A stretch of DNA of 64,000 nt, taken from Ignavibacteriota bacterium. Its GTDB lineage: Bacteria > Bacteroidota > Ignavibacteria > Palsa-1295. Positions 1-64,000 of this stretch are shown here, one piece after another (within the stretch, counting starts at the first letter, position 1; every line of letters begins with the position of its first letter). The stretch lies in NCBI GenBank assembly GCA_963787835.1, contig CAWBEI010000003.1:416001-480000 (forward strand), read 5' to 3'. Made by a program: the position numbers and the translations under genes. The notes beneath the pieces are model-generated. The model saw only the letters and a program-made list of their open reading frames with translations, made no database searches and was not told the DNA's origin.

Positions 1-156
1 AGGCTGTTTTAAACGGATGGCATGTGGCACCGTCTCATCGACAAGTTCGTCCAGCGACCGAACTCCGGTCGTGGCAAGCATACGGTGGAGATCGTCCGCA
101 TTAGGACCAATGTGACGGTCTTGAAATTTTTCGGAATAGGAAAGCAGTGGATTCAT
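1..156 (-). CDS. gcvP: Glycine dehydrogenase (glycine cleavage P protein), 5' end, runs off the window
   Basis: Manual translation from ATG 156 gives MNPLLSYSEKFQDRHIGPNADDLHRMLATTGVRSLDELVDETVPHAIRLKQP, the characteristic FxxRHIGP...SLDEL..ETVP GcvP N-terminus. Too short to appear in the ORF track. Confidence 0.9.
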   Translation of the reverse strand, partial: MNPLLSYSEKFQDRHIGPNADDLHRMLATTGVRSLDELVDETVPHAIRLKQP

Positions 157-369
157 GGAGTGCGTAGTGTAGTATCAGATGGATTCACCAGTTGGTGATC
201 CCGGGGTGGAAGCCGCCCCTTTTACGCAAATTGATACGGAAAAGTTTTGGGCAAATTATTTAATCGCGAAACAGCACAACCCGTTTGTTCGTATTGCCGC
301 CTTCAAAGCCCAAACGCATCTGGCCTTCCAGCGTTTGCCAAGCACCAAGATTTCCGAGCACCCACTCGA

Positions 370-455
370 TAAAATAAAAAGCGCTTCGGCGTCATCGTGT
401 GTGGTGAGAGTTGGTCCTCCCTAATTTGTGAAACACTACGAGACCTCCGAAGCGC
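370..455 (-). terminator. Long imperfect hairpin followed by a U-tract on the minus strand (terminator/attenuator-like)
   Basis: GCGCTTCGG (381-389) pairs with CCGAAGCGC (447-455) and pairing extends inward (GTC/GAC, TCGT-GTGT/ACAC-T-ACGA). The A-rich run 370-380 reads TTTTTATTTT on the minus strand. Confidence 0.55.
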
Positions 456-736
456 CCCTCTCGTTCAATATGCCCTGTGGTCAGCAGGGCAACTTTGGTA
501 GCTTCGAACCGTGAGCTATGAGATTTACTCGTGCTCTCGGTTTGGCTCAAAAATCAGTTTTCAAATAGATCCGTCGATCGCGTCGGCTGTCAACGCATTG
601 CTTAAATGAACAGCCGCTAAATTCAGGAAGGTTTCCAAACGAGGGCTTGATTTTCAGAGTGTTGATGCTTACATAAAAGTACCGAAAGAGACCTCATAGC
701 GACCGAAGGACGGGGCGTGTGCCCGATTAACTTTTA

Positions 737-744
737 CAAATATA
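737..744 (-). promoter_or_regulatory. Candidate Bacteroidota-type -7 promoter element
   Basis: Minus strand TATATTTG matches TAnnTTTG in AT-rich context. No clean -33 element. Confidence 0.4.
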
Positions 745-916
745 ATACAATTATTTTGCGATTGCTTGAAATGTTGGCGCTGGGCGGGTTTTCCATGACC
801 AAACCCCCGAATAAATGAACGTTGGGGGAACCGGGTAGCTATCATTTTGGCTTATACGCGCTTGCTAAAGGGCTTCCCGGTTTTCTTTTGTATTATAGCG
901 CTTTTGCATTTTCATT

Positions 917-991
<75 letters not shown>

Positions 992-993
992 AT

Positions 994-1094
994 AATCTGA
1001 ACCTGGATTTCGCTGATTATTTGGATTTCGCTGATGAATATTAGAAGTTCATCAACGAAATCATCTTCAAATCAGCGAAATCCAGGTTCAGATT
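994..1094. repeat. REP/REPIN-like nested inverted repeat; probably also a bidirectional terminator
   Basis: Perfect 25-bp inverted repeat AATCTGAACCTGGATTTCGCTGATT (994-1018 / 1070-1094) enclosing a second imperfect pair (1024-1038 / 1048-1062), between converging tRNA-Pro and a CDS. Confidence 0.85.
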
Positions 1095-1095
1095 T

Positions 1096-1692
1096 TTATT
1101 TTTGCTCCTCCTGACCAGTATCGGAAGGTACCGGTTCCGATTGATCCACCGTTGCGCCATAATGCTTGCTATACATGTCATACCATTTGGTGACAGCCGC
1201 ATAGTTTTGCAGATGATTGGGTCCGTAATACGAGTATTCAACGCTGTTCTGATCGATAAACCTGTCATCGAGCACATGAAGCAATAACGCGGTCGAGCGA
1301 TAGACTTTCCAGCGGTCTGGCGCCAAAAGCGCTCGCGGCTCCTGGAAGGAAACGATCCAATCGGCACCAAGCTTTCGTGCGTATTTTTCCATCATCGCGA
1401 CCACATCTTCGGATTCTTCCGCTTGCACAACGATTGTCCCGATCACGATCGCGCTGCGCGGCATGATCGAATCCGGCATCGGCTCGTGATACGTAAGGCT
1501 CACAGAGTCATTGACAGCCGGTACAACGAATGGTGTCGAACTTTGCAAAATGACAGAGTCATGATCGCTTGATTTCAATATCTCCTTTGCTGGGTGTTCC
1601 AACGTAAAATACTGGGCAAATCCGGCCATCGGTGCTATGAGAAGCATACCTGCTATGGCGATGAACGATCGAAATTCCTTGAATTTCCACAT
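1096..1692 (-). CDS. Hypothetical exported protein
   Basis: 198-aa ORF with a Sec signal (..AGFA/Q). The central ARKLGADWIV segment weakly resembles YbjQ/dodecin-like modules. Confidence 0.75.
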   Translation of the reverse strand: MWKFKEFRSFIAIAGMLLIAPMAGFAQYFTLEHPAKEILKSSDHDSVILQSSTPFVVPAVNDSVSLTYHEPMPDSIMPRSAIVIGTIVVQAEESEDVVAMMEKYARKLGADWIVSFQEPRALLAPDRWKVYRSTALLLHVLDDRFIDQNSVEYSYYGPNHLQNYAAVTKWYDMYSKHYGATVDQSEPVPSDTGQEEQK

Positions 1693-1862
1693 AATATTCC
1701 TCTTGGGGTGCTTCCGGCTTTCGCTGGAAGCTTGGCAAACTGTCCGGTTATTCGGCCAGTACCTAGTGATATGACAATATGTAAGCCAGTGGGGAGTTAT
1801 GGGATGTTGTAGGTGAATGCTGTAGAACGAACTGTTTTGGAACCTACTCGTTCTAATAGATC

Positions 1863-2093
1863 ATGATTCAGACACAAGTTGCTATTCCTGAGAACATCGA
1901 CGTCATTCTGGCTTCGCTTGCATCCGTGCAAGGGAAGAAAAAGGAGGATATTATTGTCGAGGCGGTGGAGGCGTATGTGCATCAACCTCGAACGCAGGAA
2001 GAGATCCTCGCTCTCCGGCGAAGCGCGCGTGGGATCTGGAAAGACAGAACCGATCTCCCCGATTTCGATGCACTCCGAAAAACAATGCGGTAA
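1863..2093 (+). CDS. CopG/ribbon-helix-helix antitoxin (VapB-like), no adjacent toxin
   Basis: N-terminal TQVAIP..IIVEAVEAY RHH pattern and C-terminal ARGIWKDRTDLPDFDALR, typical of RHH antitoxins that precede PIN toxins. Confidence 0.75.
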   Translation: MIQTQVAIPENIDVILASLASVQGKKKEDIIVEAVEAYVHQPRTQEEILALRRSARGIWKDRTDLPDFDALRKTMR

Positions 2094-2296
2094 GGAAGAA
2101 ATGATTCATCTTCCGCTTCCCAAAGAAAAAGGTGCCATTTTTCTTTCATGTGAGTTCCCGACATTCCCTATTCATCCTTCGTTTCTGAGCCAATTTCGCC
2201 ATTTGTTCCAACAGGTATTCATAAAAGTCCCTTCACAGAGAACTCGTTCATAATGAAACCTATCGCTTCCATTTTCAATGAGCCACCGAGCACCTA

Positions 2297-2317
2297 TTCT
2301 TAATTCTCAATTCTTAA
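2297..2317. repeat. Heptamer tandem repeat (TTCTYAA)x3
   Basis: TTCTTAA TTCTCAA TTCTTAA in intergenic DNA. Confidence 0.6.
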
Positions 2318-2476
2318 TTGAAAATTGATACAGGTGCCCATCAAAGCACGAGCAATCTACGCAATTAAATTGGCAATGTCAAGGCTTTACTGAAAATAGT
2401 TGAAATTAGTTATTCGTAGCTTGCCATAAGAAAGAAGAAATATTTCGAATTTCTGACACGTCAATTTCTTTCGTTG

Positions 2477-2484
2477 TATGTTTG
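2477..2484 (+). promoter_or_regulatory. Candidate TAnnTTTG -7 promoter element of the large T9SS gene
   Basis: TATGTTTG. It overlaps the TTG the ORF track uses as start, so that start is doubtful. Confidence 0.4.
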
Positions 2485-5400
2485 TACATAGTCAATTGTT
2501 TGCAGACGTCCGCCGTAGGTCTGACGGACGTGTTTTCATTATTAACCACAAGGAATCAGCAATATGTTACGGAACCATTTAACACCACTCCCCCAAGCGG
2601 AGAAAACTCAGCACTCAGCACTCAGCACTCTCGCACGAGAGCATTGATAATGTTAGCTCTCTTTCTTGCTTGTTCAATCAGCGCGGGAGGCCTGAGTGCA
2701 CAAACAGCTTACAACTTTGGGCCTACAGCACTTGATATCCCTGCTGTCACGGGATCGGGACAGAACATCCTAACGATGGATTGTTTTGCTGCCAACGGAT
2801 ACGGACAGTGGACATCGTCAAGTAATACAACCAACTCGATCGGCTATAAAGCCTGCTTCCTCCTCTCGAACCAATTGAATAGTAAGCCTGGCTCTGGATC
2901 ATGGGATGATGCGATGGCCGGAGTCCTCGGTGTGAAACAGTTCACCTATAATAACAGTGATGTTTATCCCTATCCCACTGACGTCTATCCCACCGAAGCA
3001 ATTAAATGCGTTGCGAATCTAAAGGGTAATGTCCGTTATGTTTGGATAGATAATACTTCTGCTAGAGACCAATTCTATGTAGAAGGGTTCGACCCAGCAA
3101 CATCGACGAATGCTTCAACTGGTATTGGAATCGACTTTGTCGGCCTTGGAAGTGGTTCTAGCAGTGCGGCCATACTCAAAAATTCCACCACTGCTACCTA
3201 TTACACAGAAGGCGTAATCAGTTCAGGCACGCTCGTCTCATCAACAAACGAGGCGCTTTATCCCGATATGTTCGATGTTGCTATCGACGCCAATTATCTT
3301 TACATTGTGTGGGAAGAGTACTCATCGCCAACTTACTCGATTTATGGTGCGGCGGTAAATCTAAGTACCAACGCGGTAACACAGTTGGGCCTTGTTGCAT
3401 ACGGCAGACGGCCTACGGTGTCGATAGATGTTCGGAATTCTGGAAGTATTGGCAACATTGACGTAGCCTATCTGTTGACAGTTCCGGGTAATGTAAATTG
3501 GACTGAGTATAATGAAAGCACCACGTTGTGGTCATCGCCTGTTTCTGTGACGACGACAATGTCCGGCTATGGATGGAATTGGTCCAACGCCACGCATGCA
3601 AGGATTGTGGATGCAAGTGCCCCAGGTAGTAGTTCAACGGATAAAGCTATTTATTTTATTGCATCCGATAACAATTCAACCCCTGCTCTCTTCTTGAATC
3701 GCATCGTGGCTGGGTCACTCTCTGCTTCGTGTAATTATTGCGACGGCTACTATAACACCACACGCCCGGCAAATTCTCCAATTGTAACATCATCGGGCTA
3801 CGCAGTGATGGATGATTACATTCGTGCATTCATAAACCCATACGACGGTAATACTTCTTCTGGCTCGTTCAATCATTTTAATTGCCTTTATGTCCTCAAC
3901 TATTCCGGGGGGCCGACGCATGGCTTAACACCGGTTATGATCATTCAAGGAAGCAATCCTGATAGTGCATATTGTGTAAGTGGAGGAACCACTTTAGGAA
4001 GCTTTCCTTACGACGACCCGGTGGCAAAGACTATGCACAAACCTTATCAGTATGTTGGAGGCGCGAATCAAATGGGAATTTATGTCCATTGGACTGGCCT
4101 AAACACAGGCGATCATTACGTTCAAACTGACGCACACTCTATCGATCAATATATAGAGGAAAACACCCTCCTAACAGCTAAATGTACTGTTGACAACAAT
4201 GTAAACCTCACCAGCAACTGGCTAACGCTTTATTCAGATCCCGGGTCGGCTGGGATCACGGGATATAGCGGTTCAGGTATTCTTAACATCAATAATGGAA
4301 AAAAACTTGACATTCCTTCCGGTGGTTATGGCGATTTCGTTCTCATTGGGGCTTCAACGATTAATTTCGACAATACAGCAGGCGATATTATCGAGGTGGA
4401 CGCAAACGACCAAATGGATTTTTATGGCAGCGCAAATAGCTCCATTGTTGGAACGGGTGAATTCAAATTCGTGGGTTCCGGAGATTATGTTGCTACCGGG
4501 TCGTATGGATCGTACGTTTGGACGATCTCCGCTCCGGCTACGCTCAATCTACATCCTGGCACAAGCTTAATTGTCGGAACTTCTTACAGCAACCCAAACT
4601 ATTTTACCTGCACCGATGCAGAGATTCATGCGAATACCGGAACTAATGTAATAACTGGAAGCGGAACCACGTGGGGTAATCTTACTCTTAATGGCCATTC
4701 CAGCTTTACCCAAAGCATCATTGAATCCGATTATACCGGCGACATCACATCCTCAAATCCCATCATCACTATTCAGAGCAACGGCTCAGCGGGTTCTGCA
4801 TGGCCTTCCTGGACTAATGGAACAGGCAACGCTGATTATAATGGTACTTATTCTTCTTTAACCTTTGCAATAGACACCTTTGAGAAATGCCTCTTTACAA
4901 CTGGTAGTAATACGGGACATGCCTACATCCAGATTTTAGGAAAAAATATTGCTCCTAACGGCCTTATTGTTGACCAAGGATATGTCGAGGGTATTTCCTT
5001 CATTTCGCCTCCTACTGGTTCAAGTTGGATCAATCCATACTGGCCTATAACATTTACTGGTGTGACATTCGGAAGAATCGTTCAATATGGAATGGATATT
5101 TCATTTCTTTATCCTCCGTCACAAGCCGAGTACACCGAGTACAGTCTACTTGTGAATGGGTGTGGCTTCCAAGGCTTCGACCCATTAAGTTCTCCAAACC
5201 CAGATGGTATCAAAGTAGAGTCTGCAGCAGATTTGATTGCAATCCCCGGTTCTACACCGACTGCAGCAGAGGATGCCTTGCGAGAAGATATTACAATAGA
5301 AAATAATACTTTCGAGCCTACTATTTATTTCCCATACAATGGGATGGAAACGGATGAGACAGATGGCAGCATCGAGGCTGCAATTCATTTCAGTGATGCA

Positions 5401-7029
5401 ACAGGGGATATTATATCTAATAATATATCAGGGGAGAAATATGAACGTGGAATTTGGAACGAAAGTTCAACGTCAGCAAGCCACGACGATACGTGGACAT
5501 TCATGTGCACCAACAATATTTCCAGCCTCGCATACGCTGGGGCAGCAGGTATTTCTACCGATTGGTACACAGGATATATCAAATCAGATACTATTTTCTA
5601 CTGCACCACCGGTCAGCTTAGTGGATACAATGATGCTGGACACATCGACTTTTCTGGCTATGCTTACAATTATGGCCCTGCTTATACCGGAGTTAATGGA
5701 AGCCAAACCGATATCGCAGGTGTTCATCACCCAAGTGACCCCTCAATTGACGATCCGGCATACAACATTTTCGAAAACAATAATTCCGGAGGGATTCAGA
5801 TAACTTTAGATCAATCTAACTATCCGACCTATCCTTATTCTTTGGTTTATCTTGGTCAGGCAGGGCCGTACTCAGGCTCTTGGGCAGTGTTCGGTGACAA
5901 CGACATAGAGGGGTCTACAGACGTCGCTTCGACGCTATCTGGAACCCCGATTGTTGATGTTGGCAACAACTATTGGGGTGGTTCCCCGGGTGTAGCCTTC
6001 AGCGGCACAAATGTTACATATACCGATCATGCTGGCGACCTTTCCTCACAGGACATATCCAGAGACTTCACGTGTACGAGCGATGACGATGACGCTTCAA
6101 AAAGGAAAGGCGCAAAAACCCCGTTAATTCTGGCAGCAGATACTGCCATGTCTCATTGTGACAGTCTTCTCACTAACGGATACGGGTTGTTAATTGATGG
6201 GTTTTGGCAAGATAGTTATGACACTCTCAGACTTTTCATGGAGGAATGTCCTTTCTATGTAGGTGGAAAATATAACGCAGGTGTTGCGTCATATGAAGGT
6301 TTCAATTATGTAAGCAACGCCGTAACACAATGGCAAGCTGGTGGTGTGGAACGCTGGAGTGATTTTCTTGCATGGCTTAAACAAGTTCTTTACTTGAATC
6401 CTGATACAACTTGGTATTGCAGTGACGTAGGTGATATGATCACGGCCTTTCAAAACAACGAGGCCGAACAAGAGTCTGCGATTCAATACGTAGTCAATAG
6501 CGGGAAGTGCCCAGGCTTCGCTTCACTATTAAGCGCACCGTCATATTGGCGCCACCAGTTCTGGCTAGATTCGATCTTGGTTAAATACGATACTGTGCAA
6601 CCTTGGGGCAAATATGGTTGGTGGGTTGATAGTTTAGTCAATCAGGATACGCTTGCAAATCCTTATGATTCAACCATTCCTTCGTTGCAGCAGGAGAACC
6701 TTCAAATTCTTATGGGGCAGCAATTCGCTGGAATTCAACCAAGTTCCCCCATCACTTCGCAGGGTTTGCTCTCCGCGCAGCTTCTTGAAAACCCGATTAA
6801 GGATGAAATCGATGTATCCTACCAAATGGGCCGCACTGCGCTGGTTACCATGGAGCTTCGGGATGTTCTGGGCCGCTCGGTTCCCATCGCTAATGCTAAA
6901 TATCAATTAGAGCAACCCGGTTCGCATCAAGCCAGCATTCCTGCTCCCAATCTGCCACCGGGAACATATTATCTACGCATCACCACTGATGCCGGCGACG
7001 CGATAACGTTGAAAGTGATGAAGGAATAA
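2482..7029 (+). CDS. Very large T9SS-secreted surface protein (beta-rich N-terminus, beta-helix-like middle, helical Cys-containing domain, T9SS CTD); start uncertain (ATG 2564 with frameshift, or ATG 2650)
   Basis: 1515-aa ORF rich in Ser/Thr/Gly/Asn/Tyr. Signal h-region ALIMLALFLACSISAGGLSA, NNYWG motif, C-terminus ENP..ELRDVLGR..LPPGTYYLRI..KVMKE. Confidence 0.85.
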   Translation: MYIVNCLQTSAVGLTDVFSLLTTRNQQYVTEPFNTTPPSGENSALSTQHSRTRALIMLALFLACSISAGGLSAQTAYNFGPTALDIPAVTGSGQNILTMDCFAANGYGQWTSSSNTTNSIGYKACFLLSNQLNSKPGSGSWDDAMAGVLGVKQFTYNNSDVYPYPTDVYPTEAIKCVANLKGNVRYVWIDNTSARDQFYVEGFDPATSTNASTGIGIDFVGLGSGSSSAAILKNSTTATYYTEGVISSGTLVSSTNEALYPDMFDVAIDANYLYIVWEEYSSPTYSIYGAAVNLSTNAVTQLGLVAYGRRPTVSIDVRNSGSIGNIDVAYLLTVPGNVNWTEYNESTTLWSSPVSVTTTMSGYGWNWSNATHARIVDASAPGSSSTDKAIYFIASDNNSTPALFLNRIVAGSLSASCNYCDGYYNTTRPANSPIVTSSGYAVMDDYIRAFINPYDGNTSSGSFNHFNCLYVLNYSGGPTHGLTPVMIIQGSNPDSAYCVSGGTTLGSFPYDDPVAKTMHKPYQYVGGANQMGIYVHWTGLNTGDHYVQTDAHSIDQYIEENTLLTAKCTVDNNVNLTSNWLTLYSDPGSAGITGYSGSGILNINNGKKLDIPSGGYGDFVLIGASTINFDNTAGDIIEVDANDQMDFYGSANSSIVGTGEFKFVGSGDYVATGSYGSYVWTISAPATLNLHPGTSLIVGTSYSNPNYFTCTDAEIHANTGTNVITGSGTTWGNLTLNGHSSFTQSIIESDYTGDITSSNPIITIQSNGSAGSAWPSWTNGTGNADYNGTYSSLTFAIDTFEKCLFTTGSNTGHAYIQILGKNIAPNGLIVDQGYVEGISFISPPTGSSWINPYWPITFTGVTFGRIVQYGMDISFLYPPSQAEYTEYSLLVNGCGFQGFDPLSSPNPDGIKVESAADLIAIPGSTPTAAEDALREDITIENNTFEPTIYFPYNGMETDETDGSIEAAIHFSDATGDIISNNISGEKYERGIWNESSTSASHDDTWTFMCTNNISSLAYAGAAGISTDWYTGYIKSDTIFYCTTGQLSGYNDAGHIDFSGYAYNYGPAYTGVNGSQTDIAGVHHPSDPSIDDPAYNIFENNNSGGIQITLDQSNYPTYPYSLVYLGQAGPYSGSWAVFGDNDIEGSTDVASTLSGTPIVDVGNNYWGGSPGVAFSGTNVTYTDHAGDLSSQDISRDFTCTSDDDDASKRKGAKTPLILAADTAMSHCDSLLTNGYGLLIDGFWQDSYDTLRLFMEECPFYVGGKYNAGVASYEGFNYVSNAVTQWQAGGVERWSDFLAWLKQVLYLNPDTTWYCSDVGDMITAFQNNEAEQESAIQYVVNSGKCPGFASLLSAPSYWRHQFWLDSILVKYDTVQPWGKYGWWVDSLVNQDTLANPYDSTIPSLQQENLQILMGQQFAGIQPSSPITSQGLLSAQLLENPIKDEIDVSYQMGRTALVTMELRDVLGRSVPIANAKYQLEQPGSHQASIPAPNLPPGTYYLRITTDAGDAITLKVMKE
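2606..2630 (+). repeat. Heptamer tandem repeat (ACTCAGC)x3 in the signal-peptide region
   Basis: ACTCAGC ACTCAGC ACTCAGC ACTC read directly. Confidence 0.85.
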
Positions 7030-7048
7030 ATGAAAACAGGTAATTTCG

Positions 7049-7095
7049 AACAACAACTGACAAATGGCTCACCCCATTCGTCAGTTGTCGTTTTT
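7049..7095 (+). terminator. Intrinsic terminator
   Basis: Stem ACAACTGAC..AATGG / CCATT..GTCAGTTGT followed by TTTTT just after the stop at 7029. Confidence 0.7.
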
Positions 7096-7286
7096 ACGTG
7101 TCTTATTGAAAGAAAACGGGGTATTTTCGCGGGGCACTACTTAGCGGCTCCCTCCGTTCTCCCGCTTCCCTAAAAGAGGGTAACTTTAACTCCGGCGAAT
7201 GCGCGTGACGGGCAGTGCTGACGCCGGTATCTCAAACTATCGAACGCCCGGGAATCAACGCCGTCTTAGGCGCCACCATTAATTAC

Positions 7287-9434
7287 ATGACTGAACTCGA
7301 ACTAACACAAACACTGTCCGATGCAGCGGATACTGCAACTCTCGAACAACCACTCCCGGCCACATCTGTGGCGGAAGAAAATGAACCAGGCTCACCGGCC
7401 GCTATAACAGAAGCGCCCGCCGAGGCGCCCACGTCATCGGCCCAAATCGTGGTCGAACAGCCCCATAAGAATGGGCGCGCAAAAACGGTCCCGTCCCGTC
7501 GCGCAAAATTCACGGTCCTCGATCCGAACACCAAATTAGGTGGCGGCTATACCACGGAAGAACGTACCGAACTCGAGCAACTCTACGGAGCCTCGCTCTC
7601 CACGCTTGCCGATGGTCAGATCGTCAAGGGACATATCGTCCTGCTAACGAGCGATGAAGTGACGGTAGATATTGGATTCAAATCCGAAGGCGTTATCGCC
7701 CGCAATGAATTTGTACTTACGCCGGATCTGAAGATCGGCGATGAAGTGGAAGTGTATCTCGAATCCATCGAGGATCGCGAAGGCCGGTTGGTCTTGAGCC
7801 GCAAGCGCGCAGAGTTCACGCGCACCTGGCAGCGTATCATCGAGGCGCAGAAATCGGGCGAAGTGCTCGAAGCCAAATGCTTGCGCCGCATTAAGGGCGG
7901 AATGGTCGTCGATGTGTTGGGCGTGGAAGCATTCCTTCCCGGCAGCCAGATCGATACGAAGCCCATCCGCGATTTCGATGCCTTCCTCGGACGCTCGCTT
8001 GAAGTTCGGGTCGTCAAGATCAACTTCCAGCAAGAGAATATCGTCGTCAGCCACAAGGTATTGCTCGAAGAGCACATCCTCGATCAGCGCAAGGAGATCG
8101 TTGAGAAATTGGAGCGCGGTCAGGTGCTCGAGGGAACCGTCAAAGCCATTGCAGATTTCGGCGCGTTCGTCGATCTGGGCGGCGTCGATGGCCTTGTTCA
8201 TATCACCGACCTATCATGGGGCCGTGTGACGCATCCAAGCGAAGTCATCAAGCTCGATCAGGTCGTCACCGTCGTCGTGCTCGATTACGACGAGAACAAG
8301 AAGCGTATCTCGCTCGGCATGAAGCAGCTCCTGCCACATCCGTGGACGGAGATCGAGCAGAAGTATCAGGTTGGCCAGCGCGTCAGCGGGAAGGTTGTAT
8401 CCATGACGGATTACGGCGCATTCATCGAACTCGAAAAGGGTATCGAAGGCCTGATCCACGTCAGCGAAATGTCGTGGATACAGCATGTGAAGCATCCATC
8501 GCAGATCCTGACGATCGGCCAGGATGTCGAAGCGCTCATCCTCAACATCGATCAGGATTCGAAGAAGATCTCGCTTGGACTGAAGCAGTTGGAACCCGAC
8601 CCGTGGACGCTGTTCCTCGAAAAATATCCGATGGGATCGAAACATCGCGGTATCGTTCGCAACCTTACGAGCTTTGGCGCATTCATCGAGCTCGAACCGG
8701 GCGTCGATGGGCTGGTACACATCAGCGATCTTTCCTGGACGAAGAAAGTGCAGCATCCGGGCGAAGTATTGAAGAAGGGCGAAGAGATCGACGTTATGAT
8801 CTTAGGTATCGATCTGGAAAATCGCCGCATTTCGCTTGGCCACAAGCAGGTGCTCGATAATCCATGGGATAATCTGGAAACCATTTATGGCGAAGGCAAG
8901 GATACCGAAGGCAAGATCGTCCGCATCATCGATAAGGGCGTGATCGTCGAATTGCCGATGGGCGTCGATGGTTTCGTTCCCGTCTCGCAGCTTGCGTTCT
9001 TCCCGATCAAGAATATTCGGGACAGCTTCCACGTCGATGAAATGCTCAACCTTCGCGTGATCGAGTTCGACTCCGAAAACAAGAAAATAGTTCTCTCCGC
9101 CACCGAATGGCTGAAATCGCAGGACCGTCAGGCCCTGGAAGAGTTCAACGCCAAACATCCGATCCCGAAAGAGACACTCGAAGAGATGTCCAAGAAACGC
9201 CGCGATGCGCCGGGCGACAAACGCCCGAAACGCACCGGACGCGGAAAGAAAAAGGATGAAGCCGGCGCCAATGGTGAGGCTACGGAAACTCCTGAAGGAA
9301 CCATCGATCTCGCGGCGCTCGTCGAGCAAGCCCCAAGCCCGAAAGAGCTTGGACATTTCGACCTTCCCGAAGAAATGCTGGAACCCGCACCGATCCCGCC
9401 GGGAGAAATTCCCGAAGTCGTGGAAGAGGGATAA
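7287..9434 (+). CDS. rpsA: 30S ribosomal protein S1 with long N- and C-terminal extensions
   Basis: Six S1 repeats (DIGFKSEG, AFLPGSQID, FGAFVDLGGVDGLVHITDLSW, YGAFIELEKGIEGLIHVSEMSW etc.). ATG 7287 preferred over GTG 7215. Confidence 0.97.
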   Translation: MTELELTQTLSDAADTATLEQPLPATSVAEENEPGSPAAITEAPAEAPTSSAQIVVEQPHKNGRAKTVPSRRAKFTVLDPNTKLGGGYTTEERTELEQLYGASLSTLADGQIVKGHIVLLTSDEVTVDIGFKSEGVIARNEFVLTPDLKIGDEVEVYLESIEDREGRLVLSRKRAEFTRTWQRIIEAQKSGEVLEAKCLRRIKGGMVVDVLGVEAFLPGSQIDTKPIRDFDAFLGRSLEVRVVKINFQQENIVVSHKVLLEEHILDQRKEIVEKLERGQVLEGTVKAIADFGAFVDLGGVDGLVHITDLSWGRVTHPSEVIKLDQVVTVVVLDYDENKKRISLGMKQLLPHPWTEIEQKYQVGQRVSGKVVSMTDYGAFIELEKGIEGLIHVSEMSWIQHVKHPSQILTIGQDVEALILNIDQDSKKISLGLKQLEPDPWTLFLEKYPMGSKHRGIVRNLTSFGAFIELEPGVDGLVHISDLSWTKKVQHPGEVLKKGEEIDVMILGIDLENRRISLGHKQVLDNPWDNLETIYGEGKDTEGKIVRIIDKGVIVELPMGVDGFVPVSQLAFFPIKNIRDSFHVDEMLNLRVIEFDSENKKIVLSATEWLKSQDRQALEEFNAKHPIPKETLEEMSKKRRDAPGDKRPKRTGRGKKKDEAGANGEATETPEGTIDLAALVEQAPSPKELGHFDLPEEMLEPAPIPPGEIPEVVEEG

Positions 9435-9441
9435 AGCCGAA

Positions 9442-9496
9442 AGGATGAGGGATGAAGGATGAAAATCTTTCATACTTCATACTTCATACTTCATAA
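9442..9496. repeat. Inverted pair of heptamer tandem arrays
   Basis: (A/G)GGATGA x3, spacer, then TTCATAC x3 + TTCATAA. The arms are partly complementary. Confidence 0.8.
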
Positions 9497-9504
9497 TTGT
9501 TCAA

Positions 9505-9543
9505 AAAGCGGCGGCGATCGAATGATTGCCGCCGCTTTGTGTT
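9505..9543 (+). terminator. Intrinsic terminator of rpsA
   Basis: AAAGCGGCGGCGATC-GAAT-GATTGCCGCCGCTTT then TGTGTTTG. Confidence 0.8.
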
Positions 9544-9549
9544 TGAAAA

Positions 9550-10425
9550 ATGATGAGAAACCGACGATCTCTTTTTCCAACGATTACCCTCCTATTGATC
9601 TTGTTCGCAACGCGAATTGTAGCTGCCCGTGATTGGGAAACATTTTCGAGGCATTATCATGGCGTGATCGGAAATCATAAGGTCAACGTATATCTTCTAA
9701 ATAGATTTGGAACTCTGTCTGGCAATTACTATTATTCACGGTACGAGGATTCTGTTAAGAACAACGCTGGATCAGATGATTTTACAATCGACCTCACTGG
9801 GACTAAAAGGAGAAATCATTTACACCTCGAAGTAACCTGTTATTGGTGCGAAGAAGTTAAAGAACCAGAAACGTTTGAGGGCACCTTTATAGGCGACACT
9901 GCAATAACTGGGTTATGGATCGAAAAGCATGGCAGGAAGCTACATCTCCCATTTTATCTGACTTGTGAACCCGATACTAGTCAAATTACCCTGCCGCAGT
10001 CAAAAACACCGAACCTTAGTCGGTACAAAGGGAAGAGCCTTTGGAATTCGGGATTCTTCGATCAGCCATTCGTACAACGTAAACTTCAAACTATTTTAGG
10101 AAACGATCTCGACGATTTTATTAAATTTCTCCAATTTCCACTCGCAGAAACAGGGCATTTTTGGTTACATGATAGCCTTCTTACCTATAATCTATGGATT
10201 CCACACAATGGACCTTCAGACGAATGCATTCTGGATATCGACACATTAAATAACAACTTCTATATTTTTTGGTGTGGTGCACCCGATGCTTACATTAAAG
10301 TATATGGCAAGGACATTCCTCAAAGAGTGCTAAATCATTTTGCCTCGTCAATGAATAGCCAATGGGGTCGAGGCTCCCGACGATATATTATTCGAGGGCA
10401 AACAATTGAGGTGGAAGATAAATAA
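9550..10425 (+). CDS. Hypothetical exported protein
   Basis: 291 aa with a signal peptide. The N-terminal YxGxIG..LSGNYYY..FEGT..ITGLW beta-rich module is of a kind common in Bacteroidota hypotheticals. AT-richer than rpsA. Confidence 0.75.
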   Translation: MMRNRRSLFPTITLLLILFATRIVAARDWETFSRHYHGVIGNHKVNVYLLNRFGTLSGNYYYSRYEDSVKNNAGSDDFTIDLTGTKRRNHLHLEVTCYWCEEVKEPETFEGTFIGDTAITGLWIEKHGRKLHLPFYLTCEPDTSQITLPQSKTPNLSRYKGKSLWNSGFFDQPFVQRKLQTILGNDLDDFIKFLQFPLAETGHFWLHDSLLTYNLWIPHNGPSDECILDIDTLNNNFYIFWCGAPDAYIKVYGKDIPQRVLNHFASSMNSQWGRGSRRYIIRGQTIEVEDK

Positions 10426-10444
10426 TAGTTATTTACAGGCCGTT

Positions 10445-10543
10445 ATGCTCGATGTTCACGATCTTCCTCCGGGAAGCTATTTCTACGTCCTCCACGGCGC
10501 AGAATGGAACCTGAGCGGGAACGTGGTGAAGATCGGCAAATGA
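10445..10543 (+). pseudogene. Orphan remnant of a T9SS C-terminal domain tail
   Basis: Translates MLDVHDLPPGSYFYVLHGAEWNLSGNVVKIGK*, matching the LxxGxY..KxxK end of T9SS CTDs. Not in frame with the upstream ORF. Confidence 0.7.
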
Positions 10544-10756
10544 CTACGCCGACGCGTGAACGAGGGAAGGATTGGTGAAGCTAAAAGAATTCACATCGGC
10601 GCGCTTGGAGGCGTGCTCCATCGTAAGCGAAAGCAGGTTGCCGTCGCGGTCGTAATCCGCAAGTGTGTTCTCGTCAAGATCCCGCGTATCCTCCGTTCGT
10701 CCATCAGAAAAGAGAACCAATAAGGTGTCGGTATCCTGAAAGTAGCTGATTTTCAT
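10544..10756 (-). CDS. DUF2283-family protein (putative antitoxin)
   Basis: MKISYFQDTDTLLV..DLDENTLADYDRDGNLLSLTMEHAS pattern. Confidence 0.85.
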   Translation of the reverse strand: MKISYFQDTDTLLVLFSDGRTEDTRDLDENTLADYDRDGNLLSLTMEHASKRADVNSFSFTNPSLVHASA

Positions 10757-10761
10757 ATTAT

Positions 10762-11010
10762 CTATCCTTCTTTATCCGGTTTGAATCTGCGATCGAAAAA
10801 CGCATTATGAACCGTTTCTCCGTCTTCGAGTAAAACAACGCGGAGATACCTATTGTTTGCTTCGGCTATCTTGCCCCATTTTCGAATCCGTCCATCGTTT
10901 TGGATCACTTCTGATACCGGGAAATGAATGACCCGCTCGATCCATTCCTGCTTGATCCAGGCGCGGTCAGGCTCGATCCACCGGGCGAGGAAGTAGTCCG
11001 TTGCTTTCAT
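10762..11010 (-). CDS. Small DUF4258-like/RelE-fold putative toxin paired with DUF2283
   Basis: EWIERVI..P..QNDGRIRKW..RYLRVVLLEDGETVHNAFFDRRF, 5 bp upstream of the DUF2283 gene. Confidence 0.7.
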   Translation of the reverse strand: MKATDYFLARWIEPDRAWIKQEWIERVIHFPVSEVIQNDGRIRKWGKIAEANNRYLRVVLLEDGETVHNAFFDRRFKPDKEG

Positions 11011-11065
11011 GTGGTTAGAAAACAATTAATCCGCGACATTTGTCCTTTTCTCTAATGGATCTTAA

Positions 11066-11107
11066 TCCACGGCGCAGATGGAACCGGAGCGAGAACGTGG
11101 TGAAGAT
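11066..11107 (+). repeat. Second copy of a 43-bp direct repeat (first copy 10491-10533)
   Basis: TCCACGGCGCAG-ATGGAACCGGAGCGAGAACGTGGTGAAGAT vs TCCACGGCGCAGAATGGAACCTGAGCGGGAACGTGGTGAAGAT: 2 substitutions and 1 deletion. Confidence 0.9.
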
Positions 11108-11120
11108 AGAGCATTAATAA

Positions 11121-11148
11121 TGTACACCGGGTTTTAACCCGGTGTACA
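11121..11148. repeat. REP-like palindrome
   Basis: TGTACACCGGGTT-TT-AACCCGGTGTACA. Confidence 0.75.
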
Positions 11149-11160
11149 CAAGAGTAAATA

Positions 11161-11192
11161 AAAAAACGGGCTTGGTGCACCAAGCCCGTTTT
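11161..11192. terminator. Bidirectional terminator-like palindrome
   Basis: AAAACGGGCTTGGTGCACCAAGCCCGTTTT with A/T runs on both sides, downstream of the Cys-rich peptide gene. Confidence 0.75.
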
Positions 11193-11207
11193 GAATTATA
11201 TCCGAGA

Positions 11208-11250
11208 GATCCGCGTCATCCATTTGAATCCGCGTAATCCCGGTTCTGAC
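11208..11250. repeat. Half copy of the repeat family seen at 994-1094
   Basis: ATCCGCGTCATCC..AATCCGCGTAATCCCGGTTCTGAC resembles ATCAACGAAATC..AATCAGCGAAATCCAGGTTCAGAT. Confidence 0.55.
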
Positions 11251-11438
11251 TATTTCGTGCAGCAGCAGTCGCAGCCTTCGACGCATGGCGTGTTTGGCGA
11301 GCATTTGTCGCCGCACTTGCAATCGCAGCATGCGGATTTTGCTTTGACCGGCGCATTCGTTGCTGGAGTGTTACTGGCAAAGCTGGTTGCCGTCAACGTA
11401 AATAAAAGACCCGAGATGAAAACTAAAAGCTTCTTCAT
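11250..11438 (-). CDS. Small exported Cys-rich, metallothionein-like peptide
   Basis: 62 aa: Sec signal MKKLLVFISGLLFTLTATSFA, short linker, then CCDCKCGDKCSPNTPCVEGCDCCCTK (10 Cys). Confidence 0.8.
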   Translation of the reverse strand: MKKLLVFISGLLFTLTATSFASNTPATNAPVKAKSACCDCKCGDKCSPNTPCVEGCDCCCTK

Positions 11439-11516
11439 GTTTGTGCTTGAAAAAATTGATTTATAAAAAGTGAACTGACGTTCGTGAAAGGAACGAAGAT
11501 GTTTCCCGCCGTCACT

Positions 11517-11876
11517 TTAAATCCTCAACACAATGGTCCGCAATAATTCCAGGGCAGGCGGCCGGAACTCCGGCGGTAACCGGGAACGCAATAGAAAGAT
11601 ACTGTTCGATCGAATTCCAGACGGGAACTCGACCGGTGAAAAAAAGAAGGAAGGAAGAACGGACCGTGGTCTGGTTACGATCGAACCGACGGCAGCAACG
11701 TTGGTGTAATTGGTAGCAGGCTTACAGCATTGGCATCCGGTCGCGCAACAATTTTTCTCGCAGGCACAAGCTTTCTTTTCCATGCACTGACATTCTGTCG
11801 TGACCACGCCAATAGTGGAAACGCCCAGACACAGGCTAAGGATAAATGAAAAGAATTTAGAGAAATACATCCTCAT
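11517..11876 (-). CDS. Cys-rich HYC_CC_PP / DUF2946-like protein, putative metal-responsive leader
   Basis: Hydrophobic N-terminus, Cys cluster CQC..CAC..CC..CQCC, then Pro-rich C-terminus RLPPEFRPPALELLRTIVLRI*. Confidence 0.7.
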   Translation of the reverse strand: MRMYFSKFFSFILSLCLGVSTIGVVTTECQCMEKKACACEKNCCATGCQCCKPATNYTNVAAVGSIVTRPRSVLPSFFFSPVEFPSGIRSNSIFLLRSRLPPEFRPPALELLRTIVLRI

Positions 11877-12027
11877 ATTTATAAAACAAGATTGTAGCCT
11901 GGATACGTTCACGATACCCCCAATTGAGCGCCAATTCTGAAACATCACTCATGCCGAATCGTAGCCAGTATGAGGTAAAGTTCATCTAACTCTTTTCCCC
12001 AATACTCTCATATTATTTGATACGTTC

Positions 12028-13134
12028 TTGACGGGTTCGAACAACAGAGAAATTCAGGAACACCAGCCGTCCGGTGTTCGGTGGTCGCTTGCGCGAATAT
12101 CGCTCGTCAGCATGGGAGCGGTCGTCGCAATTGGCGGCATCGCGGTAGCATTGGATCATTATTCGATCATCCCGATCCATCGTATTGGAGGAGAGAATCG
12201 GCTTGTGTTTCGTCTGGATGCCCCGTTTGGCTCGGTCGATCTCCGCGCCGGCGCCGGGACTAATGATGTCGCAACTGTTGAGACGCTCGCGGAACAAGGA
12301 GACAACCACAATCCACAATGGTCATACGGCCTTAAAAATGGCTCGATAGGAATGCTCCGCATCGGTATTGGTACTGATGAAGGTATGATCGCGCAACCAC
12401 CAATCGCGATGTGGGAAACGAATTCCGGTTTTTCCCCTGCTGTTGCTTATGCGCCTCAGCCGGACTGGGGCGCGGCCTGCCCGCCGTCGTTCTTTTCATT
12501 CTCTATGCCTTCGATTCCCTCCGGACAGGGGTGGTATCCTCAAATGCGAGTGGTTTCTACCGACGCTGGCACTGTGATCGTCCCACAAGCAAAAGCCAGT
12601 ACAAGGATCACGCTTACAAAGGATCTTCCCATGGACATCGATGCCAACCTCGGCTTCGGAGAATCCACGGTGGATCTCACCGGGTTACCGATCACGAATG
12701 CTTCGATCGAAACAGGTGCTTCAAGGGTCCAAGTCTGCTGCAACGCTATGAACCCAGTGGCACTTCACAATTGCCGCGTGCGTGCCGGTATTGGCCCATG
12801 CACATTTTGTGGACTCTCTAATCTCAATGCAGATAACCTCAACTTTCATGGTGCGTTAGGCAGCTATCAACTCGGGTTTGAGGGAAAACTGGCCCATAAC
12901 ATGGATGCGATCGTCGATGTTGGCATTGGGATGTGTTCCATCACCATTCCTGCAACGGCTTGCAGGGTGCAAGTTTTCTATGAAGACGGTATATTCAGTT
13001 CATTCTCGTTCCCCGGTTTAGCCTATCGGCGTCCGGGCTATGAATCCAGCGTTGGGTTCGAACGGTCAAACAGCCCCATTCTTACGCTCCACCTTTCGAG
13101 CGGTGCCGGAAAGATCTCGGTGAACTACCATTGA
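12028..13134 (+). CDS. Membrane-anchored toast-rack/LiaF-like beta-solenoid protein
   Basis: N-terminal TM segment and repeats of the form NLGFGESTVDLTGL, IETGASRV, VRAGIGPC, VDVGIGMCSITIP, LSSGAGKISV. Confidence 0.65.
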   Translation: MTGSNNREIQEHQPSGVRWSLARISLVSMGAVVAIGGIAVALDHYSIIPIHRIGGENRLVFRLDAPFGSVDLRAGAGTNDVATVETLAEQGDNHNPQWSYGLKNGSIGMLRIGIGTDEGMIAQPPIAMWETNSGFSPAVAYAPQPDWGAACPPSFFSFSMPSIPSGQGWYPQMRVVSTDAGTVIVPQAKASTRITLTKDLPMDIDANLGFGESTVDLTGLPITNASIETGASRVQVCCNAMNPVALHNCRVRAGIGPCTFCGLSNLNADNLNFHGALGSYQLGFEGKLAHNMDAIVDVGIGMCSITIPATACRVQVFYEDGIFSSFSFPGLAYRRPGYESSVGFERSNSPILTLHLSSGAGKISVNYH

Positions 13135-13279
13135 GCTGAAAAACGCACTAATACTACCAATAATATTCTTAAATAATACTTGCCGGATACTTGTTATGAC
13201 ATCCAAATCGTGGGGTTGCATTAGCGTGCTGTATTCGGTTTGCTCGACCTCCAAGAGTGAATCTTAAACAAAAGAAGCA

Positions 13280-15088
13280 ATGAGCTCTTCCTCCTTTGTT
13301 CGAAATCTTGCGTGTTTTACGCTGCTTTTTTTGATGTCCACCGCGTCATTAGCGGGTACGGGGCAGCAAACTTCTATTGTTCGGCAATATCCGCTTTCTG
13401 GTGCAGCTGAAGTTTCAACTGTGACAATGATCGGTATTACTGCCAATGACAGATTTTCAGAAAACCAGGTCTCGGAAAGTTTTTACGTTCTTGGATCGAA
13501 ATCGGGACGTCACTTTGGCCAGGTTCGTCTTTCGCTCGATGAAAAGACGATTATCTTCACCCCATCCGCAAAGTTCGACCTGAATGAGACCGTTTCCGTA
13601 GAATTCTCCTCTTCGCTCGCAGAAGGCCAGATCATTCGCGATACCTTCTCGTTCACCACCATCCGTCAGGACTTCTATAACACAGCCATTGGGAACTCTT
13701 CAGGGTTAGCGCTCTCAACCAAAAGCGTTTTGGATTCCGGTATGGTGTTAACTGAACCTCCTCCACCCGATTCCATGGGTTGGAACCAGGCCTGGACCGC
13801 CAATGTGAATAACAATCCCGAGCCTGGCAGGATCTTCGTTGCACTCTCGACACCAACGCCGTTCAATAACCTTCTCTGCATCATGGATCAGAATGGATAT
13901 TTGCTCGATTCTATTTACGAGCGCAATTGCTTCAATTTCCAACTCCAGACCAATGGAGAGATGACCTTCTTTAGCGTGGGTGACTCCGTGTTCTATGCAC
14001 TGGATACGAACAAGCACATCATCGATACCTTCGCTGCCGTTAATGGTTGTAAGGCCGATGGCCACGAACTGATCGTGTTCCCCGATGGAAGCTATGCACT
14101 GATAGGCATTGCATATTATACGGAGGATCTCTCAAAAATATTCCCAGACTCATCAGGTACTAAAATTGTAATTGGGAGCGTGTTGCAACGGTTCGATGCG
14201 AAGAAAAATCTGGTGTTCGAGTGGCGTGGAATAGACCATTACGCACTCACCGATGGACTTCCGTTCTATGCTGAAAGTCCGGTGTATGATTTCGAACATG
14301 CGAACTCGATCGATGTCGATTCCAACGGTAACTATCTTCTCTCCAATCGAAGCTCCAGCGAGATCACACAGATCGCTGGCACCACCGGCGACATCCTCTG
14401 GCGTTTTGGAGGGCCTCATAATCAATTTTTGGTGATCGGAGATACCCTCGGCGGCATGAGCTGCCAGCATGATGCACATTGGGGCCCACATTCGCATATC
14501 CTTGCCTTCGATAACGGTGTGTTCCACCCAACTCAGGAGAGCAGAGCCGTAGAGTATGCAATGGATACGGTCAATCATACTGCCACGCTGGTTTGGCAAT
14601 TTCATCACTCGCCTGCTGTTTTTTCCGGATCCATGGGCTCTGTTCAGAAGCTCGAAAATGGCAATTACTTTATCGGCTGGGGATTCGAAGAGTCTGAGAC
14701 CATGACCGAAGTTGCACAGGATAGTAACGTGATCTTGGATCTTGTGGGGCCGATCGTGATCTCCTATCGAGCATTGAAATACCCCCTCCCAACTTCAACC
14801 GGACTTCAAAACGTCTCGACAACGCCTGCCACATCAGGACTCTCGTTCAGTGCAACTCCAGTTCAAAATGGGTTTGACCTGACCGTCAGCACACCTGATC
14901 CTTCTGTATCTGCCATCACGCTCTCGGATGCGACGGGAAGAATAGTTTCTCGTATTTTCAGTGGCACCTTGACGGGCGGCGAGCAGCACATTTCATTTTC
15001 TACCAGCACCCTCGCTTCGGGTGCATATTTCTGCCAACTGCATACGGCCGAAGGCGATGCCATGCTTCCTCTGATGATTCTTCACTAA
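13280..15088 (+). CDS. Aryl-sulfate sulfotransferase family protein with N-terminal Ig-like domain and T9SS CTD (paralog 1)
   Basis: DGHEL, FEHANSID, SNRS, QHDA, FDNG and GSVQKLENGNYFIGWG motifs; C-terminal LASGAYFCQL. Confidence 0.85.
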   Translation: MSSSSFVRNLACFTLLFLMSTASLAGTGQQTSIVRQYPLSGAAEVSTVTMIGITANDRFSENQVSESFYVLGSKSGRHFGQVRLSLDEKTIIFTPSAKFDLNETVSVEFSSSLAEGQIIRDTFSFTTIRQDFYNTAIGNSSGLALSTKSVLDSGMVLTEPPPPDSMGWNQAWTANVNNNPEPGRIFVALSTPTPFNNLLCIMDQNGYLLDSIYERNCFNFQLQTNGEMTFFSVGDSVFYALDTNKHIIDTFAAVNGCKADGHELIVFPDGSYALIGIAYYTEDLSKIFPDSSGTKIVIGSVLQRFDAKKNLVFEWRGIDHYALTDGLPFYAESPVYDFEHANSIDVDSNGNYLLSNRSSSEITQIAGTTGDILWRFGGPHNQFLVIGDTLGGMSCQHDAHWGPHSHILAFDNGVFHPTQESRAVEYAMDTVNHTATLVWQFHHSPAVFSGSMGSVQKLENGNYFIGWGFEESETMTEVAQDSNVILDLVGPIVISYRALKYPLPTSTGLQNVSTTPATSGLSFSATPVQNGFDLTVSTPDPSVSAITLSDATGRIVSRIFSGTLTGGEQHISFSTSTLASGAYFCQLHTAEGDAMLPLMILH

Positions 15089-15301
15089 GCAGAAAAGCGA
15101 ACCGGTGTTGTGAAATTGGGCGCATGCTACTCGTATGGATGTGTCATTTCTTTATTTTTAAATATTTTTTTTGATTGAAGTCTATTAAAACATATTACTA
15201 TTTAAAATACTTTTAATTCCTTGTTATAGATTTCGTCGGCCGGGGTTTAATTGTTAGCGGTTTCCTCAAACTCGTTCAGGGTCTTACTTTTTCGTTTTGC
15301 T

Positions 15302-17125
15302 ATGGCACTCTTGTCCGTCCGATGCTTCGCCGTATTTTGTCTTTTAGTGGTCTTTGGGTCACCCCTTGTTGCGGGATCTGGAACCCATCCACTGATCCTG
15401 CGACAATACCCAATACCGGGAGCCAAAGAAGTATCGACACTGACTTCGATCGGCATTACGGCCAGCGTACCGTTCGCTCTTCCATCGAAATCCGAAAGTT
15501 TTATCGTCATTGGATCCCAGTCGGGGCTTCATGGTGGGCTCGTTCATCTGTCGAAGGACAAGAGAACGATCATCTTCGAAGCCTCCACACCATTCGATCT
15601 GAATGAATTGGTACAAGTTGTGCTTTCTTCCGCACTTTCGGAGGGTACCACAATCCGAGATACCTTCACCTTTACCACAATGCGCGACGAGCAAATGCGC
15701 TACGAGCGGAGCGCCACGTTTGCGACTCATTCTCCCCTTGGAAAAATGGTCGTGGATAACGTGGAGGATTCGATCCCGCCACCTCCTCCTCCGCCACCGC
15801 CGGACTCCATGCAATGGGCAATCGACTGGTCACCCGCGATCGATAATAACCCTACACCCGGCCGAATCTTTATCGCTACAAACACTCCCGTCCCGGCCTA
15901 TAATAATTTCCTTTTCATCCTGGATCAGGACGGGAAACTTCTCGATTATCATTTCGCCCCTTTTGCCTTTAATTTCGAGCTGCAGCCAAACGGCGAAATG
16001 ACCTATTATAGCCCCACGGGATCGTGGTACTATGGTGTGGATTCGGGCTTCAATGTTCTGGACACCTTCGCGGCGATCAACGGATGTACTACCGATGAAC
16101 ACGATATTGAAGTGCATTCGGATGGGAGCTACATCGTCCTCGGAAGAGCCTTGTACACAGAAGACCTCTCTCAAGTATTTCCCGATTCCACAGGTACGAT
16201 CACCGTCATCGGTAATGTGTTGCAAAGCTTCGACTCAGATAAAAACCTGGTCTTCGAATGGCGCGGAATTGACCATTACACACTCTCCGACGGCCTTCCC
16301 TACTATGTCCCCGCCGAGAACTTCGATTTCGAACATGCTAACTCGATCGATGTCGATACCAGCGGCAACTATTTACTTTCTAACCGCAGCTTTAGTGAGA
16401 TCACCCAGATCGATGCCACAACAGGCAACATCGTATGGCGCTTTGGTGGGCCACATAACCAATTCCTCCTCGTTGGCGACACCTTAGGACTCAGCGGCCA
16501 GCACGATGCGAAATGGTCTCCAAGTTCTACCCTTCTGGCGTTCGATAACGGGAACTTCCATCCCGATGCCGAAAGCAGAGCGGTCGAATTTGCGATAGAC
16601 ACCACGGATCATACCGCAACACTCCTGTGGCAATTCCATCATAATCCAGCTATATCCTCAGGCTCTATGGGATCCGTCGAGCGGCTTCCCAACGGAAATA
16701 CATTCATTGGCTGGGGGTTGAGCGTTCAAAATGCGATGACGGAAGTAACACCCGGCGATACCGTCATTTTTGATCTCAAAGGCCCAACGGTTGTCTCCTA
16801 TCGTGCCTTGAAGTATCCGCCATTAGTATCGGTATCGAGTATGTCCGGTGTAGCAGCAATCGAAACCCCATCAGGTTTATCCTTACATGCTACGCAGGTA
16901 CAAGATGGATATGAGTTAACAGTGAATGCAAATGCTTCATCCAATTCTTCGATCACCCTTTCGGATGCAGCCGGAAGGATAGTATTACACATCTTCGATG
17001 GGGCACTCATGCCAGGCGAACACCATATTTCATTTTCCACAGCGCAGCTTGCTTCGGGAGCCTACTTCTGCCATCTGCATTGCGGCGAAGGCGATACCAT
17101 GCTTCCACTGCTCGTTTCACACTAA
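15302..17125 (+). CDS. Aryl-sulfate sulfotransferase family protein with Ig-like domain and T9SS CTD (paralog 2)
   Basis: Same motifs (DEHDI, FEHANSID, QHDA, FDNG, GSVERLPNGNTFIGWG), colinear with paralog 1, poly-Pro linker. Start could be 15251. Confidence 0.85.
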   Translation: MALLSVRCFAVFCLLVVFGSPLVAGSGTHPLILRQYPIPGAKEVSTLTSIGITASVPFALPSKSESFIVIGSQSGLHGGLVHLSKDKRTIIFEASTPFDLNELVQVVLSSALSEGTTIRDTFTFTTMRDEQMRYERSATFATHSPLGKMVVDNVEDSIPPPPPPPPPDSMQWAIDWSPAIDNNPTPGRIFIATNTPVPAYNNFLFILDQDGKLLDYHFAPFAFNFELQPNGEMTYYSPTGSWYYGVDSGFNVLDTFAAINGCTTDEHDIEVHSDGSYIVLGRALYTEDLSQVFPDSTGTITVIGNVLQSFDSDKNLVFEWRGIDHYTLSDGLPYYVPAENFDFEHANSIDVDTSGNYLLSNRSFSEITQIDATTGNIVWRFGGPHNQFLLVGDTLGLSGQHDAKWSPSSTLLAFDNGNFHPDAESRAVEFAIDTTDHTATLLWQFHHNPAISSGSMGSVERLPNGNTFIGWGLSVQNAMTEVTPGDTVIFDLKGPTVVSYRALKYPPLVSVSSMSGVAAIETPSGLSLHATQVQDGYELTVNANASSNSSITLSDAAGRIVLHIFDGALMPGEHHISFSTAQLASGAYFCHLHCGEGDTMLPLLVSH

Positions 17126-17219
17126 AGAAAAGCGAACCGAGGTTCAGGCTTCGCGGTTGTGTTTCTCCACCTGAGATTGGCTCAGGTAACAACCTATTTT
17201 TTAGAATTCCAATCGACTG

Positions 17220-18395
17220 ATGTCATATCTTTTTACTTCCGAATCTGTATCCGAAGGCCATCCAGACAAAGTAGCCGACCAAATTTCCGACGCCGTACTC
17301 GACGCCATTCTCGCGCAGGATCCGAACTCCCGCGTGGCGTGCGAAACATTCGTTACCACCGGCCTCGTCATTGTTGGCGGTGAAGTTACCACGAACTCCT
17401 ACGTGAATGTTGCGGAAGTAGCACGGGAAGTCATTGCGCGCATTGGCTATACAAAAGCAGAGTACCGTTTCGATTCGGAATCCTGTGGCGTCATGACCTC
17501 TATCCATTCTCAGTCCCCGGATATTGCTATGGGTGTCGATACCGGTGGCGCCGGCGATCAGGGAATGATGTTCGGCTACGCGACCGACGAAACGCCGGAA
17601 TACATGCCGACAGCGATCCATTATGCACACAAGCTTATGGAGCGCCTCGCGGATGTGCGAAAGAATCATCCGAAGCTGATGCCCTATCTTCGCCCGGATG
17701 CCAAAAGCCAGGTTACCATTGAATATGAAGGCCGCACACCCGTCCGTGTACATACCGTCGTTATCTCCACGCAGCACGATCCCCATGTGACGCAGGCGCA
17801 AATCCGGTCGGATGTTATTAAGCATGTGATCGATCAAGTGATCCCGCTAAAATTGCGCGATTCCGGTATGATCATTCACGTCAACCCAACCGGCAATTTT
17901 GAAATTGGCGGACCCCACGGCGATACCGGACTCACCGGACGCAAGATCATCGTAGATACCTATGGTGGCCGCGCACCGCACGGCGGCGGAGCGTTTTCCG
18001 GAAAAGATCCCTCGAAGGTCGATCGCTCGGCAGCGTATGCAGCGCGCCATGTGGCAAAGAATATCGTCGCTGCAAAGCTTGCGCATGAATGCACGGTACA
18101 GCTTGCCTACGCGATCGGTATTGCCGAGCCTGTTTCGATCAACGTCGATACGCATGGCACAGGAAAACTTCCCGACTCTGAACTCGAAGAGATCATTCGC
18201 AAGAACGTCGATCTCACGCCGCGCGGCATCATCTCTCGATTAGATCTGAAGCGCCCCATTTATCAGGCTACCGCAGCCTACGGTCACTTTGGCCGCGAAG
18301 GTTTCTCCTGGGAGAAACTCGATCTCGTTGAAGATTTCAAGAAGGCTGGAGCCCATGCATTTTCGACCAATGGGATGATGGCGGTAGCGGTGTAA
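17220..18395 (+). CDS. metK: S-adenosylmethionine synthetase
   Basis: [28 protein letters not shown] motifs. Confidence 0.99.
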
Positions 18396-18407
18396 TGTAA
18401 TTATGTG

Positions 18408-19347
18408 ATGCGTACTTTACGCATATTGGCCTTCCTATTATTCGCGGTTGTGCTTCATGCGCAATCCCGAGGGAAGGTTGCGATTATTGCGCCGGGTCAA
18501 TCGTCGCTCATTTCACTAATTACGGCAGATGTAATCGAACCTATCGTCGCTGATACAATCAGTACTGTCCTTCCAACTGATCTCAACCAGTACGATGCAC
18601 TGTTTATTAAGCCGTGGGAACCGTCTGACATGCTCGATAGTGCAATGCAGACAGAGCTTGTTAATTACATAGACAGCGGCGGAAAGCTCTATGTTGAGGG
18701 TTCAGAAAATGTTATTGATTCGAACAGATACCTCTAATCCATTTTGGCTGCGCGTCGGAGTAAAAGGTAATACTTATACCGCGCTCGAGTTCTCTGTTAA
18801 TTCCGTGCATGGGACGCAAGGGTTCACACAGAACATTTGGGATAGTCTTCCGCTCGATTTGTATCAAAGTGGTTATGGTGGTCCAGGGGGTAACATTACC
18901 CCAGTACTGGTGGCCGATGGGGGCGGTTGGATGATTCAACAACTGGCGTACATCTCAGAGGATACTTCTCTGAGGGTCGTCGTGTATGATGGCATAGGAG
19001 AGGAAAGTTATCCTGGCACCTATTACTCTGAATTTATCTCCGACGTCGTCTGTAACTATTTCAATCTCTGCTCTGCATCTGTGAAAACTGCACCGCTTGC
19101 TGTTACTCCGGAAAATATTTCCATCGTTCACGATTCGAGGGATAATGGGTATTCGGTTTCCGGTGATTTTACAACTGGCGGCGAAGTATCTGTTTTCAAC
19201 TCACTCGGAATTAACATTTGGAGCACAAATGTTCAAGCCGGAGAGAATGTAGTTGGATTACCTGCTACATTAAGAAATGGATTTTATTTTGTCTCTGTCC
19301 GGAGTGGAGATCACATCAACGTCGCTCGGTTTTCAATTTTAAATTAA
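18408..19347 (+). pseudogene. T9SS-secreted protein split by a +1 frameshift near 18700-18730 (or sequence error)
   Basis: ORF 18405-18737 has the signal peptide and YDALF..YIDSGGKLYVEG. Overlapping ORF 18691-19347 continues to a CTD (VFNSLG..LRNGFYFVSV). Confidence 0.7.
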
Positions 19348-19371
19348 TTCATCACTTTAAGAAATCACATC

Positions 19372-19716
19372 ATGGCAAATAACGACCAACAAACAAAAAT
19401 GAAGTGGTACCATTATGTCGCCTATTTCTTTGGCGGCGCGTTCCTCGCTAACTGCATTCCGCACCTTGTCAATGGTGTTTCGGGCAATCCGTTTCAGAGT
19501 CCGTTCGCCACTCCGCCTGGGGAGGGCCTATCGTCATCGACGATAAATGTGCTGTGGGGATTGTTGAACTTGCTGGTGGGGTATCTTCTCATCGGTCGAG
19601 TTGGCACGTTCGATCACAAGCGAACGATTCACTTCTTACTGTTCGCTGTTGGCTTTGTTCTGATGGCCGTTATGCTCGCGCACGCGTTCGGGAAGTTCCA
19701 TGGCGGACTGTTGTAG
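19372..19716 (+). CDS. Small membrane protein
   Basis: 114 aa with three hydrophobic segments and N.IPHLV.G.SG.PFQSPFA.PPG.GLSS motif. Confidence 0.75.
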   Translation: MANNDQQTKMKWYHYVAYFFGGAFLANCIPHLVNGVSGNPFQSPFATPPGEGLSSSTINVLWGLLNLLVGYLLIGRVGTFDHKRTIHFLLFAVGFVLMAVMLAHAFGKFHGGLL

Positions 19717-19725
19717 TGCCCGTTT

Positions 19726-20283
19726 TTACTTCCATTTCCCCTTCGCTTCATCCCAATTCTTAAACATCATTGACTCGATGGGCCGCGAGGAGCGTACCCG
19801 ATATTTTGCGTCCGATTTATGGCTGTAAGGAATGGCAACCTCACCTGAGGTTTCGAAATAAATAAGCTGTCCGATCGGCATTCCGGGATAAATACGAACA
19901 GGTTGGCGAACAGATATTTCGAGCGTCCACGCATTGCAAAAACCGACATCGCCCTTGCCTGCCGTGGCATGAATATCAATGCCAAGCCTTCCCACACTCG
20001 ATTTTCCTTCCAAGAATGGGACGTGCTTGTGGGTTTCGGTATATTCTTCCGTCAAACCAAGATACAGCGTGTCGGGTTTGAGTACCATCCCCTCTTCTGG
20101 AATTTCAATATACTCAACTTCATTCTGCTTTTTCGAATCAAGAACTTTATCTTTATAAACAGCAAGCGTTTTGCCAAGATGCACATCGTAGCTGTTGGTT
20201 CCCAAACATTCCGATCGGAATGGGTCGATAACGATGGAGCCATCGTTCATTGATTGCAGGATTTGTGTATCAGTGAGTATCAT
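19726..20283 (-). CDS. dcd: dCTP deaminase
   Basis: NSYDVHLG, EGKSSVGRLGI, AGKGDVGF..WTLEI, IYPGMPIGQL. Confidence 0.95.
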   Translation of the reverse strand: MILTDTQILQSMNDGSIVIDPFRSECLGTNSYDVHLGKTLAVYKDKVLDSKKQNEVEYIEIPEEGMVLKPDTLYLGLTEEYTETHKHVPFLEGKSSVGRLGIDIHATAGKGDVGFCNAWTLEISVRQPVRIYPGMPIGQLIYFETSGEVAIPYSHKSDAKYRVRSSRPIESMMFKNWDEAKGKWK

Positions 20284-23200
20284 TTCTGGTCATCCACAAC
20301 CACTAATTTATTCGCAACGCCTTGAACGGCAACGCCAGCCGCATTCGAGCCGGTGATATAATAAAGATATTCCCCACTGGGAACGGGATTTCCTGCATCG
20401 TCACGGAGATCCCACACTGCACCACCTTCGGAACCGGAAACCGTGATCTCACGAATGGGTTTCATTCGAATGGTGTAAATTCGAATGTCGGCATTAGCCG
20501 TAAGCCGAGCAAACGTTAATTGACCCACACTTTGCTTTGCAGGATTGGGATACACCATCACATTAGAAAGATCTGGCTCGACGAGAGAAATGCCTGCACA
20601 ATTCCCGGCCGTTGCCTCGAGCGGTGTGTTTGTTATGCTGGTGATATTAGTGACGCACAGGACGAATGGGACGCCAAGGGCAACAAGCTGAACGCCTTTA
20701 ACATCGATATATAGTGCATTAGGATTCGATGTGTCTCGTGAGACACCCGTCAAAGTTCCATAGGGCGATAGTGTATAATGTAAAACATCGAGCGCATCCG
20801 CACCGGGTTGTTCGTTAAAGATGACATGGATCTGAAGTCCGTTCGAACCTTGATCGAACGTCCAGCTAATAATATAGAATTGAGGAAGTATGGTATCCGG
20901 CAGCACTTGAAATGCCAAATAATGCGCGGTATCGAACGGTGAATTGTAAATATCACGCAATCCGAATGATGTAACCCGCATTCGATGAACACCAATGGAA
21001 AGCGAATTAGAAATACTCATCACAAGCGCATTATCGGAACTCATCGCGATCGCGTCCGGCTGGATGGTATCATCGACCATGATCGTTCCAGCATAGACAC
21101 GGTTGTTGCGCGGAGTCTGCGATGTTCGCACTCGAATATTCTGAGACAGCGCAGATGCACTCACCAAGTGCGGCATAGGATGAACCACTGCCTCGATGCC
21201 ATACGCAGGCTGGCTATTCGGGATAGAATAAGACGAAGAGAATGCAAACACCGAGTAGATCAAAGTATCGCCATTCGCCACTGTAGAATCGGAGTAGTTG
21301 GTTGATGTGGTGGAATCGATAAGCGTGTAATTCAGATCGTGCAGGCCGGCGCGAAGAATGTAATATTCGGTCGCATTCTGCAGCGGCGCCCATTCTATAT
21401 CTACTCGGTTCGTGTCGCGAGGTGCAACCACGAGTCCGGCAGGCGCAGGAGTTTGCTCCGTATAGGAATCGTTGTGTTCAAAGAAACGAATGGAATCTCC
21501 AGTCATAAAACCGAACTCCCGCTTGCCATTGCGGTCGAAATCCCAGGAGATCGCGCCGCGCGGGCTTTGCGAGACTGGATAGTTCCAGATCGGCATCATT
21601 CGTTTTGCACTCGAATCGAATTCCAGCAAATAGAAATTAGGAAAGAAGGTCACGGCAAGATCGTCCACCGAACGCCCCGTAACATTCGTTATTCTCCCGA
21701 TCGAAGCATCGGCGCTCGTCAGATAAAAATGATCGTTCTGATTGGAACCATAAAAATGGTCGATACTCATAGTATCGAATTTCATATTACCCAAATTGCG
21801 TAGCACAACAAGCGTCCAATAGGCAGGATGATATTCATCGAGCGTATCCTGCTCGAAAATGGGATGATAGGCGTAGGCAATATCGGGCTTGCCATCTCCG
21901 TTGAAATCACCGACCGTAAGAAGTGTCCCGCTGGATGCGCCGGAATTGGGATTGGTATAGACGGCCTTGAACCCGGAGGGAGAGGAAGCATCGCGCTCAT
22001 AAATGATTAGATTTGCTGCATCATCGAGTACGACGAGATCTTGCACGCCGGTTCCAAGAAGATCGGCGCCCTTCACGTTCGCCCATGTGATATTATTATT
22101 CGGGCTATAATAATTCGGTTTTGAAGGATCAATGTCCGTTCCCAAAACAGAATATCGCCCGTTGCTATATTGGTAAGCCATCCACTCGCTATCGATCGCG
22201 CCAACGATGTCCTGCTTACCGGCCACGTCGAGCGAAGCGAACGTACTGCCAAATAGCGTATCATTCTCAAAGACCAAATTTCCAAGGATCGAATGCTGGG
22301 CGTTCTGCTTATAGATCCGCGTTGTTCCGCATAATTGCCCATAATGCCATTTGCAATTGTCTAAACTCTGTACGAGAAGTTCTGGATGACCGTCACCCTG
22401 TGAATTACCAATAGCTTGCGGCGTGGATGGATCGGAGACAGAATCGACAGCCTTGAATGCCATTTTTGCGCTATCGAATTGAAACACGGTCAGCAAGCCA
22501 CTCGAATAAGGATTTTCGATAATCTGATCACCGGCGGGAATAGAGAGAACGGAATCGAGCGCAAATCCCGGCGGAAGTGTGTAGGACTTTTCAATAAAGC
22601 CGCCTTGTGGATATTGTGCAACGGCTTCATTGGGAATCATCCCGACCGTATCGAATTTCGTGGTATCGCCATTCGGCGTAACAAGCATCGCCTCGATCAC
22701 AAGTGGGACGCCAACGTGTGCCTGCTCGCGTTGGATGAGAATTGCATGTTCGAATCCAACGAGATCGTCGGCAATGATGGATGGATTGGCTCCCGCCGTA
22801 GAATATTTCACGTCGAGCTGCGCTGGAATGTTGGTCGTCGCCTGAACGATTAATCCTCGTTCGGTATTCACCCAGATAGAATCAATGCTAAACGAAACGA
22901 ATTTTGGGAGAGCTTTCGTCATATAGATATTGCACCGCTCCTGCGTGCTTCGGTTATCGCTGGAACCCACGGCGAATATAATGGTGTATGTTCCGGTATC
23001 GAAGCCATGCGTATCTAATGATCCAAGCGTACCGTTTAGAACCTGCGCGTTGCTCGTGTCGAATTCTGCGTTAACGATACTATCGTAGGGAATTTCCATC
23101 TGCACATAATTGCCGTATTGATCGTAACCGTATCCGAGGCTATCCTTCCAATAATCTTTCTCCCACGAGAGTGAGTAGCCAGTAAATAGCGTGGAGATTG

Positions 23201-24764
23201 CATCGCCCGTGATGTTCACCGTATCGCCGATATGGAATTCATCCAACGTATGCGGCGTAACCATTTTGATCTGTGCTGTGCCCGGATAGTTAAGCGCAGC
23301 ATTGGCATCGACCTGCCCATTTGCGCTATGTATGCGATCTCCAACATGAGTTGTCGTCGATTCTATGATAGAACGGAGTTGAATTGGCGTGAGGTTTGGA
23401 TTCTTAGAAAGCAGCAACGCTGCAATTCCGGCTGCGATCGGGGAACTTGCGCTGGTGCCGGAAACAGAATCGTATCCGCCCCCAAGCTTCGTAGTATAAA
23501 CATCCTGTCCGGGCGCAACGACATCCAGTTCTTCGCCGTGTGTGGTGTAAATATACAATCCTTGCGGCGCAGTCCCCCCCACAGAAACGACTTCATCGAA
23601 ATCGGAAGGATAGTTCGGACCCGTCGAGCCATCGTTACCACTGGAGCCGAACACGGTCACGCCTTTTGAGATCGCGTAGCGAATGGCATCACGCTGCAGC
23701 AGCGAGGGAATGATATCGCCAAAGGAAAGGCTCAGAATTTGAACATGATTATCGGCTGCATAGATAATGGCCGTTGCAATATCATCATCGGAACCTGTGC
23801 CATTGGCATCGAATGCGCGGAGCGCAACCAGCTTGCATTTCGGGGCAATACCACTAATACCAATACCATTATTTTGCTGTGCGGCGAGAATGCCCGCCAT
23901 TGCAGTTCCGTGACCGTGCAGGTCGTATGGAATTGGGCCGCGTGTTGATACATCCCCGATCCCGATCTCTTCCTGATTGACAAAATTGTAGCCTATGACA
24001 TCGTTCGCGTAACCGTTCCCATCGTGATCCTTGCCATCGATGTCGCCATACACCGTATCACCACGCGCATTCACACCGAGCGAATCCGATGCCCATGCTT
24101 CGAACAGGCCATCGTGATTAATATCCTCTGCAGGATTGACCGCAAATTGAAATTTGAGATCGGGATGAAGCCAATCCACGCCGGTATCGACAAAACCGAT
24201 ATGAATGGTGCTATCGCCTTCTGTAACCTGCCATGTTTCTGGCGCATGAACACTTTGCAGCCACCACTCCAGGTCGAAGTTCGGATCGTTCGGAGATATT
24301 TGACCTTTCAACACTTTCTCCATGCTGGAGTATAAACCCCCTCGCACAGCAGTGCAAGCGGATTTAGGGGTTGGTGGTCCCCGTTGAATATGATAATGGT
24401 AGTTCGGCTCCGCATACTCGATGTTACTCACGCCTGAAAGAGAGCGAACAGCATCAGCAACCGTCATTCCTTCGCGCACCGGAATTTTAATGATGCGATC
24501 CAGCCCAACGGTATCGTTGCTGACGGCTTGAACAGAAAACTGTGGCGTTGGCCGTGTAAACACGGGACGCATAACCTCGATGGTGGAGCTGACAGCCTGA
24601 AGTTTTGCGAGCGTTGCCGCATCGCTCATCGCTGCACGTGTGCGAAATTTTACAATGATGCTGCGAACAGTGGAATCGACGGCAGATCGGGCAATCGGCT
24701 TTACAGAAGGTTGGGCAAAGCCCGTGCCAGCAAATAGTAAGAAGAAAAGCACCCGCTTGAACAT
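20280..24764 (-). CDS. Large S8 subtilisin-family peptidase with FG-GAP-like repeats, FN3-like domain and T9SS/FlgD-like CTD
   Basis: Triad motifs VDTG, HGT, GTSASSP; SSGND; GDFNGDGKPD; YPNP..WDLRDDAG.PVPSGEYLY. ATG 24764 precedes the signal peptide. Confidence 0.9.
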   Translation of the reverse strand: MFKRVLFFLLFAGTGFAQPSVKPIARSAVDSTVRSIIVKFRTRAAMSDAATLAKLQAVSSTIEVMRPVFTRPTPQFSVQAVSNDTVGLDRIIKIPVREGMTVADAVRSLSGVSNIEYAEPNYHYHIQRGPPTPKSACTAVRGGLYSSMEKVLKGQISPNDPNFDLEWWLQSVHAPETWQVTEGDSTIHIGFVDTGVDWLHPDLKFQFAVNPAEDINHDGLFEAWASDSLGVNARGDTVYGDIDGKDHDGNGYANDVIGYNFVNQEEIGIGDVSTRGPIPYDLHGHGTAMAGILAAQQNNGIGISGIAPKCKLVALRAFDANGTGSDDDIATAIIYAADNHVQILSLSFGDIIPSLLQRDAIRYAISKGVTVFGSSGNDGSTGPNYPSDFDEVVSVGGTAPQGLYIYTTHGEELDVVAPGQDVYTTKLGGGYDSVSGTSASSPIAAGIAALLLSKNPNLTPIQLRSIIESTTTHVGDRIHSANGQVDANAALNYPGTAQIKMVTPHTLDEFHIGDTVNITGDAISTLFTGYSLSWEKDYWKDSLGYGYDQYGNYVQMEIPYDSIVNAEFDTSNAQVLNGTLGSLDTHGFDTGTYTIIFAVGSSDNRSTQERCNIYMTKALPKFVSFSIDSIWVNTERGLIVQATTNIPAQLDVKYSTAGANPSIIADDLVGFEHAILIQREQAHVGVPLVIEAMLVTPNGDTTKFDTVGMIPNEAVAQYPQGGFIEKSYTLPPGFALDSVLSIPAGDQIIENPYSSGLLTVFQFDSAKMAFKAVDSVSDPSTPQAIGNSQGDGHPELLVQSLDNCKWHYGQLCGTTRIYKQNAQHSILGNLVFENDTLFGSTFASLDVAGKQDIVGAIDSEWMAYQYSNGRYSVLGTDIDPSKPNYYSPNNNITWANVKGADLLGTGVQDLVVLDDAANLIIYERDASSPSGFKAVYTNPNSGASSGTLLTVGDFNGDGKPDIAYAYHPIFEQDTLDEYHPAYWTLVVLRNLGNMKFDTMSIDHFYGSNQNDHFYLTSADASIGRITNVTGRSVDDLAVTFFPNFYLLEFDSSAKRMMPIWNYPVSQSPRGAISWDFDRNGKREFGFMTGDSIRFFEHNDSYTEQTPAPAGLVVAPRDTNRVDIEWAPLQNATEYYILRAGLHDLNYTLIDSTTSTNYSDSTVANGDTLIYSVFAFSSSYSIPNSQPAYGIEAVVHPMPHLVSASALSQNIRVRTSQTPRNNRVYAGTIMVDDTIQPDAIAMSSDNALVMSISNSLSIGVHRMRVTSFGLRDIYNSPFDTAHYLAFQVLPDTILPQFYIISWTFDQGSNGLQIHVIFNEQPGADALDVLHYTLSPYGTLTGVSRDTSNPNALYIDVKGVQLVALGVPFVLCVTNITSITNTPLEATAGNCAGISLVEPDLSNVMVYPNPAKQSVGQLTFARLTANADIRIYTIRMKPIREITVSGSEGGAVWDLRDDAGNPVPSGEYLYYITGSNAAGVAVQGVANKLVVVDDQK

Positions 24765-24827
24765 CGTAGCTTTAACGGATGCTTTGCGCGTGGGGTTCAA
24801 GCGGATAGGGTAATTCTGAGTGACCTT

Positions 24828-24861
24828 GTGTAGCATCGGGAATATATTCCCGATGCTACAC
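24828..24861. repeat. Perfect 34-bp palindrome, GTAG-type REP-like
   Basis: GTGTAGCATCGGGAATATATTCCCGATGCTACAC just downstream of purF. Confidence 0.85.
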
Positions 24862-24874
24862 TGCGCGGGCTATT

Positions 24875-26470
24875 TCAATCGTCGTTCTCTTGCGTCTCAT
24901 CATCGAAGGGAACGGGGTAATCACCGGTGAAACAGGCCGTGCAATAACCGATCTCTTTTCCGGCTTTGTCTTTATGCGGGACGCTTTCAAGCAATTTCTT
25001 TACTGTGAGATATTTCAGTGAATCGACTCCTAAGTATTTACCAATTTCTTCTTCATTCTCATGATGATTTGCGATCAGTTCTCCCTTACTGGGGAAATCC
25101 ATACCATATTTGCAGGGATGAGTGATCGGAGGCGCAGTAATTCGTAAATGTATTTCACGCGGGCCGGCCTCACGAATAAGATTGATGAGCGCTTTTGAAG
25201 TAGTGCCACGAACAATGGAATCATCGACCACGACGACCTTTTTATCTTTCAGCACCCCTTTTACCGTATTGAATTTCACTTTCACTTTCATCTCTCGCCG
25301 GTCTTGACCCGGCTGAATGAAGGTGCGGCCCACATAGTGCGAGCGAATAAGGCCGATCTGATATTTCGTCTGGTTCCCAAGCTTTTGGTTCTGGCTGGCG
25401 TAGCCAAGAGTCGCAGTGTTCGAGGAATCCGGCACATTAATAACCGTCACTCTGCGGCCAGGGTCGTGCTCGACCGGTGATTCGATCGCAAGCGTTTTTC
25501 CAAGCTTGCGGCGAACCCTATCAACATTCTCTTCAAAGACTTTCGAGTCGGGCCTTGCGAAGTAAATATATTCGAAAATGCAATGAGTCGGTGTAGGCGC
25601 GTGCTCGAGTATGCGAGTCGACTGCACTTCGCCGGTCTTTACGGTATGCTCATCGATGATAAGTATTTCGTTCGGTTGGACATCCCGGATATATTCGGCG
25701 CCAACAATATCGAAAGCGCACGTTTCGGAGGCAACCATATAGGCCCATGCGCCATCCGGCCGTTTGAGGCGGCCAAATGCCAGGGGCCGAATACCATGAG
25801 GATCTCGCACGGCAACCAGCGAAGTATCCGTCAGCATGGCGAGCGAATAGGCTCCGCGTGCTTGCTGAAGCGCATCACGGATCTGATCAACCTGCGTTTC
25901 CTTGTGGGAGCGCGCGATTAAGTGCAGGATCAGTTCACTATCGGTCGAGGTTTGGAAGATCGTTCCTTGCGAGGCGAGTTCATCGCGCAAGGCATGGGTA
26001 TTTGTTAGATTCCCATTGTGCGAGAGCCCGAAATTCCCCATGCGATAATGCATGATGAAGGGCTGTATGTTTTCGATCTTCCCGCTGGCACCGGTGGTGG
26101 AATAACGATTGTGAGCCAAGGCGGAATCACCAATAAGAACTTCTGACAAGATCTTGTCATCCTTGAAGACATCGAGGACAAGCCCATTATCCTTATGGAT
26201 GCGAAATTTTCGTTTCGGCCCCCTGGGCGTTTCCTCTGTGAATGCAGAAAGAATCCCTCCCGCTTCCTGGCCTCGATGCTGCAACGCATGGAGCGCGTAA
26301 TATGCAATGACGCTCGCTTCCGGATGATTATAGACCCCGACCACGCCACAATTACTTTCCGGCTTATCGATGAACCGGTTCGCATTCCCGTGACCGGAAA
26401 TGCTTAAGATAGGTAACTCAATATCCTCAGGAGCGCTGAGAGGGATGGTGGGCGAAGTGTAGTTCTGCAT
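24875..26470 (-). CDS. purF: Amidophosphoribosyltransferase
   Basis: CGVVG nucleophile, LQHRGQE, HNRYSTTG, HNGNLTN, CIFEYIYFARPDS, VDDSIVRGTT, CTACFTG. Confidence 0.98.
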   Translation of the reverse strand: MQNYTSPTIPLSAPEDIELPILSISGHGNANRFIDKPESNCGVVGVYNHPEASVIAYYALHALQHRGQEAGGILSAFTEETPRGPKRKFRIHKDNGLVLDVFKDDKILSEVLIGDSALAHNRYSTTGASGKIENIQPFIMHYRMGNFGLSHNGNLTNTHALRDELASQGTIFQTSTDSELILHLIARSHKETQVDQIRDALQQARGAYSLAMLTDTSLVAVRDPHGIRPLAFGRLKRPDGAWAYMVASETCAFDIVGAEYIRDVQPNEILIIDEHTVKTGEVQSTRILEHAPTPTHCIFEYIYFARPDSKVFEENVDRVRRKLGKTLAIESPVEHDPGRRVTVINVPDSSNTATLGYASQNQKLGNQTKYQIGLIRSHYVGRTFIQPGQDRREMKVKVKFNTVKGVLKDKKVVVVDDSIVRGTTSKALINLIREAGPREIHLRITAPPITHPCKYGMDFPSKGELIANHHENEEEIGKYLGVDSLKYLTVKKLLESVPHKDKAGKEIGYCTACFTGDYPVPFDDETQENDD

Positions 26471-26544
26471 TTGCGTGAGGCAGAACAGCATTCTTTCAAT
26501 GAGAATTTCCTTCGTGAATGAAAGATCGAAATTGGACCGGCCTG

Positions 26545-27435
26545 CTATTCTTTTCTGACGCGGTCGATCAGGTATTGATCGAACCCCGCTTCCTTCATTT
26601 TTTCATCCGAGGCTGCGGCGTGATGAATGAGATGCAGCAGTTCGGTCGTCATTCCCATGCTGCTGTATCCGCCATCGTGAAACAGGTTCTGCATGGTAAC
26701 TTTTCTTGTGAGATCGCTGAGCAGGGTCACGACGTAATCCGCGCATTCCTCTGCCGTTGGGTTGCCGAGCGGTGAAAGAAGATTGGCAAATTCGTAGATC
26801 TTATCGAAATCAACGATGCCGGAGCCGGCGCGAGTGGGCGTTGGGCTTTGGCTGACGGTATTCACACGTATCTTTTTCTTACCAAGCCGCGCGCCAAAAC
26901 TGCGAGTGATGGATTCCAGCAGGGCTTTCGCATCGGCCATATCGGCATACGTCGTAAAGGTGCGTTGCGCCGCGATGTAGCTGAGCGACAGAATACTCGC
27001 CCCATCGGCAAGCGCATCCATCGCGAGAGCGCCATGAATGAGCCTGTGAAGCGATAGCCCACTGACATCCAGTGTTTTCAGGAACCAATCGTAGTTGGCT
27101 TTTTCATATTTCAATCCCTTGCGAATGTTTTGCGATATTCCGACGGAATGAACAAAAAAATCGAGCGAGCCGAGCTTCTCTTTCGCTTCCGCAAAACAGG
27201 CTTCGACTTCCTTGCTATTCGAGACATCGCATTGGATGAGCGGTGCGTCACCGAGAATCTTCGCAAGCTCCGCCGGTTTACCGACGCGCAGAGCAACCGC
27301 TACATTACTAACAGCAAGCCTTGCTCCCTCCCGATGAGCCGCAAGTGCAATTTGCCATCCGAGGCTCGTTTCGTCTAATGGACCGAAAACGATTCCCTTT
27401 TTACCCTTCAGTAATCCGTAAGATCTTTCTGCCAT
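26545..27435 (-). CDS. fabI: Enoyl-ACP reductase
   Basis: GLLKGKKGIVFG, YADMADAK (Y-x6-K), RVNTVSQSPT, KVTMQNLFHDGG as in Bacteroidota FabI. Confidence 0.9.
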   Translation of the reverse strand: MAERSYGLLKGKKGIVFGPLDETSLGWQIALAAHREGARLAVSNVAVALRVGKPAELAKILGDAPLIQCDVSNSKEVEACFAEAKEKLGSLDFFVHSVGISQNIRKGLKYEKANYDWFLKTLDVSGLSLHRLIHGALAMDALADGASILSLSYIAAQRTFTTYADMADAKALLESITRSFGARLGKKKIRVNTVSQSPTPTRAGSGIVDFDKIYEFANLLSPLGNPTAEECADYVVTLLSDLTRKVTMQNLFHDGGYSSMGMTTELLHLIHHAAASDEKMKEAGFDQYLIDRVRKE

Positions 27436-27465
27436 GTTGCTTTAAACAGATATTCGATTGGAGAG

Positions 27466-28728
27466 TTACAATACGAACGGCGTTTGCAACCCAAATTCGT
27501 GAAAAACCAGCCCAGTGAGCAGTTTCGGATAAAAAAAGGTGGTCTTTTGCGGCATGAACTCACCCCGCTCCACGACGGCCTGGAGTTCGCTGGGGCGAAC
27601 TTCCCTTAGCAAGAACGCAGCATCCCAGGCTTGCTCCTCTTCAAACTCATCGAGTTCGCGGAGGGTATGAGGATAGAGCAGGTTGACGCGCTCGTCGATC
27701 GCTTTCCTTGAAATGCCCAGCATGGGCATAAATACTTCCTCTTCCAACCGCTCTGCTGCCGGTTTGACAAAATCTCGTTCTCGTAAACGAATATCTCGAA
27801 CTAACACCCACTTAGGATCCTCCGCAAATTCGATGAGTGTCAATGCGGCATTATCTCGTTCTAATTCCACCACACCCTCTTCGCGACTTGTGAAGGTCAG
27901 TAGTTCGAACCGCTCTCGCAAGCGATCTAATAAACGATATTGATTGAATTCCGAGACATCGTGAAGCAGCCGGTGTGTTGGTAAAATAACGGTTCCCTCC
28001 GACTGTAAATTGGAAAGGAACATCATAATATGATCGCCACCGGCCACATCAGGATGCTTCTTATGAAATTCGACCGCCGTTTCATAGCGATGGTGGCCAT
28101 CCGCAATGATAACCGTAAGCGGCCTCACTACTTTAGCGATCCTCATCATACCATCCTCCTCTTGCAATCGCCACAGCAAATGTCGTACGCTCTCGCCACT
28201 TGGAAGTGCCTCTTCGACATCCGCGATGGGTGAATGCACCGTTGCCATATCCAGCGATTGGTCGAACAGAAAACTGGGATCGGATATTAGCCCGAAGATC
28301 GGTGAGAAATTCGCATGGGTGTGCTCCATCAGTTCCAGCCTGTCCTTCTTGGGCCAGTCATGAGTGCGTTCGTGAGGAATTACCTCTTTTGCGGCGTATG
28401 CACTGAGCTTCAACCGTCCTATCACTCCGGATCGAGTCACCTGGCCGCCATCAGGTTTCTTGAATACCTGATGATATACATAAAAGGCATCCCAATCGTC
28501 CGTCTTTAAGATTCCCTCCTGCTTCCAGTGTTTGAAATATCGCGCGGCGCTCTCGTATGGATCGGAGTCACGGCTCCATTCAAGTCGAATGACATTGTGT
28601 GGATCACGCGCATACAAACGGTCGCGGTAATCTCGAGAAATGACATCGTATGGCGGGGAAGTTACATTTTCGATCTGCACCTTTGAGGTGTTATATCGAG
28701 TGCCTTTAAACGGGAGGAATTCCGGCAT
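27466..28728 (-). CDS. DUF1015 family protein
   Basis: PPYDVI, PHERT, IADGHHRYE, MPQKTTFFYPKL. Confidence 0.92.
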   Translation of the reverse strand: MPEFLPFKGTRYNTSKVQIENVTSPPYDVISRDYRDRLYARDPHNVIRLEWSRDSDPYESAARYFKHWKQEGILKTDDWDAFYVYHQVFKKPDGGQVTRSGVIGRLKLSAYAAKEVIPHERTHDWPKKDRLELMEHTHANFSPIFGLISDPSFLFDQSLDMATVHSPIADVEEALPSGESVRHLLWRLQEEDGMMRIAKVVRPLTVIIADGHHRYETAVEFHKKHPDVAGGDHIMMFLSNLQSEGTVILPTHRLLHDVSEFNQYRLLDRLRERFELLTFTSREEGVVELERDNAALTLIEFAEDPKWVLVRDIRLRERDFVKPAAERLEEEVFMPMLGISRKAIDERVNLLYPHTLRELDEFEEEQAWDAAFLLREVRPSELQAVVERGEFMPQKTTFFYPKLLTGLVFHEFGLQTPFVL

Positions 28729-28778
28729 GGACTGAGATTCGTATGATTTTTAGGGAGATCTTTAAGATGGGTTGATTT

Positions 28779-29702
28779 TCAAACGTGGTAGCCAAGTTCC
28801 GAAAGCGCTCGCTTATTCTGGCGCCAATCGGATTTGGTTTTTACGTGAAGTTCGAGATAAACAGGATGTCCGAGAAACCGTTCGATCTCCTCCCGGGCAC
28901 GCTCACCCAGCGATTTCAACGCCGAACCATCGCGCCCTATAAGAATAGATTTTTGCGTGTCGCGCTCGACGATCACTTCGGCGCTTACGAACCACTTCCC
29001 GGCCGCTCGCTCTTTGAATTCGGAGATCGCTACTTCGGTAGAATACGGAATTTCTTCCTTAAACTTTTGAAAGATTGCCTCGCGTATAAGCTCACCCACA
29101 AAGAACCGGTCGTTCTGGTCGCTTAATTGCTCTGGATCATAGAACGGCTCAGTGCTGGGAAGGTAGTTACGGAGCGTTGCGATCAACTCCTTTATGTTAT
29201 AGTTTTTTGCCGCCGAGATCGGAACAAGCTCTTTGAATTCCGGCTGTTCCCCATAGCGTTGTAAAATGGGAAGCAGATCGTTCCTGTTTTTCAATAGATC
29301 GCTTTTAGAGATAGCAAGCACGATGGGCTTCTCCCCCGCGATCTTTTTATAATCGTTCCAAAGCCCCGGTAATGCACGTTCGAACGGCTGGTGGGCCTCG
29401 GCAAGCACAAGAATGACGTCCGCGTCTGCGAACGACCGCTGCACTTCCGCGAGCATCGCCTTATGGAGCAAAGTGGTCGGACGCGGCATGATGCCGGGTG
29501 TATCGAGGAAAACGATCTGCTCCTGCGGAGTAGAATAGATCCCAAGCACGCGTTTGCGCGTTGTTTGCGGCTTGCGTGTCACGATCGAAAGCTTCGTGCC
29601 AAGCATCGCATTCATCAGCGTGGACTTACCGGCATTCGGCACTCCCACGATCGCACAATATCCGGACTTGAACCCGGTTTCTCCCGATTGGTCAGTTGTC
29701 AT
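28779..29702 (-). CDS. era: GTPase Era
   Basis: GVPNAGKSTL, KPQTTR, DTPG, EEIPYS and KH-domain ILIG..G. Confidence 0.97.
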   Translation of the reverse strand: MTTDQSGETGFKSGYCAIVGVPNAGKSTLMNAMLGTKLSIVTRKPQTTRKRVLGIYSTPQEQIVFLDTPGIMPRPTTLLHKAMLAEVQRSFADADVILVLAEAHQPFERALPGLWNDYKKIAGEKPIVLAISKSDLLKNRNDLLPILQRYGEQPEFKELVPISAAKNYNIKELIATLRNYLPSTEPFYDPEQLSDQNDRFFVGELIREAIFQKFKEEIPYSTEVAISEFKERAAGKWFVSAEVIVERDTQKSILIGRDGSALKSLGERAREEIERFLGHPVYLELHVKTKSDWRQNKRALSELGYHV

Positions 29703-30939
29703 TTTTCATTAAAGTAACCGTGCGTTGCTGCATGTTTGCCATTGCTTGTTCGGGAGTCTCGGTCTTATAAAGTGCCTTGGAAACTTCATCTTCGATGATC
29801 GCTTCTACATCGAGCCACTGCGGAATAACGGGCGTCATTCGCGCATGGGCGAGCTGTTCGGTGAATACCGCACCCTCGCGCCGATGAAGGTAAAATGTAT
29901 CTGACTGAGTCCTGACATCGGCAGGATATTCGTTCACATTCCGGGCAAATGCAAGCTCGTTAGTGGGTCGTGTAATATACTCCAGAAACAACTCCGCCTC
30001 ATGCTTCATTACGCTCTTTGCGTTAATAGCCAGATATTCACCACCAGCAAACGATTCACCGGAATGCCCGTTGTTCCCCGGAAACACAGCCGTATGCCAT
30101 TGGAACGTTGCCTTTGAAAGCCTCGGGATCAGCCACGATCCGCTGAACCACATTCCCAGCTTCCCGCGCACAAAGTCATCGTCAAGATCCTTCTGCGTTT
30201 CCATGACACCACACTCCAATTGACCGATATAGAAACGCAGTGCTTCAACGTTTTGAGGTGTGTTCATCATGGGTTGGCCCAAACTATCGAAAAGATCGCC
30301 GCCATTCGACCAAACATACGGGAGGAATTTTTTGTAAAGCCGGTGCTGATCTGATCCATTTACGCCAATGCCCTGCATGCCAATTTTTTCAGCAATAGAT
30401 TTCATTGTTTGCCAGTTCCATGCATTCGTTCCATTGGACGGAGTGGACATAGTGGCGGAGGTTGTAATAAGATCATCATTAATAAAAATAACGCGTGTAT
30501 CGAGCAGCCAGGGCACTGCAAAATAATGACCACCCCACATTCCTGAACTGAGAGCATATTTTGGCGAGGCTGCGAACCGCGACATGATAGCAGAGTCAGC
30601 ATCAAGCGGCAGGAGCACGCCACTGGAGGAAAACTGCGCAACCCAATCGCTGCCAAGTTCAAGGACATCCGGTGCCGTCTCGGAATTAAATCCGGCCATA
30701 AGTTTGGTTTTGCCGTCCGCCCAGCTAAGCTCTGTCACTTCTACGGGGATATCCGGATGCTCGCGATGAAATCCGGCAAGCAGAGAATCCATAGCAATTC
30801 GCTGTGCCGGTTCCGACCAGAAATGCGAGAATCGAAGCACACCGGGTGTGATACCACGATCGCATCCCATAATGCTTATTACTATGACGCAAAAGAAGAA
30901 ACCGCAGAACGAAACGCGCTTCAGGAAGCTCAGTGTCAT
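29692..30939 (-). CDS. Carbohydrate-type extracellular solute-binding lipoprotein
   Basis: Lipobox-like IMG/C, APDVLELGSDWVAQF, AVPWLLDTR, FAGGEYLAI. Stop overlaps the era start. Confidence 0.85.
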   Translation of the reverse strand: MTLSFLKRVSFCGFFFCVIVISIMGCDRGITPGVLRFSHFWSEPAQRIAMDSLLAGFHREHPDIPVEVTELSWADGKTKLMAGFNSETAPDVLELGSDWVAQFSSSGVLLPLDADSAIMSRFAASPKYALSSGMWGGHYFAVPWLLDTRVIFINDDLITTSATMSTPSNGTNAWNWQTMKSIAEKIGMQGIGVNGSDQHRLYKKFLPYVWSNGGDLFDSLGQPMMNTPQNVEALRFYIGQLECGVMETQKDLDDDFVRGKLGMWFSGSWLIPRLSKATFQWHTAVFPGNNGHSGESFAGGEYLAINAKSVMKHEAELFLEYITRPTNELAFARNVNEYPADVRTQSDTFYLHRREGAVFTEQLAHARMTPVIPQWLDVEAIIEDEVSKALYKTETPEQAMANMQQRTVTLMKNDN

Positions 30940-30943
30940 CGAT

Positions 30944-31474
30944 CTATTTCGTTGTGAACGAGATAAAACTGATGAGCGCGGTAATAATGACCATGATATT
31001 CGTGATAACGCCAATGGCCTGAAAGAAGACATCCAACGCACGCCCGCTTACCATAATGGTATCGCCGGGTTCGAGCAAGGGGTTTTGGGAAAGATCGCCG
31101 TTATCGCGATAGGCTTCAAGATTGTAGGTTTCAACACGCTTTTCGGAGGCGGTATCAGCATGGATGATCCGAATATCGACCAAACGAGCCGATGCCGTTG
31201 GGCCGCCCGCAAAGCTAAGCAGTTCCACCAATGACGTCGATCCCGGAACACGGTAATGCCCCGGCGCACCGACATATCCCCATAAATTAACATCGATCTG
31301 AACCTCACCCCCGCGCATGACGCTATAGATCGCCATATTAGGCGTAGTGGGATTGAGCGGCTGGCTGGCTCCCGGCCCAGTCTGGCCTGGGATAGCCGGC
31401 GGGCCTTGTGCAACTGCGGCGCCTTCCGCAGAAAGTACCAAAAATAAGGCGATGATTATGTTGGAAAATCTCAT
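30944..31474 (-). CDS. SLBB-domain protein with C-terminal TM anchor
   Basis: VNLWGYVGAPGHYRVP..LVELLSFAGG..NPLLEPGDTIMV, signal peptide and hydrophobic C-terminus. Confidence 0.85.
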   Translation of the reverse strand: MRFSNIIIALFLVLSAEGAAVAQGPPAIPGQTGPGASQPLNPTTPNMAIYSVMRGGEVQIDVNLWGYVGAPGHYRVPGSTSLVELLSFAGGPTASARLVDIRIIHADTASEKRVETYNLEAYRDNGDLSQNPLLEPGDTIMVSGRALDVFFQAIGVITNIMVIITALISFISFTTK

Positions 31475-31520
31475 GAATACAAAAATACGGTTGCGGAGCC
31501 GCCGGCGCACGTCACCGGCA

Positions 31521-32291
31521 TCACGGTTCTACAGTAAACCCCAACCAGGTCGAAGTGGAGCCGCCAAACGGTTCGATCCATTTTACACGCCACTGATACG
31601 GTACTCCAGACACAAGCGGCGTCGCGCTCATGGGATATTGGATGGTTTCTGTGTTTTCGAAATCCTGGTCGCTGCCGGACCACACATATTGTAAATTATC
31701 AAGTCGCTGAACAATGATCTGGTAACTTCCACCATCGTTCGGATCTTGCCACAATAGTTGGAGTGGGAACCCGTGCAGGGTATCGGTCCCATTCGGACTG
31801 AGAACCAGTATGCGCTGCGCATATGTAAAAGATGTCGAAATTCCAACATGCGTCGGATGACTATACGTAACAGCGTTGGTTGGGGAACGATAAAATGCCT
31901 GAAGCTGGTAATAATACGTCGCGCCGGGCGTAATCCCCAACGTGTCAGAATAGGAAGTATCCAATGGTGAAATGAGCTGATTGCTGCTTTCTATATCTGC
32001 GATCGTCGTGCGATGCGCGAGCAGTCCGTCGGAGCCGACACTCGAATCGCCAACGGAACGATAAAGAAGATACCCGGTCGTAGTGCCCGTTGAGTCGGGT
32101 TTCCATTCAATATCGATCGCATTCTGAGGGCCCGCATCTGCGTAAATGCCGTGATCCACTGGATCAGGTGGCGAGGTATTCGGAACGAAAACTGGCGGCG
32201 GCGGCGTGACCACCGGTTCAGGGGGCGCGCTACACGCTGCAAGCATCACGGCGACCAGTGCAATGCCACATTTCCGGTTCCTGTTATTCAC
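31521..32291 (-). CDS. Lipoprotein with FN3-like domains
   Basis: LAA/C lipobox; IEW..GYLLYRS..YSD..YYYQL; YQWRV. Confidence 0.75.
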   Translation of the reverse strand: MNNRNRKCGIALVAVMLAACSAPPEPVVTPPPPVFVPNTSPPDPVDHGIYADAGPQNAIDIEWKPDSTGTTTGYLLYRSVGDSSVGSDGLLAHRTTIADIESSNQLISPLDTSYSDTLGITPGATYYYQLQAFYRSPTNAVTYSHPTHVGISTSFTYAQRILVLSPNGTDTLHGFPLQLLWQDPNDGGSYQIIVQRLDNLQYVWSGSDQDFENTETIQYPMSATPLVSGVPYQWRVKWIEPFGGSTSTWLGFTVEP

Positions 32292-33360
32292 TCGTTGAAT
32301 CCTTCTTCATAAGATTATCGAGATCTGCGGAAAAGCTCAAACGGTTCTCCGGCCCGAGTGCATTATTGATCGAGAGCGAGTAATTGATGTCGATCTTATG
32401 CTCCCAATTATAACCTGCTCCGGTCGTGAACTCCCCCTGATCGAGGCCGAGCCGAAGCGAGATGTTCTTTTCGTAGGTCATCTCCAAACCGAAGCGTGGC
32501 AACGCCCGTTCATTCATCAGGTAGTCTGTGGAAAATGTAGCGACAGACTGAATGGCTGGAATCGGCTGGGCATACGCGATCCCGCCATTGACCTGCATGG
32601 GAATGATCTCAGTTCGCTGGGTACTCCAGGCGAGTTGTGTTCCCGCAATATCGGTGACCGAAACACCTAAGGAAACCTTACCAAGCGCGGGATTCAACAA
32701 AAATTCCGCGAGAGAAAACCGGAGCATCGCACCACCATCGACTCCAATGGCATTCGCCGTGCCAAAACTCCCGATCGCCTGATGAATGACCTTGAAATTA
32801 ATTCCAATGGGTACTTCGATCTGTTCTTTGTAATAGAGCCAGCCCCAGTCCAGCGTAAATTTATTATCCCGCGCGATCGATAGCACGATGGCATCCTCAT
32901 TATCGCTGAAATAATTCGGAGCGCCGTCATATATTTCCTCGACGAGTTGCGCGCGTTCATCGGTAACACTGACATTAGTAAGATCCGGCGTTTGATTGAG
33001 ATCGCCGACGGAAAGCCGCACCCAGTTCAAAGCCAGCGTCATATCCTTCATTGGATAAGTAAACCCAAGCTGATAAAAGTTTGCAAGTGAGTTCCCAGGT
33101 GTTCCATATTCAGCGGAATACATAAACCCAAAGAGCTGATCCGGAATTAACGAAACGCCCGCAGGATTCCAGTGAAATGCGGACTCATCATTCGCAATGG
33201 CAGTATAAGCGCCGCCCATCCCGAGTGCGCGTGACCCGACCGGGATCCGAAGAAATTCCCCGGCATAAAGATCCTGAGCATGCGACGAAGAAACACTCCC
33301 GACGAGCAAGGTCATTGCGAGAAGGATTTCGAAGCGAAGCGACGAAATCCGACGAAGCAA
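32284..33360 (-). CDS. PorV/PorQ-family (FadL-like) outer-membrane protein; start probably TTG 33360 inside a repeat
   Basis: FLRIPVGSRALGMGGAYTAIAND.SA.HWNPAG signature and beta-barrel C-terminus. Confidence 0.85.
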   Translation of the reverse strand: MLRRISSLRFEILLAMTLLVGSVSSSHAQDLYAGEFLRIPVGSRALGMGGAYTAIANDESAFHWNPAGVSLIPDQLFGFMYSAEYGTPGNSLANFYQLGFTYPMKDMTLALNWVRLSVGDLNQTPDLTNVSVTDERAQLVEEIYDGAPNYFSDNEDAIVLSIARDNKFTLDWGWLYYKEQIEVPIGINFKVIHQAIGSFGTANAIGVDGGAMLRFSLAEFLLNPALGKVSLGVSVTDIAGTQLAWSTQRTEIIPMQVNGGIAYAQPIPAIQSVATFSTDYLMNERALPRFGLEMTYEKNISLRLGLDQGEFTTGAGYNWEHKIDINYSLSINNALGPENRLSFSADLDNLMKKDSTSE

Positions 33361-33430
33361 TCTCTTCGGGGAAGGATATTGCTTCGTCGAACAAATCTCC
33401 CTCTGGTCGATTCGTTCTCCTCGCAATGAC
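33311..33430. repeat. GTCATTGCGAG...CTCGCAATGAC palindromic (RPE/REP-like) element, copy 1
   Basis: Terminal inverted repeats plus internal GAAGCAAT/ATTGCTTC and GGATTTCG/CGAAATCC stems. A second copy lies at 45641-45768. Confidence 0.9.
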
Positions 33431-33445
33431 AATATATATATATGC

Positions 33446-36400
33446 CTATCGAACACGCGCAAATTTTCCTTTTACCTCTTGTGTCGATGATGACGTATTG
33501 ACCGTCAGTCTGTAAAAATACACTCCATTGGCGACCTCCGCACCACCGTCATCCAGACCATTCCACCATACCTCATGATAGCCGATGCTGGTCGGCGTTC
33601 CGGTACCGCCCTGCAAAAAGCCGAAGGTTCGCGTTGGATCGGTGGATGGGTAACTCATCGTACGGATACGCCTCCCGCTAACAGTATAAATATCGAGACT
33701 CACCGATTGTGCGTACGCAATACCGCTGATCTGATAGGCAATGAACATTTGCACCCCAGTGAACGGATTTGGGAACGAACCAAGTACGACCACCCCGAAC
33801 TGATTCGATACATGGACATCCAGTTCTTTCGCCGGAGCATTCGTTTGTCCGTTATTATCCGTCGCCTGAATAGTGATGGTATGGTTACCGCTCGAAAGCG
33901 ATGGCTGCATCGTGAGATTTAATGTGGTCTGCGTTCGGCTCGAATCCAGCATGACATACTGCGATGGCTGAAGCGCGCGGTTATCGATCTTCACGATCGT
34001 TTTTCCCGGCGTAATGTCGATACCATTGGCATCCTGAATGATCGCATCGAGTTTCGGCTGTGGAGGAACTTCGCCGTTATTGATGAACACCTGCCCTTCG
34101 ACCGTAATATCCACGATAGGTGGAACCTTATCCGTATTATACGCAATCGCGAACGTGCCGAGATTGGTGATCGAAGCAGTCAACTGATTTGGCGAAGGAC
34201 GTGACGTGGAAAGAATGGTCCATAGTTTTGATCGGTCGTCCAGGCGATAAATAAAAAGGCTGTCGTTGCTATGGAGCTTAATAAGCGAATCGTTCAGATT
34301 CAAGGTTACGGTAAGTGTCGAAGGACCAAACCTCGAAGTAGTAAGCGCGATGGCACCAAGTGAATCGCTCACAATGCGAAGGCTTGAATAGCGCACTTTC
34401 TTGTCCGTGTACATGGGCAGGAAGTGAATATCCGGCTGGGCGGTTTGCGCTGGAGTATAAACTCGGGCTACGCGAATGACATCGGCACCGATATTCCCTT
34501 CCGCACCAGGTTGCAGACCCAGGACAACCTCACCATTGTTGAAGACCGCAGGTGTTGTGGATACTCCATCCGATGTCGTTCCCACGGCGGAAAGATAGGC
34601 AACAGCGCCAGGCGCAAAAGCGAGAGGCAGCGTGGTATCGTTGGTTGTGATACTATCTCGTAGATTAAGTGGGCCAATGCCCGCTTCCGGAGTAATTGCA
34701 AACGCCAGTGTGGACGAATCGAGCGAGGTGATCACAAGTGGGATACTCACCAAGGTATCACTGTGTGAAGCAATTTCACTTACAGAGGTGCTTCCAAGTA
34801 ACTGTGGCGCACCGGATCGCATATTCAACAGCGAGGCCATCGCCGAACTCACTGGAGATGACCCCCAATTGTACACAAATTCGTTCCATACCAGCCCGTT
34901 TTTCGTCGATGCGTATTTGCCACTAACCGAACGGTGGTACAGATCTTTATCCGCCGAAGGATCGCTGGCCGCTCCAACAATAATATAAATTGAATCCGAG
35001 GTAATATTATCGCTGCCCGGCAATCAGAGAAACGGTGGCCACGACTTTATTTCCCGCACTTATCGTGCTGGCCGGAATGACGACGTGATACCGATCCGAG
35101 ATCGGCAGCATCGTCATCGGAGGTAACGCATTCGCTGTGACCACCCCGTTTGCACTTTGCGAATAGATCGTGATATTCGCTGTCACGCTTGTGATCGGCT
35201 GTGGGGTCTGGATTGCCGCGCTGAAATCCAGCGGCAGGCCCACCGGCAAGGGATGTGGCTCAAAATCCAACTCGGTTATTCGGGAATTAGTAATGGTTAT
35301 ATCTTCTGCGGTAGCAGCAAACTGGTTCGTCGATTTATCATACACAATAGCACGGTACGTTCCGTACGGCATGGTAACGATCGGAACATTATCGGTCAGC
35401 GTAAACGCACCACCCGTGACGGGGATATTGTCTATACTATGCACCGGTGATAGCGGGCTGAGGACATCGTTGGCAAGTTCGATACGCGCCACGCCACTCT
35501 TGATCGTGGTTGTGCCTGTTAGCTGCACCGTCCCCGAAGGCTGAAGGACACGGCTGGAAAGCGTAAGCCCAACTCTATCCGTCGGATAATTTGGCGATAG
35601 CAATGGATCACCCAAAAAATGGTAGCAATAGACGAGCGTCGGAGGGATAAGATCGCCAGAAAGCGCCTCGGAAAGAAAATCCATCTTGGCGTCGATGATG
35701 CGCTCGGCCATCGTTCCACCGACGGAATCATAGATGCGTGGAACAACCGCTTCTGCAAGACGGGCATCATTTTGCTCCCATCCAAAACTTGTGGTTCCCA
35801 ACGCTGCGATCGAGCCGGCACTTGCAATATTTTGTAGGCTATTGAGTATCCCAGTGTTCGGACCATCGTATGTTGCGGTAAAGCAGGTCATGCTCAGAAC
35901 GAGTGGATACCGTGCATTATTATTGAAGCCCGTTACCTGGGGATTTGACAGGAACGGCGGACCGCTGGTGTCATTGACGGGATCATCCCAAATATCTGCG
36001 CCGCCATGGCCGAAATAGGCGATCAGTCCTAGCCCATTGTTGACATTATCAAATACGGTTTCTTGGGTTCCATGATAAGGTGACGCGGGAACTGTCGATT
36101 GACGCAGCACACTGACACGTTCCGGAAGCGCACCCTGCAAAATTCTACCGATGCCAGTATCGAAACTTCCACCGGCTCCAATAAAGAGCGCGCGGTCTTT
36201 CCAGTCTCCGGGAATCGCGGGATCGGATTCAAATTGTTTGAGCTTAGTGATATACGCCGCATCGCCGCTAATGTTCGAAGTTGCAAGACGGCCCAGAACC
36301 AGATCCGGCACAAGGTCATTGCTATCGAGCATGGAATACCATGCATCGGCAGCGACATCCCCTTCGATATAAGCCTGAATATAGGGCGCGGGAACCTGAT

Positions 36401-38708
36401 CGTTTGGGAAATATTCTTCCGAATCGTCCGTGCCTTCGTGCGTTACCCCGACAAGCAGCACATATTTGGGAGGATCTTGCCAATTATTATAGGCATACGT
36501 TAAAAATGATTTGATCGCATTTGCGGATGGACTCCCATAATGAAATTCATCATAGATATTTGCAACATCGATGAGCTGAGTGGTCACATGGTTCGTGCTG
36601 GCGCGGTAACTTAGCAGATCCTGCAGCGGAACATGTGCGTTGTTATTCCCTTTCGGAAGATGGTCGCGATTTGTGATGACGATATACTCGCCAGAGTTCG
36701 ATGGCGAGGCAAGGCCGGCAAAATTGTCCTTCTCATACTTGTAAGGCTTGAGCTTGCCGGAATCCGTGACAGCGAAAAACTCGTCGGCTGCACTGGTAAT
36801 ATTAACCTGAAAGATCGCCTGCGTACTACGCTCCTGCTTGGGATTAGAAACGAAGACAACATTGGATATCTTCGAAATCCCCTTCCGATAAATGGAAATA
36901 TCGGTGCGATCGAAATTTTGCAGCGTAAATTGATACAGTCCTGCGGTGCTGTATTGCGGCGCATGAAAGGTGATCGTGTCCTGATAGGCATAATACCTGC
37001 GATTATATCCGATCTCGATCCAATTGAACGCGAATCGGCAACTTTGAACCGGTGTCTGCTTTTGCTGCGCGACTGTGATCGCGATCGGTGGAAGTCCTCC
37101 GCTGGTATCTGCCGGATTAACGCCCAACAACTGCGCGGATGGAATATAGGAGACAAGCTGCGATGCCGTGTCGGTCGACAGGAACTTCAAGTTCTGACCG
37201 CTCCAGACGCCGTGCAGCACTGCTTGCTGATTGACCGAGATCAACGCATCTTCTTCGCTATCGACATACGGAAGGGGGTTACCTTTCTCATCGGTCGCGC
37301 CCTGCACATAATCATCGATACCATGCAGCGCGACCCGAAAAGAAACTGGCCGGTTTTGCCGCACATCCGGGTACGGCACAATGGTACTTGCCGTGTAACT
37401 CGAAGGATATGTTCCACCCGTCGAAACGATTCCCATAAACCAGTGATCTCGCAGATCGGAACGCTGATCGATATCCGTGACATCGAGCGGGTCAGAAATG
37501 TTATCTTGCTCGAAGTGTATCTTGGTCGCGAATGAGCTATCCTTCAGATCGACATAAAAACTGTTGCGCGGATAAGGCGACCGGTTAGCCGTTCGGATTT
37601 CACCCGATTCCTCCGCCAACCGCTTTACTCCCGTCACTGGGATCGGTGAATAATGACTTCCCCACACGAGGAAATAAATATTGTTTTTTGTGTCCGGGTC
37701 GTAATAAAAATCCCCAAGCGTATCTGGCCCGTTATACCGCTCCTTGTTGCCAAAGAACTCGAAATAATCATCCGAATGAAAATGGCCATCCTGATAAATA
37801 TCGGAAACATAGACGGCAACTTGCTGCCCTTTATTAATGACCCGCAAGGTTGCTGGATCGATCTGCGAAGGATCGATCCCAAAATGTTGGAGATCGCTAA
37901 AAGTGATATGATAAATACCGCTCTGGCGGACGTACATCCGATAGACATTTCCATCGTCAGACTGAATGCCGGGAAGTTGCTGAACATCCCCGACCGACAG
38001 TGTTTGCATGCCTTTAGACTGGCCACGACTCGCAGCAAGACGCGATCTAAACACTCCGTTCGATACTTTGAACGGCTCATTTAAGTCTGTGACCGGTAGT
38101 GATGAAAGCCCCGACGGATCGGTAATTTGGACAATGATCTTTTTCGCCGCGCGAATAGTGGACGAACCGGATCTATCCAGAATTCCCAGTTCGAGTCGCG
38201 AAATATCAGCCGCCCGCATCGTTCCCATAAAGGTAAGCCCAGCATAGCCGATTCCGTGGTGCTCACTGGATATCGGCTTCGGTCGGTGAACCGACGCTCC
38301 CGGCTTCCCATTACTCGCAACATCCTCGATTAGTGTGCTGGTGAGGTCAAGTTTATTTGCCGTTGTGTTCACATCGTTATGCGAAAGGATCGTTACACTT
38401 GCATGGCGAGAAACCCGGAGCGGGATCGCGATCGAAGCTAAGGCATCGCCGCCCTGAACTTGTCCGGAAATTCGGCGAACGCGAAGCACCTTTTGAAAGG
38501 TATCGAACGTGGGTGAAGGGAGCGTGACTTCAATCGTTACCGTGTTCCCCGATCGTTTCAATTCCCGTACCTTAACACCTCCTGGAAGATGAGCGCGAGA
38601 GGACACCGCGAATAGCAGGATGCTAATCGCGCAAGCAAACCCGATGCATCGTTTGGGATGCAGACATCGAAGGCGATTCGAATGGCGCATGGAGCGCGGC
38701 CAGAGCAT
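33446..38708 (-). CDS. PorU-like C25 (gingipain-family) cysteine peptidase, split by a +1 frameshift near 35015
   Basis: ORF 35007-38708: YRMYV..GIY, IYDEF..G, FGHGG and MTC catalytic motifs. ORF 33446-35023: D..PP.V..IQD.NGID, FPNPF, WNGLDDGG.EVANGVYFY CTD. Confidence 0.8.
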
Positions 38709-38956
38709 CGAAAATAATTCGACTTTATTAATGGCACATCATCTCAGAAGACCAAACGCGGGGCAACGCTGGCAAACCTGAGTACAGAGCGTGGCGATGG
38801 ATGATGAATCACCCACACTTCTACATAATACTACACAAAAATGACCTCAGTTCAGTTCATTTTTGAGAAAACTTGCATTCAAGCGGCACAAGAATCCACT
38901 GCTCCCTGTTTCGCTACCCTGTCCACATTCAGGAATGTGGGCGCTAACCATGTTTT

Positions 38957-39044
38957 GGAGAGGTGCAGGAGTGGTTTATCTGGGTCGCCTGGAAAGCGGC
39001 TGTACGTTAATAGCGTACCGAGAGTTCGAATCTCTCCTTCTCCG
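38957..39044 (+). tRNA. tRNA-Ser (anticodon GGA)
   Basis: GGAGAGG/CTTCTCC acceptor stem, GTCGC-CT-GGA-AA-GCGGC anticodon arm, long variable arm GTACG..CGTAC, GTTCGAATC. Confidence 0.96.
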
Positions 39045-39384
39045 CTGTAATTGAGGTGTGGACCATTTGGGGCTCTTCGAGATGACTGAGAGCGTACGTA
39101 TCGAGTCTTTATATGTCTTTTATGAAAAGTAAGCGTCACTTATAAATTATTCATAATTTTTATTTGTAACCCGAGCGACCTTGTGCGTTTTAAATAATAG
39201 GAAGGATTCTGTCAATGAGAGAGATCGGGGGGCTGCACTATGGATTCGGAAGTCGGGGAGAAGGTAGCTGGCTTTCCTATTCAACCGACAGGTTTTCCTA
39301 TTAAAGATTGTATTTTTCGGAGTGGTCGTTTCGGGCAGGAGAAATTAAGTTTTTGTAACTTCTTTTGCTGTTTAATTCGTTGTT

Positions 39385-42300
39385 TTGGTACCAACTATGA
39401 CCATGACACATTCTAACCCTTTCGTTTTTTTCGCAGCGGGCGGCAGGAATCGTGTGTCCTCTATGATACAGATATTATTCCTGATGCGGGCATTTTCCAG
39501 GGTGCGGGTGGTAGTATGGGTTGCAACGATCATCCTGTTATCGTCCATGCTGTTTTCAGAAACCGCATTGGCGCAGAACCCGCTGATCAACCATACCATC
39601 GTCAAAACGCACAACACCCCTCCCCCCGAGGGCCGGGATTTCTGGTTCTCGATGATGTCCAACTACTGGGGCCAGGACTTAGGCGGGAAGTACATGCGTA
39701 TTTACATTACGTCCGCAAACAATTGCACGGCGTTTGTCGAGTCCAATGGGAACACGACGCCCGTGCCGGTTCAGGCCTATCAGATCTCCAGTTTCAAAAT
39801 TCCAGAGTTTTGGGAAATGGAGTCCAGCGGTATCGTGGAAAATAAGGCGATCCATGTTTATTCCAATACGGCTGACCTTACGGTCTATGATATGTCCCAT
39901 AACGCCTATACGTCGGATGGTTCGTATATTATTCCAACGATCGGCTGGGGCACGGATTATGTTGTTGCTGCGTATGGCTCGCTGTTCGAAGGAAGCGGTT
40001 CTTATATTTATGATCTTCCTTCCACGTTAGCTATTACCGCCGATCAGGACAATACTATTGTTACGATTACTCCAACGTGCGATTGCCGCAAATGTACCAG
40101 CGGAAATGTCAACGGAGATGCCAATTCCACGATCCTCGTGTATCCGCAAGGCGTTCCTGTTCAGTTCCAGCTTGATCGTGGGCAATGCATGGAATTAATG
40201 CCCATTAAGGCGTCGGATCCGGATAATTTTGACCTGACGGGAACGATCATACATTCGAATGTGCCCGTCGGCGTGTCCGGCGGATCCGTTTGCCCAAACA
40301 TTCCGTCGGACTTTCCCTATTGCGATCACGTCGAGGATATGCTTCCTCCCATTCGAACCTGGGCTGAAACCTATTATACGACCAATCCCCAGCAGCCTGA
40401 AGGTTCAACGGATGACTATGCCCGCTACTGTTTTATTTCGTCGGTACCGGGGCAAACGATCACTCGGCATGATTATGTGTCCGGCGACCACACCGAATGT
40501 ATCATTCCTAACCAATATGGTATCTATTGGGATGAATTAGAACTTGGTCAAAAGTTTACGAGCACGGCGCCATTCCTCTGTGTATGGTATATCAATAGTG
40601 CTACATACCCCAATGGCCAAAACGGCAATGGCGATCCTGCCGAGTGTATTATTAATCCAAAAGAGCAATATACCACGACGGTCGTTTTTGAGACTCCGGA
40701 GAGCGTCGGTAATATCGTGCCGTACGATAATTATGCAAATATTATTTGCCGCGACACCGACGCGCGATACACGCTCTACGATGGAAAAGGAATTCTCGGC
40801 CTGGGCGCTCAACCCATTGACGATACTTTCGAGATCTTCAACGTGCCTCATATCGCACCCGGCACGCATACCGTGGTGCAGGATCTTGTACATGATTCCA
40901 CGGCCGCCGGCGTTGGGGTGTATATCTATGGTTATGGCTATGACGAATCCTACGCCTGGGCCGGCAGTTTCGGAACTGGTACGTTCCATTCACCGGACTC
41001 GATTCCCCCGCTTGCCGATACTATGGGCCATTGCTTCTCCGCGTATGTCCATGTAAGCGATTCCGGACTGTTGCCGGATGGCATCAATAAACAGAGCGGC
41101 CTCGGCGAAATACGGCTTGACTCGGTCTATAATATGGCCTACCTGCCCGATCCTAACTTTGTGGAGGGAGCAGGACAAGATAGCAGCGATTATAGTATGT
41201 ACGTGGTCGATGTGACCAAACCAGCCATACTCGTTATCGATGCCTATGATATTGCCGGTAATGAAACGAAGATCACAAGCACCTATGAACCCCTTGTGGA
41301 CAGCATGAAGCCGACGCTGCAAAATGTTGGTGTGTGGAATCCGGGAACTCCGCCGGATACGGCGTACGATACACTTTACAATTTAGGAGAGCTACCACTC
41401 AAACTAGACGAACTTCATCTGATGTATGGCAATGTTGGATTCACGATCTACGATAGTATTGGCGGGCCGATCGATACGTCTCCGATCCCTCCGGGACAAT
41501 ATCGATTGATCGAGATCCAATTCAAGGCATTGGTTTCCACCAAAGCGGTTGACAGCATTATCTATGGTAATGCCTGCAATCCGCAATCGGTGGCAGTGAT
41601 CGGCAGCGGCGGCGCAGCGGACTTTGTTGTGACCGACCAAACCTGGCCAAATGAGCCGCTTCAAGGTGGCACTTGCTATCCAAAACCGGTTTATATCGAG
41701 AATCTCTCGAAGGCTGTGATCACCATTGACTCTGCATGGTGGGCCGATACGATCCATTTCCATCCGGATCCTTCCAATGGGTTCCCATTCACGGTTCCAG
41801 CTTCTCCGGGTAAGGCAACGTTCATTATTGACTATTGTCCGGATTCCAGTTCGCTGATCTCGGCCAATCGTACCGAAGGTAACTGGACGAGTCCGCAAGT
41901 GCTCACCCCCGAACACAAGGAAGACCCACGTTTCGACAGCCTGATCGGCTGGGCCGTGGCACCAAGCGCAATATTCTACCAGGATACGACCATTACGCTC
42001 GACTGCCAGAACACGAACGATACCATCACCGCTACTTTCACGATCGCAGCGATCGGTACCAGCATCACAACGATCAATCGCGTGTATCAAACCGATACGG
42101 TGGATTTCTTCAATCTCATGGGAACCCTCAATAATAACAATTTGACATGGGATCCGACGAAGACCGCCCAACAGCTTGACACCGGCCAATCCGCGACGAT
42201 CTCGGTGCAATATATCGCTAAGGGCCAACAGAATGCAACGGTGGTCGATCATTTAGTGGCGTTGGATGGTGAAAATAATGTTATTGGAGATACCCTTCAG

Positions 42301-43911
42301 GTAACGATCAATTCCAATTACGCTTCCGGCAGTACGGGTTCAGGAATGCTCACGCTTGCTCCGGTTCCATATCAAACACCGACTCCGAGCTCAAGCACCT
42401 TCACGATACAAAATACCGCGAATGCACCGCTCGTGATCGATAGCGTTGGGTTACAAGCGGGGATATTCAATCCTGCATTTACCTATACGGTGGCAACACT
42501 ATCGCCCACAACGCTTATAACAACGTTCCCTTATTCCATACCGGCAGGACAAAGTTTGCTCGTCACGGTGAATTTCAATGACTCAATATTCCCCGATCCG
42601 GCACAACAAGTGGAGTTCGCCATTACCAGTACGAACAGTTGCACCACGTTACCGATGATCGTCACGGCATACGTTACGCATGTTGGGCCAACAACGTCCG
42701 GCTTCGAAGGAGCACCCATCCTTTCCTGCGATACGCAGATGAACAACATTACGATCACTAACGATGGGCCAAGAACCTCAACGTACGATGACAGCGATAG
42801 GGTTATCTCCGTCCAATGGATTGGCCCAGACAAGGGTAAGTTCTTTACGACCCCGCTTATGCCACCCGCAGTATTCCACGGAAGCATGCAGACGATTACG
42901 GATCCGGCAGACACGAACGTGAAGCTCCCAGTCGCGGCAAACTACCTTGTTCCCGTGACATTTAAACCGAATCCCGATAGCACAGGAATCGTTACCTATA
43001 CCGACGAGCTACAGATCATATTCGTTAACAGCGATGGAGATACCTCGACGCAAGTGATACCAGTATCTGGAACTGCTGGAACAGCCCTGGTATCCGCCAG
43101 TTCAGTTATTGCGAACGTAACAAATGCGTCCGATGGCACATCGGGTCACGCCAATGATATGTTGTCCATGCCAGCAAACGTCTCGGTGTCGATACCAGGT
43201 GGGCTTGCGGGCGTGACGGTCGATCAATTGGCGATCACGGGCGTGACGTTGACGTATGTGATCCCGAATCGTGATATGCTGACGCTTACAGGTAAGGGAT
43301 TCAACCCAATTAACCCTTGGGTGATGCCAAATGCACCCGTCGTCACGCCTGGTGCTGGTACTTCGGAGACTATCACGGTCACCCTGACCGGTGGTCCTTT
43401 GAATGCGAATACTACCAGCTTCGGTAACTTCACATTTACAGCGGATCTGGATACGGCAACGAACCTCACCACTCCGGTTCAGCTTCAGTCCATGCAGCTC
43501 TTTACTGGCGCGAGCGGTTCTACGCCGGTCGGAGCGTGTATCGGCAACACGGTATCGGGCACGGACTTCACACTCTTGCTTGCTTGCGGTGATTCTACAC
43601 TCCGCACAGTAATGAGAGGCCGAGGCGGGAACATCAGCTTCATTGGCGCGGCTACACCTGACCCTGTCACGTCTGGTAACGTCACGGTGAAGTATGCGAA
43701 TCTCGGTGCAGCCACGATGACACTTGCGATCTACGACGAACTCGGCAACGAGGTCGCTCGTCCGGTCAACAATGTGTTCCAGAATGCCGGTGCGTGGCAG
43801 GTAACGGCCGATGTATCGAAGCTTCCGAGCGGTACTTATACGTATCGCTTGAGCGGCACCAGCGCGACTGGACCGATGGTAGTCTCGAACCAATTCGTCA
43901 TCCAGCGATAG
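39385..43911 (+). CDS. Large T9SS surface protein with IgGFc-binding-like N-terminal domain and Ig-like repeats (start may be 39463 or 39484)
   Basis: EGRDFWF, SDG..IIPTIGWGTDY, DLTGTII.SN.PV.V.GG, ESYAWAG; C-terminal IYDELGNEV..DVSKLPSGTYTYRL. Confidence 0.85.
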   Translation: MVPTMTMTHSNPFVFFAAGGRNRVSSMIQILFLMRAFSRVRVVVWVATIILLSSMLFSETALAQNPLINHTIVKTHNTPPPEGRDFWFSMMSNYWGQDLGGKYMRIYITSANNCTAFVESNGNTTPVPVQAYQISSFKIPEFWEMESSGIVENKAIHVYSNTADLTVYDMSHNAYTSDGSYIIPTIGWGTDYVVAAYGSLFEGSGSYIYDLPSTLAITADQDNTIVTITPTCDCRKCTSGNVNGDANSTILVYPQGVPVQFQLDRGQCMELMPIKASDPDNFDLTGTIIHSNVPVGVSGGSVCPNIPSDFPYCDHVEDMLPPIRTWAETYYTTNPQQPEGSTDDYARYCFISSVPGQTITRHDYVSGDHTECIIPNQYGIYWDELELGQKFTSTAPFLCVWYINSATYPNGQNGNGDPAECIINPKEQYTTTVVFETPESVGNIVPYDNYANIICRDTDARYTLYDGKGILGLGAQPIDDTFEIFNVPHIAPGTHTVVQDLVHDSTAAGVGVYIYGYGYDESYAWAGSFGTGTFHSPDSIPPLADTMGHCFSAYVHVSDSGLLPDGINKQSGLGEIRLDSVYNMAYLPDPNFVEGAGQDSSDYSMYVVDVTKPAILVIDAYDIAGNETKITSTYEPLVDSMKPTLQNVGVWNPGTPPDTAYDTLYNLGELPLKLDELHLMYGNVGFTIYDSIGGPIDTSPIPPGQYRLIEIQFKALVSTKAVDSIIYGNACNPQSVAVIGSGGAADFVVTDQTWPNEPLQGGTCYPKPVYIENLSKAVITIDSAWWADTIHFHPDPSNGFPFTVPASPGKATFIIDYCPDSSSLISANRTEGNWTSPQVLTPEHKEDPRFDSLIGWAVAPSAIFYQDTTITLDCQNTNDTITATFTIAAIGTSITTINRVYQTDTVDFFNLMGTLNNNNLTWDPTKTAQQLDTGQSATISVQYIAKGQQNATVVDHLVALDGENNVIGDTLQVTINSNYASGSTGSGMLTLAPVPYQTPTPSSSTFTIQNTANAPLVIDSVGLQAGIFNPAFTYTVATLSPTTLITTFPYSIPAGQSLLVTVNFNDSIFPDPAQQVEFAITSTNSCTTLPMIVTAYVTHVGPTTSGFEGAPILSCDTQMNNITITNDGPRTSTYDDSDRVISVQWIGPDKGKFFTTPLMPPAVFHGSMQTITDPADTNVKLPVAANYLVPVTFKPNPDSTGIVTYTDELQIIFVNSDGDTSTQVIPVSGTAGTALVSASSVIANVTNASDGTSGHANDMLSMPANVSVSIPGGLAGVTVDQLAITGVTLTYVIPNRDMLTLTGKGFNPINPWVMPNAPVVTPGAGTSETITVTLTGGPLNANTTSFGNFTFTADLDTATNLTTPVQLQSMQLFTGASGSTPVGACIGNTVSGTDFTLLLACGDSTLRTVMRGRGGNISFIGAATPDPVTSGNVTVKYANLGAATMTLAIYDELGNEVARPVNNVFQNAGAWQVTADVSKLPSGTYTYRLSGTSATGPMVVSNQFVIQR

Positions 43912-43991
43912 AGGAATCGTCCGAAATGAGATGATGTTGCGTTTTCTGTGCTTTATCGGTCATGCAAGTCAATGCGACGTCGGAGATATTA

Positions 43992-44474
43992 ATGTTGAAA
44001 AAAATGGATGCTACTCGCCAAGACAAAATAACAGCGATCCGTACGTTGCCCTCGGAATTATCAGAAGCTGTCAACGGACTGAGCAAGGAACAACTGAATA
44101 CGCCCTATCGCGAAGGCGGCTGGAGCCCTCGACAAATTGTGCATCATATTGCGGACTCTCACCTGAATGCATTCGTCCGAATGAAACTCATTCTGACCGA
44201 AGAGCAGCCTCTGTTCAAGACGTACGATCAGGATGCCTGGGCTGCAATGCATGATTACACCTATGATATCGCGCCATCCCTCGCGATCGTGTCTGGCATT
44301 CAGGAGCGTATGGCTAATCTCTTGGAAGATGCAAGCGAGGATGATCTCGCAAAAAAAGCCAATCATCCCGATAATGGGGTGATGACGTTACAAAATTTGC
44401 TCGATCTGTACGCAACACATGGCAGGAACCATGTTGAGCAGATCACGGGATTACGCAAGAAAATGGGTTGGTAG
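43992..44474 (+). CDS. YfiT/BstA-like DinB-family thiol transferase
   Basis: TPYREGGWS.RQIVHHIADSH, YDQDAWA, HG..H. Confidence 0.9.
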   Translation: MLKKMDATRQDKITAIRTLPSELSEAVNGLSKEQLNTPYREGGWSPRQIVHHIADSHLNAFVRMKLILTEEQPLFKTYDQDAWAAMHDYTYDIAPSLAIVSGIQERMANLLEDASEDDLAKKANHPDNGVMTLQNLLDLYATHGRNHVEQITGLRKKMGW

Positions 44475-44487
44475 AATTCCCACTGCG

Positions 44488-45618
44488 CTACCCCAGTTTT
44501 TTCCTAAATCTCATCGAACTCAGCGTTAACACCCCCCCGCTGAAAATGAACATGGCCAATACTTGAGGCCATAGCTCCGTCAATCCTGCGCCACGCAGAA
44601 AGATCCCACGAATGATCTCGAAAAAATAGCGGAGTGGCAAAAAATAGCTGAACCACTGGATAACTTTTGGCATATTCTCGATCGGGAATATGAAACCCGA
44701 AAGGAAATTCATCGGGAGCACCACGAAGAACACGGTCGTCATCATGGCTTGCTGTTGTGTTCCGCTCACGGTAGAAACAAAAAGCCCAAGGCCGAGCGTC
44801 GTGAAGATAAATACCAAAGCAAGCGCCACGAGTAAGAGAACAGACCCCCGAACTGGAATGCCAAGTATAAGCGTTACTCCGGCAAGAGCAAGAACGATAT
44901 CGATAATACCAATGATCGTAAACGGAGCAAGCTTGCCGATAATGATCTGCCACGTCTTGATGGGTGTCACGATAAGCTGTTCCAGGGTTCCCCGTTCTTT
45001 CTCCTTTACGATCGCCAACGCCGTCAGCAGAACCGTCGCCTGAGTAATGATCATTCCCAACAGCCCCGGCAAAATGTAGTTGCGGCTCTTCAGTTCGGGA
45101 TTATACCAAACACGAATCTCCGGCGTGACTGTGATCGGCTTCAGTGCACCCAATCCGCGACGAGAATAACTTTCGAGCAAAGCATTCTGTGAATACCCGG
45201 CAACGATGGCACCGGCATAGTTGAGGCCCACCGATGCCGCGTTACTTTCCGAACCATCGACGATCGCCTCGACTTTTGCTTGTTGCCCACGCAGGATCTT
45301 CTTGCCAAATTCCGGCGGGATGGTCAATGCGAGTGAGGCATCTCCTTGCATGATATACTTATCGACATCGGAAAGCCGCTCGACGCGAGCTACAACTGGG
45401 AAATATCCTGAGTTTTCGAAGCGCGCGATAAAATCGTGGCTCTGGAGCGAATGATCCTGATCGCAGACCACCATCGGAACGGAATTCACATCGAGATTAA
45501 TAGCAAACCCAAAGAGAAGCAATTGCGCGATCGGGCCGATGAAGATCAGCCGGATCATATTCGGATCCCGCCGAAGCTGCTGGAACTCCTTTCGAAGAAA
45601 GATAAGAATGGTGCGCAT
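44488..45618 (-). CDS. ABC-2 exporter permease (YbhR-like)
   Basis: KEF.QL.RD, WYNPEL, IVKEKERGTLEQLIVTP, LSGFIFPIENMP. Confidence 0.93.
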   Translation of the reverse strand: MRTILIFLRKEFQQLRRDPNMIRLIFIGPIAQLLLFGFAINLDVNSVPMVVCDQDHSLQSHDFIARFENSGYFPVVARVERLSDVDKYIMQGDASLALTIPPEFGKKILRGQQAKVEAIVDGSESNAASVGLNYAGAIVAGYSQNALLESYSRRGLGALKPITVTPEIRVWYNPELKSRNYILPGLLGMIITQATVLLTALAIVKEKERGTLEQLIVTPIKTWQIIIGKLAPFTIIGIIDIVLALAGVTLILGIPVRGSVLLLVALALVFIFTTLGLGLFVSTVSGTQQQAMMTTVFFVVLPMNFLSGFIFPIENMPKVIQWFSYFLPLRYFFEIIRGIFLRGAGLTELWPQVLAMFIFSGGVLTLSSMRFRKKLG

Positions 45619-45640
45619 CGTCTGAATGGAAGTATTATTT

Positions 45641-45768
45641 TGTCATTGCGAGGAGAGCATTCGAAGCAGAGCGGTGAATGCTCGACGAAGCAATCTCTAT
45701 CCTACGGGATAGAGATTGCTTCGTCGAACGAATCTCCCTTCGGTCGATTCGTTCTCCTCGCAATGACA
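45641..45768. repeat. GTCATTGCGAG...CTCGCAATGAC palindromic element, copy 2
   Basis: 15-bp terminal inverted repeat TGTCATTGCGAGGAG; the right half is nearly identical to copy 1. Confidence 0.9.
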
Positions 45769-45795
45769 TATTCTCACAGTTCATTTGAATCATTG

Positions 45796-46929
45796 TTAAA
45801 ATAATTTTTTCATCTTATTCCAACTGATGGTCGTGATCGCAGATGCAAAGATCACCATAAAAAGCGTCTCTTTCCAGAACACCTCAATTCCGGCACCGCG
45901 AAGGATGATCGCTCGCAAGATCCACAGAAAATACCGTGCCGGATTGATGTAGGTAATAGCCTGTATCACTACCGGCATATTCCGGATGGGAAAGGTAAAT
46001 CCCGAAAGCATGAATGTGGGCAGCAAAGAGACTAATGTCGCAAGTTGAAACGCCTCCTCTTGCCGTTCCGAAACGGACGATACCCACAGGCCAAGCCCAA
46101 GCCCACAAAAAATAAAGATCAGGGACTCTATGAATAACAGCACGATACTACCACGAATGACGACATCGAATAAGAAATAGCCTGTAAGCAATATGAGTGA
46201 AGTGCTAATGATCGAGATCACGACATACGGCATTGTTTTCCCGATGATCAGTTCCATTGGGTGGATCGGCGAGACGATGATCTGCTCCATCGTCCCCTTC
46301 TCGCGTTCGCGCACGATCGAAAGTGAGGTAGAAACGACAGTCGAGATCATGAGAATAAAACCGATCAGACCTGGAACCAGAAATTTAGGACTGGTCAACT
46401 CGGGATTGTACCACACTCGTGCCCGGTAATCAATGGGAAGTTCCGGTTTTCCAAGTCCGTTGCGCGCGAGCGCTTGCAAGGTTATCTTCGTCGAGTAATC
46501 TTGTGCCATCGCCTGAAGGTATCCGGCGGCTGCGGTTGCATTCGTAGCATTCGAGCCATCGACAATCACCTGCACTTCGACCGACCGATTGGCACGCAGA
46601 TCCTTCTCGAAATCGACAGGAATGACGAGCACGGCCCGCGCGATCTGTTTGACAAGCATTGTATCGATCTGGCGATCGCTCGAAAGGGTTGCCACCTTAT
46701 CGAAATATTCAGTATGCAAAAATCCATCCGTAAGTTCACGGCTTGTTGTGGTGCGATCCTGATCGTAAATCGCAAGCGGAACGTGCTTTACATCATAATT
46801 CAACGCATAGCCAAAAAGGATAAGCATTGCGGCCGGCACGCCAAGAAGTACACCAAGCGAACGCCGGTCGCGAGAGATCTGGCGAAGTTCCTTTCGGATG
46901 ATCGGTCGAATACGTGCGCGTGAGATCAT
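45796..46929 (-). CDS. ABC-2 exporter permease (YbhS-like)
   Basis: KELRQISRD, WYNPEL, REREKGTMEQ, LSGFTFPIRNMP. Confidence 0.93.
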   Translation of the reverse strand: MISRARIRPIIRKELRQISRDRRSLGVLLGVPAAMLILFGYALNYDVKHVPLAIYDQDRTTTSRELTDGFLHTEYFDKVATLSSDRQIDTMLVKQIARAVLVIPVDFEKDLRANRSVEVQVIVDGSNATNATAAAGYLQAMAQDYSTKITLQALARNGLGKPELPIDYRARVWYNPELTSPKFLVPGLIGFILMISTVVSTSLSIVREREKGTMEQIIVSPIHPMELIIGKTMPYVVISIISTSLILLTGYFLFDVVIRGSIVLLFIESLIFIFCGLGLGLWVSSVSERQEEAFQLATLVSLLPTFMLSGFTFPIRNMPVVIQAITYINPARYFLWILRAIILRGAGIEVFWKETLFMVIFASAITTISWNKMKKLF

Positions 46930-47870
46930 GCAACTTTCTCCTTTGTCTCCAGATCGATCAAATGGATGAATACATCCTCAAGCGAAGGTGTGATCTGTTC
47001 AATACGAACCATATTGATCCCCTGTGAGCGAAGTGTATCCGTGATAACTGCTCGTGCATCCTGCGATTTGGGGATGCTCACATGCAAAAAGCTCCCGAAC
47101 ACAGATGTTTCCTCCACACGACTGTCGCTATCAAGCGCAGCCATCGCTTCGATGACGCGGTCCGTCTCAACCTCGAACACCGGCGTTTGGAGATGCTTTG
47201 TCTTTAGCTCTTCCGGCGTACCTCCGGCGATGATGCGGCCTTCGTGAATCAGCATGATCCGGTTGCAATACTCTGCTTCATCGAGATAATGTGTGGTCAC
47301 GAATACCGTAGTACCCCCTGCGGCGAGCTGTCGAATAAGATCCCAAAACCGCCGCCGCATGATGGGATCGACGCCGCCCGTAGGCTCATCAAGAAACACT
47401 ACTTTCGGCGAATGGAGCATGGCGCACCCGAGCGCCAGCCGCTGCTTGAAGCCTCCCGGCAGATCGCGCGGAAGGCTATTTTCCCTGCCTTCAAGACCAG
47501 CAATGCCTATCGCCCATTTGCTTCGTTCCGCGATCGTCTCATCAGATAATCCATAGATCCCACCCCAAAACCGAATATTTTCGGTACAGGTGAGATCGTC
47601 ATACAGCGAGAACTTTTGCGACATATAGCCGATATTCTTCTTGATGTCATCCGGTTGGGAATTTATATCAAATCCCGCGACCGTTGCTGTGCCGCTCGTC
47701 GATTGCAGAAGTCCGCAGAGCATCCGTATCGTCGTGGATTTTCCCGAACCGTTCGCTCCCAGGAAGCCGAAGATCTCACCGGCATGTACATTGAAGGAAA
47801 TACTATCTACGGCAGTGAATGAGCCAAATCGCTTCGTGAGGTCTTTGGCATCGATAGCAAGATCAGGCAT
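46926..47870 (-). CDS. ABC exporter ATP-binding protein
   Basis: GANGSGKST, LPGGFKQRL, FLDEPT. Confidence 0.95.
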   Translation of the reverse strand: MPDLAIDAKDLTKRFGSFTAVDSISFNVHAGEIFGFLGANGSGKSTTIRMLCGLLQSTSGTATVAGFDINSQPDDIKKNIGYMSQKFSLYDDLTCTENIRFWGGIYGLSDETIAERSKWAIGIAGLEGRENSLPRDLPGGFKQRLALGCAMLHSPKVVFLDEPTGGVDPIMRRRFWDLIRQLAAGGTTVFVTTHYLDEAEYCNRIMLIHEGRIIAGGTPEELKTKHLQTPVFEVETDRVIEAMAALDSDSRVEETSVFGSFLHVSIPKSQDARAVITDTLRSQGINMVRIEQITPSLEDVFIHLIDLETKEKVA

Positions 47871-48831
47871 GAGTAGCCTCCATGGTCTTTGCCGGAGCAT
47901 CCTCTTCTCCCGATGGTTCCACGTCTCGCAACAGTGCAATAAATACATTTTCGAGCGAGGGTTGGATTAATCGTGCGCTCCGCACCGGCACTCCCTTTGA
48001 CTCAAGACGCCCCTTGACCGTGTTTGCATCAACATCCTTCTTTACTACCGCGTTGATCCGGTCGCCGAAGGTCTGCACCTCGATGACATCCGGGAAGGAA
48101 CGAAGCAACTCCGTAGCGTTGTCCAATACTTCGGGAATGATCTCGATCACACTCCCGATCATTTGTTTCTTCACATTTTTCGGAGTATCGGTCAAAAGAA
48201 TGTGTCCATCACTCATAAGCCCTACTCGTGTGCAACGTTCGGCTTCATCAAGGTAGGGAGTGGTCATAAGAATGGTGATTCCTTCATCAAGAAGCGATGA
48301 TAATATCTTCCAAAATTCGCGCCGTGAAACGGGATCGACGCCAGTCGTCGGCTCATCGAGAAAAATGATCTCCGGCTTATGAATAAGCGTTGCAGCAAGC
48401 GCGAGCTTTTGCTTCATACCACCCGATAGTTGATCTGCCAGACGTGCTCGGAACGGAGTGAGGCGCGTAAAGTCAAGCAGTTCGTTACGTCGAGTCGCGT
48501 AATCTTTTACCTCGTGGATCTCTGCAAAAAATTCGATATTCTCATCGACGGTAAGATCGGGATACAGGCTAAACCGCTGCGAAAGATAGCCAATGCGAGG
48601 CTTTATCTCCTTTATTTGGGTTGCAAGATCGAGACCTAATATCTTAGCGTCACCGCCATCGGGTTTAACAATGCCGCAGAGCATTCGAATGAGCGTTGTC
48701 TTCCCGGCTCCATCTGGCCCGACCAGTCCAAACATTTCTCCTTTTGCAATGGTAAGATCAATGCCACGCACCGCCTCCGTCTCACCGAAAGACTTCTTAA
48801 GAGCGTGGATTTCGAGAGCTTGTTCTGGCAC
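47863..48831 (-). CDS. ABC exporter ATP-binding protein
   Basis: GPDGAGKTT, LSGGMKQKL, FLDEPT. Confidence 0.95.
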   Translation of the reverse strand: MPEQALEIHALKKSFGETEAVRGIDLTIAKGEMFGLVGPDGAGKTTLIRMLCGIVKPDGGDAKILGLDLATQIKEIKPRIGYLSQRFSLYPDLTVDENIEFFAEIHEVKDYATRRNELLDFTRLTPFRARLADQLSGGMKQKLALAATLIHKPEIIFLDEPTTGVDPVSRREFWKILSSLLDEGITILMTTPYLDEAERCTRVGLMSDGHILLTDTPKNVKKQMIGSVIEIIPEVLDNATELLRSFPDVIEVQTFGDRINAVVKKDVDANTVKGRLESKGVPVRSARLIQPSLENVFIALLRDVEPSGEEDAPAKTMEATHA

Positions 48832-48848
48832 GATCTTGCTCCTCGTGC

Positions 48849-49814
48849 TTAACGAATATGTACCGTCGCGTCGGCGGGCAATCCCTTTTTCAGTTCACCG
48901 GTTGGATTCGGAATTTCGACCTTCACTCCAAAGACAAGCTTCACCCGATCATCCTTCGTTTGAATGTCTTTGGGCGTAAATTCGGCTTCCGGCGAAATAT
49001 AGGTAACCGTCCCTGTGAAATTCTTTTTCGGGAGGCCATCAACCTGCACATCAACCTTTTGCCCAAGTTTAACATGCGGAAGTTCTTCTTCTGTTAAATA
49101 GATCATCAGATACACGCTCGAAAGATCGGTTACCGTCGCAACTGTAGAGCCTGAGCCAACAAGCTCGCCTTGTTCCGCTACTTTATGCGTGACGATGCCC
49201 TTGAGCGGCGAAGTGATGTACGAATCGTCGATCGACTTTTGAACTTCATCGCGGGTTGCTTCCAGTTGATTGACATGGGCCAGGGCAGAACTCACATCCT
49301 CCGGACGCGCCAGATGCCGTACCTTCGCCAAATTTGCTTCCGCCTGATCGAGCTGGCTTTGTGCTACACGAAACTTCGCTTCTTCCTGATCGAGTTGTTC
49401 CTTTGTTGCTGCACCACCGGCATGAAGATTCCGTACACGATCTAATTCATCCGCCTCGAGCTTGCGGTTCGTCTCTGCTTGCGTAACGGCTTGTTCTGCG
49501 GATTGAATATCCTCCGTGCGCGAGCCTTCTTGCGTCAAGGAAAGCTGTGCACGAGCCTGATCTACGGCTGCCTGAGCTGCGCGTAATTGAATATCCAGCT
49601 CGCTTCGATCCTGAGCGGCAAGCAAGCTACCGGAATCGACGGGTGTTCCATCGTCGATGTAGAGCGTAGTAATTTGGGCAGATACTTTCGCCGCAACGTT
49701 CACGTCCGTTGCTTCGATGGTGCCACTGGCGGTAATGTCATTGGGGTCGTCGTTCTTGCCGCAGCTAATGAACAGTGCTGCCACAAAGGCCAAAAGAAGG
49801 ATGTGTTTTTTCAT
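48849..49814 (-). CDS. HlyD/YbhG-like periplasmic adaptor lipoprotein
   Basis: FIS/C lipobox, SGTIEA, coiled-coil hairpin, AEFTPK.IQT..R..LVF. Confidence 0.92.
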   Translation of the reverse strand: MKKHILLLAFVAALFISCGKNDDPNDITASGTIEATDVNVAAKVSAQITTLYIDDGTPVDSGSLLAAQDRSELDIQLRAAQAAVDQARAQLSLTQEGSRTEDIQSAEQAVTQAETNRKLEADELDRVRNLHAGGAATKEQLDQEEAKFRVAQSQLDQAEANLAKVRHLARPEDVSSALAHVNQLEATRDEVQKSIDDSYITSPLKGIVTHKVAEQGELVGSGSTVATVTDLSSVYLMIYLTEEELPHVKLGQKVDVQVDGLPKKNFTGTVTYISPEAEFTPKDIQTKDDRVKLVFGVKVEIPNPTGELKKGLPADATVHIR

Positions 49815-49887
49815 GCTAGATCACGTTGCCGTTATGACGGCTTTCGCATGAACATATTGTATCGCAACATCACGCCCGATACACTTC

Positions 49888-50997
49888 TTATCTATTGATC
49901 AATTTTGTATTATCCTCTACTCTAGACACGATCGCAAAAAGCTTCAGCATTTCCGCAACCTCGGGAAGGAACTGAACATTGCATGGCACCCCGATGTACG
50001 CGCCTTGTAAAACCGGTTTTCCTTTGAGATCATAGCGCGAATAGAATCCGTGGGCTGCAATATCATCCGGCGTTCGGTTATTGGCAAAGAAGGCTATAAA
50101 TTTCTCGGCAAGCGCTTTGTACTTTGCCTGATGCGTTGCAGAATAAAAATGGAGGAGTCCATCTGCAAGATCACCGATGTCCGTTGGGTTGCGCTCGCCG
50201 GTGCCATCATGATGAAGCAATGCAAGACCACCAGCCACAGCAGAATCCTCGAGTTCCATCGCGCGATCTCGAAAAGAGTCTTCTTTTGAAACTTCGAACA
50301 CCGTTAGAGCTGCATCTGCAGCGACCATCATGTCACGAGGGAAAAAACCTACTTGCGGGGTATGCAGAGCTCTAAGGGAAGCCAAAACCCATTGCCGATA
50401 GACGGCTTCATGCGTAACCCGATACAACCGCGCCGCAGCAAGTGCACCGTATGCGGTACTAACCCCGTTGGGACGCCGGTCGTTTGAATTCCACGACCAC
50501 CCTTTTGACGCTCCATCCTGCCAAAAATCCATGTTGATCAACGCATTGAAGGATGACTTGGCGGCATTGAGATATTCACTGTCTTTCGTTACTTCGTAGC
50601 AATGGACAAGTGCTGCACACCATTGGAGATCATCGTCGCCGCCGACGTAGATCTGGTCGCCTTGCCGCGCAAGAACTCGCGCACCAGAATTTCCGTCCGT
50701 CTTGCTATAGAGACCTGTTGAAGCCTGAAAATATTGCTTCAAGCCCGGAGGCTGTATGAGTCCTTCGGGAATCATGTACGCCATCCCGTCGAGCAGGATC
50801 GTGATTCCCCAGGCATCGCTGCCGGGAGCGCCCGGTTGATCGGCACGACGAATAAAATTGCCGGACTGCGGATTCCAAAAGTGATTCTGCAAATAAGCGC
50901 GCGTTGCAACAAGCCGGTCGTGCCAGACTTTTTTCTGAGCCTGCGAATTACTCGCAACGCCACAAACAAATATCGATACTAAGACGATTCTTCTCAT
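49888..50997 (-). CDS. GH76-like (alpha/alpha)6 glycoside hydrolase
   Basis: Signal peptide, DDLQW..AL resembling the GH76 DD motif, YL..AK, G..W, AARLY.VT. Confidence 0.65.
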   Translation of the reverse strand: MRRIVLVSIFVCGVASNSQAQKKVWHDRLVATRAYLQNHFWNPQSGNFIRRADQPGAPGSDAWGITILLDGMAYMIPEGLIQPPGLKQYFQASTGLYSKTDGNSGARVLARQGDQIYVGGDDDLQWCAALVHCYEVTKDSEYLNAAKSSFNALINMDFWQDGASKGWSWNSNDRRPNGVSTAYGALAAARLYRVTHEAVYRQWVLASLRALHTPQVGFFPRDMMVAADAALTVFEVSKEDSFRDRAMELEDSAVAGGLALLHHDGTGERNPTDIGDLADGLLHFYSATHQAKYKALAEKFIAFFANNRTPDDIAAHGFYSRYDLKGKPVLQGAYIGVPCNVQFLPEVAEMLKLFAIVSRVEDNTKLINR

Positions 50998-51017
50998 AGT
51001 TGGTGTTTATCAAACGA

Positions 51018-52245
51018 ATGACAAAGTACATACATTTCGCGATAGCTTGCTTTCTCTCCTTTTCGGCCCACGCTCAGGTAAGAACCGGGCTGGATAATCT
51101 GATTGTGCAAGGTTACGCGCCTATTAAAGGGAAGCATGTGGGCCTTATCACAAACCAGACCGGGCGCACGAGCGATGGCCGGTTCGGCCCCGATGTGTTA
51201 GCAAAGTCAAAGGTTTTCACGCTCACGGCACTGTTCGCGCCGGAGCATGGACTGATGGGTACGCGGCAGGCGGGCGTTTAATAGCGATACGCTCGAACAT
51301 TTTCAGGGAATTCCCGTCTATTCGCTGTATGGTGTTACGCGCAAACCTACGCGAACGATGCTGAAGGGCATCGATGCGCTCGTCTTCGATATTCAGGATG
51401 TGGGAGTTCGCCCATATACGTTTCTCTCAACGATGATCCTTGCGATGGAAGCGGCAGCGGAAAATAAGATCCCGTTCTATGTGCTCGACCGCCCGAATCC
51501 GCTTTCGGGGGAACGGATCGAAGGAAATATCCTCGATACTGCACTGAAAAGTTTTGTAGGGATCATTCCAGTTCCCTATCTGCATGGCATGACGCTTGGC
51601 GAACTGGCGAAGATGGCACAAGCAAAGGGATGGTTTCATCATGCTGCCGCATTAAAGCTGACGGTTATTCCGATGACCGGCTGGAAGCGTTCGATGTACT
51701 GGAATGAAACAGGCCTGACGTGGACGCCCTCCAGCCCGAACGTCCCAAGTTTCGAAAGCGCAGTTGGGCTTGCAATGCTTGGCGCCACCGGCGAGCTTGG
51801 GATCCTTTCCGTCGGGCTTGGGAGCGATCTGCCGTTTCTGCGGCTTGGTTCGACGCTTATGAGCGCCGGTGAAATTCTTAGGATCGCTGACACCGCCTAT
51901 TCCGGTTCGTTTCCTTTGGTTACCGACGTCTATACCGCGACCACCAGCGCAGGAACGAAGACGTATCAGGGCGTAAAGATCATACTGCCCAAGGATCTAA
52001 AAAAGATCCCATCGCTCTATGAGGGCCAGTTTCGGGCTATCGAAGAAATGCTTCACGATACCGCGTTCCGTGCGGCATTCGATGCCATGCCCTACTCGGT
52101 GAACACCATGTTCGAAAAAGTGACTGGCGAACGAACCATTATCGAATCGCTGCGCAGGTGTGTTAGTCTCGATACCATCTTCGACCGCTGGAATACGGAT
52201 GCCGAAAGATTTCGCGCCGAACGAAAGCCCTGGCTGATCTATTAG
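51018..52245 (+). CDS. DUF1343 / NamZ-like exo-beta-N-acetylmuramidase, split by a +1 frameshift at 51277-51279
   Basis: VGLITNQTG, LFAPEHG, then in the next frame PVYSLYG..RKP, FDIQDVG.R.YT, VLDRPNP, HGMTLGELA, SPNVP. Confidence 0.88.
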
Positions 52246-52271
52246 AACTATTCGACCGACTTCACCTCATT

Positions 52272-53351
52272 TCATCGAGATATCTGAACCTTCGTTGATT
52301 GATTCCCTAATCGTAGAAAATACGTTCCAGGATCAAGATGAGATACATCCAGCGTAGCGGTCGTGCCATCGTCTGAGGCATTCATGCGCTCCCGGCCCAT
52401 AATATCGAAGAGGTGAACCGTGCCGGGTTGACCGCCGAGAACTTGGAGTTCATCCGAAACCGGGTTCGGGAAGACTTTAATTTGATCGTTCAAGATTGCG
52501 ACATCACTCACTGAGGATGCAGGATAGACCTTATATTCAAAGCTCCATGTCAAATAATGGCCATCTGTTGAATGAAAAATAAGATAATGATGTCTTAAAC
52601 CGGTAGTATCAACAACCTTAGGTGTAAATACATAATTAAAAACGAGCGAATCCTCACTTGGCATTGAATATGGCAAATGAGGGAACGGATCGAAGGAGAA
52701 TTCGGAAAAGTCTCCAACCTCATAGATCGAATCAATGGTTGCACCACCGCATGAGTGGAGTGATACTGGTTGATTATAAATCCCACCATTTTCACTCGGT
52801 GCGGCTCCCACATAATATATCTCATTACCACCCGGCATTAGCTGGTCGTGCATTGTATCGGTTAATTCATCCAAGTTATAGTCTCCAAAACCATTACCGT
52901 CAACAAAATACGCTGTCGTCTTGGTGTGGCCGTACAATGCGAGATTGGGACTACTCCGAGCGTGAAAGATGATCGTGGCCGTTGCGGTGAATTGTCCGTT
53001 ATAATACACAGTCTCATGAATGGTATCGTCTCCTGCACGAGTCGGAGCAAAACCGGCATTTCCACCCACAGAAACATCATTCAGGACAAAGTTAGGTATT
53101 ACTATTACTTGTTGATCCGGAAAGACCGATGGATCGCCTGACGGAACTATCGAGTCGATTGTAAGAGGGACGCTCGGATTCAAGTTTAGAAGTCCGTACT
53201 GAACCGAAACATAACTCTCAGGTTGACCGTCACAAACATAGCCTATTTGACCGGTATCGTTATAAGATGTAATATAAAGCTTCCCAGCTTGTTGAGCTTT
53301 TGTAATCGTTGTGGCAAAAAGAAGAATTAGCAAAATACTAAGTGGTTTCAT
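52272..53351 (-). CDS. T9SS-secreted hypothetical protein
   Basis: Signal peptide; C-terminal VFPNP..LFDIMGR..LDVSHLDPGTYFLRL. Confidence 0.85.
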   Translation of the reverse strand: MKPLSILLILLFATTITKAQQAGKLYITSYNDTGQIGYVCDGQPESYVSVQYGLLNLNPSVPLTIDSIVPSGDPSVFPDQQVIVIPNFVLNDVSVGGNAGFAPTRAGDDTIHETVYYNGQFTATATIIFHARSSPNLALYGHTKTTAYFVDGNGFGDYNLDELTDTMHDQLMPGGNEIYYVGAAPSENGGIYNQPVSLHSCGGATIDSIYEVGDFSEFSFDPFPHLPYSMPSEDSLVFNYVFTPKVVDTTGLRHHYLIFHSTDGHYLTWSFEYKVYPASSVSDVAILNDQIKVFPNPVSDELQVLGGQPGTVHLFDIMGRERMNASDDGTTATLDVSHLDPGTYFLRLGNQSTKVQISR

Positions 53352-53539
53352 GATTTATCCTCAAGAAATACCGCGTGCATCCTAATAATATGCATTGGAG
53401 CTATGAGTTATGTTCAATTTTGATCTATGATGGTCATTAATAAACATCATTGATACCACTTCTTGTAAACCCTTCTTTCATTAGAAATAATTACGACAAA
53501 AGGAACCAACCTTATTAAGACTTAGTCTTAGTAGCCAAA

Positions 53540-54847
53540 TTGAAAGAAACCATAAAAATTACAGAGCCACAGGCCGGAAATCCGTTTGCGCCCCCTGAGG
53601 GAAGCACACAGCGGCAAAAACTTGGCCGCATTGGCCTTTTGCTGGCTGTTATCGGGCCGGGGCTGATGGTCATGCTTGCCGATACCGACGCCGGCAGCAT
53701 CATCACGGCGGCGCAGTCCGGCGCGGAATGGGGATATACGATGATCCTCCCCCAGCTTTTGCTCATCCCGATCCTCTATATTGTGCAGGAGATCACCGTC
53801 CGGCTTGGCGTGGTGACCGGCAAGGGACATGGCGAGCTTATCCGCGAGCATTTCGGCATGAGTTGGGCCATGCTTTCGGTTATCACGCTTTTTGTCGCGT
53901 GCGTCGGCGCATTAGTGACGGAGTTCGCCGGTATCGCCGGAGTTGCCGAGATGTTCCATATTCCCGTGTGGGTGAGCGTCCCAACGGTAACGATATTACT
54001 TGTACTTGTCGGGCTAAGTGGAAGCTACCGCAGAGTAGAAAAGATCGGCCTTGCCGTTGGCCTGCTGGAATTGCTGTTCATCGTTGCAGCCATCATGGCA
54101 AAACCGGATCTATCCGAAATGGCGCATGGAATGGTACGTTTCCCAGTTCGTGATGGGAATTATATGTTCCTGCTTGCGGCGAACGTCGGCGCTGTGATCA
54201 TGCCGTGGATGGTCTTTTATCAGCAGGGGGCAGTCATCGATAAAAAACTGTTTAGTCACCACATGAGGCTGGTGCGCTGGGATACAAAGATCGGCGCAGT
54301 GCTAACGCAGATCATTATGATAGCAGTGGTGATCGTTGCCGCTGTTGGCATTCATGCGACAAGCCCCAATGCGACGCTGAACGATGTAAAGGATATCAGC
54401 CATGCGCTTGTGCCCGTGCTTGGCAAAGCAAGCGGCGTCGTGTTGTTCGGACTTGGTATGGCCGGAGCATCATTTCTCGCAGCGATCGTGGTGTCGCTGG
54501 CTGGCGCGTGGGGATTGACCGAGGCGCTCGGCATGAAACGCAGCCTCGATATGCCCTTCAAAAAAGCCAAGGGATTTTACAGCGTTTATACGCTCGCACA
54601 TATTGGCGGCGCAACGATCGTGCTGCTGGGCATTCCGCTCGTCAATTTGATGATCGATGTCGAGGTGATGAATGCCGCGCTGCTGCCGATCGTGCTGGGG
54701 TTCCTCATCCTGCTCGAAATGAAAGCGCTGCCGAAAGAATACAAGATGCATGGCACTCGCAAATACATCGCCTGGACGCTAACGGGAATTACAATTCTAT
54801 TCGGGCTTTATACGGCGGGGGTGTCGCTAATGGGGGCGATGGGTTAG
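53540..54847 (+). CDS. NRAMP-family divalent cation transporter, NrmT (Mg2+)-type motifs
   Basis: GPGL.VMLADTDAG in place of DPGN, QE...RLG.VTG.G, GAVIMPW..FYQ. Confidence 0.85.
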   Translation: MKETIKITEPQAGNPFAPPEGSTQRQKLGRIGLLLAVIGPGLMVMLADTDAGSIITAAQSGAEWGYTMILPQLLLIPILYIVQEITVRLGVVTGKGHGELIREHFGMSWAMLSVITLFVACVGALVTEFAGIAGVAEMFHIPVWVSVPTVTILLVLVGLSGSYRRVEKIGLAVGLLELLFIVAAIMAKPDLSEMAHGMVRFPVRDGNYMFLLAANVGAVIMPWMVFYQQGAVIDKKLFSHHMRLVRWDTKIGAVLTQIIMIAVVIVAAVGIHATSPNATLNDVKDISHALVPVLGKASGVVLFGLGMAGASFLAAIVVSLAGAWGLTEALGMKRSLDMPFKKAKGFYSVYTLAHIGGATIVLLGIPLVNLMIDVEVMNAALLPIVLGFLILLEMKALPKEYKMHGTRKYIAWTLTGITILFGLYTAGVSLMGAMG

Positions 54848-54872
54848 AGAGAAGTATGGGAATCGGGAATCT

Positions 54873-55094
54873 TCATATCCGGTCTTCCTCTTCGCGATAG
54901 ACCTCGGTATCGATCCCTTTTGCGAACCCGCGCAACGCACGAACATCCCGGCGATAAGCCTCTGCTTCATCAATGGCGACAAGCTTTGCAAGCGGTTTGT
55001 TATGCTCTGTGAGAAAAACTTCCTCGCCATTGGCCGCCAAGTGTACAAGCGCGGAAAGATCGGCTTTGGCTGCTTCTATCGAATAGGTTTGCAT
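54873..55094 (-). CDS. Phd/YefM-family antitoxin, no intact toxin
   Basis: AKADLSALV..A.NGEEV.LT..NKPLAKLV. Confidence 0.85.
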   Translation of the reverse strand: MQTYSIEAAKADLSALVHLAANGEEVFLTEHNKPLAKLVAIDEAEAYRRDVRALRGFAKGIDTEVYREEEDRI

Positions 55095-55144
55095 GTATTT
55101 TTAACAGTCATGCTTGACGCTTCGTGCCGATGCCAATTCCCCTT

Positions 55145-55744
55145 TTAGTATCTCACCTCAACCACAACTGCCCCACCATAGCTTGGCTGAAATGCGCTGA
55201 TAGTATAGAACAGCAGCGCGCCAATTCCGAGATACCGGATCGGCTCATAGATCGCCTGCAACTGAATAGGCAGTCCGGGCGAGATTTGTGTAGTGTTGAA
55301 ATTCGAGTCAGGAAAGACGGGCTTTCTAAAACGGGAATTTGTTTGATAGGCGCTGAGGCAAATTCCCGCAGAAATGCTGGCATGAAATAATTCCGAAGCC
55401 CCGGCATAATGCTGAAGCGCGCCATCGTATGCAATGCCATAGAGCAGATCGAATTCTGAATAAGTCCTGCGTGGGAATCCGCGCGAATTAGAACTACTTG
55501 AAAGAAATCCGGCCGTAAGCACGCTTGGCGCAAACTCACGACTTATACTACCGATATAGGTTCGGGGAGTAAGCCCACCAAGGCCACCATCAGCGCCGTA
55601 ACCAAAAAGTAGCCGGTATCGAGGTTCCGGCGGCTGTTTATATGGTTGGACTCCAATACCTGAATATGCATTCTGATCGAACGGCTGCGCTCGAAGTGCA
55701 CCGAACGAAATAAAGCATACTATCGCAATGATCCCTTTGACCAT
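55145..55744 (-). CDS. Hypothetical outer-membrane beta-barrel protein
   Basis: Signal peptide, alternating amphipathic strands, terminal Tyr. Confidence 0.65.
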   Translation of the reverse strand: MVKGIIAIVCFISFGALRAQPFDQNAYSGIGVQPYKQPPEPRYRLLFGYGADGGLGGLTPRTYIGSISREFAPSVLTAGFLSSSSNSRGFPRRTYSEFDLLYGIAYDGALQHYAGASELFHASISAGICLSAYQTNSRFRKPVFPDSNFNTTQISPGLPIQLQAIYEPIRYLGIGALLFYTISAFQPSYGGAVVVEVRY

Positions 55745-55763
55745 ACAGGCCTGATTTTTCACC

Positions 55764-55799
55764 AAAAAAAGAACCCGCTCCCGTTGCCGGTCGCGGGCC
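55764..55799 (-). terminator. Intrinsic terminator after the BatA-domain gene
   Basis: Minus strand CCCGC..GCGGG followed by TTCTTTTTTT. Confidence 0.55.
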
Positions 55800-55866
55800 T
55801 TTGAGGGAAGACCTGATTTACCCCGAATATGATGTAGTTATTTGGACGCATGGCATTTGAAATGGT

Positions 55867-58110
55867 TTAATTTGCTCCAACGACGGCTTGTTTTCCTGCA
55901 CTTCTGCCTTCACGCGCGAGCAGGAGTTCGATCAACGCAAGAACCAGTGCCGCCCATAAGAAGGACTGCCATAATTCCACACCATAACGAGACTGCTCGA
56001 TCGTTTTATCCAAATCTTTATCTTCGGAAGCAAGCTGCACAATTAGCGGTTTCGCATTGCTCATCCGAGCGGCAAGATATTCCTTCATCTCTTTAAGTGA
56101 CGCAGCGCGAAGATCGGACTCATCGGACTGAATATTTACCGCGAACGCACCAACCGGTACCTGAGCCGCTGCGTCGCGGAACACCGTGTAGTTGCCTGCC
56201 ACGAGGGCATCGTCAAAACGTAATTGTGGCTTGCCATCCGCATTGATCGAGATGGGTACACGGGAACTGCTGCCATCCGGCGCTTGCACAAGGACGGTTG
56301 CGCCGGCCTGCTCGCCCGCCAACGCTGGCAATTGTACATCGAAGGGTTCCGTGGTCACGAAATTCTTCGTCTGGCTTTCATCCAGCGAAGCTTGAATGGC
56401 GCAGGCGTATGCAGCGGTCCGCCGAATGAGCGGCAAAAAAATGCTCTTCTGAGGAAAATCGCTGTAGGCCATTGTCGGCGGAATGTTGTAAAGAAGAATA
56501 TCTCCCTTCCCCATTTTTGCTTCGAGGAGAAATGCAGATCCGTTTGATAATTTGATGAGCGGCAAACCAGCGTTTCCAGCAAGTGCATAGGATTCAAATA
56601 TCTTCGGCGACGAAATCCCCTGTAATGCAGAACTATTGCTCGGCGTGGATTCGAACATTCCGGCGAAGAATGGATGCGAGAATTCCATCTTCGCGAAGCT
56701 AAGATAATGCGTGGCATCGTTAGGTGCGCCATCCTTCCTCGTGATATCCGGGAGCGAAAGCGAGACAAGATCGTGGTCGATCGGATTAATATCGATCCCT
56801 GACATGAGAAAGATCGCCGCGCCATGCCCACTCGCCACAAAACCTTTGAGGCCATTCAGATCGCTCTCGTTCAATGCTTGCGGACCAAGCTCCACCATAA
56901 TCCCATCGTAATGTCCGGCATTTGCTGATAAGCTTCGCAGTTCTTCCAGGGGTTTTACCTCTGTTTCAAACGGCAACGAGCCTTGGGTACCAGAAAGCGT
57001 TTGCTCCAGCGCTAGTTTTATAAAAGTTACATTTGATGGGTCCTGAGTAAAGATCCCAATTCGCCGAGAGAGCGGTACCGTAATAACAGCAAAACGCTTA
57101 TTATCGAATGGGAGCGCGTCTGGCTCCAACTCCGCGTGGATTTCGACCGTGCCAGATCCGCGCGCCGGTCCATCCATTTGAACATGCTGCGATTCATTAC
57201 CCGCCACAAATGGAATTGTTTTTTGCGCCACACGGTCACTATTGTAAAAAAGCGAGAGCACTACATTCTGCGCCGGTTCCTCTGTGGTATTGCGTACCCA
57301 CGCTTCAAACTGAATTGGCCGGCCGGGTTCGAAGATCGTGGTAACGGCTTTTAGCGAATCGAGTGAAAGATTTCTGCCCGTGATATGCTCGCCATTCCCA
57401 AGCGTCATCGTAAAAAGTTTTGTTGTAGCATCAAAGAGCTTCGTCACAGGGCTGGAATCGGAGTTTGAGATCGATCCTGCATTCTCGTCGCGTAGATTTC
57501 GAGCCTGATCGTCGGAGAATAAATATACTTCCTTGTTCACATTGTGGGAACCGGACAACACACTGCTCGCCATGCGAAGCCCATCGGAAAGTAGAGCTGG
57601 CCGATCGGCAATGCGTACATCGGCGATCGCGGCAAGTACTTCCTGTTTGGTATGCACGGAATGATAGGAGACATTCCGACCGATCGAGGCTAATGGGATT
57701 ATCGTTGCTTCGTCACCATCTGCCAATACCTTCACAATATCGGATGCGGCATCCTTTGCCTGCTTGAGTAACTCCCCATGATCATCCGAACGCGACATGC
57801 TTGCAGAATTATCGATGAGAAACACCATCGACGTATTGGCATGGGACGAGCCAAAAAAACTTCCGAGATATCCCTTTATGGCGGGACGGGCAAATGCGAG
57901 CACAAGCGCAGCAATAAGCATCGTCCGCACAATGAGCAATAACAACTGCCGTATCTTGACGGCGCGCATGGAAGTTTTTTCAAGCTTCTGCAGGAACCGG
58001 AGGGAACTGAATTCTACGCGGCGTGATCGACGCCGGGCGAACAGATGGAACAGCACCGGCAAACTTGCCGCCGCAAGTCCAAATAAAAAGAAAGGGTTTA
58101 GAAAGTTCAT
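55867..58110 (-). CDS. BatA-domain / VWA protein
   Basis: MNFLNPFFLFGL..PVLFHL..FSSLRFL, LAFARP, DNSASMS MIDAS, C-terminal TM. Confidence 0.9.
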   Translation of the reverse strand: MNFLNPFFLFGLAAASLPVLFHLFARRRSRRVEFSSLRFLQKLEKTSMRAVKIRQLLLLIVRTMLIAALVLAFARPAIKGYLGSFFGSSHANTSMVFLIDNSASMSRSDDHGELLKQAKDAASDIVKVLADGDEATIIPLASIGRNVSYHSVHTKQEVLAAIADVRIADRPALLSDGLRMASSVLSGSHNVNKEVYLFSDDQARNLRDENAGSISNSDSSPVTKLFDATTKLFTMTLGNGEHITGRNLSLDSLKAVTTIFEPGRPIQFEAWVRNTTEEPAQNVVLSLFYNSDRVAQKTIPFVAGNESQHVQMDGPARGSGTVEIHAELEPDALPFDNKRFAVITVPLSRRIGIFTQDPSNVTFIKLALEQTLSGTQGSLPFETEVKPLEELRSLSANAGHYDGIMVELGPQALNESDLNGLKGFVASGHGAAIFLMSGIDINPIDHDLVSLSLPDITRKDGAPNDATHYLSFAKMEFSHPFFAGMFESTPSNSSALQGISSPKIFESYALAGNAGLPLIKLSNGSAFLLEAKMGKGDILLYNIPPTMAYSDFPQKSIFLPLIRRTAAYACAIQASLDESQTKNFVTTEPFDVQLPALAGEQAGATVLVQAPDGSSSRVPISINADGKPQLRFDDALVAGNYTVFRDAAAQVPVGAFAVNIQSDESDLRAASLKEMKEYLAARMSNAKPLIVQLASEDKDLDKTIEQSRYGVELWQSFLWAALVLALIELLLAREGRSAGKQAVVGAN

Positions 58111-58128
58111 GGCCTTGCCCCTGAACGG

Positions 58129-60186
58129 TCAATGAATAACCACAACAGGAACGGTCGATGCTTTGCCTGACACACTGATAAACTCAATATAATATGCTCC
58201 ATTGGCAAGTTGTGACATCGGTACTCGAATGACTGATGGCCCCTGAGAACGATCACCCATTACTTTTTTCCCGGCAGGATCAACGAGCTGCCATTCCCCG
58301 GCAGCACTGATATTCAATTCAAATTCCGAAGAGCACGGATTCGGAAACGCCTCGATCTGGGATGACAAATTATTTAAGCCTTCGCTGTGAACATCCGCAG
58401 GTGGGGGCATCAACGGGAGGGTAAGCATATTCCAGCCAGATAGCGGGTTAACCGTTGTATCACCGGAACCCTCGACCACCGATATTCGGTAATAAATATG
58501 AGTTCCAAGATCATTGATTGCTGCTTGACCTTGAGCAGCAGTACAAGAATAGATCAGAGAGTCCTCGGCAAGATGGAACTGCGCCTCGCGTGGGTTGATA
58601 TCGCTATCGCCGAAATACGTGAGCGTTACGTGCTCAATAGGATACTTCGAGGCAATTCCTGCACATAAATGGAATGCGGTATCTACCCAGCTATGCATGG
58701 GATGGATTATCGTTCCGAGTTCCAATGCGGCAGCATAGGCATTGAGCTTTCCCCATCCATAGGCGGTATCGGGATCAGCCGCATTATTGCCAGTCACCAT
58801 CACAGCATGGCGGATCTGCTGCGCGGTTGCTTCCGGATGAGCCTGCTGGATGAGACAACACGAGCCGGAGGTGAGCGGCGTGGCGAAGCTGGTACCATCG
58901 AGCGAACCAAAGTCTCCAAGCGGGCCCTGCGCCCAAACTGCAACGCCCGGAGCGCAAATATCCGGTTTTATCCGCCCATCGAAAGTGGGGCCACGCGAGG
59001 AAAAACCAGCGATCGTGTCATCGACATCAAGCGCGCCGCAGGCAAGAATACTATCCGCATCACCGGGCGCCCATACATAAGGATAGGCGGTATCGCCACC
59101 GCCATTCCCCATCGCGGTGACTACAAGTACTCCAAGCTTTGCGGCACGTTCGACGGATTGTGTACAGATCGCGGTTTGGCCATTCATATCGGCATAGGTG
59201 TAGCTATGTTGGCCGGAATCAAAGGTAAAATAACCGAGGGAACTCGTTGTTATTTGCACGCCGCGTGCTTCGAAATCTTCGAGCGCTTCTGCATAATTAT
59301 CTTCTTCGATGTTGTGCTCATAATCGGTGTTTTCCGTATGCGCGATCATGACCGAAGCTTTGTATGCTGGACCGATGAGCGTATCCGGAAGGTATCCCAT
59401 AGCCGTCGAAAGAGTTTCGGTGCCATGTTGATCCTGTGGATTAGCAACGCTCGAATCATGGAATACATAATCGTATTGAAACAAGACATTTGTGTTATCG
59501 AGCGACGATACGCTGAGATCGCATCCCACATCGAGATGCCCAAGCAAGATACCGGAAGCATCCAGCCCCATCGCATGAAGTGGCCATACATTGATACGAT
59601 ACATATTGATCCGATTGGTGGAACCAATATCCGTATCGCCATACGCATAGATGATCGGGTCGTAGCCACAGCCGGAATCCATTGACTCGATACCCATGTG
59701 CGGCTCCGAATGAAAAATTTCCGGATCCATTTTGTGCATGACCGACATTGGCTGCGCTGACGCCAAATGAGCATAGCCGACTGGAGACAATCGCCGCACA
59801 AACGGCAATGATACCACACTTTTTACTTGTTCGTTTGTGAGACTTGCACTTACAGCATTCGTCCATTTGGACTGACGCAGCACCTTAATTCCCATTGGAT
59901 AAAGTGCGGCGAGATATGTGGAACAAATCGGCGCATCTTCAATGGTAATGGTAGAAAGTTCGTCCTCTTCTAACGCTCGTGCTCGGCGAAAGAGGCACGG
60001 TAACGAAAGAGAAGCATGAGTTGCATCAAAAATAGGATTGCCTGGAACAAATTCACTGGGTAAAATTCCTTTATCGGTAAATTCGATCCAATATTTGGAT
60101 TGCGCCTGCGAAATAGTAGGACGAAACAGGATAAAAATGAAAACGATCAGCGACAGAATAATACCGACAATCCAGTTTTTACGCAT
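58129..60186 (-). CDS. S8 peptidase with T9SS CTD
   Basis: LDVG, HGT, GTSFATP, SSRGPT.DGRIKPD; FPNP..LANGAYYI. Confidence 0.92.
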   Translation of the reverse strand: MRKNWIVGIILSLIVFIFILFRPTISQAQSKYWIEFTDKGILPSEFVPGNPIFDATHASLSLPCLFRRARALEEDELSTITIEDAPICSTYLAALYPMGIKVLRQSKWTNAVSASLTNEQVKSVVSLPFVRRLSPVGYAHLASAQPMSVMHKMDPEIFHSEPHMGIESMDSGCGYDPIIYAYGDTDIGSTNRINMYRINVWPLHAMGLDASGILLGHLDVGCDLSVSSLDNTNVLFQYDYVFHDSSVANPQDQHGTETLSTAMGYLPDTLIGPAYKASVMIAHTENTDYEHNIEEDNYAEALEDFEARGVQITTSSLGYFTFDSGQHSYTYADMNGQTAICTQSVERAAKLGVLVVTAMGNGGGDTAYPYVWAPGDADSILACGALDVDDTIAGFSSRGPTFDGRIKPDICAPGVAVWAQGPLGDFGSLDGTSFATPLTSGSCCLIQQAHPEATAQQIRHAVMVTGNNAADPDTAYGWGKLNAYAAALELGTIIHPMHSWVDTAFHLCAGIASKYPIEHVTLTYFGDSDINPREAQFHLAEDSLIYSCTAAQGQAAINDLGTHIYYRISVVEGSGDTTVNPLSGWNMLTLPLMPPPADVHSEGLNNLSSQIEAFPNPCSSEFELNISAAGEWQLVDPAGKKVMGDRSQGPSVIRVPMSQLANGAYYIEFISVSGKASTVPVVVIH

Positions 60187-60198
60187 CCTAATCGAAGG

Positions 60199-61224
60199 TT
60201 ACTCCTTGATTAATCGTTCGATCATTTCCACGCTGGAAAGACCTTCCGCTTCCGCATTGAAATTTGTGATGATGCGGTGACGGAGCACCGGCAATGCCAA
60301 CGCACGCACATCTTCTATCGAGGGGGTATATCGCCCATTCAATACGGCGCGCACTTTAGCGCCCAACACCAGATATTGCGAGGCACGAGGTCCGGCACCA
60401 TAACTAACATACTTCGAGATAAAATCTGGAGTTCCCGCGCGTTTTGGGCGCGTTTTTCCAGCCAGACGAACAGCGTACGCAATGACGTTCTCAGCAACGG
60501 GAACCGTACGAACCAAATCCTGAAACGCGCAGATCTCGTTGGCATCCATCACTTTCGTGAGACTCGCGTGATATTCGCTCGTCGTCGTGCGAACGATCTC
60601 CATCTCTTCCTGCTCGGTCGGATAATCGAGCCACAGATTGAACATAAAACGATCGAGTTGTGCCTCCGGCAGTGGGTAAGTTCCCTCTTGCTCGATGGGA
60701 TTCTGCGTAGCCAACACGAAGAATGGCTCCGCAAGCGTATAGGTAATGTTGGCTGCTGTTACGCGGTGCTCCTGCATGGCTTCCAACAGAGCGGCCTGTG
60801 TTTTTGGAGGTGTGCGATTTACTTCATCCGCAAGAATAATATTGGCGAATACCGGTCCGCGAATAAAGCGAAAATCCTTGCCACCCGTTGTAAGATTTTG
60901 CTCGAGGATCTCCGTGCCGGTAATATCCGTCGGCATAAGATCTGGGGTGAACTGAATGCGGCTGAACGTGAGGTGCAACACATCACTGACGGTACGAATT
61001 AGGAGGGTCTTGGCAAGACCCGGCACTCCGACCAGCAAACAATGACCGCGCGCAAGCAAGGCGATCATTAACTGATCGATCACAGCTTCCTGACCGACTA
61101 TAACCTTCCCTACTTCACGTTTTAATTGTTGAAATTTATGAACGAGATCGCTTGCAGCCTCGATCTCCCTTCCATTAGAAGATGGTTGCACCCGAGAAGT
61201 AAGTTCTGTCGTGGATTGAGCCAT
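60199..61224 (-). CDS. MoxR-family AAA+ ATPase
   Basis: GVPGLAKT, RIQFTPDLMP.D, DEVNR, ATQNPIEQEGTYPLPEAQLDRF. Confidence 0.96.
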   Translation of the reverse strand: MAQSTTELTSRVQPSSNGREIEAASDLVHKFQQLKREVGKVIVGQEAVIDQLMIALLARGHCLLVGVPGLAKTLLIRTVSDVLHLTFSRIQFTPDLMPTDITGTEILEQNLTTGGKDFRFIRGPVFANIILADEVNRTPPKTQAALLEAMQEHRVTAANITYTLAEPFFVLATQNPIEQEGTYPLPEAQLDRFMFNLWLDYPTEQEEMEIVRTTTSEYHASLTKVMDANEICAFQDLVRTVPVAENVIAYAVRLAGKTRPKRAGTPDFISKYVSYGAGPRASQYLVLGAKVRAVLNGRYTPSIEDVRALALPVLRHRIITNFNAEAEGLSSVEMIERLIKE

Positions 61225-61231
61225 TAGAATC

Positions 61232-62620
61232 CTATAGAGTGACTGGTTTTTCTATGACCGTTCCCTCATCGTTAAATACATTCATTTCACCAAATTCACC
61301 CATGCCGGCTTCAAGCGCCTGCACGTCGCCACTTGCCGCGATGACAAGCTGACTCGGATGGAGATATTCCCTGGCGATCCTATAGAGATCGACGGATGTG
61401 ATCGCCGAAAGTTTCTCACGATAGGTGTCCCAGTAATCGTGGTCCAGCCCATAGAGCACAAGTGTTGCCACGCGGCCTGCGACCTGCTGAGGCGTTTCGA
61501 TCTGAAGCGGAAAATTTCCGATCATGTAATTCTTCACCATCTGGAGTTCCTCTTCGGGAACTTGTTCCACGGTCAAGCGCGTGATCTCGCTCACAATTTC
61601 CTCGACCGCTCGGGTGGTGACCTCCGTACGCACTTCAGTGGAAACAACGAACGGCCCCGGCTCGATTCGTGCATCGAACGCACTCCTTGCTCCGTAGGTA
61701 TATCCATGCACTTCCCGAAGATTGAGATTGATGCGGGAATTAAAATACCCTCCCAACAGTACGTTCAAAACCGAGACTGGAATATAATCAGGACTGTTCC
61801 GAGGAATACCGACATGGCCCACCCGAAGCGCAGACTGTACTGCCCCCTCGCGATTAATAAGACCAACCTGACTCGAAGCCCTTAAACTGACATCCCCGAA
61901 ACTCACCTTTGGATGCGTGCCTCCAGACCAGGTTGACAAGTTCGCCTCCATCAATGAGCGCAAATGCTCTGAACGTACATCACCGGCAGCCACCATGAAG
62001 GCATTCGAAGGGGTAATGTATTTTTTGGCAAAACCGGTTATATCGGCACGGCTCATCTCGGTGATAGATCGCTCGGTTCCCATGGATTGCTGACCATAGG
62101 GATGTCCGGGAAAAACCATATTGGAGAATACCATATCGGCCAGGAACCCTGCGTCGGCTTTTGCCTGACGTAAACTTGCAAGCCGCTGCAACCGCATTCG
62201 CTCGATCTCCTCTTCAGGGTACGTCGAAAACTGGATGACATCTGCAAGAAGATCAATAGCCACATCGAGATATTTGCTCAGCACGCTGACATTGATCGTC
62301 ATGGTATCCCAGCCAGCCGATGCACTCAGCGAACCGCCGACAAAATCAATTTCTTCCGCGATCTGAGTAGCATTCCTTCGGGCAGTTCCCTTCGTCAAAA
62401 GATCGGCAACCATGCACACAAGCCCTTCGCGATTCCGAGGATCTAATGCGGAACCCGCGCGAAGAAAAAGCGACAAGGATACGATCGGCTGTTCGTGATT
62501 TGGTACGGTCCAAACATCGATCCCATTAGAAATGGGTATGCGCTCGAACGAAGGAAAAAAGACCTTGGGTGTTGGCGCTGCTTTGGGTGGGATCGAGCGA
62601 TCCAATATGTAATCGTTCAT
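61232..62620 (-). CDS. M16 peptidase, non-catalytic subunit
   Basis: M16 fold motifs (LTKGT, LGG.FNSR..NLRE.HGYTYG) without HxxEH. ATGA overlap with the upstream partner. Confidence 0.9.
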   Translation of the reverse strand: MNDYILDRSIPPKAAPTPKVFFPSFERIPISNGIDVWTVPNHEQPIVSLSLFLRAGSALDPRNREGLVCMVADLLTKGTARRNATQIAEEIDFVGGSLSASAGWDTMTINVSVLSKYLDVAIDLLADVIQFSTYPEEEIERMRLQRLASLRQAKADAGFLADMVFSNMVFPGHPYGQQSMGTERSITEMSRADITGFAKKYITPSNAFMVAAGDVRSEHLRSLMEANLSTWSGGTHPKVSFGDVSLRASSQVGLINREGAVQSALRVGHVGIPRNSPDYIPVSVLNVLLGGYFNSRINLNLREVHGYTYGARSAFDARIEPGPFVVSTEVRTEVTTRAVEEIVSEITRLTVEQVPEEELQMVKNYMIGNFPLQIETPQQVAGRVATLVLYGLDHDYWDTYREKLSAITSVDLYRIAREYLHPSQLVIAASGDVQALEAGMGEFGEMNVFNDEGTVIEKPVTL

Positions 62621-63957
62621 GGATTCATTTGTTCTATTGGCACATTCGGGTTCATGGAATAGACGATCGTGCAACGATTGGCTACGGCAAGATAGCGCTC
62701 CGCTGCGGCGCGTATCTCATCTATGGTGATGGAGTTATACTCTTCCAAAAGATGGTTCACTCGTCCAGCATTATTAAACATAAGTGCAGCATGGGCGAGC
62801 TGATCGGCCTTTCCGTGCATCGTGACGCGGCTTGCTACGAACATCGCCTCTGTTTTATTCTTAGCCTTTTGCAATTCCTCCGCGCTGACGCCATGCTCCA
62901 CCAGATCGCGGACGATCGCTTCTAAAGCTGTTTCTAATTCATCCGTTCCTCCGTCGGGTGAGCTATGCACCGCTAAGATATAGAGCAGCCCAGGCATCTC
63001 GCGCCCATCGACGTAAGCGGCTGCTTCTGAAGCAATTTGCTGATCATACACCAGCAATCGATACAAGCGTGAACTTTCACCACTCGATATGATCGTGGTT
63101 AAGAGATCAAGCGCCAGATATTCCCGCGATCCTTCGGCCGGAATACGATACGCATAAAAAACAGCTGGCAGTGGAACGGGTTCCGAATCAACGAGCTCCC
63201 GACGTTCACCAATATTCGTTGACTCATCAAACTCCGGTTGATGGATCGCGTGCGCTTCAGGATTATTGATCTCTCCAAAGTAATGCTTAATTCGTGACAG
63301 CGCGATCGAGGGATCGAAATCTCCCGCTAACACGAGCACCGCATTGGAAGGAAGATAAAATGTTTCGAAAAAGTTACGAACATCATCCACGGTTGCGGCA
63401 TCGATCGTTTCCATATCACCAATCACGGCCCATCGGTACGGAAAGGATTGATACGCTAAACGGTTCATCCGAATGGTCATCGAGCCATAAGGAGTATTGT
63501 CATAACGCTCCCTCTTTTCTTCTTTGACGACCTGCTTTTGGGTCGCTAATCCAACATCCGATACCGCAAACTCCAGCAGCCGGTCACTTTCAAGCCATAG
63601 GGCCAGATCTAACTGATTCGAAGGCAGAACCTCGTAATAGTTGGTTTTATCCTCGGTGGTATAGGCGTTATCATTCCCGCCCGCCTGCGTGATATAGACG
63701 TCAAACGCACCGCGAGGAATGTTCTTCGATCCGTCGAACAATAGATGCTCGAAAAGATGTGCGAAACCGCGACGGCTGCTATCCTCATTTTTGCTACCGA
63801 CGTGATACGCAATATTAAGGCAAACAACCGCTGACGTATGATCCTCATGAAGAATCACGCGCAAACCATTGGTTAAGCGATGTTCCTCGAAATCGATAAA
63901 CCCAGTGGGCACGGTTCCTTGAGCGTTCGTAATGGTATCGAGTGTGGTTTCTCTCAT
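62617..63957 (-). CDS. M16 peptidase, catalytic subunit
   Basis: YHVGSKNE..GFAHLFEHL (HxxEH), NAYT..D.TNY, LWLESDR. Confidence 0.93.
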   Translation of the reverse strand: MRETTLDTITNAQGTVPTGFIDFEEHRLTNGLRVILHEDHTSAVVCLNIAYHVGSKNEDSSRRGFAHLFEHLLFDGSKNIPRGAFDVYITQAGGNDNAYTTEDKTNYYEVLPSNQLDLALWLESDRLLEFAVSDVGLATQKQVVKEEKRERYDNTPYGSMTIRMNRLAYQSFPYRWAVIGDMETIDAATVDDVRNFFETFYLPSNAVLVLAGDFDPSIALSRIKHYFGEINNPEAHAIHQPEFDESTNIGERRELVDSEPVPLPAVFYAYRIPAEGSREYLALDLLTTIISSGESSRLYRLLVYDQQIASEAAAYVDGREMPGLLYILAVHSSPDGGTDELETALEAIVRDLVEHGVSAEELQKAKNKTEAMFVASRVTMHGKADQLAHAALMFNNAGRVNHLLEEYNSITIDEIRAAAERYLAVANRCTIVYSMNPNVPIEQMNP

Positions 63958-64000
63958 TTGGGAATAACAGTACCAACGACACAATGGGAACGGTTCAGAT

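Follow-up and report, generated by a model that had tools for sequence, protein, structure and literature searches.

RESULTS

A leader ORF and a Cys-rich peptide gene between a promoter motif and a terminator

Within the window (the whole stretch of DNA that was analysed, 64,000 nt), the two Cys-rich minus-strand ORFs named in the original prediction are present, and they are co-oriented with a gap of 78 nt between them. The features of the locus are as follows.

11885..11910, minus strand: candidate promoter motif of ECF-sigma type, GAACG-N17-TGTT, 8 nt ahead of the leader's first ATG
11517..11876, minus strand: leader ORF, 117-119 aa, divergent HYC_CC_PP-like, dN/dS 0.20 (dS near saturation)
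11802..11855, minus strand: hydrophobic N-terminal segment of the leader, putative signal peptide or anchor, read from the sequence and kept in all aligned leaders
11724..11792, minus strand: Cys cluster of the leader, 9 Cys at residues 29-51, last CC 68 residues before the stop
11517..11564, minus strand: C-terminus of the leader, candidate arrest region, RPP at 11556-11564 and 12 more residues ending LRI, then stop
11439..11516, minus strand: intergenic region of 78 nt, weak attenuator candidate, with a purine-rich arm after the stop, a C/U-rich middle and two U runs
11250..11438, minus strand: metallothionein-like peptide, 62 aa, predicted exported, predicted mature form 41 aa, dN/dS 0.16 (dS near saturation)
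11376..11438, minus strand: putative Sec-type signal peptide, residues 1-21, ending S-F-A, no lipobox, assigned by eye from the sequence
11253..11330, minus strand: Cys domain of the peptide, CC-x-C-x-C-x3-C-x5-C-x3-C-x-CCC, 9 Cys invariant, no aromatic residue
11163..11192, minus strand: intrinsic terminator of the two-gene unit, 13-pair stem and U tail

The leader comprises 119 aa from the ATG at 11876, or 117 aa from 11870, the latter matching the length of its relatives. A basic residue precedes an 18-residue hydrophobic stretch (residues 8-25), and the Pro-rich end runs from RPP (residues 105-107) to LRI and the stop, both as originally described. The count of eight clustered Cys needs correction: the leader has ten Cys, nine of them clustered at residues 29-51 and the tenth in the hydrophobic stretch. 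The downstream ORF does encode 62 aa, with ten Cys in the last 26 residues and an N-terminus that looks by eye like a signal peptide.

The motif ahead of the leader is one that we take to resemble ECF-sigma promoters; a literature search on the ECF-type assignment of its general form, GAAC-N18-[TC]GTT, found nothing. This form precedes 10 of the 11 leader loci, in nine of them 9-14 nt before the start that is used. In the genome of the window this spacing is over-represented ahead of genes, in 24 of 1525 upstream regions (19 of 1525 for the same motif one base shorter, and 1-12 for each of nine other spacings). Many of the genes behind it encode envelope proteins, and because it is common to many unrelated envelope genes the motif is not metal-specific. 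The sigma-70 promoter scan gave no minus-strand match. Over the genome, 21 sigma-70/ECF matches exceeded the cut-off. Copies of the motif concentrate a short distance ahead of starts, and across the genome GAACG-N16/17-TGTT is depleted (7 and 19 versus ~46), a pattern which suggests an ECF-type promoter of broad use whose transcripts have very short 5' leaders. A further ECF-like motif (GAAAC ... CGTA), noted by eye at three loci, lies at 11938-11970 on the plus strand and faces a divergent 368-aa gene (12028-13134) that has no Pfam family and stands beside the pair in several relatives.

Terminator-like hairpin calls amounted to 2 sites against 1.6 expected in shuffles, and hence the support for the terminator at 11192-11163 is its recurrence in relatives: the same hairpin lies 3' of the peptide gene in the 8 closest loci, and other strong hairpins are found in two distant ones. 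With promoter motif and terminator both conserved, the pair is therefore a promoter-to-terminator unit. Short palindromic, REP-like elements (11116-11155 and 11196-11250), each with ~10 or more similar copies elsewhere in the genome, flank the terminator. Just after it, at 10544-11007, a DUF2283 gene and an 81-87-aa partner form a possible toxin-antitoxin-like pair, a position at which PIN-like genes (typed by eye) are found in the relatives G014 and G006. On the other side of the locus, 13280-17125 encodes two tandem arylsulfotransferase-like proteins, the first with an Ig-like domain and a T9SS-type tail.

The two ORFs are linked and under purifying selection

The synteny survey of relatives bears out the proposed linkage. 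The leader lies directly 5' of the peptide gene in 10 of 10 aligned loci, with a gap of 70-95 nt, and the flanking genes vary; these ten are the present genome, six of 14 genus relatives and three metagenome loci, and an eleventh, from a metagenome, duplicates G011. Among 100 related genomes, strong matches to the peptide occur in 6 of 14 genus relatives and to the leader in 7 of 14; the six genomes with both ORFs have them adjacent in every case, and a contig end truncates the seventh leader (G013). Profiles run over 300 class genomes gave no further close orthologue of the pair. A scan of genome collections recovered five of the relatives (MAGs) and one unrelated match, and a metagenome scan yielded four loci, three of them new and one the G011 duplicate, all with the leader upstream. 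Single-sequence protein searches with the leader matched only the leader itself, a search of 5.8 billion proteins returned no candidate for the peptide, and a 10-row peptide profile found one orthologue. In one metatranscriptome, a 321-nt contig with 21 differences covers the leader end, the gap and most of the peptide gene; at a depth of ~7, with neighbouring DNA covered alike and DNA carry-over possible, it is no evidence on expression either way.

Both ORFs are under purifying selection, with dN/dS of 0.20 for the leader and 0.16 for the peptide (pairwise Nei-Gojobori, 8 closest of the 10 loci, dS near saturation). The late linker of the leader drifts (dN/dS 0.56), and still the distance from CCK to PP is 54 residues in 8 of 10 loci and 51 and 52 in the two most distant, while PP 14 residues from the end and LRI-stop are kept in 10 of 10. 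The signal region of the peptide is the most conserved part of its gene (dN 0.056).

A metallothionein-like peptide with a putative signal

Metallothioneins are small proteins, about one quarter to one third Cys in CxC and CC motifs, and have no aromatic residues. The metallothionein-like make-up claimed for the peptide held in size, Cys share and lack of aromatics at all ten loci: the predicted mature peptides have 38-42 residues, 24.5% Cys and no aromatic residue. Their Cys follow the pattern CC-x-C-x-C-x3-C-x4/5-C-x3-C-x-CCC, in which nine are invariant and the tenth is Ser in one of ten loci, the 9-Cys orthologue having two His. On this composition the peptide is predicted to bind metal through its ten Cys in the periplasm. 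None of the ten members has a Pfam family, and no PDB metallothionein was matched, the only PDB match being the signal region of a cytochrome c (E 0.047). A bacteriocin-type model was matched below threshold (E 0.05, 13.9 bits against a cut-off of 40), and Atlas matches to the peptide stayed under 0.9 and are leads only. The AlphaFold model (pLDDT 54, pTM 0.20) is of low confidence apart from a helix at 3-21 (the signal), and it was not taken to a fold search. A rule-based scan of the genome for small, exported, Cys-rich products found only the peptide and one unconvincing ORF.

No metal gene stands beside the pair in any of the ten close loci, and no modifying, export or immunity gene was found near it. 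In three sister genera, six loci from five genomes encode predicted exported peptides with 7, 9, 11, 12, 12 and 15 Cys, and the four of these loci with enough upstream DNA all carry a Cys-rich leader ending RI or RL, which is of another type, with CPIC, and was missed by the leader profile. This second leader type (CC, C, CPIC, C and a GPPIYL-like end) was seen around 1400-2200 in L008, L122, L123, L124, L125 and L133. Downstream of the sister-genus peptides lie an HMA protein in two of six loci, a T9SS-tagged protein and a multicopper oxidase in three (the oxidase ORF of G028 is short and typed by likeness) and a convergent gene in one. Because homology is supported in the signal region only, we treat these peptides as context by analogy. 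A phylum-wide search with a merged peptide profile gave 11 weak matches in 300 genomes; in the nine inspected, the 10-Cys pattern occurred in none and a leader-like ORF stood upstream of one, and three were small exported Lys/Cys peptides without any leader. Two further loci (L132:1498-1991 and L139:1100-1730) encode short exported six-Cys peptides with a Cys-rich, PP-ending ORF just upstream, and belong to other families.

Searches for DsbB and VKOR found neither in any of 15 genus genomes, with controls matched in 6 of 14 and 3 of 14, and MNIO (PF05114) was found in none of five genomes searched and in no gene beside the pair. Since both the oxidising partners (0 of 15) and MNIO (0 of 5) are missing, free thiols in the periplasm of the genus are favoured. 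DsbD is present in the genome of the window. An even-Cys bias in exported proteins was also looked for; among 423 exported Cys-bearing proteins, chosen with a crude rule, even Cys counts are not in excess (0.454 versus 0.462), and those with two Cys are somewhat commoner than those with one or three. The whole genus is without a DsbB or VKOR match although many of its exported proteins are Cys-rich.

The leader is a divergent relative of HYC_CC_PP proteins

Neither the leader nor the peptide matches a Pfam or NCBIfam family at cut-off. The suggested kinship of the leader with HYC_CC_PP proteins stands as homology but not as membership of the model: the leader and two orthologues have no match on NF047658 (HYC_CC_PP, cut-off 28 bits), whereas profile comparison (hhalign) with one HYC_CC_PP member gave 96.6% probability over 104 columns, and four Cys are shared by all rows of a 20-row alignment in which three rows are HYC_CC_PP members. 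Moreover, an 8-row leader profile found 11 proteins among 1.84 billion representatives, of which the three lowest-ranked (E 2e-4 to 6e-4) score above the NF047658 cut-off and the other seven scanned have no score. By these sequence comparisons the leader is a divergent relative of the HYC_CC_PP proteins. Membership of DUF2946, also raised earlier, was not upheld, as PF11162 gave no match up to E 1; the nearest named Atlas cluster, DUF8199 at 0.94, is a lead. With the 20-row profile, all 14 genus relatives and 25 of 34 family genomes yield a family leader, and NF047658 matches 86 of 301 class genomes, the present one not among them. By the rules for CutF-like proteins in the accessible part of PMC9973294, the leader stays under 150 aa (117-119 aa), its PP starts 14 residues before the end at all ten loci, and a co-oriented next gene follows within 1000 nt (after 70-95 nt at each of the ten). 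In the leader tree, the 10 peptide-linked leaders and four other proteins share a branch with 98/95 support; given its long branches and arbitrary root, the tree is not used to put events in order.

We then turned to the wider family, for which 53 loci were assembled, 24 from the 20-row profile and 29 of the 30 best-scoring NF047658 loci (one duplicate was omitted). Two peptide-linked loci and one cut by a contig end were set aside, and the next gene was typed for the remaining 50. It was an outer-membrane efflux gene in 16, an RND pump in eight, CusF/HMBD in five, DUF3347 in three, a P-type ATPase in one, HMA in one, a TonB-type gene in seven, a T9SS-tagged protein in one and a gene of no family in eight. 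The statement that HYC_CC_PP-type leaders precede metal-handling genes is thus supported, with efflux or metal-binding genes behind 34 of 50, and a small exported Cys-rich peptide was the next gene in none of the 50. One operon (L051:3782-11687, G201) has two family leaders, one before YHS/HMA-like genes and the second before a TolC-CusB-CusA-like set. A Cys-free 147-aa ORF ending LLI-stop (G000:C2:1609458-1609901), with an outer-membrane efflux-like gene and an RND pump following 152 nt downstream, is possibly a leader with another ligand set.

Distances from the Cys to the end of the leader were taken in 49 of the 50, one with an in-frame stop being omitted. The last CC lies 63-83 residues before the stop in all 49 and 66-73 in 42 of them, with 68 in the present leader. 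An [LR]I-stop end is found in 39 of 49. The last 20 residues include PP in 34 leaders and lack it in 15. Because CC-to-stop and [LR]I-stop are kept better than PP, the stop codon is a likelier place of arrest than RPP.

The opening of the next start was computed for 28 of the 50 loci, in which that start had been assigned by eye beforehand; several of the 28 are close kin, and thus they are not 28 independent cases. Removing the RNA up to a ribosome at PP did not ease the opening, and removing it to 12 nt past the stop eased it by 3.1 kcal/mol. Blocking the 12 nt after the stop lowered the start-opening cost by 2.6 kcal/mol on average in these 28 non-peptide loci, more than any of five other windows, with gains over 1.5 kcal/mol in 16 of 28, and shuffling the same 12 nt lowered it by 2.1 kcal/mol. 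In these loci (L057-L108), base pairing is predicted between the 12 nt after the leader stop and the region around the start of the following gene, which is mostly an efflux gene. A distance of ~70 residues from CC to stop, together with the predicted pairing directly after the stop, points to ribosome arrest at the stop codon throughout the family. RPP is probably not the arrest site; as a site for the whole family it is disfavoured by the 15 of 49 relatives that have no PP in the last 20 residues and by the RNA removal to PP that eases nothing. For other exported uORFs, arrest while a stop codon occupies the A site has been shown, according to the accessible part of PMC10987492.

The gap of the peptide loci behaves differently from that of the efflux-type loci

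In the ten peptide loci start-unmasking averages 0.35 kcal/mol, against 2.6 in the 28 other family loci, and exceeds 1.5 kcal/mol in one of ten; the peptide start region is nearly open already, and CutF-type start occlusion was rejected for these loci. A Shine-Dalgarno-like word occurs in the gap of one of the ten and not at the present locus; such words are rare in this genome (14% versus 10% shuffled). All ten gaps are richer in C than in G and have at least one U5 run. A consensus RNA switch between the two genes was not found, as RNAalifold gave no consensus pair on 10 or on 6 intergenic regions. Folding z-scores of the ten gaps range from +0.4 to -3.6 and stand at -0.8 at the present locus. 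The post-stop arm anchors a loose hairpin ahead of the U runs, and a stem immediately ahead of a U run reaches P>0.9 at two of ten loci and P of 0.36 at the present one; shuffled arms fold about as well in most of the loci. Rfam gave one chance-level match (E 0.15), and Rho is present in the genome. Attenuation in the 78-nt gap appears the likeliest route in the peptide loci, and it is the weakest step of the model below.

DISCUSSION

A leader that may sense metal and switch on an exported peptide

We give a probability of roughly one half to the reading, drawn from sequence, that the leader senses a soft metal, probably copper, and switches on an exported Cys peptide predicted to bind metal in the periplasm. 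An ECF-type promoter, whose motif is observed and whose function is assumed, would start the mRNA a few bases before the leader, which would be threaded into the Sec channel during its synthesis. With 68 residues from CC to stop, and taking the lengths of tunnel and translocon from general knowledge, the Cys cluster would be just emerging into the periplasm by the time the ribosome stands at the stop codon. Metal on the cluster may then hold the ribosome at LRI-stop, with RPP, 12 residues earlier, a possible slowing site, and the held ribosome would cover the first ~12 bases after the stop. At the efflux-type relatives it is predicted to free the next start codon; since that start is already open at the peptide loci, the likelier effect there would be to block premature termination in the 78-nt gap, either at the weak hairpin and U run or through Rho. 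The peptide would be exported unfolded, lose its 21-residue signal and fold around a metal-thiolate cluster, and composition, context and the absence of DsbB and VKOR suggest that it may act as a sink or buffer.

The pair may instead be ungated, a general ECF promoter simply co-transcribing two genes whose products are both Cys-rich periplasmic buffers. The promoter is indeed common to many envelope genes, the peptide loci show neither start unmasking nor a consensus RNA switch, and leaders of this clade have 9-11 Cys in 9 of 10 loci, above most efflux-type leaders (4-9). We nevertheless consider this unlikely, because a mere buffer would not need the leader spacing that is kept, namely the CC-to-stop distance, the PP position and LRI-stop, while the linker drifts. 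That the switch reads the thiol state of the periplasm or oxidative stress, the peptide being a sacrificial thiol buffer and not a metal store, would suit a periplasm that has DsbD without DsbB or VKOR and must keep its thiols reduced, the lack of a metal gene beside the pair, and a role of metallothioneins against oxidative stress given in the accessible part of PMC7558416; with efflux or metal-binding genes behind 34 of 50 related leaders, and look-alike peptides preceding HMA and multicopper-oxidase genes, we hold it to be decidedly improbable.

The polarity of the switch could also be that of CruR, with the peptide made when metal is scarce, as a scavenger or chaperone, and metal relieving the arrest and turning the gene off. 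CruR works through Rho (PMC9426467, accessible part), Rho is present here, C exceeds G in the gap at 10 of 10 loci, and TonB-type receptors follow 7 of 50 relatives. Against this, the leaders most closely related, from the same genus and family, stand before efflux genes that need to be on at high metal, and CruR, which senses in the cytoplasm, has a spacing of 45 residues as opposed to 54-68, so that we regard this polarity as very improbable. Least probable to us, and only faintly so, is that the peptide is a disulfide-rich or enzyme-modified secreted peptide of the bacteriocin or bufferin kind. Its even Cys count (ten in 9 of 10 orthologues), the sub-threshold bacteriocin-type match and an unusually conserved signal peptide, as found in bufferin precursors in the accessible part of PMC12452194, would agree with this, but there is no MNIO enzyme in the five genomes searched, no modifying, export or immunity gene nearby and no DsbB or VKOR, and CC and CCC runs, the absence of aromatic residues and a 9-Cys orthologue also weigh against it.

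Relation to known systems

To our knowledge, bacterial metallothioneins are so far known only from the cytoplasm, and SmtA and MymT have no signal peptide. The present peptide is like SmtA/BmtA and MymT in being small, rich in Cys, without aromatic residues and without a predicted fold in the absence of metal, and differs in having a putative Sec signal and in matching no metallothionein of Pfam or PDB. Exported Cys-rich copper stores do exist, as Csp1 shows, and the accessible part of a review (PMC7558416) names the Tat-exported Csp1 as the only exported store; Csp1, however, folds as a four-helix bundle and leaves by the Tat route. Bufferins and other MNIO-modified peptides are, in the accessible part of PMC12452194, copper-related, Cys-containing periplasmic peptides with a Sec signal peptide, and in this they are alike; no MNIO gene lies beside the pair or in five genomes, and the Cys density of the present peptide is far higher.

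Among the leaders, CutF of Rhodobacter capsulatus and CutF-like proteins share with the present one a small exported Cys-bearing uORF with PP in the last 15 residues, a next gene on the same strand under 100 nt away, and periplasmic sensing during Sec export, here predicted (accessible parts of PMC9973294 and bioRxiv 10.1101/2025.02.05.636593). They differ in that CutF has one CxxxC and the present leader nine clustered Cys and a conserved LRI-stop 12 residues after PP, that the present locus has no Shine-Dalgarno and no stem over the next start, and that the cargo is a 41-residue Cys peptide and not a multicopper oxidase. In CutF, a stem-loop hides the next ribosome-binding site and is opened by the stalled ribosome (PMC9973294, in part), and stalling at the proline motif is reported in the available portion of bioRxiv 10.1101/2025.02.05.636593. 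CruR of Bordetella pertussis (DUF2946, PF11162; PMC9426467, accessible part) is alike in its export signal, its Cys motif, its C-terminal PP at conserved spacing, a constraint from Cys to PP that was shown for CruR, and a pyrimidine-rich gap that could serve Rho; CruR itself switches an importer off with copper. The present leader differs from it in lacking a PF11162 match, in having RPP and not RAPP, in a spacing of 54 against 45, and in a PP 14 against about 5 residues from the end. HYC_CC_PP (NF047658) resembles it in length, hydrophobic start, the C of HYC, CC, PP, the hydrophobic-I-stop end, a CC-to-stop distance near 70 and profile-detectable homology; the present leader nevertheless has no score on the model, has TEC in place of HYC, falls in its own clade and is followed by a small peptide gene in place of efflux, TonB or HMA genes.

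A literature search using the family name HYC_CC_PP found no paper, and it found no bacterial metallothionein with a signal peptide and no such pairing, most subscription papers being outside its scope; the accessible part of PMC8456105 does not mention metallothionein. The leader is a divergent member of a known but uncharacterised kind, and its peptide cargo is not among the leader neighbours described for CutF-like proteins in the accessible part of PMC9973294. As a wider and more tentative proposal, one that we think doubtful as a whole, HYC_CC_PP-type leaders would make up a large, uncharacterised group of sensors for periplasmic metal, each keeping the ribosome at the leader's own stop codon by means of a CC ruler of ~70 residues, with one of them here wired to a bona fide periplasmic metallothionein that a periplasm free of DsbB and VKOR makes possible.

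The fixed CC-to-stop distance and the RNA pairing right after the stop predict a toeprint at the stop codon and not at PP, a prediction that differs from the CutF and CruR models. Genes as tiny as that of the peptide are missed by gene callers, and accordingly the search of billions of proteins held no candidate. The leader family is common in Bacteroidota-related genomes, as its matches across the class indicate, and if the reading of a metal-switched pair is true, the present locus would be the smallest testable model of that family, ~700 bases from promoter to terminator, and an exported metallothionein would be added to the bacterial metal toolkit.
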